Positions 1 through 36,211 are shown, counted from the first letter of the stretch. The stretch: 36,211 bases of DNA from Opitutales bacterium (GCA_965226885.1 CBDDEL010000007.1:1-36211), one strand, 5' to 3'. The notes: a model not told the origin generated them from the sequence alone. Program-made: numbers and translations.

Positions 1-77
1 TTAAATATTTATTAACCACGGATCACATGGATTGGGATAAAATAGAATCTTTGGAGTGGATTGAGTGTCTTAACTAG

Positions 78-1650
78 CCCGGATATTTCATGAAGGGTAA
101 AGTTTGGCTCGTTATTGCTATTGGAGATGGAGATGGATTTCTTTGTATTTTGAGCAGATCGTCTTGATTTTTAGGTGTTTTTCAGGGTGTAGAGACACTG
201 CCCCCTTTCCCCCATTGGTTCGGTAGTGCCGGGGGCAGCACCAATGCACCCTTTAGGTTGGCACCAATCGGCGGGCCGCATGGTTGAAAAGACTGGCCCA
301 AGGATAACTCTCACTTAGGTGAAAGTGAATCGTTCGGGTGTTGCGCACGATGACCGCTCCGATCTTGATTAATTTGAGCCGCAGGGTGTGGCATTGGGCC
401 CGCGCCCACTTCGTCCCTTTTAAGGCTAACCGGCGCATGGCTTCCATCAAGGTGTAGGCCAGCGCCGACAAGAGCAATCGGCACTGATTGGCCCACCATT
501 GATGGGCGCTGGTGCGCTCGCTGAACAATTGCATCTGTTCCTTGATTCGGTTCTCCATTTCACCGCGGCCACAGTATACCTTGTCGTAAAGCTCCTGGGG
601 ATCGCCCGGCAGGTTCGTCACCACGAAGCGCGGGTTGGACCCCTGTGCGGTGTGTTCGGCTTTATGGATGACCAACCGCAGCCATCGCCACGAATCGGCA
701 GCATAGACGAAGTCCTGGAATAACCGTTGTTTTTCACCCCTTAGTTCGAACCATTCTTTGGCCTGCTTTTGCAACTGCTGGGCGTCTTGCTGCAAGCGTG
801 CATTGCGAGCCATCCCCACGATGTAACTAACTTCGTTGCGGTCGCACCAAGAGAGTATCCGGTCTCGACAAAATCCACTGTCGGCGCGCCAAATAATCCG
901 CGTACGGGGCCAGCTTTGGCGCATCCGTTTAACCAGCAATTTGAGGATGGCCCCGGCATGCTTGCTGGCATCGATCTTGCTCGGCCGCAGGTAGGCCACC
1001 AGCAGCTGATCACCGCAAAAAACATATAGCGGCAGAAAACAGTAATGATCATAATAACCGTGGAAAAAACGTCCCTCCTGGAGCCCGTGCACCGGAGTGT
1101 CGGTGGCGTCAAAGTCCAGGATGATCTCTTCGGGTTCCTCGGCAAAGGAGCCCATGAACTGTTCGACCAACAGCTCGTTTACCGCAAAGGCCGCCCGCCG
1201 ATCCTGCCCGTTTTCAAAACGACACAAAGTCGGCGCGCTGGCCAACGTTTCAATGCGCCCCGTTACCGTTTGCAACAATGGATCGTGGCGCAGGGTATCA
1301 AAGTCGTTCAAATCCTCATAGCCCGCCACCAGCCCGTAAACGCGCTGCCGCAGCATCCCCAATACCTCATGGCGTACTTTGCCCTTCTGCCGTTTGTCCA
1401 CTAACTGTCGGGCCGCTCGTTCGGTCAAGCCCAACTGCCGATCCACTTCCCGGATCAAAAGCAGTCCGGCATCCGAAGTAACCTCTCCGCCCTTGAAATC
1501 AACCCGCACACGGCGGCCTTTTACCCTTGTCAACTGTAGCTTTAATTGTTTACCTTTTGTCATCGCTGATATTGCTTTAATTATTGATCTATCCTGCTGT
1601 ATATCAGCAGTTAAGCATATCAACGATACTTTTTTTACGAAATATCCGGG
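78..1650 (-). mobile_element. IS1380-family insertion sequence, complete, flanked by CTAG direct repeats
   Basis: Terminal inverted repeats CCCGGATATTTCATGAA (78-94) and TTACGAAATATCCGGG (1635-1650); CTAG at 74-77 and 1651-1654; single DDE transposase inside. Confidence 0.92.
253..1563 (-). CDS. IS1380-family transposase (436 aa from the ATG at 1563; ORF track extends to 1623)
   Basis: Motifs VTSDAGLLL, GYEDLND..LRHDP, IILDFDATD, FFHGYY, WRADSGF, YCGRGEMENRIKE, TLRLKLIKIGA are typical of IS1380 transposases. Confidence 0.93.
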   Translation of the reverse strand: MTKGKQLKLQLTRVKGRRVRVDFKGGEVTSDAGLLLIREVDRQLGLTERAARQLVDKRQKGKVRHEVLGMLRQRVYGLVAGYEDLNDFDTLRHDPLLQTVTGRIETLASAPTLCRFENGQDRRAAFAVNELLVEQFMGSFAEEPEEIILDFDATDTPVHGLQEGRFFHGYYDHYCFLPLYVFCGDQLLVAYLRPSKIDASKHAGAILKLLVKRMRQSWPRTRIIWRADSGFCRDRILSWCDRNEVSYIVGMARNARLQQDAQQLQKQAKEWFELRGEKQRLFQDFVYAADSWRWLRLVIHKAEHTAQGSNPRFVVTNLPGDPQELYDKVYCGRGEMENRIKEQMQLFSERTSAHQWWANQCRLLLSALAYTLMEAMRRLALKGTKWARAQCHTLRLKLIKIGAVIVRNTRTIHFHLSESYPWASLFNHAARRLVPT

Positions 1651-3132
1651 CTAGGCCGCCGCTTTGGTTTTTAGTTCGTCTTGCTGGGCCAGCATCTTGG
1701 CTACTTTCCATAGGTTGTGCGAGAGTACCGACCAGGCTACGCTGATCGAGCGGTTGGCAAAGCCTTTGCTGCGCAACCGCCCGGCCTGCCAGCGATTCTT
1801 CAATACCCCGATCCGCCCTTCGGTGCTGGCCCGGCGCTTTTGCAATTGTCTGAACAGTGGTTCCTCCCTCCGTTTTTTCAACTGCTTCGGATCGCGTGGA
1901 CAGAGCGCGTCGTAGATTCCCTCCTGGGCTAACTGCCGGCGGGCCCGCTGGGAGGCAAATCCCCGGTCCGCGCACATGGCCGCTATGGGTTCTTCCAGGT
2001 TGAAGCGGTTCTGTCTTTGCAAACTCTCTTGCATTTGTTCATTTTCGCTTGGAGTTCGGCTGCCGTAGAGTTTCCAGTCCAGCAGGTACCCTTCAACGCT
2101 TTCTCCCAAAAACAGGGTGTTGCCGAACTCGACCTCTTGGCCCGCTTTACCTCGCACAATCACCTGCCCATCGAGTTCGTAAACACTCAAGACTTTCTCT
2201 GCGTTTTTCACCTGGCGGCCGCCAATGATCCGCTCGTGCGCCTGTTTGATGACCACCGGGATTTGCTCGCTCATGCGCTCCATCCGGGCGAGGATCTGTT
2301 GGACCTGTTTTTCGCTGTAATCGCTTTGCTCCCAGCAGGCTTGCAATAATTCCCGGTGACTGCGGGCATGCTCCCCGATCCGTTTGAGCAGCTTTTTCAT
2401 CTGCCTCAAGATACCCTTGCGCTGCCGCGCGCTGTCCTTTCGCCGCCGGCTGTGGGTCATCTGTATGCACAGCCGATTCATCTGCCGAGCCAAGGGCTCC
2501 GGTTCGATCGGCATGCGATGGCGCACACCGGCCTTCTCGCGGATCAGCCGGATCGCTTTGAGCAACGTGCCGGCTACATCCTTGAGTAATACCCAGTCCG
2601 TCGGCCAATGAATGTTAGCCTCCAAACAGGTGCCGTCGATCAGGCAAATGGTGGTGTCAATCGGCTTGTCCAATCCCACCTGCCGGGCCAGAAGGGCATC
2701 GCCCACCACCTCAGTCAAGGTCCGGTGCAAGGCCCTCAACTGCTCTTCGCTGAAAAACTTCGAGGCCCGCTCCAGGGTGCTTTTGGAGATGCCCCTGATG
2801 CCATCGATCTGCCGGACACGGCAAAAGTCGGCCAACAGATCGCTGCTGCCCAGAGCCCGCGACAAATGCCGAAACGAAATCCCTCCGAGCAGACGGCCCA
2901 GCGTATCCATGCGCAGTGCCTTGATGGCAAAACTGGCCCGCTGCCGCCGGGCCTTTAGACCCATTGGCGGCCACCCCTCCAAGGCCAGCTCAATGGCCTG
3001 CGATTCCACCTCCGAGTCGATCAGCAGCCGATCGATTCGATCAATGGTGGCGCGGAAGTTATCGTAATCGAGGCACCGGTCGACCACAGTTAAAGCTGGA
3101 CGCAGGAGGCATTGGATGGCTATATTTTTCAT
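1651..3132 (-). CDS. DDE transposase, IS5/ISNCY-like (493 aa)
   Basis: IDGTCLEANIHWPTD, IVRGKAGQEVEFG, CADRGF and RRASTEGRIGVLK resemble IS5-type DDE motifs; lies within IR-bounded repeated DNA. Confidence 0.85.
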   Translation of the reverse strand: MKNIAIQCLLRPALTVVDRCLDYDNFRATIDRIDRLLIDSEVESQAIELALEGWPPMGLKARRQRASFAIKALRMDTLGRLLGGISFRHLSRALGSSDLLADFCRVRQIDGIRGISKSTLERASKFFSEEQLRALHRTLTEVVGDALLARQVGLDKPIDTTICLIDGTCLEANIHWPTDWVLLKDVAGTLLKAIRLIREKAGVRHRMPIEPEPLARQMNRLCIQMTHSRRRKDSARQRKGILRQMKKLLKRIGEHARSHRELLQACWEQSDYSEKQVQQILARMERMSEQIPVVIKQAHERIIGGRQVKNAEKVLSVYELDGQVIVRGKAGQEVEFGNTLFLGESVEGYLLDWKLYGSRTPSENEQMQESLQRQNRFNLEEPIAAMCADRGFASQRARRQLAQEGIYDALCPRDPKQLKKRREEPLFRQLQKRRASTEGRIGVLKNRWQAGRLRSKGFANRSISVAWSVLSHNLWKVAKMLAQQDELKTKAAA

Positions 3133-3163
3133 AGAAAGGGCTATATTGATTTTCGCTAACTCA

Positions 3164-3192
3164 ATTATAGAACCCTTTTTTGGCCGGATCGA
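3164..3192 (-). promoter_or_regulatory. Putative sigma70-type transposase promoter (same sequence in copy 2 near 15465-15493)
   Basis: Minus strand TCGATC-N17-TATAAT (perfect -10 at 3164-3169), about 30 bp upstream of the transposase ATG. Confidence 0.45.
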
Positions 3193-3290
3193 GCAAAAAC
3201 TTGCTCTTTCCGGCTCTTTTTATCAACGTCATCCAGTTGACTATAAAATCTTTATATTTTTGGGACAGCCTCTAACTAACTTTTGAAATC

Positions 3291-4529
3291 ATGCAGGAGG
3301 CGGCTTTTAGGGGAAATCGGTATAGGGCCCTGATTTATCAGGCGGGGCGTGGGCGGACGGATTGGATCCAGCCTATTTGCATGGGTGTTTTGTGCGTCAT
3401 GGGTGTATTTTTTATTTATTCGGCGCAGGTGTATAGCGGGCAGTCGCTTTGGATTCGGCAGGTAGTGTGGATTGTTCTGGGGGCGGGCGTCTATATTGCG
3501 GTTTCTTTGCTGGATTACAAGATTTTACTGGAGAAGGCGCACTTGATTTACTTTGGTTCGGTGGTGCTTTTACTGCTGCTGTGGACGCCTTTGGGGGGGG
3601 TGCGATTTGATTCGCGGCGTTGGCTGGACCTGGGAGTGGCATCGTTTCAGCCGTCGGAGGCGGCCAAGATCGGTGTGCTGGTGATGGTGTCGAGTTTGCT
3701 GGCTAGGTCGGAGGTGGGATCGGTCCGGGAGTCGGTTTCGATATTGGTGAAAGTGGGTATCGTGGTGGGGGTACCTATTTTGTTGATTTTTTGGCAACCC
3801 GACCTAGGCTCTGCATTGGTAATACCACCAATGGTCTTTTCTTTATTATACGTTTCGAAGCTTTCCAAGCGGTTTTTCATGTCGGTTTTCGCGTTGTTTG
3901 CGCTGTTATCGGCGGTGCTGGCTGTGGATATGTACCGGTATCTGCATTTTTTGCAGGATAACGAGCTTTCGGCTTACGACAACCGGGGGGAATACGAAAA
4001 GCATTCGTGGATTCCGCTTAAAGATTATCAACGAAACCGCATACTCACTCAATTTGTGCCCGAGGCGATCGATCCGAGAGGGATCGGTGTGAGCTGGAAC
4101 CAGCGCCAGTCTTTGCTTTCGGTCGGCTCAGGGGGATTGATCGGCAAGGGCTGGGGTGAGGGGACTCAGGCCAAGCTAGGCTACCTGCCCCAGTCGGTAG
4201 CGCACAATGACTTTCTTTTCGCCGTGCTGGCCGAGGAAAAAGGTTATTTGGGCAGTATGGCCGTGGTTTTCCTTTTCGCCTTGATTGTTTTCAATGGTGT
4301 GCGTATTGCCGGAGTGGCGCGCGACCGTTTTGGCATGTTGTTGAGCATCGGGGTGAGCGTAATTTTCATTGTCCACATTTATATCAATATCGGCATGACG
4401 ATCAACTTGATGCCGATAACAGGCCTGCCTTTACCATTTCTCAGTTACGGCGGGTCCTTTATTTTAAGTTGTTGTCTTCTGCAAGGTTTGGTCCAAAGCG
4501 TATACCGCTGTCGGAGGGAATTTTTATGA
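3291..4529 (+). CDS. rodA: SEDS-family peptidoglycan glycosyltransferase RodA (FtsW/RodA/SpoVE)
   Basis: Multi-pass membrane protein with SRRWLDLG..FQPSE.AK, QPDLGSA, YQRNRI, GSGGLIGKG, HNDFLFAVLAEE and PITGLPLPFLSYGGS. Confidence 0.9.
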   Translation: MQEAAFRGNRYRALIYQAGRGRTDWIQPICMGVLCVMGVFFIYSAQVYSGQSLWIRQVVWIVLGAGVYIAVSLLDYKILLEKAHLIYFGSVVLLLLLWTPLGGVRFDSRRWLDLGVASFQPSEAAKIGVLVMVSSLLARSEVGSVRESVSILVKVGIVVGVPILLIFWQPDLGSALVIPPMVFSLLYVSKLSKRFFMSVFALFALLSAVLAVDMYRYLHFLQDNELSAYDNRGEYEKHSWIPLKDYQRNRILTQFVPEAIDPRGIGVSWNQRQSLLSVGSGGLIGKGWGEGTQAKLGYLPQSVAHNDFLFAVLAEEKGYLGSMAVVFLFALIVFNGVRIAGVARDRFGMLLSIGVSVIFIVHIYINIGMTINLMPITGLPLPFLSYGGSFILSCCLLQGLVQSVYRCRREFL

Positions 4530-4661
4530 ATTCGAAATCGAATCCTATTCCCTATCCGCATCCGCGACCGAATCTTATTTCGACCGCAGGCGCGTGCAGG
4601 GGCGAAACACGGCAACTGAATAAGGTGAAGGGCCCAATCAACCCATATCACAGGATTCACT

Positions 4662-6416
4662 ATGAACCAATCTCATTCGCCTAAGACGAAAAACCCTAAT
4701 ATCTCCAGTAAACTAGAAAAAAAACTAAACGCTCCACCGAAGGAACAAGCCCAAGTCGATGTCAACCCGGAGCAATTACACCGGGAAGCCCGCGAACGGG
4801 CCAAGAAGCAACCGGTTGTCCAGCGAATAGTCAAGGCACTGAAAAAGGATACAGCGCCTTTTCGGGAAATCATCATCAATTCCGAGCCTCTGGAGCAGCG
4901 GGTGGCCTTGCTGGTGGAGGGCATCCTGGAAAAGTTCGAAATCGAGCGGATCGGCGAAGACCGCATGGTGGGGAGTATTTTCAAGGGGAAAATTCAAAAC
5001 CTGGAGCCGGGGTTGAAAGCGGCTTTTGTCGATATCGGACAACCCAAAAACGCCTTCCTGCACTATTGGGACATCTTGCCGGCGGCCAACGATTCCTCCA
5101 TCGAATTTGTCCGCGACACTCGCTCGGCGGAGCAAAAGAACAAGCGGGACAAAATCAGCCTGAAGGATATCCCCAAACTCTATCCGGTGGGCAAAGAGAT
5201 CGTTATCCAAGTAACCAAAGCCCAGATCGGCACCAAGGGCCCGCGCACCACCACCAACATTGCCTTGCCGGGCCGCTATCTGGTGCTCATGCCATTTTCC
5301 GGACAATGCGGTATATCCCGTAAAATTGAAAATTACAAAGAGCGGCAGCGGTTAAAGAGAATTCTCCGCAAGCTGACCATACCGGAAGGCATGGGAGTCA
5401 TCATCCGCACCGCCGGGGAGGCCAAAAAAATCCGCTTTTTTATCCGCGATCTGCATATTATGCTGCGCGAATGGGAGGAAATCCAGGACCGCTTGCAGGA
5501 GGCTAAACAACCGGCCTGCCTTTACCAGGAACCCGATATCATCGAGCGCACGGTGCGCGACTTTCTGACCGAAGAGATCGACCGGGTACTGATCGACAAC
5601 CCGGAGGACTATGAGCATATGTCCGAATTGGTGGCGGGCATTTCACCACGATCCAAGGGCAAGATCAACCACTTCAGCGAAAGCATCCCGATCTTCGAAC
5701 GATTCAACATCGAGCGTCAGATCGAGCAAACCTTCCAGCGCACCGTGCCCCTGCCCTCGGGGGGCGAGATTGTGGTTGAAGAGACGGAGGCTTTGATCGC
5801 CATCGACGTCAATACCGGAGCCCACAAAAACAAAAACAGTGACGGCAATAATTTCATCCTCCAGGTAAACCTGGAAGCGGCCCGGGAAATCGCCCGCCAA
5901 ATTCGCCTGCGCAATATCGGAGGATTGATCATCATCGATTTTATCGACATGAAACAGCGCAGGGACAGAAATAGCGTTCTCAAGATAATGCGCGACGAAA
6001 TGTCCAAAGACAAAGCCAAGTGCCACATATTGCCCATATCCCAACTCGGCATCATGCAAATGACACGCCAGCGCCATAAGGAAAGTTTTTCCTCCGGCAT
6101 CTACACCGGTTGCCCGTATTGCACGGCCCGAGGCATCGTTAAATCACCCCGCACCATGAGCGTCGAGGTGCAGCGCAGGCTGGTCAGCGTACTGCGGCGC
6201 TTGCGCGGCGGCAGCGCAAAGCAAGAAGAGCAAACACTCAACTTGCGGGTTCTATGCCACCCCAGCATACTTGAAAGAATGCGCCTGGAAGACGAAGCCC
6301 ATCTGATCGAGCTCGAAGATCTCTACAACGTCCGCCTCGCCTTCCGCGCCGACCCCTCCCACCATGTCGAAAATTTCACTATCCTCGACGCCGAGACCGG
6401 CCAGGAAATGCGCTAG
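4662..6416 (+). CDS. Rne/Rng-family ribonuclease (RNase E/G)
   Basis: S1 domain ([15 protein letters not shown]), [28 protein letters not shown] and a CPYC zinc link. Confidence 0.93.
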
Positions 6417-6607
6417 GCAAATATATCTCGAATACACCATTTTGGTTCCCTTTGCCGGATAGCGGTCCTGAAGGATTTGGCCGTTGTGGGAGTCGGTTTA
6501 TATAAAGTGCGTAATCCTGTCTCCACGTGTGGATATGCCCAAGCCTCGTCCTCTTTTGCTTGCCCTAAGCTTGATGCTTTCACATTATCTTGTGAAACAC
6601 CTGAAAA

Positions 6608-7078
6608 ATGGCTCTTTATCTGGTCCAACATGGCAAATGCCTCTCAAAGGCAGAAGATCCCGAGCGCGGGCTTTCGGAAATTGGGATGGCCGAAGTTTCC
6701 AGGATTGCCTCACTGGCCAGGGAAGGCGGAGTTTTAGTTTCCGGAGTTTGCCACAGCGGTAAAAAACGCGCCCGGCAAACTGCGGAAATTTTCTCAACAA
6801 ATCTTTTCCCGGAAGGTGAAGCCAGTGAAATATCCGGCCTGGCTCCTTTGGACGATGTCCCTGCCCTGGCGGAAAACCTTGGTTTACAGCCAAGCGGCGG
6901 CGAAAGCCTCATGCTCGTCGGCCACCTGCCTTTTATGGAAAAACTGGCCGCCTATTTGTTATCCGGATCCATTGAAAATCTCATGGTGAAATTTCAGAAT
7001 GCCGGCATAGTCTGTCTCGACAAAGAGACCTATTCGGGCTCCTGGTTCATAAAATGGACGCTCGTTCCGAATCTCTAA
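6608..7078 (+). CDS. sixA: Phosphohistidine phosphatase SixA-like
   Basis: LYLVQHG, D.ER.LS..G, HSGKKRARQTAE and MLVGHLP histidine-phosphatase motifs; 156 aa. Confidence 0.85.
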   Translation: MALYLVQHGKCLSKAEDPERGLSEIGMAEVSRIASLAREGGVLVSGVCHSGKKRARQTAEIFSTNLFPEGEASEISGLAPLDDVPALAENLGLQPSGGESLMLVGHLPFMEKLAAYLLSGSIENLMVKFQNAGIVCLDKETYSGSWFIKWTLVPNL

Positions 7079-8916
7079 ACCTGAACCTCTAACGCAGCGT
7101 GGCGCTTTTCGGCTTTCCGCCGTTCGTTGACATCGAGAATCCGTTTGCGCAGTCGCAGGTGATTTGGGGTCGCCTCGACATACTCATCCACATCAATATA
7201 CTCAATGGCCCGCTCCAGGCTGAATCGCACGGGCGGCGTCAGCATGATACCCTTTCCATCGCCGCTGCTGCGCATGTTATCGAGTTGCTTGGCCTTGGTT
7301 GGATTGACAGGCATATCCTGTTTGCGGGGGTTTTCCCCCACGATCTGTCCGGCATAAATCTCTTCGCCCGGCGCGACGAATAGCTTCGCCCGACCCTGCA
7401 ATTTATCGAGTGCATAGGCCATCGCTTTTCCCCGGTCCATGGAAACCAGTGTGCCCGTGTTGCGGTTGGCAATTTCCCCCGCATAAGGCCGGTATTCCAG
7501 AAAAAGATGGCTGATCACTCCGGTCCCGCTGGTTAAGTTGACTAAATCTGTTTCAAACCCGATCAGCCCCCGCGTCGGTATGTCCGCTTCAACGGTGACT
7601 CCCTTGTTCCCCTCATGATGCTGCAAGTTCGTTATTTTCGCCCTCCGGCGGGTCAAGTTTTCCATCACCGCCCCCAGATGATTACCAGGTGTCTCAACCC
7701 ACAAGTGGTCGAAAGGCTCGCACCGGCGACCATCGATCTCCTTAAAAACAACCGTTGGGCGGGAGACAAGAATCTCAAAACCCTCCCTCCGCATGGTTTC
7801 GACGAGGACAGCGATTTGCATGGCCCCGCGAGCCGTTGCCTCGAAACGGGATCCCATTGCCGTCTCCCCGATGTGGATGGAAATATTCGATTTCATCTCT
7901 CTCACCAGTCGCTCCCATATCTGCCGTGAAGTTACTTTTTTGCCATCTCGACCCGCCAGTGGCCCATCGTTGACCGCGAACTCCATCTTGATCGTCGGCG
8001 GGTCGATTTCGACAAAAGGCAGTCGCTCGGCCTCCGGATCGACAGACAAGGTTTCGCCGATGGCGATCTCCTCGAAACCGGCCAACCCGATAATGTTTCC
8101 CGCTTCGCCCTCGGTTGTGTCTTCCGTATTCAATCCGCTGTAGGTAAAAAGCTTGGTCGTCTTGGCCCGGTCCCGTGTGCCGTCCTTGCGCAGAGCATAT
8201 AGGTTTTCGCCCTGATGTATGCTGCCACTTAAAACCCGCCCGACGGCCACCCGACCTACAAAATCGTTCCACTCAATATTGCTGACCAGCATACGGAACG
8301 GCTTATCCTCCACCACCGGGGCCGGAACATACTTCAAAATGGTGTCAAAAAGCGGGTCCAGGTTTTCGCGAGGGTCCTCCAGACTTCGGGCCGCCCAACC
8401 GTCCTTAGCGCTGGCATAGAGAAAAGGCGCGTTAAATTGCTCCTCGGTTGCGCCCAATTCCAGAAAAAGCTCCAGCGTTTTGTCATGGGCGCCGATAGGA
8501 TCGGCATGCCGCCGGTCAACCTTGTTAACCACCACCACAGGCGCCAACCCATGCCCGAGAGCCTTGCGCAAAACGAAACGAGTCTGCGCCATCGGCCCCT
8601 CGAAAGCATCGACCAGAAGCAAGACACCATCGACCATTTTCATGATCCGCTCTACCTCGGCCCCGAAATCCGCGTGCCCCGGTGTATCGACGATGTTAAT
8701 CAGCTTGTTTTCCCACCGCACCGCCGTGTTTTTAGCCTTGATCGTAATTCCCTTTTCGCGCTCCAGATCCATCGAATCCATCACCCGGTCCACAACCTCC
8801 TGATTTTCCCGGAAAGCCCCGGTCGTACGCAGCAATTGATCGACCAAGGTCGTTTTGCCATGGTCCACATGAGCGATAATCGCGATATTGCGGATGTTTG
8901 CAGGTTCCATATTCAT
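7075..8916 (-). CDS. typA: Translational GTPase TypA/BipA (start at 8916 or 8910; ORF track extends to 9012)
   Basis: IRNIAIIAHVDHGKTTLVD, DTPGHADFG, NKVD, VETMRREGFE, PTRGLIG and E.TP..LRLRK. Confidence 0.96.
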   Translation of the reverse strand: MNMEPANIRNIAIIAHVDHGKTTLVDQLLRTTGAFRENQEVVDRVMDSMDLEREKGITIKAKNTAVRWENKLINIVDTPGHADFGAEVERIMKMVDGVLLLVDAFEGPMAQTRFVLRKALGHGLAPVVVVNKVDRRHADPIGAHDKTLELFLELGATEEQFNAPFLYASAKDGWAARSLEDPRENLDPLFDTILKYVPAPVVEDKPFRMLVSNIEWNDFVGRVAVGRVLSGSIHQGENLYALRKDGTRDRAKTTKLFTYSGLNTEDTTEGEAGNIIGLAGFEEIAIGETLSVDPEAERLPFVEIDPPTIKMEFAVNDGPLAGRDGKKVTSRQIWERLVREMKSNISIHIGETAMGSRFEATARGAMQIAVLVETMRREGFEILVSRPTVVFKEIDGRRCEPFDHLWVETPGNHLGAVMENLTRRRAKITNLQHHEGNKGVTVEADIPTRGLIGFETDLVNLTSGTGVISHLFLEYRPYAGEIANRNTGTLVSMDRGKAMAYALDKLQGRAKLFVAPGEEIYAGQIVGENPRKQDMPVNPTKAKQLDNMRSSGDGKGIMLTPPVRFSLERAIEYIDVDEYVEATPNHLRLRKRILDVNERRKAEKRHAALEVQV

Positions 8917-9146
8917 ATCGATAACTTGAGAAAAGCGGGCACGCTGACAGAATTCCCACGCTTGGCCAGCAGATAACACCCAATTTAAAAAAAATCCAAG
9001 AGTTGCTGCCAAAACCGGAAGCGAGGCCTCAAAGCCTAGCTACGGCAACAGCAAATATACATATATCTAGTCGGTCTTAAAAAATACTTTAACACTTAAA
9101 CCTGGATTTTGGAATGCCCCCCTACCACGTTAATAGTGTAGTTTCC

Positions 9147-9188
9147 CAAAAATAGGCGGGCCCCCGCCCTCTAAGAGAACGGGAGCCC
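9147..9188 (-). terminator. Intrinsic terminator for the peptidase-methyltransferase operon
   Basis: Minus strand GGGCTCCCGTTCTC-TTA-GAGGGCGGGGGCCC is a 14-bp stem whose three mismatches are all G-U on this strand, followed by GCCTATTTTT. Confidence 0.65.
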
Positions 9189-9262
9189 TCTCCCAATATG
9201 CAAAACACCGACAATCACGAGAATGCTTGAAAAGTATATAATGTCAATTAAAACTTTATATA

Positions 9263-10054
9263 TTATGGCATTTCTTTATCAAATAGTGACGAAATATCTT
9301 GACGCTGCCAAACAGTAGCCAGGGAAACGCTCCACTGAAATTTTCTGGCGTGTTCGCGGATCAGAAACGGCATGTCTTTTTCGACCAGTAGCTCAAAATT
9401 TCGAGAAAGCTCGTCTTGCAGCGCCCTACAGGGATCTTTCTGGCCGTCGGATGCGCCGGGCCAGTTGGTGGACGGTGTAAATTCCTCCAGCCAAGTGTGA
9501 GGCGTGACCAAAATAAGCTGGCCGCCCGGTTTCACAAGATCCGGCAGCCGGTTGATCAAACGCTCTGGATGAGCCATTCGGCAGAGCAGATTGGCGGCGT
9601 GAACCACATCGAAAGGCTGGAACTCTTGCGGGTCGCAGTGGGCATCCCCGACAGCAAATTGCACCCGTTGAGGGTCGATGCCCTCTGGCAAACGGGCCAC
9701 CGCAGGTACTTCCAGGTTGGCTATTTGTTTAAATTTATAATCGAGGAATCCGTTTTGTTGCAGGGTCCGGGCCGCCTGGATAAAGGCTTCCGAATAATCG
9801 ATGGCCTGAACCTCGGTGCAATATCGGGCCAGCTCGAAACTGGAACGGCCCACGGCGCACCCAAGGTCGAGAGCGCGAGCCCCGGCGGGTAATTCATCGG
9901 GGCGAAGACATTCGCGCACCGTGCGTTGGGGAAAATTGAGTGCCTCTCGCGGGCCGAAATCGTAGGGAAGGATTTCCTCCTCCCGGCCATAATGAAAGAG
10001 CAGGTATTGGTGGAGGATGCTTTTGCTCTCGTAGCCGGGCGCGCTTGCCGTCAT
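9263..10054 (-). CDS. Stand-alone SAM methyltransferase resembling the OvoA C-terminal domain (putative mercaptohistidine N-methyltransferase family)
   Basis: YES..L.QYLLFHYG, NFP, RALDLGCAVGRSSFELAR, AANLLCR, TPHTWLEEFT and PFLIREHARKFQW match the OvoA C-terminal methyltransferase pattern. Confidence 0.8.
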   Translation of the reverse strand: MTASAPGYESKSILHQYLLFHYGREEEILPYDFGPREALNFPQRTVRECLRPDELPAGARALDLGCAVGRSSFELARYCTEVQAIDYSEAFIQAARTLQQNGFLDYKFKQIANLEVPAVARLPEGIDPQRVQFAVGDAHCDPQEFQPFDVVHAANLLCRMAHPERLINRLPDLVKPGGQLILVTPHTWLEEFTPSTNWPGASDGQKDPCRALQDELSRNFELLVEKDMPFLIREHARKFQWSVSLATVWQRQDISSLFDKEMP

Positions 10055-11220
10055 GCGGCTGTGGTTTTTCCTTCCAGTAACCCGATTATATAGGGGGCCG
10101 GCCGATAATGGCGAATAATCACCTCGGTTTGACCACCGCGCACCATGCGCACCTCGTGCAATTTGAATTCGGGGGTTTTATGAGGCGCGTATAGTATGTC
10201 GTCGTGGGAGGCATTGGCTTTTTCCTTGAACAAATCCGGGGTTAGGTGGCCGCCGAGATGGTCGCTGCGGCCGGTGGCAACATGGACCGTACCAAGAATT
10301 TTTTCATCCTGAATGTCGCGACCGGAAAAGGGCAGGACCTGGGTGCCCAGGCCGAGTTCACCAATAGCCCCGGTCATGGGATCGGAGAGCAGTTTTTTAT
10401 TATGAGCCTCTACTTGGGCGGAATCGCCGCTGATCAACCGGGCTTCTTTAATGAACCCTCCGGCCACCCGCAACATGCTGATGGTGCCGTCGCTGTATTT
10501 GAAAGGGAAGCTGCCCTCAGCTCCTTCGGGGACATAATAAACCTCTCCGGCCGGCAGGTTGGCCACATCGGGTTTACCGGGCGGGCAAAGGCCGTGGCTT
10601 TTTTGAGCTTCCTGCCCATTGCAAATGAGCCTGAGGGTTGATTTTTCCCCGCCGACTTCGAAATCGATCTCGAAATAATCGGCCCGTGTCAGGCCGAGTC
10701 TGAGGGTTTCGGTGTCATGGCTCACCTCATTGTAATCGACCGCCAGCCCGGTGTTGAGGATCACCTGGTTGAGCCCATGCAAGGTGGCCCCACGAAAACC
10801 AAACTCTTTGGCTTTGGCCGTCAAGGGGGCCGTGGCGGAGAAGGTCGAAATCGTCAGGATAATCTCGTAATTCGGGTAAATATCCTTGTCTAGGCTCAGC
10901 TGCTTGCCTTGGGGATCGTAGACATCGTCATCCATGTCGAGGTTGCTGCCGCCGGTTTCCCGGTAGGCAAAAAAATCGCCGCCCGTAAAATTTAAATCCT
11001 CCATAGCCCCCTCTCCGAAACCATTGTAAAACACCTCATAGCCGCACTTCTGAATAGTTCTGGATTCATCCTTTAAAAAGGCAAAATCCTTAACTTGAGT
11101 CGGATCGGGCAGATCGATTAATAGGCACAGGCGCTCGCCCCGGCCTTGGCCAAAACAAGTGCGCATTAACCGCGTCAGGCTGAACGAGGGAAAATTTCTT
11201 TCGGAAGAGTCCAGGATCAT
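10051..11220 (-). CDS. M29 (thermophilic metalloprotease/aminopeptidase T)-like protein
   Basis: NLPAGEVY, IGELGLGT, DEKILGTVHVATG and SHDD give the E/E/E/H/HxD metal-ligand pattern of the M29 fold; ATGA overlap with the downstream gene. Confidence 0.72.
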   Translation of the reverse strand: MILDSSERNFPSFSLTRLMRTCFGQGRGERLCLLIDLPDPTQVKDFAFLKDESRTIQKCGYEVFYNGFGEGAMEDLNFTGGDFFAYRETGGSNLDMDDDVYDPQGKQLSLDKDIYPNYEIILTISTFSATAPLTAKAKEFGFRGATLHGLNQVILNTGLAVDYNEVSHDTETLRLGLTRADYFEIDFEVGGEKSTLRLICNGQEAQKSHGLCPPGKPDVANLPAGEVYYVPEGAEGSFPFKYSDGTISMLRVAGGFIKEARLISGDSAQVEAHNKKLLSDPMTGAIGELGLGTQVLPFSGRDIQDEKILGTVHVATGRSDHLGGHLTPDLFKEKANASHDDILYAPHKTPEFKLHEVRMVRGGQTEVIIRHYRPAPYIIGLLEGKTTAA

Positions 11221-11317
11221 GATACTTATTTTATAATTTTATGTTTAGTCCCCAATATTAGCCAATCCTTACAAAAAACCTCATCGGGGATATTGCTTTT
11301 CGAGAAAAAGAATTGGA

Positions 11318-13492
11318 TCAGGCGGATTTTTCAACTTTATGAGCGGCGATTAAAGGCAGGAAGTGGGAAAGCCATTTACTTGAATTTTGCGGGCCGATGC
11401 CTGAGATAGCGAGGGCCTCCTCTTTGGTCAAGGGTTGGACTGCGGCCATCTGTTGCAAAACCTGGTTGGAAAAAATACGGTAGGCGCGCAGGTTATGTTT
11501 TTTGGCCAGTGCGAAGCGTTTTTCTTTCAGGATTTGATACAATTCGGCATCGTAATCTTCATTGTCTTCTAATGTCTGTGCGCTTTTGGATCGTGCGGCT
11601 TTTAAGGAGACATTTTTTTCGGATCTGGCAGTTGTTCGTCTCACTGGCCAAGCCATCTGGATTTCGCTTTGACCTTTCATCACGGACTCGCCGAATGCCG
11701 TCAGGGTGAGCATGGGATATTCGCCCCCGGTTCTTACCACAAATCCTGCGCGCTCCATTTCCAAAAACAGATTTTTGAGATAGGTTGAACCTTCGTCCTT
11801 GAGAAGACCATAGGTGGTCAACCGGTTCAGGCCTTTGTCCAAAATTTCCGCCCGTTTACTGCCCAGGAGCATTTCCATGATGCGGTTTTTGCCGAACCGA
11901 GGATGCCAGTCGACCGATCCGTCCCGCCAGGACATACGGGCCACCCCGCTGAGGGCTTTTTGCAGTATGACCAGCTCCTCCGCGTTTGGGGTCCGCATAT
12001 TTTCCGGCGATTGGCTTTGGCAATTGTCGCAGCAGCGGCAGGCGGTCACGTCCGTTTCCCCGAAATAACGTAGAATCCAGGCTTGCCGGCAACCGGAGGC
12101 GTGGCCGTAATCGATCAGTGCCTGAAGCTTATTTTCATCCCGGTTCTTCTTCTCCGCGAGGGCTTCATCGTCGATAGGAAGATCATGCGCGGCCAGCTTT
12201 GGGTTTAAAATACGGGTGCCGCGGATGCGGGCGCCGGGAATGTCGAAGCGCTCGATGACGCGCATGCGATTGAGATGGGAAATGGCCGAGCTGACCGCCA
12301 TGCCGTTGGTCCGGCGTCCCAGTTCTTCGGTTAAGTCCTGCAGCGAAATGCGAACGGTATGATCTTTATCCGCGCGGCCCCGGAGCAAATTATAAACATT
12401 CGCCTGCAGTTCCCGGCCAGGGTTGCTTCCCTCAATGAAAAACTCCTGGATTTCCCGGTCGCGGTAGCCGAAAAACATTTCGCAGATGGCCGGAAAACCA
12501 TCCCGACCGGCTCGGCCCGCCTCTTGGTAATAAGCCTCTACGCTGCCGGGCATCTGGAAGTGGACGACGAACCGGATATCGGCCCGGTCGATGCCCATAC
12601 CGAAAGCGTTGGTGGCCACGGCGACGTCGCAGTGCGATTGCATGAATTGTTCCTGGGCCGAGACCCGCTCCTCATCGTCCATGCCTCCGTGGTAAGCGAT
12701 GTGGGAAATATCCCATTCGGCCAGGTAGGCGGCCACCGCATCCACTTTTTTACGGGTGGCGCAATAAATGATGCCCTTTTTATGCCTTTCCAGCAAGTCC
12801 GACAGCCGGGCCAGCTTCTCCTTCTCTTTATTGAGAATGGAAACGCGCAATTCCAGGTTGGGGCGTTCGAATCCGGCCACGAAGCGTTTGGGCTGGCGAA
12901 GGCGCAGAAATTGATCGATGTCTGTGCGCACTTCCGGCGTGGCGGTGGCGGTGAAAGCGGACACGGGCGGGTTGCCCAACCGGTCGAGGGCTTCCCCGAT
13001 GCGCAAATAATCGGGCCGGAAATCATGCCCCCACATGCTCACACAATGGGCTTCGTCAATAGCCATGAAGGCAATACGGATTTTTCCCATAGTTTCCACA
13101 AACCGATTGTTGCGGAAACGCTCCGGCGCTACGTAAACCAGTTTATAAACGCCATCGGCCAGTTCTCCCAGCCGCTCACTTTGTTCCCGCATAGAAAGAC
13201 TGCTATTGATAAAGGTGGCCGCAATTTTCTTTTCCCGCAAAGAATCCACCTGATCTTTCATCAGGGCGATTAAAGGGGACACCACCACTGTGATCCCTTC
13301 CATGAGCAGGGCCGGCAACTGAAAACAGAGCGATTTACCGGCGCTGGTTGGCATCACGACGAGGGTGTCTCGTTTCTCCAGGATGGCGGTGATGACGCGG
13401 CTCTGCCCGAGGCGAAAAGCATCGAAACCGAAGAATTTGCGGAGGGCTTGCTCAGGTTTCATACCAGTGGGGGTAGGGTTCGCGGCGTCCAT
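11318..13492 (-). CDS. recQ: RecQ-family ATP-dependent DNA helicase with Zn-binding, RQC and HRDC regions (start 13492 or 13462)
   Basis: MPTSAGKS, SPLIALMKDQV, DEAHCVSMWGHDFRPDY, ATNAFGMGID, YYQEAGRAGRDG, CR...CRCCDNC and an HRDC-like C-terminus. Confidence 0.92.
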   Translation of the reverse strand: MDAANPTPTGMKPEQALRKFFGFDAFRLGQSRVITAILEKRDTLVVMPTSAGKSLCFQLPALLMEGITVVVSPLIALMKDQVDSLREKKIAATFINSSLSMREQSERLGELADGVYKLVYVAPERFRNNRFVETMGKIRIAFMAIDEAHCVSMWGHDFRPDYLRIGEALDRLGNPPVSAFTATATPEVRTDIDQFLRLRQPKRFVAGFERPNLELRVSILNKEKEKLARLSDLLERHKKGIIYCATRKKVDAVAAYLAEWDISHIAYHGGMDDEERVSAQEQFMQSHCDVAVATNAFGMGIDRADIRFVVHFQMPGSVEAYYQEAGRAGRDGFPAICEMFFGYRDREIQEFFIEGSNPGRELQANVYNLLRGRADKDHTVRISLQDLTEELGRRTNGMAVSSAISHLNRMRVIERFDIPGARIRGTRILNPKLAAHDLPIDDEALAEKKNRDENKLQALIDYGHASGCRQAWILRYFGETDVTACRCCDNCQSQSPENMRTPNAEELVILQKALSGVARMSWRDGSVDWHPRFGKNRIMEMLLGSKRAEILDKGLNRLTTYGLLKDEGSTYLKNLFLEMERAGFVVRTGGEYPMLTLTAFGESVMKGQSEIQMAWPVRRTTARSEKNVSLKAARSKSAQTLEDNEDYDAELYQILKEKRFALAKKHNLRAYRIFSNQVLQQMAAVQPLTKEEALAISGIGPQNSSKWLSHFLPLIAAHKVEKSA

Positions 13493-13909
13493 TTTTAGTA
13501 ACCGGCGGCAGAGGCGATAGCCTCCTGTGATGGACGATAGAGGGCATAAAATGCGCCCACGGAAAAATTTACGACAACTTCGCCGAAAGCAATCGAGGCC
13601 AGCGTTGAATTGGCCAGGACTGCCAGGAAACATATGGGGGCGGGTCGCATCTTTATAAAATTTCCAATTATTGAGAAAAAGCGCCAGTTCAAAAAAAGCA
13701 AATTCGCTTATTTAGAGGCTGTCCCAAAAGGGTGATTTTTGCGAGGGCTTTTGATAGGCGCTCATTTTAGAGGTATCTGCATTTGGGAGAGTATCAACTT
13801 TGCTCTCCTATGACGTTAGGATACTGGTTTTGGGGTCCGGTTGCCTGGTTTTCTTTGTATGAGCCGACAGTACGGCTGTGAAAAAGTATTGTCCTTGCTT
13901 TTCCGCTCT

Positions 13910-15433
13910 CTAGGCCGCCGCTTTGGTTTTTAGTTCGTCTTGCTGGGCCAGCATCTTGGCTACTTTCCATAGGTTGTGCGAGAGTACCGACCAGGCTACG
14001 CTGATCGAGCGGTTGGCAAAGCCTTTGCTGCGCAACCGCCCGGCCTGCCAGCGATTCTTCAATACCCCGATCCGCCCTTCGGTGCTGGCCCGGCGCTTTT
14101 GCAATTGTCTGAACAGTGGTTCCTCCATCCGTTTTTTCAACTGCTTCGGATCGCGTGGACAGAGCGCGTCGTAGATTCCCTCCTGGGCTAACTGCCGGCG
14201 GGCCCGCTGGGAGGCAAATCCCCGGTCCGCGCACATGGCCGCTATGGGTTCTTCCAGGTTGAAGCGGTTCTGTCTTTGCAAACTCTCTTGCATTTGTTCA
14301 TTTTCGCTTGGAGTTCGGCTGCCGTAGAGTTTCCAGTCCAGCAGGTACCCTTCAACGCTTTCTCCCAAAAACAGGGTGTTGCCGAACTCGACCTCTTGGC
14401 CCGCTTTACCTCGCACAATCACCTGCCCATCGAGTTCGTAAACACTCAAGACTTTCTCTGCGTTTTTCACCTGGCGGCCGCCAATGATCCGCTCGTGCGC
14501 CTGTTTGATGACCACCGGGATTTGCTCGCTCATGCGCTCCATCCGGGCGAGGATCTGTTGGACCTGTTTTTCGCTGTAATCGCTTTGCTCCCAGCAGGCT
14601 TGCAATAATTCCCGGTGACTGCGGGCATGCTCCCCGATCCGTTTGAGCAGCTTTTTCATCTGCCTCAAGATACCCTTGCGCTGCCGCGCGCTGTCCTTTC
14701 GCCGCCGGCTGTGGGTCATCTGTATGCACAGCCGATTCATCTGCCGAGCCAAGGGCTCCGGTTCGATCGGCATGCGATGGCGCAAACCGGCCTTCTCGCG
14801 GATCAGCCGGATCGCTTTGAGCAACGTGCCGGCTACATCCTTGAGTAATACCCAGTCCGTCGGCCAATGAATGTTAGCCTCTAAACAGGTGCCGTCGATC
14901 AGGCAAAAGGTGCCGTCGATCAGGCAAAAGGTGCCGTCGATCAGGCAAATGGTGGTGTCAATCGGCTTGTCCAATCCCACCTGCCGGGCCAGAAGGGCAT
15001 CGCCCACCACCTCAGTCAAGGTCCGGTGCAAGGCCCTCAACTGCTCTTCGCTGAAAAACTTCGAGGCCCGCTCCAGGGTGCTTTTGGAGATGCCCCTGAT
15101 GCCATCGATCTGCCGGACACGGCAAAAGTCGGCCAACAGATCGCTGCTGCCCAGAGCCCGCGACAAATGCCGAAACGAAATCCCTCCGAGCAGACGGCCC
15201 AGCGTATCCATGCGCAGTGCCTTGATGGCAGAACTGGCCCGCTGCCGCCGGGCCTTTAGACCCATTGGCGGCCACCCCTCCAAGGCCAGCTCAATGGCCT
15301 GCGATTCCACCTCCGAGTCGATCAGCAGCCGATCGATTCGATCAATGGTGGCGCGGAAGTTATCGTAATCGAGGCACCGGTCGACCACAGTTAAAGCTGG
15401 ACGCAGGAGGCATTGGATGGCTATATTTTTCAT
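13910..15433 (-). CDS. DDE transposase, copy 2 (507 aa) with a 14-aa in-frame insertion
   Basis: Same protein as copy 1 except (I/F)CLIDGT x3 and the substitutions F>S, V>L and R>M. Confidence 0.85.
   Translation of the reverse strand: MKNIAIQCLLRPALTVVDRCLDYDNFRATIDRIDRLLIDSEVESQAIELALEGWPPMGLKARRQRASSAIKALRMDTLGRLLGGISFRHLSRALGSSDLLADFCRVRQIDGIRGISKSTLERASKFFSEEQLRALHRTLTEVVGDALLARQVGLDKPIDTTICLIDGTFCLIDGTFCLIDGTCLEANIHWPTDWVLLKDVAGTLLKAIRLIREKAGLRHRMPIEPEPLARQMNRLCIQMTHSRRRKDSARQRKGILRQMKKLLKRIGEHARSHRELLQACWEQSDYSEKQVQQILARMERMSEQIPVVIKQAHERIIGGRQVKNAEKVLSVYELDGQVIVRGKAGQEVEFGNTLFLGESVEGYLLDWKLYGSRTPSENEQMQESLQRQNRFNLEEPIAAMCADRGFASQRARRQLAQEGIYDALCPRDPKQLKKRMEEPLFRQLQKRRASTEGRIGVLKNRWQAGRLRSKGFANRSISVAWSVLSHNLWKVAKMLAQQDELKTKAAA
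14887..14949. repeat. Perfect 21-bp tandem triplication
   Basis: AGGTGCCGTCGATCAGGCAAA x3; copy 1 has a single unit near 2628-2648. Confidence 0.97.
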
Positions 15434-15624
15434 AGAAAGGGCTATATTGATTTTCGCTAACTCAATTATAGAACCCTTTTTTGGCCGGATCGAGCAAAAA
15501 CTTGCTCTTTCCGGCTCTTTTTATCAACGTCATCCAGTTGACTATAAAATCTTTATATTTTTGGGACAGCCTCTATTTAAGGTTACACCACACTATGGCT
15601 GGACGAGCGCCGGAGATCGGTTGT

Positions 15625-17502
15625 ATGTTTTTCAGCCTTGTGAATTGGTTACGTAAACTTTCAGTCAACATTCGTCGCGGCATTGTTTATTTGGCGCAAT
15701 ATAACCGCCTCGAATTATTTCCCCTAGTGAAGGCGTTGCGCGGTTATGGGGGCGCTGAAGCCAGGCGGGATATTAAGGCCGGCATCAATGTGGCCCTGCT
15801 CGCCCTGCCCCAGGGAATGGCCTATGCCTACATCGCGGGGCTGCCCATCCATTACGGCATTTATGGCTCCGCCTTGGCCACCTTAGTGGGGCCGATCTTT
15901 TCCGGAACCCGCTTCATCATGCTGGGGCCGACCAATGCGACGGCTGTTCTGCTTTTCACCTCTTTCATGGCTTTCAATATCACCCAGGCGGAAAAACTGG
16001 CTTTGATGCCTCTTCTGGTTTTGATGATTGGCCTATTCCTGGTCGTGGGCGCTTTTTTCCGGGTCGCAAATTTTATCCAGTACGTCTCCCGGACCGTCGT
16101 CACGGGTTACATTACGGCGGCGGCCCTATTTATTGTGGTCAACCAGATTCGTAAGATTTTTGGGGTTGATTTTGCTATTCCCGAGGGAACCACTTTTTTC
16201 GGATTGTTGGGGCTGACTATCGAGTCCCTGCCTGGCTTTCATGGTCCTTCAGTCATCCTCGCACTGGCCACGGCGTGCGCCTTCGTCTTTTTGCAGAAAA
16301 AATTTCACGCCCTCCCCAATGTGGCAATCTGCATGGTATTAGGCTCTTTGCTGGCTATCGGGCTGGTGATAGCCGCCCACCAATTCACTGCCCTTTCCAA
16401 CTGGCGATTCGATGAGGTGCTTATGCTTGCCGCGATCGACGTCAAAACATGGTCGCTGACCCTTCCCCCCCTGGATGCGGCCTGGATCAGCCAGTTAGCC
16501 GGAACAGCCCTCATCATTGCCTTTCTCTGCATCCTTGAGGGAACTTCCATCGGAAAATCGTTGGCCGCCCAGTCCGGCCAGCGCCTGGACGCCAACCAGG
16601 AAATGTTCGGCATGGGCATGGCCAACATAGCCTGCGCCTTTTTCTCCGGGATGCCCGCCTCGGGCTCGCTTAGCCGGTCCAAATTGAACGCGGCCAGCGG
16701 GGCGGCGGCCACGGGCCTGGCCAGCCTGCTGTGCGGAGCGGTTTGCGCCGTGGTGGCTATAACCCTGGGGTCTTTCACCCGGTTTATTCCTCAACCGGTG
16801 CTGGGGGTGCTGGTCATCGCCATAGGCCTTTCCCTTCTCAGCCGCTTTCACATCCGCATCGCCATTAAAACCACCCGGTCGGACGCCATTGTCTTCGCCA
16901 CCACTTTTCTGGCCGCTCTCTTCATCAAGCTGGAGTTTGGGATCATTCTGGGAATCGCTACTTCCATCATTCTTTTTTTGAACAAAGCCGCGGTGCCCGA
17001 ACTGGTCGAATACACGGCCGGCGAGAGCGGCCAGCTGACCCCCCTGGGTGAGGAATCCAAACGACCGGACCTGAAGGTCTCCATTGTCCATGTGGAGGGC
17101 GCGTTGTTTTTTGGGGCGGCGGAACTGTTTCGAGACCAGATGCGGCGGGTGGTGGAAGACCCCAACTTGAAAATAGTGGTATTGAAAATGAGAAACGCAC
17201 ACCACCTCGATGCTACCAGCGTCCTTGCCTTGATGGAATTGGTCGAATCCATGCGGCGGCACGACCGTCATTTGCTGGTCAGCGAGGCGCGCAAACCGGT
17301 GATTCGGGTTTTTAAAAATTCGGGCCTCATTGAGGTCATCGGGAGGGAAAATATATTTGCCGACGCAGCCCAGAACCCGACCCTTTCCACGGCCAAGGCG
17401 CTGCGGCGGGCAAAGGATATTCTCGGCGGGGAAGAGGCCGAGGTCAGCATTTATGTGGGAGAACGGAAAAAATCAAATGAAACCGTTGGCTCCGATAGTT
17501 GA
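15625..17502 (+). CDS. SulP/SLC26-family anion transporter with C-terminal STAS domain
   Basis: DIKAGINVALLALPQGMAYAYIAGLP..YG, GPTNA, DANQE..G.AN, GSLSRS and STAS motifs G.LFFGAA, LDATSV. GGAG lies 9 nt before ATG 15625. The ORF-track start at 15481 is inside the IS. Confidence 0.92.
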   Translation: MFFSLVNWLRKLSVNIRRGIVYLAQYNRLELFPLVKALRGYGGAEARRDIKAGINVALLALPQGMAYAYIAGLPIHYGIYGSALATLVGPIFSGTRFIMLGPTNATAVLLFTSFMAFNITQAEKLALMPLLVLMIGLFLVVGAFFRVANFIQYVSRTVVTGYITAAALFIVVNQIRKIFGVDFAIPEGTTFFGLLGLTIESLPGFHGPSVILALATACAFVFLQKKFHALPNVAICMVLGSLLAIGLVIAAHQFTALSNWRFDEVLMLAAIDVKTWSLTLPPLDAAWISQLAGTALIIAFLCILEGTSIGKSLAAQSGQRLDANQEMFGMGMANIACAFFSGMPASGSLSRSKLNAASGAAATGLASLLCGAVCAVVAITLGSFTRFIPQPVLGVLVIAIGLSLLSRFHIRIAIKTTRSDAIVFATTFLAALFIKLEFGIILGIATSIILFLNKAAVPELVEYTAGESGQLTPLGEESKRPDLKVSIVHVEGALFFGAAELFRDQMRRVVEDPNLKIVVLKMRNAHHLDATSVLALMELVESMRRHDRHLLVSEARKPVIRVFKNSGLIEVIGRENIFADAAQNPTLSTAKALRRAKDILGGEEAEVSIYVGERKKSNETVGSDS

Positions 17503-17516
17503 GCCGAGGAAAGATT

Positions 17517-18218
17517 ATGGGCTCACAATGGCCGAGAATTTTTCCCGATCCGATAAAGGCCCCGGCCGATGCTCCCCTGGCTATGGGCGGCCCTCTTTCC
17601 GTCGAAATGCTGCTCTCGGCCTATGCCCAGGGAATTTTCCCCTGGTATAGCGAAGGAGAGCCCGTTTACTGGTGGAGCCCCGATCCCCGCATGGTTCTGC
17701 CCCTGGCGGATTACCACTGCCCCCACGGGCTCAAACGGGCCTTGAAGAAAGGTGGGTGGGAAATCACTTTCGACACCGCTTTTTTGGAAGTGGCGAAATG
17801 TTGCTCAACGGTTAAAAGGCGTGGACAAAAGGGCACCTGGATTACCCCCGAAATGATAAAAGCATATGGTAAACTGCACACCGAGGGCTATGCCCACAGT
17901 GTGGAGTGCTGGCGGGAAAACCGTTTGGCCGGCGGCCTCTACGGCATTTCCCTGGGAAACATTTTTTTTGGAGAGTCGATGTTTCAACACCTGCCCAATG
18001 CCTCCAAAATAGCGTTCCATTCCCTCGTGGACCGTTTGCGGGAATGGAATTTCTCCTTCATCGATTGCCAAATGGAAACGGCTCACCTGGCCTCTTTCGG
18101 GGCAAGACCGTGGCCAAGGGAAAAATTCCTCCAAGCCCTCGAAACCGGACTTGCCTTCCCAACCCGCAAAGGCAGTTGGAAAACCTCTTCCCAATCCCCC
18201 AAGACGGATACTAATTAA
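17517..18218 (+). CDS. aat: Leucyl/phenylalanyl-tRNA--protein transferase
   Basis: AYAQGIFPWY, WWSPDPR, TWIT, AHSVECW, GGLYG, FFGESMF, ASKIA and IDCQ; GAGG upstream of ATG 17517. Confidence 0.95.
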   Translation: MGSQWPRIFPDPIKAPADAPLAMGGPLSVEMLLSAYAQGIFPWYSEGEPVYWWSPDPRMVLPLADYHCPHGLKRALKKGGWEITFDTAFLEVAKCCSTVKRRGQKGTWITPEMIKAYGKLHTEGYAHSVECWRENRLAGGLYGISLGNIFFGESMFQHLPNASKIAFHSLVDRLREWNFSFIDCQMETAHLASFGARPWPREKFLQALETGLAFPTRKGSWKTSSQSPKTDTN

Positions 18219-18243
18219 GGAAGAATTGATTTCCCGCCCCAGC

Positions 18244-18609
18244 TTACAGTTCAGTGTATTTCAAACAATTGCCCCGCGATTTATGGATCGGATAATTTTG
18301 GGCGTTCCTCTCCAGTTTCTGTGCGATGGCCTCTGTCAAATCGATACCGGCCTCATTGGCAAATTCAATGGTGTAAATGATGATGTCGGCAATTTCCTGG
18401 CGGATTTCGATTGCCTTTTCAGGATCGGCTAATTGCTTCCGGCTTTGATCGGCGTCGTCCCACAGAAAATGCTCCATCAATTCGGCTGCTTCGGCCGCAA
18501 TGGCCATGGAGAGGTTTTTGGGAGAGTGAAACTGCTGCCATTCCCTCTCCTCCACAAAAGACCGGATTTTTTCTTTGATTTGGGCAATGGTGGTGGTCTG
18601 GTCGGACAT
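18244..18609 (-). CDS. MazG-like nucleotide pyrophosphohydrolase
   Basis: EREWQQFHSPKNL, EAAELMEHFLW, EIADIIIY and KLERNAQNYP. Confidence 0.9.
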   Translation of the reverse strand: MSDQTTTIAQIKEKIRSFVEEREWQQFHSPKNLSMAIAAEAAELMEHFLWDDADQSRKQLADPEKAIEIRQEIADIIIYTIEFANEAGIDLTEAIAQKLERNAQNYPIHKSRGNCLKYTEL

Positions 18610-18684
18610 TGTTCCTGGTAAAGAAAAGATAAAAAATTATCATCCAATAGAGGACATCTTATCACTGCGGACAAGGGTAATTTA

Positions 18685-18744
18685 TTCACAAATCCCTCAC
18701 AACTTTCACAAATCCCTCACAACTTTCACAAATCCCTCACAACT
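18685..18744. repeat. Perfect 20-bp tandem triplication in the divergent intergenic region
   Basis: TTCACAAATCCCTCACAACT x3; each unit contains two TCACAA. Confidence 0.97.
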
Positions 18745-18950
18745 ACTTGTTTACATAAGAAAAATAAACAATCCTACGGGGGCAGGTTATGGGTTGCAAT
18801 GCGGGACAAATTAGTTATTTTATTTTCATTGGTTTTTGGCCGGTGGAATGGCCGGAACCGATCCGGTTATAAATTACTACTTTGGGAAACTGCCTGTAAT
18901 GTTGCTGTCGCTCTTAAAAGGGAAAACTCCCAAACGTGAGGCTGGGGGAC

Positions 18951-18992
18951 CGCTGTGGGTTATTCATCAAGCAAACCCATGCGACTTTTTTT
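18951..18992 (+). terminator. Intrinsic terminator-like hairpin within the pilin 5' leader (attenuator candidate)
   Basis: CGC(T)GTGGGTT ... AACCCATGCG stem followed by AC and T7 (18986-18992), 60 nt before the pilin ATG, with no + strand gene directly upstream. Confidence 0.55.
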
Positions 18993-19051
18993 AACTTTTT
19001 GTGCACATAATTAATTATTGATCAATCATACGCAAAAGAAGGAAGAATATA

Positions 19052-19420
19052 ATGAATCATTATCCCCTAAATTCAGGTATTAATAAAAGCGGGCGGGGCT
19101 TCACACTCGTCGAAATCATGATCGTGGTGGTCATCATCGGATTGTTGGCTGCCATGGCGATTCCCGCCTTCAACAAAGTACGGCAAACTTCTCAGGATAA
19201 AGCCGTCCTCAACAACCTGCGCCAGTTTGCTTCGGCCCCACAGCAATACATGCTGGACGACGGGGTGTCGCAGGTGAGTCTATCCAACATTTTAGGTCCC
19301 GGCCTGCATATGACGGGCCTGTCCAGCGTGGCGGACGAAACCTACGACTTTACCTTGGGAACGAACACCACTCGCGTCCAGACCACCATCAATGGTCGGG
19401 TCGTTAATTACGACTTTTAA
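19052..19420 (+). CDS. Type IV pilin-like protein (prepilin N-terminal cleavage/methylation domain)
   Basis: Class III signal KSGRG|FTLVEIMIVVVIIGLLAAMAIPAF, then NNLRQ; 122 aa. Confidence 0.93.
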   Translation: MNHYPLNSGINKSGRGFTLVEIMIVVVIIGLLAAMAIPAFNKVRQTSQDKAVLNNLRQFASAPQQYMLDDGVSQVSLSNILGPGLHMTGLSSVADETYDFTLGTNTTRVQTTINGRVVNYDF

Positions 19421-19498
19421 CCACCAGCCTGCCAAAATCAATCCAGCCTGTCCATCGCCTGCTTTGGACGGGAACAGGATTCCGGCTTTCTAAAATCC

Positions 19499-19526
19499 GG
19501 TTCCGGCGAAGTGGTTCCGGCGAAGT
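19499..19526. repeat. Perfect 14-bp tandem duplication, intergenic
   Basis: GGTTCCGGCGAAGT x2. Confidence 0.9.
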
Positions 19527-19627
19527 GTTTACTATTTTCTAAATTTGCTAGTGGCCAGTCATTGCTGTGCCGCTTTTGTGGATTTTTGGCATTGCCGAAC
19601 CACCTTTAAATTTGCTCAATTTCATCC

Positions 19628-20464
19628 ATGAGCGAAGGGTTCGAGCAAATCCTGGAAGATCAACAATACATTCTGGGGACAAAAGATGAAGAGCTCACCC
19701 GATTGGGTTTTCAGCACCAACTGTGGAGCGAAATTACGGCAAAAACCTGGAGAAGGGCTGGATTCAGGCCCGGCCAAAACCTTCTCGACGCTGGTTGCGG
19801 TCCCGGTTTTGCAGCCTTCGACCTGGCTCAACTGATGGGGCCGGACGGCTATGTGACCGGTGTCGATAAGTCAGACCGTTTCATTAACTATTGCCGAGCC
19901 CAAATGAAAGCGCGGGGAGTTTCCAATATTACCGTGGAGGTCTGCGACCTGGAAAATGCGGACCTTCCCCAATCCAGTTTCGATGGCGCCTACGCCCGCT
20001 GGGTCTTTTGCTTTTTGCAGCATCCGGAAGCGGCCGTGTCCGCTATTGCCCGGTCCCTTAAGAAGGGCGCCCCTTTTGCCATCCAGGATTATTACAATTG
20101 TGGAACCCTCGATCTTTACCCTGAAAGCGAATCATTCAAGAAAGTGTATACGGCGGTCTGGGAATCCTGGCACATCCGCGGGGGCAACCCGGAGATTGGC
20201 AGGCGCCTCCCGGAAATGTTGGCCGCAAACCGGATCGAAGTCACCCACATCAATCCCATAATTCGCATAGCCCGGCCTGGCGCGGCCCTCTGGAAGTGGC
20301 CGGAATCCTTCTTTAACAGTTATATGCCAACCTTGGTAGAAATGGGTCTGATAACCGAGGAGGATCGGCAATCCTTTCTGCAAGACTGGCAGGAACGCTC
20401 TGTCAACCCGAAAGCATTTTTTACGACTCCCCTCAACATCGAGATAATTGGCCGCAAACGATGA
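19628..20464 (+). CDS. Class I SAM-dependent methyltransferase (UbiE-like), substrate unknown
   Basis: YILG..E..RL..Q N-terminus, LLDAGCGPG, VTGVD, FDGAYARWV and NPEIGRRL. Confidence 0.85.
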   Translation: MSEGFEQILEDQQYILGTKDEELTRLGFQHQLWSEITAKTWRRAGFRPGQNLLDAGCGPGFAAFDLAQLMGPDGYVTGVDKSDRFINYCRAQMKARGVSNITVEVCDLENADLPQSSFDGAYARWVFCFLQHPEAAVSAIARSLKKGAPFAIQDYYNCGTLDLYPESESFKKVYTAVWESWHIRGGNPEIGRRLPEMLAANRIEVTHINPIIRIARPGAALWKWPESFFNSYMPTLVEMGLITEEDRQSFLQDWQERSVNPKAFFTTPLNIEIIGRKR

Positions 20465-20519
20465 AGTTACGTGTTTTCGCTGAATATGGCTGTTTGAATG
20501 CTCGATTTTAATCTCTGGT

Positions 20520-21987
20520 ATGGGTGATTCTTTTTCAGCGGACCCGGTAGTCCTGGGTATTGTCGCTCTTTATCTGGCGCTGATGCTCTACATCGGTTAC
20601 CGGGCATCGAAAAGAATCCGGACTAATGAGGACTTTACCCTGGCGGGCCGCCGGCTGGGGCCTGTCCTTCTGGCTGGAACCCTGGCCGCCACCGAGGCAG
20701 GAGGCGGAAGCTCCATGGGAGTGGCCGAAAAGGCCTATGGAGACTGGGGCCTGTCAGCTGGTTGGTACGTACTCGCCATGACCATAACTTTCGCCCTATT
20801 GGCCATTTTGGCGCCCAAGCTCCGCCAAGCGGGCGTGGCTACCGTGCCGGAGTTTTTTCGGCGGCGCTATGGCGAACCCAGCGGAATTATCACAGCTGTC
20901 ATCATGATTCTTCCACTGATTGGATTAACGGCCATTCAAATCATCGCTTCTTCCGTCATCGTTTCGGTCATGACAGGTTTGCCCTACTCCCTATGCGTAA
21001 TGGTCGTGGTGGTGGTGGTTACGGCATACTCCGTCATGGGTGGATTGTGGAGCGTCACCCTGACAGACTTCGTGCAAATCTTTCTCATTGTTGCCGGATT
21101 GCTTTTGGCGATCCCCTTTGCCCTCCATCACGGCGGAGGCTGGGAGAAAATCATGAGTTTTGTTCCGCGTGAAAAACTCAGCCTGACAGAAGGCATGGGA
21201 GTGGGGACGATCTTCTCCCTGATTGTAATTTATGTAACCTCCTTCGCTGTCGGGCAGGAGGCTGTGCAAAGGTACTATGCGGCCAAGGATGGGCGCTCGG
21301 CCGCCCTCAGTTCTATCTATGCCGGATCCATTTACCTGCTTTTCGCGTTTATTCCGGCCCTGCTTGGAGTGATTGCCTACAGCATGGTCCAGCATGGTCC
21401 AAAGCGGACTCATTGACGGGGCCGTCATCGCCCAACAGGGGGACAAATACGTTTTGCCAATTTTGGCTCTGGAGGTGATGCCTTCCTGGTTGGTCGGCCT
21501 GGTCTTTGCCGCCCTCATCTCAGCCACCATGTCGAGCGCGGACTCCGACCTGCTGGCGGCGGGTTCCATTTTCGCCAACGATATCTATGGCAAATGGATC
21601 CGCCCGGAAGCCGACGTCAGTGAGTTGCTGCGGGTCACCCGTTATACCATGATATTGGTGGCAGTTCTGGCTATGGCGATCGCTTTAACGCACTCCGATA
21701 GCCTCATCACAATTCTCATGTTTTCCTTCACCCTGAGAGCGGGCGGCGCTTTTTTCCCTTATGTCATCGGCCATTATTGGAAGAAAGCCAGCCTGGCCGG
21801 AGCCCTCGCTTCATTGGCCGGGGGCAGTATAACAGTGATTCTGGCCGAGCGGTTCAAAGAATCCTTTTACGGCCTGGAACCGGTCATTCCGGGATTGATT
21901 ATCAGTCTCGTTGCATTCATTGGATTTTCCAGCCTCATGCCCGCAAAAGAAAGCTCCGGCCAGAAAAAGCTGAAGCCGGATTATTGA
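20520..21987 (+). pseudogene. Sodium:solute symporter (SSS/PutP-like), frameshifted by a 10-bp duplication
   Basis: Two ORFs (20520-21416, 21373-21987) carry SSS motifs DFTLAGRRLG, TVPEFFRRRYG, GGLWSVTLTDFVQ, VQRYYAAKD and SATMSSADSDLL. CAGCATGGTC x2 at 21380-21399; removing one unit gives a single 485-aa ORF. Confidence 0.9.
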
Positions 21988-23426
21988 AGCTCTAAAGCCC
22001 GCTGCTGATACCATCTGCGAGCCATTGCCTGGGCTTCCTCGGCCTCTTGGGCGGAGAAATTGGAGCCCAGGGAAATACGCCCGGCAAAGTAGAAACTATC
22101 GATCAGTATGCAATACTGGTTATTCACCATCAGTCCCAGAAAGTCGCCCGTTTGGGCAAACACGAGGTCGCCGCGGGAAGGTGAAAATTCACCGAAAATA
22201 CGGCTGAAGACCTTGTTCTGCATGCGGAAATAACCCTCCAGTTTCGGGTCGAGCTTAAAACCCGACACTCCGTAATAACTTCCCTCGCCGTTGATCAGAA
22301 CCGCTTCCGGAAAACGTAAAGGCTCCAGGGCCAGCGGAAAAACCTTGATCCCTTCGTTTTTCACCACCTCGGCATTGACGGGAACGACCAGAACCCTCGG
22401 ATCGGCTGCCAGGAATCCCGCCTCGGACATTTCGATCCTCGTTTTGCCCACCAACAAAGTCCCGCTCACATCTTGCAGGTTGGGCGGCTGGCCGGTCAGC
22501 CGAAATGGAGTCTCCCGGGTATGAAAAACGGCGTAGGTCTTGATGCCGTCGGTTAAAAAAATGGTTTTTGCCTGGTAAAGCCGATTGCGTCCTCCGCTGA
22601 AAGCGGCGTCGAAACGGGCCATGGCGCGGTTATTTTTAAATGAATCGTAAATGAGATTGAGGGACAGAGGCTGGATTTGCCGAATTTCCTCCTGGATCGC
22701 AGTCGAGGATTGGGCCAGGATGCTGACCCCTTCCACCAACTGGTCGGTTTGCTTCTGAATGGTCTCCTTTTCCACCCGCACGGTTTCAATTTCTGTCCTC
22801 GCGGCCAACAGGTTTTCTTCCAGGATGCGTTTTTCGGTATCCTTTATCTGCAACTCGGTGGAAAGCTGCTGCATTTGACCTTCGACCGCCCGGCGCTGCC
22901 TTTCCCCTTCATTAATCTTTTCCGCGGCCTGCGTCAGTTCTTCATCGCGGGACTGCAATTGCTCCTGCAAAAACCGCACCCGCTCCTTTTCCGCGGCGGC
23001 GCTTTCGCGGCTCGAAATCAGATTCTCCACAAGATCGCTCTTTTCTTTTTTGGAGGCGGCCAAATCCTGCCGTGATTGCTCATAGCTGGTCGTCAGGTCG
23101 GTTTTCTCCAGTTCCAGGAGTTTTTGAGTATCGATAAGCTGTGATTTATCCTTCTCCAGCTCGCCCTTTTCCGCGGCCAGTTTCCGCGCTTCCTCCGCCT
23201 GCTCCAAAAGAGCTTTATTGAGCGCCTGGCGTTGATCCTCCTCAATTTGCAAGGAAAGCTTGAGGACGTCGATGAGGTCCTCTTTTTCGGCTGCTATTTC
23301 CTCGTTTTCAGCTACTGATTCGGGCGGCTCCGGCGGGGTTGCCTCATTCGGTTGGTCGAACCGCGCCAAGGCCAGCATGCTGATGAGGAGAAAATCAGCC
23401 AGTATCAGCAACAGAGCTTTGCTCAT
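21981..23426 (-). CDS. Hypothetical single-pass membrane protein: N-terminal TM with Asp (MotB/ExbD-like), long coiled coil, C-terminal beta-rich trypsin-like domain
   Basis: 481 aa. ALLLILADFLLISMLALA, Pro/Glu linker, E/K/Q/L heptads about aa 45-250, and FSPSRGDLVFAQTGDFLGLMVN near the C-terminus. The CDS is solid; the function is inferred. Confidence 0.75.
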   Translation of the reverse strand: MSKALLLILADFLLISMLALARFDQPNEATPPEPPESVAENEEIAAEKEDLIDVLKLSLQIEEDQRQALNKALLEQAEEARKLAAEKGELEKDKSQLIDTQKLLELEKTDLTTSYEQSRQDLAASKKEKSDLVENLISSRESAAAEKERVRFLQEQLQSRDEELTQAAEKINEGERQRRAVEGQMQQLSTELQIKDTEKRILEENLLAARTEIETVRVEKETIQKQTDQLVEGVSILAQSSTAIQEEIRQIQPLSLNLIYDSFKNNRAMARFDAAFSGGRNRLYQAKTIFLTDGIKTYAVFHTRETPFRLTGQPPNLQDVSGTLLVGKTRIEMSEAGFLAADPRVLVVPVNAEVVKNEGIKVFPLALEPLRFPEAVLINGEGSYYGVSGFKLDPKLEGYFRMQNKVFSRIFGEFSPSRGDLVFAQTGDFLGLMVNNQYCILIDSFYFAGRISLGSNFSAQEAEEAQAMARRWYQQRALELQ

Positions 23427-25077
23427 GGCTTTGGTTTTCCTTATCCTCCTGGATAATCAGGCTGCGCCGGAAGGGGCGCACATGAAAGATTTTTAGAAGG
23501 GCAACAAAAATAATTCCGAATAGGGTGGAGGAATAAGCGGCGATGAGGCTCGCCTGCACGATATCCATGGAAAGCAAAATGAGGGACAAAACCGTTCCCC
23601 CCAGGCCCACATAGAGCCCCAGGTCGAACAGATTGTCCTCGTTTTCCAGCAGCTTCATCTTGAAAGCGGGCTTCTCCGGCTGCTTCTTTATCTCCGTTAT
23701 CTTTATCAGGCAGAAGACGTAGACAATCAACTGAAGCAGAAAAAACAGGACAATTATGAGTAGGGTAATCTGATCCAGCATGACGGTTTCCAGGTTCTGC
23801 GATTTTAAGGACTGTAAATTATTGGCAACATTAAAGTCCAGGCGCAACTGTGCTTTTGGTTCGGGACCGCTCTCAAATAGTGTCGGTTCCATCAGCACCC
23901 ACAGCGTAATGGCGGCGAAAAGCGAAACGAAGCCGTTTTCCAGCATCATCACAGGGTGAAGCCGGGAAAGCCCGCGGTGGCGCATAAAGATTTCCCGCAC
24001 ATCGCTCAGGAACAAGGCCAGGGCGTAACCGGCCGCCAGGATGACAAAAATTTTCAGATTGATGGCGGCCTGGGGATGCCGGTGGGTGAAACTGAGCATG
24101 GGCGCTTGCGGGATCCACGAAATGGGCCTGTCCAGCAGTTGGACAAAGGCCGGTGGGCGGTAAAGCGGTTTGGTCTGGGCGATCAGCTCCGCAACCGCTC
24201 CTTTGCCGGACGAAAGGGCGAAATCGAGATTGCTCCAGCCGTCCTCCGGGTATTTTTTCACATATCGGAAAACTCCCTCCGCATCTTTGGATAGGAGAAT
24301 GAGGCTATAGATTAAGGGCAGATCGTCCGCCTGCCGGCGAAATGCGGCCGCTGTTTGCTCCACTTCGGTCCAATTGGAAAGCGATCCCATCAACTCTCTC
24401 AATTGCGTCCAATTGAACCGTTTGCCCAGACTAAGGAGTGACAGGTAGGTTTTTTCCAACCGGGACAGGGCGGCCCGTTTACCAGCCTGAGCTTCCTCCG
24501 CCAATAGACGCAAGTCCCGCGCCATCTGCGGTTCGATATGATTGCCTTGCAGCAACAGCGCGGTGGTCAGGATGGTTGCTTCCAGAGGCTGCCCGGCAGC
24601 AGAAGAAACCGGCATAAAGAGAACCGTGCCCGTCAACGACCGGGTGGCCAGAACCGATTTTACGGCCGCGTTGGCGGAGTATTCGAGGAAGTCCAGCATC
24701 TGCTTTCTGTTTTCGGCCGGAAGGAGGAGCAATATGATGTCCTCTCCCGAATGTTTTTCGGGCCTGATGCCGGCAATTTCCAGAAACTGCTCCAAATAAG
24801 GCGAAGGACCGCCCGTCAAGGCATATTGAGGCCTTTCCCTCAACAATTCTTCGAGCCGCGGATGGGTTGAATCCAGTAGCGCGGCCGGCCCGGCTTTCCC
24901 GGCATCCAGATAAAGGTCCGTCAATTGCTCGATGGTCGGTGTCCTGCGGCCCGCTTCGACCAGCACCCCCGGCGCCACCGTGCGGAAATGCACAGGAATG
25001 CCCGTCCCGAAAAGCGCCAGGACGCAGGCCAGGGCCAAAAACAAAAGAGCCTCTATAAAAATGCCAAGCTTAGACAT
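23395..25077 (-). CDS. Hypothetical multi-pass membrane protein with MotA/TolQ/ExbB-like C-terminal helices (560 aa from ATG 25077)
   Basis: N-terminal TM, large soluble domain, five further hydrophobic segments; GLYVGLGGTV and AAYSSTLFGI resemble the channel helices of the MotA/TolQ/ExbB family. Confidence 0.72.
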   Translation of the reverse strand: MSKLGIFIEALLFLALACVLALFGTGIPVHFRTVAPGVLVEAGRRTPTIEQLTDLYLDAGKAGPAALLDSTHPRLEELLRERPQYALTGGPSPYLEQFLEIAGIRPEKHSGEDIILLLLPAENRKQMLDFLEYSANAAVKSVLATRSLTGTVLFMPVSSAAGQPLEATILTTALLLQGNHIEPQMARDLRLLAEEAQAGKRAALSRLEKTYLSLLSLGKRFNWTQLRELMGSLSNWTEVEQTAAAFRRQADDLPLIYSLILLSKDAEGVFRYVKKYPEDGWSNLDFALSSGKGAVAELIAQTKPLYRPPAFVQLLDRPISWIPQAPMLSFTHRHPQAAINLKIFVILAAGYALALFLSDVREIFMRHRGLSRLHPVMMLENGFVSLFAAITLWVLMEPTLFESGPEPKAQLRLDFNVANNLQSLKSQNLETVMLDQITLLIIVLFFLLQLIVYVFCLIKITEIKKQPEKPAFKMKLLENEDNLFDLGLYVGLGGTVLSLILLSMDIVQASLIAAYSSTLFGIIFVALLKIFHVRPFRRSLIIQEDKENQSHEQSSVADTG

Positions 25078-25226
25078 GGAAAATCTTAAAATTTGACTTA
25101 GGATAAAACAACCAATCCTCTGCCGCCAACCCACAAATCGACTCCCTGGAGATTGCTTCCAGTCTGTCTCAACCCGCTCTTTTTTGATTGCCCGCGTCTT
25201 TCCGTTGCCCTTAGAGATAATCCGGC

Positions 25227-25817
25227 ATGACACTCAGAGTAACTCAATACGGTGAACCGGTCCTCCGCAAAAAAGGCCGGAAAGTTACCCGTTTCGACGG
25301 CCGGTTGATGGAATTGGCCAATGGCATGTTAGAGGCCATGCAAATTCACGACGGCATCGGGCTGGCTGCCCAACAGGTTGGCAAACCGATAAAAATGTGC
25401 CTGGTTGACATGCGCGTGGCTCAACGTAGAGAGGTTTTTAATTATATCTACGACGGGAAAAGACCGCCCCTGGAACTGCTCATGCCGATGGCCCTTATCA
25501 ATCCCAAAGTTGAATTTCTAGGCAAAAAAGAAACCCTGCGGGAGGAAGGCTGCCTCTCATTTCCGAAAATTTATGGCGAGATCGTCCGCCCGGAATCCAT
25601 CCGCGTAAAATTTCACGATTTGCAGGGCAACGGCCACACCCTTGAGTGCAACGGCCTTCTTTCTCGCGTCATCCAGCACGAAGTGGACCACCTCAACGGC
25701 GTTCTCTTTATCGCCCGCATGGACCGCAAAGCACTCAAAAAAATAGAGTCGCAACTCAAAAAGCTCAAAAAAAACTCCCTCGCGGCATTGAAAAAGAACC
25801 AGGAGAATTGCCGTTGA
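25227..25817 (+). CDS. def: Peptide deformylase
   Basis: GIGLAAQQVG, EGCLS and QHEVDHLNG. Confidence 0.96.
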   Translation: MTLRVTQYGEPVLRKKGRKVTRFDGRLMELANGMLEAMQIHDGIGLAAQQVGKPIKMCLVDMRVAQRREVFNYIYDGKRPPLELLMPMALINPKVEFLGKKETLREEGCLSFPKIYGEIVRPESIRVKFHDLQGNGHTLECNGLLSRVIQHEVDHLNGVLFIARMDRKALKKIESQLKKLKKNSLAALKKNQENCR

Positions 25818-25835
25818 TCGAGGCCTTAAAAGGTC

Positions 25836-26885
25836 ATGCGAAAGATCATCCACATCGATATGGACTGCTTTTATGCGGCCATCGAAGTGCGGGAAAACCC
25901 CCAACTGGCGGGGAAACCGGTAGCCGTGGGCGGGCAAAGCCATCGCGGGGTGCTCACGACCTGCAATTACGAAGCACGCCAATTCGGCTGCCGCTCCGCC
26001 CTGCCGACCTATCGGGCTCTGCAGCTATGCCCCTCGCTGGTCATGCTGCCGCCTCGATTTGAACTTTACCGCTCCGTATCCAACGTCATCAGGGAAATCC
26101 TCCAGCGATACACCCCGCGGGTGGAGCCGCTCTCGCTCGACGAAGCCTATCTGGATGTCTCCACGCGCAAGGAATATGGTTGGGATATCGCCAAGGAAAT
26201 CCGTAAAAATATTTTAGAAACGACAAAAATAACCGCTTCTGCTGGCATCGCGCCCAACAAAATGCTGGCCAAAATCGCCAGCGATTGGCGAAAGCCGAAC
26301 GGCCAGTTCGCGGTCACTCCCGAACAAATAGATGCCTTCATGGTGGACTTGCCGGTCCGTAAAATATGGGGGGTGGGACCAAAAAGTGTGCAAAGGCTGG
26401 AAAAGCGCGGCATCCATACCTGCGGCCAATTACAAATACTTGCGCGCACCGACCTATTCAGCTTCTTCGGTAGTTTCGGGACCGAGCTTTACGATCTGTG
26501 CCGGGGGATCGACAACCGCTCCGTGGAACCGTCCCGCATCCGTAGATCGTTGAGCACCGAGCGCACATTCGATAAAAACCTGCATCACCTGGAAGAATGC
26601 GTCCTGCAACTGCAGCCGATTTATGAAGAACTGTGCCGGGATTTACGGGGAAAAAGCGCCGATCTGGCTATTGCCAAGGCATTCATCAAATTGAAGTTCG
26701 CCGATTTCAAGCAAACCACCCGGGAGTGTGTCTGTCCCCAACCCGATTTCGAGGTTTACCTGAAATTGCTCGAAGTAGCCTTTCAACGCAGCCGCGAAGG
26801 AGTTCGATTGATCGGGGCAGGTGTGCGTTTCCGCCCACAAGAATCCGAGACCGGAGCCCAACAGCTCGATTTAAATTTTTCCTGA
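25836..26885 (+). CDS. dinB: DNA polymerase IV
   Basis: RKIIHIDMDCFYAAIE, CNYEARQFG, SLDEAYLD, NKMLAKIASD and RLIG.G. Confidence 0.96.
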   Translation: MRKIIHIDMDCFYAAIEVRENPQLAGKPVAVGGQSHRGVLTTCNYEARQFGCRSALPTYRALQLCPSLVMLPPRFELYRSVSNVIREILQRYTPRVEPLSLDEAYLDVSTRKEYGWDIAKEIRKNILETTKITASAGIAPNKMLAKIASDWRKPNGQFAVTPEQIDAFMVDLPVRKIWGVGPKSVQRLEKRGIHTCGQLQILARTDLFSFFGSFGTELYDLCRGIDNRSVEPSRIRRSLSTERTFDKNLHHLEECVLQLQPIYEELCRDLRGKSADLAIAKAFIKLKFADFKQTTRECVCPQPDFEVYLKLLEVAFQRSREGVRLIGAGVRFRPQESETGAQQLDLNFS

Positions 26886-27733
26886 TGGCCCCGAAATATC
26901 GCCCTCCTCCCTGGCGCTGGCCCAACATCCTTTCCCTTGATGCGGCCCTCATCGCCGTTTCCTGGCAATATTTTATCAGCGCCGCATTCAAAACACCTCT
27001 CACCGGGCCGCACTTCCTGGTATTGGGATCGGCGGTTTGGCTGGCCTATGTGGCCGATCGCTGGATCGACGGCATGCGGATCAATGCGGAAAAGGCGGCC
27101 ACGCAGCGGCATCGGTTTTATATCGTCTTTCGCCGGCCCATCCTGGCGGCCTGGATGATTGTTTTAGTGGCGGCGGTGGTTCTGGCTCATTGTAAACTGG
27201 ATCGGGAAGAACTGCTGGCAGGATGGATTTTAGTCGCTGCCTGCCTGGGTTACGCCTTGCTGGTGAAACGGCCCGGAGGCGATTGGGGCTGGCTCATGCT
27301 CAAGGAATTGTGGGCTGCAATCCTTTTTACGGCCGGGGTTTTTCTTTTTCTTGGCGGCATCTGGCGGACTCATCCTCTGGCAGCATCGGTGGCCGCGTTG
27401 GCGTTTTGTCTCCTCTGTTTCGCCAATTGCAGCCTGATGGGCAAATGGGAGAGAAAGGAGGACCGCCAGCACCGGCAAATGTCCCTATGTTTGCGCTGGC
27501 CGGTTTGGGTCGCCGCCAGCAAATGGCTGGCATTGGGGACGGCTCTGGCATCCTGGGGTTTTTTATTTATACTGCCGGGCGAAAACGGCTTTGCCCTCAT
27601 CATGGCATTCAATCTTTCAGGGTGGGGGCTATTTTTACTCGATTTAAGAAGTCGTCATATACCGGTGGAGGATTTGCGGGTTTTGGGAGATGCCGTTCTG
27701 TTTTCCCCCATTTTGGCCCTGATCCTTTTCTAG
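26885..27733 (+). CDS. Integral membrane protein, UbiA-prenyltransferase-like
   Basis: ATG overlaps the dinB stop (TGATG); multiple TM segments; AYVADRWID and ERKEDR resemble degenerate UbiA acidic motifs. Confidence 0.6.
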   Translation: MAPKYRPPPWRWPNILSLDAALIAVSWQYFISAAFKTPLTGPHFLVLGSAVWLAYVADRWIDGMRINAEKAATQRHRFYIVFRRPILAAWMIVLVAAVVLAHCKLDREELLAGWILVAACLGYALLVKRPGGDWGWLMLKELWAAILFTAGVFLFLGGIWRTHPLAASVAALAFCLLCFANCSLMGKWERKEDRQHRQMSLCLRWPVWVAASKWLALGTALASWGFLFILPGENGFALIMAFNLSGWGLFLLDLRSRHIPVEDLRVLGDAVLFSPILALILF

Positions 27734-27800
27734 GAATGACCGCCCGCCCCTCTGTTTGGAGCTTGACCCGAAAATTGAAAAATCCAACCTATGACCGCTT

Positions 27801-29315
27801 ATGCCTGAACGCACACCATTCAATCTTACCATGGAAACGCTTGTCCCGTTGTGCAAGCGACGCGGCTTCATTTTTCCCTCTTCCGAAATTTACGGCGGAA
27901 TCAACGGTTTCTACGACTACGGACCTTTGGGGGTGGAACTGCGCAAAAATATCAAGGACGCCTGGTGGCGGGATATGGTCCAGAAACGCGAGGACATCGT
28001 CGGGCTGGACGCCTCCATTATCATGCACCCGAATGTTTGGAAAGCCTCCGGCCATGTCGAACAATTCACCGATCCGATGGTGGATTGCCGGGAGTCGAAA
28101 CTGCGTTATAGGGCCGACCAGCTATTTTTTTCCCCAGTGGCCGTGGATGGCGAAACCATCGGCTACGTCTCCCTCCTGGAAGGCCCCGGGATGGAAGAAG
28201 AGGCCCTCGAAAAAGCGGAAAACCTCAAGCGCAAACTGGCCAAACAGGGAAACCTGGAACCACTCCAACTCAAGGATTACACCGAGGTCAAAGAGGAAGA
28301 GATAGCCCTCATCCCATCACCGGCCACGGGCAAACCTGGTTCCCTGACCGCCCCCCGCGATTTCAACATGATGTTCAAAACCTATGTCGGCGCCTTGCAG
28401 GACGATTCCTCCGTGGCCTATTTGCGGCCCGAGACCGCCCAGGGCATTTTTGCCAATTTCAAGAACATCGTCGATACTGGCCGGGTAAAAGTTCCCTTCG
28501 GCATCGCCCAGATCGGGAAAGCCTTTCGCAATGAAATAACCCCGCGCAATTTCATCTTTCGCTCCCGAGAGTTCGAGCAGTTGGAAATCGAGTATTTCAT
28601 CCCCCCGGACGATGACCTCTGGCCCAAATACCATCGTGAGTGGATCGATACCCGCCTGGCCTGGTTTGAAAGCATCGGCATTCCGTCATCCAGGCTCGGT
28701 AAAGATGTTCATCCCCCGGAGAAACTCTCCCACTACTCGCGCGCCACAACCGACATCACCTTCCAATTTCCGTTTGGTGTGCAGGAGCTGGAAGGCATCG
28801 CGGCGCGTGGAGATTACGACCTCATGCAGCATCAAAAATGCTCTGGAAAATCGATGGAATATTTCGACGAATCCCGCCGGGAGCGTTATGTCCCCCATGT
28901 CATCGAGCCATCCCTGGGGGTGGATCGCACATTGCTGGCCCTTCTTTGTTCGGCTTACGATGAGGATGAAATCGATGGCGATAAACGCGTCGTTTTGCGC
29001 TTCCATCCCCGCGTGGCCCCTTACAAGGCCGCTGTTTTTCCCTTGTTAAAAAACAAGCCCCCGCTGGTCGAAAAAGCGCGGGAAATTTTCCTCCAACTGC
29101 AACGCCACTGGAATGTATTTTACGACGCCTCCGGGGCCATTGGCCGGCGCTACCGGCGCCAGGATGAAATCGGCACCCCATTCGGCATAACGGTGGATTT
29201 CGATACCATCGAAAAAGACGGCACGGTAACCCTGCGCGACCGCGACACCACCCAACAGGAGCGCATGAGCGTCCAGGAATTAACCACCTTTCTCGAAGAA
29301 AAGATCGAAGGGTAA
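27801..29315 (+). CDS. glyQS: Glycine--tRNA ligase, alpha2 type
   Basis: [57 protein letters not shown] and [14 protein letters not shown]. Confidence 0.96.
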
Positions 29316-29341
29316 AAAGATGGAGCATCTTTAGTTAAACC

Positions 29342-30397
29342 ATGAAAAAACCATTAATTGATTTGAGCAGCGATACCTCGACCCGGCCTTCGGCCGAAAT
29401 GAGGAACTGCATGGCGGGGGCGGAAGTGGGGGACGAGCAGAAACGTGAGGACCCCACCGTCAACCGGCTGGTGGAGAAAGTTAGCCAACTGCTGGGCAAA
29501 GAGGACGCCGTTTTTTTACCGTCGGGCTCCATGTGCAACCAAATCGCCTTGCGTGTGCATTGTCAGCCGGGCGACGAAATCATCTGCGAGTCGAGCTGCC
29601 ACGTGAGAAATTTTGAGGGTGGGGGCGCCTCCGCCTTAAGCGGTGCCTCCCTTTATTATTTGGAAGGCCAAAAAGGGGTTTTCACGGCTGAGCAGATGGA
29701 GGCGGCGGTGCGGCCTCTGGACAATCATTACGCTCGCTCCCGGGCCGTTTCCATTGAGCAAACAGCGAACCATGCCGGGGGCGTCATCTGGCCTTTGGAA
29801 ACGATTCAGGAAGTTTGCTCGAGCGCAGCCGATCTTGGCCTTGCCCGTCACATGGATGGCGCGCGGCTGTTGAACGCGGTCGTGGCAACCGGAATATCCG
29901 CCCAAACTTATGCCGAAAACTTCGATTCGGTTTGGATCGACTTCAGCAAAGGTCTCGGAGCGCCCGTCGGGGGCGCCCTAGCCGGTTCAAAGGAATTTAT
30001 CAAAGAAGCCTGGCGCTTCAAACATCAGTTTGGCGGTGCCATGAGACAATCGGGCATCATCGCGGCGGCGGCCCTTTACGCATTGGAAAACAATGTGGAA
30101 CGCCTGGCCGAGGACCACGCAAACGCCAAACTCCTATCCGACGGCCTGGCCAACATCGAAGGAATCAACGTCCAACCTTCGGATACCAACATAATCATCA
30201 TCAAGTTAACCGAACTGGGCTGCACCGGACAGGAATTCAACGAAAAATTAATTGCCAGCGGCGTGCGACTGTCCATCACCGGGCCAGCACAATTGAGAGC
30301 CGTCACCCATCTGGATGTCTCCCGAGCCCAGATCGAGGAAGCCTTGGCCGTCTTTGAAAAAGTTGCCGGGGAGTTCAGAAGTATTCCCAATAATTGA
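29342..30397 (+). CDS. ltaE: Low-specificity L-threonine aldolase (PLP-dependent)
   Basis: DLSSDT.T.P, VGD...EDPTV, HMDGARLLNA, FSKGLGAPVG and GGAMRQSG. Confidence 0.92.
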   Translation: MKKPLIDLSSDTSTRPSAEMRNCMAGAEVGDEQKREDPTVNRLVEKVSQLLGKEDAVFLPSGSMCNQIALRVHCQPGDEIICESSCHVRNFEGGGASALSGASLYYLEGQKGVFTAEQMEAAVRPLDNHYARSRAVSIEQTANHAGGVIWPLETIQEVCSSAADLGLARHMDGARLLNAVVATGISAQTYAENFDSVWIDFSKGLGAPVGGALAGSKEFIKEAWRFKHQFGGAMRQSGIIAAAALYALENNVERLAEDHANAKLLSDGLANIEGINVQPSDTNIIIIKLTELGCTGQEFNEKLIASGVRLSITGPAQLRAVTHLDVSRAQIEEALAVFEKVAGEFRSIPNN

Positions 30398-30674
30398 ATC
30401 ATTACCTTAGGAAACCAACAAATGGAAGATGCCGGCGAAAGGGATTTGTCGAAATTGCTGGCTTCTTTGGATCCGGTTCTGGCGGAGGGTGAGTTTGTTT
30501 TTTGCCTTTTGGACGAGGCTGCTTATCGATCGTTGAAAGGCGACCCGCTTTGCTTTTTTCGTGAGGAGGAGGGTTTTTCCATAGTTTTGAAAAAATCTGA
30601 GGCCGAAGAGCTGAGGTTTTCTTATGACTCGGTCTGGGCGCTCATTACCTGCCGGGTTCGGTCTAGTTTGGGTA

Positions 30675-31476
30675 GGTAGTGTATAAAAAAAGAATGTTAT
30701 TTTGTATTTTTAGCTGTACAAATAGCGTTAGGCAGTTTATTCTTAGTGCATGGTTACTAAAATTATTAATTGTCGGCACTGTGGAAGTGAAAATATCATT
30801 AAATTTGGCAAGACGCCCAACCATAAACAGCGCTACCGCTGCCATGATTGTGGTAAACAAAGCCGCGAAAACCCCACAGTGAAATACACCGAAGAGCAAA
30901 AAGAAATGATCCTTCGAGTCTATCAGGAACGCAGCAGTCTACGCGGTTTACAGCGCGCCTTCGGGGTGAGTCCCAACACCGTTTTGAGTTGGTTAAAAAA
31001 AACGACAATCGCTGCGACCGCTCAAAAGCACGATTCTTGCGGCCCGCCGCCATGATGTCATTGAACTGGACGAACTGTGGTCTTTTGTGGGGCGCAAGAG
31101 CGATGCCCAATGGGTTTGGATCGCTCTTTGCCGACGCACCCGTCAAATCCTCTCCTATGCCATTGGGCCTCGGGATTGGTATCGTTGCCGGGAACTTTAC
31201 GAGCGTCTGCCACGGGCCTACAAAAGATGTGCCACCTACAGCGACTTTTGGAGCACTTATGATGAAGTCTTTCCTCATAACCGATCCGTGGGAAAAGAAA
31301 CCGGTGAAACGGCCCATGTGGAACGATGGAACAATACCCTGCGCCAACGACTGGGTCGTTTCACACGCAAAACCCTCTCCTTTTCCAAGCTTAAGAGTAT
31401 GCATGAAACCTGTCTGAGACTTTTCATTCATCAATATAATCAAGAATTAGCCACCATTCCTACTTAATACACTACC
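30675..31476 (+). mobile_element. IS1-family insertion sequence with 8-bp target duplication CTAGTTTG
   Basis: IRs GGTAGTGTAT.. (30675) and ..ATACACTACC (31476); CTAGTTTG at 30663-30670 and 31477-31484; extra GGTA at 30671-30674. Confidence 0.93.
30750..31467 (+). CDS. IS1-family transposase in two frames (InsA-like 30750-31055; InsB-like DDE part about 31003-31467), joined at an A8 run
   Basis: Zinc ribbon CRHC..KQRYRCHDC plus HTH; the second frame gives IELDELWSFVG, WVWIAL, YSDFW..Y and HVERWNNTLRQRLGRFTRKTLSFSK. Confidence 0.88.
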
Positions 31477-31617
31477 CTAGTTTGCAGGCTGTTGGATTGC
31501 TGGCCGGAATTACCGGACAACTGGCGGCTGCGGGCATCAGCGTGAACGCCGTTTCGGCCTATTGCCACGACCACCTGCTGGTCCCAAAAGAGAAAGCCTC
31601 TGAGGCCCTCAAAATGC

Positions 31618-33336
31618 TCAGGAATCCTGGCTCGGCCGCCAGTCGATAAGCTCCAAATGGGGATGCCTGCGCCCGTTCCAGCAGTTCCATTTCAATTTGA
31701 CGGCCAGATCAATGGATTCGTTGACCGGCGGCACACGATCCGCTTTTTTCCAGGCTACGCCGAAAATCCTTTGCCCGGGAACGGTGTTTAATTGAAAACG
31801 AAAATTACCCTGCCCAAATACTTCCGGTTTTTTGCCCAGGGCTACATCGCGAATCCCGAAAACCGGTTCGGGGTTGCCTTGGCCGAACGGTTGCAGGCAT
31901 TCCATTTCATCCAGCAAATTCTTTCCCATATCTTCCGGTTCAATCCAGCAGGCCAGCTCCAGATCCCTTACCGCGGTCGAATTTTCCAACAATTCTGTTA
32001 CGGCCAGGTGGAAGACTTTTTGCAATTCCCTCAAGTTGCATGGGTCCAGGCAAATGCCGATGGCCATAGGGTGGCCACCCCAACGATCGAGCAGTTCATG
32101 GCAGCTTTTCAACACCTCGACCAGGTCAACGCCTTTTATGCTTCGGCCCGACCCTTTGGCCAAATCGCCCTCGTTGCCCATCACAATGCAGGGTCGGCGG
32201 TATTTTTGAACCAGGCGGCTGGCCACCGCCCCGACCACTCCCGGATGCCAGTCCGAATGGTGTAAAATATAACCCGCCTGGTCCGATAGACGATCCCGGA
32301 TGATATCTTCCGCTTGCGAGCAAATACGGGTTTCGATTTCTTTGCGTTCGGTGTTCATTTTCTCCAAGGCGCCGGCTGCCACGCCGCATTGCTCCCAGTT
32401 TTCGCAAAGGAGCAGATCGACCGGCAAAATGGCGTCCCCGAGACGCCCGCTGGCATTGATGCGGGGCCCCAGGCGAAAGGAGATATCGACCGGAGTGACT
32501 TCTTCCCCCAGAGACATTCCGCTGGTTTCGAAAAGAGCTTTCAAACCCAGCCGGTGGGTATTTCTAAGCCTTTCCAAACCCGCCTTGGCCAGTATGCGGT
32601 TTTCTCCCCGCAAGGGAACCAGATCGGCCACCGTGCCCATTGCCACCAGGTCGAGATACTCCTTGAGTTGAATAGTCTGGGCTAGTTCATCGCCTTCCCG
32701 GCGCAATTGTTTGAGCAGCCCGTGGACCAGTTTGAAGACCAGGCCAACCGTGCAAAGATGTTGCCAAGGCTCCTGCTCATCGTCAAAAATCCTCGGATTT
32801 ACGAGAATGCAGTCGGCAGGAAGGCTTTCATTGGAAGAATGGTGGTCGATGATGATGACGTCGATTTGCTGCTCCCGTAGTGCGGCTACCTCCTGGAGGG
32901 AGTTCGTCCCGCTATCCAGGGCGATGAGAAGATGCGGTTTTTCTCCTTCTAAAATCCGCTCGATTCCTTTGAAAGAAAGACCGTAGCCTTCTTTCAGTCT
33001 GCGCGGGATCATATAGCGCGGATAAATCCCATAGAGGCGCAGGATGCTTACCAGGAGGACCGTGCTGGTTACTCCATCGACATCATAATCGCCGTAAATG
33101 AGAATCACCTCATCGTTTTGCATGGCTCGCCGCAACCGGTCCACGGCCTTGTCCAGATGGGTCAGGCGGAAAGGATCGTCCAAATTTCGCAATTGGGGTT
33201 CCAGGTATCGCCGGACGGATTCTTCCTCATTCAGCCCGAGCCGGATGAGCAGCCGCGCCACAATTGGGTGAAGGGAAAATTGGCTGCACAGGGCGCTGAC
33301 CTGGTTTTCAGCGGCGGGAAGGCAGGTCCAACGCAT
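31618..33336 (-). CDS. recJ: Single-stranded-DNA-specific exonuclease RecJ
   Basis: IYGDYDVDG, EGYGLS, IIDHH, GTVADLVPL..ENR, GPRINASGR, GSGRS, GGHPMA and PFGQGNPEP. Confidence 0.96.
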   Translation of the reverse strand: MRWTCLPAAENQVSALCSQFSLHPIVARLLIRLGLNEEESVRRYLEPQLRNLDDPFRLTHLDKAVDRLRRAMQNDEVILIYGDYDVDGVTSTVLLVSILRLYGIYPRYMIPRRLKEGYGLSFKGIERILEGEKPHLLIALDSGTNSLQEVAALREQQIDVIIIDHHSSNESLPADCILVNPRIFDDEQEPWQHLCTVGLVFKLVHGLLKQLRREGDELAQTIQLKEYLDLVAMGTVADLVPLRGENRILAKAGLERLRNTHRLGLKALFETSGMSLGEEVTPVDISFRLGPRINASGRLGDAILPVDLLLCENWEQCGVAAGALEKMNTERKEIETRICSQAEDIIRDRLSDQAGYILHHSDWHPGVVGAVASRLVQKYRRPCIVMGNEGDLAKGSGRSIKGVDLVEVLKSCHELLDRWGGHPMAIGICLDPCNLRELQKVFHLAVTELLENSTAVRDLELACWIEPEDMGKNLLDEMECLQPFGQGNPEPVFGIRDVALGKKPEVFGQGNFRFQLNTVPGQRIFGVAWKKADRVPPVNESIDLAVKLKWNCWNGRRHPHLELIDWRPSQDS

Positions 33337-33363
33337 GTCTATGCAATCAAGGAATTAAATTTA

Positions 33364-35931
33364 TTATTGAGTTGATTTGGAAGCCTTGCGCGAAGACTGC
33401 CAATCGTATTCGGGTAGAATATGGCGTTCCTCGACATGGCGGCGATCTTGCCTGTGATACCAGAAAAATACCGGACTGGCGATAAATATGGAAGAAAACG
33501 TGCCCGTGAAAATCCCGATGATGAAGACCAGAGCAAAATCTATGACTACCCCGGCTCCCCAAAGATAAAGCGCCGACGTGGCCAGCAAAGTCGTCAAACT
33601 GGTCAGCAAGGTGCGCCCCAGTGTGCGGTTGATTGCCAGGTTGATCACCCCGCGCAGGTTCATGCCGGGATTGAGGGTCAACTCCTCCCGGATGCGGTCG
33701 AACACGACAATGGTGTCGTTCAAGGAGTAGCCGATGATCATGAGCACGGCGGCCACCATGGGAGCAGAAAATTGCCCGCTTCCGATTCCCAGCGATCCGA
33801 GCAGAACATACAGGCCGATGCTCATGAGGATATCGTGCACTGTCGCCACCACAGCCCCCACACCGTAGCCGAATTCGAACCTTACGGCCACATAAAACAG
33901 AATGAAGACCAGAGCCAGCGATATCGATTTAATGGCGCTCCATTTAACCTCGTCGCCCACCGAGGCGCTGATCGTCGTTTTGCCCATTAGCTCCAGTCCT
34001 GCGTCGGGATGGGCCGTCTGCAATGCGGCCAGGACCTGCTCTCCCATGTTCACCCGAGTGGTCACTTTGAGTGTTTCATTGCCCTGGCCGATGGTCGTTT
34101 GATAGAGCGAATTGACCTCCCCCAAATCGTTTTTCAAGGCCACCTCGGTAACCTGCTGGGAAGTCAGATTTTGTTCGAACTTGAGGATCAGTTCCTCCCC
34201 GCCCGTGAAGTCGGTTCCGTAAATATGGTCCTTGTTGATGAAAACGGCGGAAAGGCCGACAAGCACCATCACCCAGGAACAGATAAAAGCGGGTTTGCGA
34301 AAATTGAGGAAGGGAATCCGGGTCGTTTTGAGGAAACTCTTCACCATCATCTTCTTGACGATGCCGGTGTTGACCAGCATCTCCAGCATGGCTCGGCTGA
34401 CCACCAGGGCGCAGAACATCGAGGCCAGTATTCCGATAGCCAGGGTGACGCCGAAGCCCTTGACCGGCCCCGTTCCCATCCAGATAAGGATTCCAGCCGT
34501 GATAAGGGTTGTCACATTGGCGTCCACGATGGTTGAGAGGGCTTTTTGATAACCGGTAATAAGAGATGTGGATAATTGCTTACCCTCCCTCAATTCCTCC
34601 CGGATTCGCTCGAAAATGAGGATATTGGCATCGACCGCCATTCCGATGGTTAGAACCAGGGCGGCCACACCGGGCAGGGTTACGGTGGCCCCCAGGCTGG
34701 ACAAGGTGCCGAATACAATGATGATGTTGAGGCCCACCGAGATAACCGCCACCAGGCCCGCCGAGACATAATAAAGAATCATGAAGATGATGACCAGGAA
34801 GGCGCCGATTTGGAACGCGGTGATGGAGGCGTCCCGCGCGTCTTCCGCCAAAGAGGGGCCGACTTCATAAATTTCATCGTATTCCAGCCCCACCTTTAGG
34901 GGATTGTTGAGCACGTTGGCCAGCTCAAGGGCCTCCCGCTGGGTAAAACGGCCGGTTATTTCCGCCCCGCCTCGGATCTCTTGCTGCACGGTAGGCGCGC
35001 TATAGAGTTCGCCGTCGAGAATGATCGCCATCTGCCCGACTACCCCGGTCGATTGGTTTTTTTCTGCGATCATGCGGGTGACGTTGGCAAATGTTTCTCC
35101 TCCTTCGCTGGTAAAGCGCAGGAGCACCCGATACCCACCGAATTCATTGGGCGCGGCGTAGGCTTCATCGATAATGTCCCCCGTCATGGCGGGAGGTCTC
35201 TTGATATAGTAGGGATGCTCCGTAATTTCTCCCGTCCGGGAATTCTCCCGCTCCTCAATCATGGGCACATAGCCGAGCGGAGTTTCCGGGGTGTTCTGCG
35301 GATTGGCGGTGCGGTTGACTTCGCAAAATTCCAGTTTTGCCGGTTTTCCGATAACATTGATAATGTTCGGGTTGTCCTTGGTCGAAATCCCCGGCATCTG
35401 CACCTCAATGCGATTCTCGCCCTTGAGCCTGATGATCGGTTCCGCCACTCCCAGGCCGTCCACGCGTTTACGCAAAATTTCCACAGCCCGCGAGAGTTGG
35501 TCATCCCGCACCAACTGGTTGGGATCCAGGTCGGTTTCGTTCACTTTAAAGGTAATGGCGATGCCTCCCTTCAGGTCGAGGCCCAGTTTGACTTTTCCCT
35601 GCGAGTTTTTCAACAGCTCCGCTAACAGGATTTCGTTGCGTTTATGTCGGTTTTTGATGTCGCTGCCGTCGATTTGCGGAATGAACTTCTGGAAATCGAT
35701 GGAATCCTCTTCCGCCAGGTTCTTGAGGGCCACGAAAAGGCTGGGTTCCTCCTTGCTTTCGACCCGTTTCATGGCCTTTTCTTTAAGCTTGTTGAACTCC
35801 TCGTTTTCCGCCGTTATCTGGGGGTCGATGTATTCCTCGAAAGGAGTATCGTTGGGCGGGATGATGTTGAGTACGGCCCAGCCAACCACAGCAATGGTCA
35901 ACAGGCTTTTCCATATAATACTTCCAGTCAT
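33364..35931 (-). CDS. secDF: Fused protein translocase subunit SecDF
   Basis: LGLDLKGG, RVDGLGVAEP, GPSLA, TLPGVAALVLTIGMAVDANILIFERIREE, G.DFTGG and GYSLNDTIVVFDRIRE. Confidence 0.96.
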   Translation of the reverse strand: MTGSIIWKSLLTIAVVGWAVLNIIPPNDTPFEEYIDPQITAENEEFNKLKEKAMKRVESKEEPSLFVALKNLAEEDSIDFQKFIPQIDGSDIKNRHKRNEILLAELLKNSQGKVKLGLDLKGGIAITFKVNETDLDPNQLVRDDQLSRAVEILRKRVDGLGVAEPIIRLKGENRIEVQMPGISTKDNPNIINVIGKPAKLEFCEVNRTANPQNTPETPLGYVPMIEERENSRTGEITEHPYYIKRPPAMTGDIIDEAYAAPNEFGGYRVLLRFTSEGGETFANVTRMIAEKNQSTGVVGQMAIILDGELYSAPTVQQEIRGGAEITGRFTQREALELANVLNNPLKVGLEYDEIYEVGPSLAEDARDASITAFQIGAFLVIIFMILYYVSAGLVAVISVGLNIIIVFGTLSSLGATVTLPGVAALVLTIGMAVDANILIFERIREELREGKQLSTSLITGYQKALSTIVDANVTTLITAGILIWMGTGPVKGFGVTLAIGILASMFCALVVSRAMLEMLVNTGIVKKMMVKSFLKTTRIPFLNFRKPAFICSWVMVLVGLSAVFINKDHIYGTDFTGGEELILKFEQNLTSQQVTEVALKNDLGEVNSLYQTTIGQGNETLKVTTRVNMGEQVLAALQTAHPDAGLELMGKTTISASVGDEVKWSAIKSISLALVFILFYVAVRFEFGYGVGAVVATVHDILMSIGLYVLLGSLGIGSGQFSAPMVAAVLMIIGYSLNDTIVVFDRIREELTLNPGMNLRGVINLAINRTLGRTLLTSLTTLLATSALYLWGAGVVIDFALVFIIGIFTGTFSSIFIASPVFFWYHRQDRRHVEERHILPEYDWQSSRKASKSTQ

Positions 35932-35970
35932 GGTAATAAATAATGCGGTGAACCGTTTCCGGGAATCGAT

Positions 35971-36211
35971 CTATTTGCGGGCAACGGAATTTTGAATGGA
36001 ACCTTTGCTGACTTCCACCTTGGTATTCTCTGCAATTCTAACAACGAAACGGTCCTCTTTTACATTGGTGATTTCTCCATAGATGCCGCCGTTGGTCAAC
36101 ACGGTGTCCCCGGTTTTCAACTCCGTCAGCATTTTCTGGTGTTGCTTTTGACGTTTCTTCTGCGGCGCCAAAAGTAGAAACCAGAGTCCCGCAAAGAGCA
36201 GTAGATAGAAA
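35971..36211 (-). CDS. yajC: Preprotein translocase subunit YajC (5' end outside the window)
   Basis: FYLLLFAGLWFLLLAPQKKRQK..LKTGD.VLTNGGIYGEI, directly upstream of secDF. Confidence 0.93.
   Translation of the reverse strand, partial: FYLLLFAGLWFLLLAPQKKRQKQHQKMLTELKTGDTVLTNGGIYGEITNVKEDRFVVRIAENTKVEVSKGSIQNSVARK

Follow-up and report, generated by a model that had tools for sequence, protein, structure and literature searches.

Two overlapping genes without known function in an Opitutales bacterium raise the question of what their products do together and how any such activity might be powered. Within the window (the whole stretch of DNA that was analysed, 36,211 nucleotides long), an ORF listing places gene B at 21981..23426, where it encodes a protein of 481 residues, while the longest ORF for gene A runs over 23395..25233 and encodes 612 residues from a GTG start. 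Both genes, and all the features described below, lie on the minus strand. The true form of gene A is probably a 560-residue protein with the start MSKLGIF at 25077 (23395..25077), because the lengths of its homologues (543-774 residues, with at least 120 homologues listed) agree with an alignment that starts at MSK or MTK. In this form A is predicted to cross the inner membrane with six helices, to carry a large domain in the periplasm and to end in a conserved core. B, supported by ORF, homologues and alignment, shares 32 bases with the end of A (23395-23426). A preliminary description of this DNA had reported the two genes, the size of their overlap and a set of short motifs, each of which was found in the window sequence: GLYVGLGGTV at residues 487-496 and AAYSSTLFGI at residues 513-522 of A, together with LILADFLL at residues 7-14 (containing Asp11), AVFH at 299-302 and ADPR at 341-344 of B. 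Residues 414-434 of B read FSPSRGDLVFAQTGDFLGLMV. No significant family was assigned to either protein by Pfam, NCBIfam or PADLOC, and a literature search found no description of the pair. The analyses set out below suggest that A and B make up one inner-membrane complex, most likely an ion-driven motor of the MotAB/ExbBD/TolQR kind.

The two genes travel together. In a survey of 201 genomes across the phylum, A was identified in 72 and the head domain of B in 71; both were present in 71 genomes, A alone in one and B alone in none, and both were missing from 12 genomes of the same order. In 59 of 80 loci of the Opitutales type A is followed immediately by B, with one further case at a contig end, and where the two genes are unlinked B was still present elsewhere in the genome (5/5 checked). 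In Kiritimatiellia, a short form of A (mini-A, 169-224 residues) is followed by a B-like gene at 12/12 loci. The pair has been kept together in two branches of Verrucomicrobiota and, because it is conserved across hundreds of species, its sequence features are not a matter of chance. Both the A-then-B order and the co-occurrence anticipated in the preliminary description are therefore conserved.

Kyte-Doolittle analysis identified six hydrophobic segments in A (approximately 4-27, 339-362, 378-404, 437-460, 486-505 and 506-531), with a 310-residue soluble stretch separating the first from the second. This soluble domain (residues 28-338; 24064..24996), delimited by hydropathy, flanking charges and alignment, is predicted from the charge distribution to be periplasmic; it had no PDB or Pfam match and is absent from the Kiritimatiellia mini-A. 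Common to both forms in the alignment is a conserved four-helix core, TM3-TM6 (375-560; 23398..23955; AF2 pLDDT 83.4, pTM 0.68), and the charges of mini-A suggest a topology of four helices with both termini inside. The best-conserved part of A is the TM5-TM6 hairpin (486-531; 23485..23622), which carries GLYVGLGGTV and AAYSSTLFGI and provides the candidate ion-path helices: mean column identities here are 0.81 and 0.82, versus 0.44-0.48 for TM1-3. Within the hairpin G491, G494, V496, Y515, S517 and G521 are each present in 33/33 sequences, and the two threonines to which attention had been drawn previously, T495 and T518, are each kept in 32/33, with Ser in the exception. TM4 (437-460; 23698..23769; mean column identity 0.68) contains Gln449 in 33/33, and the Lys-rich cytoplasmic loop that follows (461-485; 23623..23697), with the motif LLENEDNLFD at its end, has both Leu477 and Asp485 in 33/33. 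This 25-residue loop and a 29-residue tail are the cytoplasmic parts of A; mini-A has nothing outside the membrane.

The relationship of A to the MotA/ExbB/TolQ family was assessed both by sequence and by fold. Pfam gave no PF01618 match to the window protein at E<=1, and just one of 33 A cores matched PF01618 (E 0.032, with 14.4 bits where the cut-off is 22.9), a match that stands among many equally weak ones to unrelated membrane families. Eight other genes, but not gene A, were recovered when the genome was searched with PF01618, and A profiles searched against PDB sequences found no motor. Against 1.84 billion proteins the core profile recovered only 526 at E<=0.001 and so stays separate from the MotA/ExbB family, which is very large. 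When the A core was aligned by hhalign with 128 MotA_ExbB sequences, it scored 29.2 over 55 columns (P 0.0016, probability only 16%), compared with 11.5 and 13.5 for reversed alignments and a maximum of 18.5 (median 14) over 30 within-block column shuffles. The register was the expected one, with GLGGTV of A opposite GLLGTV and AYSSTLFG opposite ALITTxxG. Foldseek searches with the core model likewise placed PomA, ExbB, MotA and TolQ chains on top, all of them non-significant: these made up 18 of 44 among the matches listed, with PomA chains as the top four, and every E-value was 0.57 or worse. In VIA, TM4-TM6 of A (120-133 residues) spanned the full TolQ and ExbB chains at Z 7.2-7.6, in a range (below about 13) that VIA itself treats as uninformative for helical models, and Z values of 7-9 were also reached for the core by unrelated helical bundles (CorA, ribosome recycling factor and spectrin). 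ESM Atlas returned no named look-alike. A kinship with MotA/ExbB/TolQ is thus hinted at; since neither the sequence comparisons nor the fold comparisons, suggestive as they are, reach significance, a MotA/ExbB fold of A, as proposed earlier, is not established.

B has a single hydrophobic segment (5-23 by Kyte-Doolittle), corresponding to one N-terminal membrane helix (1-24; 23355..23426) with only three residues before it and with Asp11 inside it (codon 23394-23396), as the preliminary description had it. Asp is found in this helix at 72/72 loci, and the helix is the best-conserved segment of B. Conservation as strong as that of the B helix and of TM5 and TM6 of A (0.78, 0.81 and 0.82) would be unusual for a mere lipid anchor. 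The alignment then reveals a segment (25-66; 23229..23354) consisting of a Pro/Glu-rich linker (25-50, with 5 Pro and many Glu; identity 0.32) and a conserved amphipathic helix (51-66; identity 0.60) in which Leu59 and Glu62 are invariant, and which is a candidate plug or contact with A. Beyond it lies a coiled-coil stalk (67-254; 22665..23228). Residues 38-252 match coiled-coil models only (SMC_prok_B, E 5e-7, far under its cut-off), and the length of the stalk varies among relatives, with indels in the alignment and Kiritimatiellia B proteins of 529-641 residues. Searches of Pfam and NCBIfam at E<=1 found no ExbD/TolR periplasmic domain, MotB plug or OmpA-like domain in B.

The C-terminal domain of B (255-481; 21984..22664) is confidently modelled with a trypsin-like (PA clan) double beta-barrel and a C-terminal helix (AF2 pLDDT 93.6, pTM 0.90), as had been suspected from its motifs. 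Foldseek returned 100 matches at E<=0.001, the best being Deg2 at 2.2e-5, and all 44 among the matches listed were trypsin-fold protease domains, one of them the S1C domain of RsgI9; in VIA the top Z was 11.9, and 698 of the 992 chains reached Z>=8. The window's B has a candidate triad of His302, Asp342 and Ser417, spaced much as in DegP. All three are present in only 19 of 36 relatives: the Ser position is lost in 12 of the 36 Opitutales-type sequences and is E, D, A or Q in all 11 Kiritimatiellia sequences, none of which keeps the triad. Always kept in the head are Asp-Pro-Arg, one Arg, Gly-Asp and two Gly. No peptidase match to B was found in Pfam or NCBIfam, and the head profile found no protease among PDB sequences. 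The earlier suggestion of a possibly degenerate protease thus needs refining, as the candidate residues are present in the window's B but not throughout the family.

The genes around the pair are housekeeping genes. Pfam detected no OmpA, ExbD, TonB, flagellar or Zorya family in the pair or in the 23 neighbouring ORFs, in agreement with the absence of such partners noted previously. A neighbour survey, in which three frequent neighbour clusters were put through Pfam, revealed no conserved third gene, so that no TolA- or TonB-like partner was found beside the pair.

On balance, we judge A and B to be a probable, very divergent member of the 5:2 motor kind. They might otherwise constitute a membrane complex that does not rotate, an explanation we consider unlikely, in which B would be an anchored HtrA-like protease or pseudoprotease on a stalk, A would be a scaffold, a regulator or an unrelated channel, and the buried Asp of B would serve helix packing or ion/pH sensing. 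Such a complex would accord with the trypsin-like head being the sole strongly supported fold, with the lack of a significant match between A and any motor family, and with a candidate triad that is present as His302/Asp342/Ser417 in the window's B and in 19/36 relatives. It accords less well with the finding that the membrane helices, not the head, are best conserved in both proteins, and that Asp is present at 72/72 loci while Ser has been lost from 12/36 Opitutales-type and all 11 Kiritimatiellia sequences; moreover, weak as they are, the similarities of A converge on one family and one register.

Far less probable is that the N-terminus of B is a cleavable signal peptide (cut between ALA and R, after residue 21), which would make B a soluble periplasmic or secreted coiled-coil protein whose tie to A is genomic only. 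The short positive n-region (MSK), the hydrophobic stretch and an Ala-x-Ala-like site (LALA-RF) would all suit this role. Signal peptides, however, are usually poorly conserved, whereas this stretch of about 19 residues, with its always-kept Asp, is the best-conserved part of B (0.78); the Ala-x-Ala site is missing from the Kiritimatiellia versions, and B co-occurs with A in 71/72. The prospects are just as slim for a sensor role, in which B would span the membrane and, as the anti-sigma factor RsgI9 does through its S1C domain, sense a ligand outside the cell, with A as an accessory. Although the S1C-NTF2 bi-domain of RsgI9 ranks with the best structural matches (Foldseek E 1.1e-4; VIA Z 11.8 over 176 residues), B has just three cytoplasmic residues and hence lacks a domain that could bind a sigma factor or signal, and no conserved sigma factor or regulator appeared in the neighbour survey or in the Pfam scan of the three frequent neighbour clusters.

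In the ion-driven motor that we favour, five copies of A and two of B would assemble, by analogy, into a presumed ring in which the last two helices of A surround the two membrane helices of B. The driving ion is probably the proton, which would arrive from the periplasm and bind Asp11, positioned about one third in from the cytoplasmic face and presumably flanked by Thr495 and Ser517/Thr518 of A. The proton cycle would turn A relative to B, which would form a dimeric coiled-coil shaft tipped with two trypsin-fold heads; these may bind a peptide-like target located in the cell wall or the outer membrane, and perhaps cut it in some lineages. Because A has almost nothing in the cytoplasm, and mini-A nothing, work would have to be delivered in the periplasm through B. 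What the analysis shows is the conservation, the pairing of the two genes, the pattern of their topology and the trypsin fold of the head; ion flow, rotation, target and stoichiometry are inferred.

Among known systems, the proton-driven 5:2 complexes of the inner membrane, TolQ-TolR and ExbB-ExbD, which work with TolA or TonB, show the best, though weak, sequence and fold similarity to TM4-TM6 of A. The likeness extends to the A-then-B gene order, to a mostly periplasmic B with one N-terminal Asp helix, and to the hydroxyls on the last two helices of A together with G-x-x-G-T-V. In contrast, A is invisible to PF01618 and has no large cytoplasmic domain, and B does not have the ExbD/TolR periplasmic domain. 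In GldL-GldM, the motor behind gliding and type IX secretion, work is delivered in the periplasm by a B-type subunit that is long and dimeric, as proposed here for B; the charged pair of that system places Glu on GldL and Arg on GldM, unlike the Asp on the axle here, and no GldL chain was among the Foldseek and VIA matches listed for the A core. MotA has four helices with its N and C termini inside, as is predicted for mini-A. Set against MotA-MotB and PomA-PomB, A is without a cytoplasmic torque-generating domain, B is without an OmpA-like wall-binding domain, and flagellar genes are absent from the 23 neighbouring ORFs scanned with Pfam. MotB has a plug (PMC9389320), to which the conserved post-linker helix of B could correspond.

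A precedent for a foreign head is provided by the 'transpore helix'-vWA proteins, which are reported from Verrucomicrobia, are known by prediction only and pair with TolQ-like genes (PMC12204202). For these, too, it is suggested that an Asp helix lies within the pentamer, with a foreign periplasmic domain replacing the usual one; in those pairs, which are often heterologous, the A component can be recognised as a homologue of TolQ and a vWA domain forms the head (PMC12204202), whereas here A escapes family detection and a single gene, B, combines a coiled coil with a trypsin-fold head. That head (B 255-481) resembles the S1C domains of HtrA/Deg proteases and that of RsgI9, which is non-catalytic (Foldseek E 2e-5 to 1e-4, probability 1.00; VIA Z 11-12 over 150-183 residues), and differs from them in showing about 10% identity, no Pfam or PDB sequence match and no PDZ domain. 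An identity with Zorya ZorA/ZorB is not supported: PADLOC gave no Zor match for A or B, A does not have the long cytoplasmic tail of ZorA, and the neighbours are housekeeping genes, not ZorC/D. ZorAB chains reached only Z 7.5-8.8 against the A core in VIA, amid generic helical matches. The canonical ExbD/TolR helices of the host genome show an Asp-plus-hydrophobic pattern similar to that of B, with roughly 20 residues before the helix as against three in B.

The candidate motor pair is encoded by two minus-strand genes, A (23395..25077; 560 aa) and B (21981..23426; 481 aa), which overlap by 32 bases. The ORF list gives the ORF above gene B as 23395..25233 (minus strand); we place the start of A at 25077 because its homologues, 543-774 aa in length, align from the MSK start. 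Every sequence motif quoted for the two proteins in the preliminary description was found in the translated ORFs. By hydropathy analysis, A has six membrane segments and B a single one, and the distribution of Lys and Arg residues suggests that the N terminus, the loops at 363-377 and 461-485 and the C-terminal tail of A are cytoplasmic, whereas its domain of 310 aa (28-338) would lie in the periplasm, as would almost the whole of B. Neither protein matched a family in Pfam, NCBIfam or PADLOC, and coiled-coil models were the sole matches to B 38-252.

The proposal that A is MotA/ExbB-like was left without support by family-level sequence searches. The window's A protein had no match in Pfam, and when PF01618, the Pfam family of MotA/TolQ/ExbB proton channels (MotA_ExbB), was compared with 33 A cores (equivalent to A residues 375-560, TM3-TM6), it matched one, at E 0.032, amid equally weak matches to unrelated membrane families. 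A search of the window's own genome with PF01618 recovered eight other genes and not A. These eight canonical MotA_ExbB genes lie on contigs C10, C11, C12, C13, C15 and C16 (loci L001-L008 of genome G000), several with an ExbD/TolR-like gene behind them, so that this genome carries the A/B pair on top of its ordinary Ton/Tol-type motors. Profiles of full-length A and of its core found no motor among PDB sequences, where profiles from the alignments of A homologues (A1) and cores (A3) and from the B head (A4; B 255-481) gave chance matches only, for instance to peptide deformylase and to designed helical proteins. Against 1.84 billion proteins, the core profile matched 526 at E<=0.001, 461 at 1e-10 and 307 at 1e-30, and stayed separate from the huge MotA/ExbB family; the best 150 of the 526, all at E 7.9e-45 or better and mostly of full A length, look like the A family itself. 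The ESM Atlas returned unnamed Verrucomicrobiota clusters and no named one.

More sensitive comparisons point towards the proposed relationship, each below significance. In hhalign, the core aligned with the eight paralogues from its own genome at a non-significant E of 0.22, and with 128 MotA_ExbB sequences, in a comparison fixed beforehand, at a score of 29.2 (P 0.0016, probability 16%). The register was the expected one, placing GLGGTV on GLLGTV and AYSSTLFG on ALITTxxG, and the controls scored 11.5 and 13.5 (two reversed) and at most 18.5, with a median of 14 (thirty within-block column shuffles). An AlphaFold 2 (AF2) model of the core (pLDDT 83.4, pTM 0.68) gave no Foldseek match at E<=0.001; the five top-ranked entries were four PomA chains and ExbB, and PomA, MotA, ExbB and TolQ made up 18 of the best 44. 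VIA-align superimposed TM4-TM6 (120-133 residues) over whole TolQ and ExbB chains at Z 7.2-7.6, as with ExbB 5sv0_E (Z 7.5, rmsd 4.1 Å, 122 residues). CorA scored higher, at Z 9.1, many unrelated bundles reached a similar Z, and a wide VIA search with the core returned generic helical bundles. The evidence thus points one way with no single test significant: A may work like the MotA/ExbB/TolQ family, and may descend from it, and we do not assign it as a member. Membership of the pair in the GldLM and Zorya systems was also considered and rejected.

The pattern of conservation is concentrated in the membrane. The mean column identity of A is highest in TM5 (0.81) and TM6 (0.82), as against 0.44-0.48 in TM1-3, and the most conserved segment of B is its membrane helix (0.78). 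The two Thr residues of A and Asp11 of B, to which the preliminary description had drawn attention, are indeed conserved: T495 and T518 are each present in 32 of the 33 cores, with Ser in the remaining one, and the Asp occupies the same position of the B helix in each of the 72 loci with an identified B N-terminus. Inspection by eye shows that the three Kiritimatiellia B proteins missed by the small profile used carry it too. Across the 33 cores of both lineages, Q449, D485, Y489, G491, G494, V496, Y515, S517 and G521 are invariant. Such conserved, putatively buried polar residues fit helices packed together around an ion path. A search for charge-compensating substitutions between the periplasmic end of the B helix and the TM5-TM6 loop of A yielded, by eye, clade-level differences only and was dropped.

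In genomes of other classes, the match is limited to the last ~115 residues of A. Twelve of these loci were fetched, each with an A homologue, ten of them only 169-224 aa long (mini-A); the other two comprise a 287-aa ORF, likely to have a later start, and a long form of 601 aa. A B-like gene of 529-641 aa follows A in all 12, in one case visible only as a 279-aa C-terminal ORF. By exact-sequence look-up, the owners include Kiritimatiella glycovorans and Pontiella agarivorans. What the two lineages share is therefore a four-helix A together with B, and Opitutales A is this four-helix core with N-terminal additions: a helix, the periplasmic domain and another helix. The 601-aa A (L102, 3554-5359, plus strand, in genome G031; also in G181) was found in both genomes of one non-Opitutales family, and towards its N terminus it matches a portion of the periplasmic domain of Opitutales A (profile 189-551), so that the long form is not confined to the order.

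A first search recovered 316 relatives of A at E<=0.001, none with a Pfam domain; those with names were all labelled ‘hypothetical’, with Opitutales-type organism labels. Contigs from one genome per species contained at least 547 stretches with A relatives, of which 80 loci were kept. B lies directly downstream of A in 59 of these. Among the 21 loci where it does not, one has the N-terminus of B at the contig end, two are cut by the contig end and two have other ORFs. In the other 16 (L049, L052, L058, L063, L068-L072, L074-L076, L079, L081, L084 and L085), from gut-type Opitutales lineages, A is followed by lpxA, an identity confirmed for one. In all five genomes of this type that were checked, B was found elsewhere (E 1e-98 to 1e-104), with neither a second A nor a mini-A next to it. 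In one, G001, the unlinked B lies ~180 kb from A on the same contig, adjoining a conserved gene of ~316 aa.

Co-occurrence was surveyed in 201 Verrucomicrobiota genomes at least 90% complete, which include related and hence non-independent genomes, so that the counts are descriptive. A was present in 72 and the B head domain in 71: 71 genomes had both, one (G156) A only, none B only and 129 neither. Within the same order, 26 of 38 genomes carry both genes and 12 neither; no genome searched from the same class outside the order has either, and A is present in 45 genomes of other classes, including one family with the pair in 31 of 32 genomes. In two lineages the A/B pair is thus close to a core feature, which makes a lineage-typical role in the envelope probable. 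Both lineages are known for polysaccharide degradation.

The trypsin-like domain proposed for B emerged clearly from structural comparison. The AF2 model of the B head is confident (pLDDT 93.6, pTM 0.90) and gave 100 Foldseek matches at E<=0.001, with a trypsin fold throughout among the matches listed, including Deg2 (2.2e-5), DegP, HtrA, DegS, viral 3C-like proteases, V8, chymase and the non-catalytic S1C domain of RsgI9. VIA gave Z values of up to 11.9, with Z>=8 in 698 of 992 chains over 150-183 residues at ~10% identity, a likeness that no sequence method (Pfam, NCBIfam or profile against PDB) sees. This part of B had further been described as a possibly degenerate protease or binding domain. 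The window's protein has the candidate residues His302, Asp342 and Ser417; their spacing, 40 and 75 residues, is close to that of DegP, and Ser417 precedes a strand by four residues, as in GDSGGPLV. Across 36 relatives, however, His-Asp-Ser is found in only 19, His without Ser in four, Ser without His in five and neither in eight, and in all 11 Kiritimatiellia sequences the Ser site is E, D, A or Q. An Asp-Pro-Arg, an Arg, a Gly-Asp and two Gly are always kept. What the heads have in common is therefore probably a binding role, with catalysis perhaps retained by some members, the window's B possibly among them.

Our boldest proposal, a tentative and rather doubtful one, is that these proteins represent a new family of rotary motors driven by ions and restricted to Opitutales and Kiritimatiellia, in which a ring subunit reduced to four helices, a long coiled-coil shaft and a protease-fold head would use the membrane potential to act on a target in the periplasm or outer membrane, by pulling on it, unfolding it or cutting it. 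The plainer reading, that the pair is a very divergent ion-driven motor of the known 5:2 kind, we consider probable. On the model of MotAB, ExbBD and TolQR, as treated in PMC9389320, and of the predicted pairings of TolQ-like genes with transpore-helix-vWA proteins (PMC12204202, section 8), A and B would form an A5B2 complex in the inner membrane, where ions passing via B Asp11 between TM5 and TM6 of A would drive relative rotation. Since A has almost no cytoplasmic mass, the output would have to be periplasmic, passing along the B coiled-coil shaft (~190 residues in the window and longer in Kiritimatiellia) to the trypsin-fold heads, which would grip a peptide-like target or process it. A conserved helix, B 51-66, may serve as a plug or make contact with A.

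We found no description of the A/B pair in the literature searched. If the boldest proposal is true, the system is a mechanically powered protease-like arm, and we know of no motor described as coupled to one. A 5:2 motor of this kind would widen the class with a ring subunit that has drifted beyond family detection and with a new output module of coiled-coil shaft and trypsin-fold head, and the 169-224-aa mini-A would approximate a minimal ring subunit, useful for establishing what the mechanism truly needs. A search that depends on PF01618, as does the survey of MotAB relatives in PMC12505986, can miss motor-like systems; that survey makes no mention of Opitutales or Kiritimatiella, and its supplementary files might list such genes.

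The neighbouring genes in the window (def, dinB, proS, secDF, recJ, recQ, bipA, ftsW/rodA and RNase G) bear out the housekeeping context initially ascribed to the pair. No conserved third gene was found beside it in the 80 loci or the 12 Kiritimatiellia loci. A methyltransferase is present in 28 of the 80, and peptide deformylase is divergently upstream of A in 23 of the 80 and in the window (25227-25817, plus strand). A 336-aa database protein, P0125, is 91% identical to B over 56% of its length, and nevertheless has a deformylase Pfam domain. Directly downstream of B, six of the 12 Kiritimatiellia loci encode a Ser/Thr kinase-FGE-sulfatase fusion of ~870 aa (for example L095, 577-3183, minus strand). 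On the plus strand of the window, a sodium:solute symporter (PF00474; 20520-21987) falls into two ORFs that overlap, 20520-21416 (profile 1-263) and 21373-21987 (profile 273-406), as expected from a frameshift, a pseudogene or a sequencing error. The symporter reading extends 7 bases into the 3' end of gene B on the opposite strand. At the start of the window, beside ftsW/rodA, are two adjacent DDE transposase genes (253-3132, minus strand), matching DDE_Tnp_1_4 (E 1e-164) and DDE_Tnp_1.
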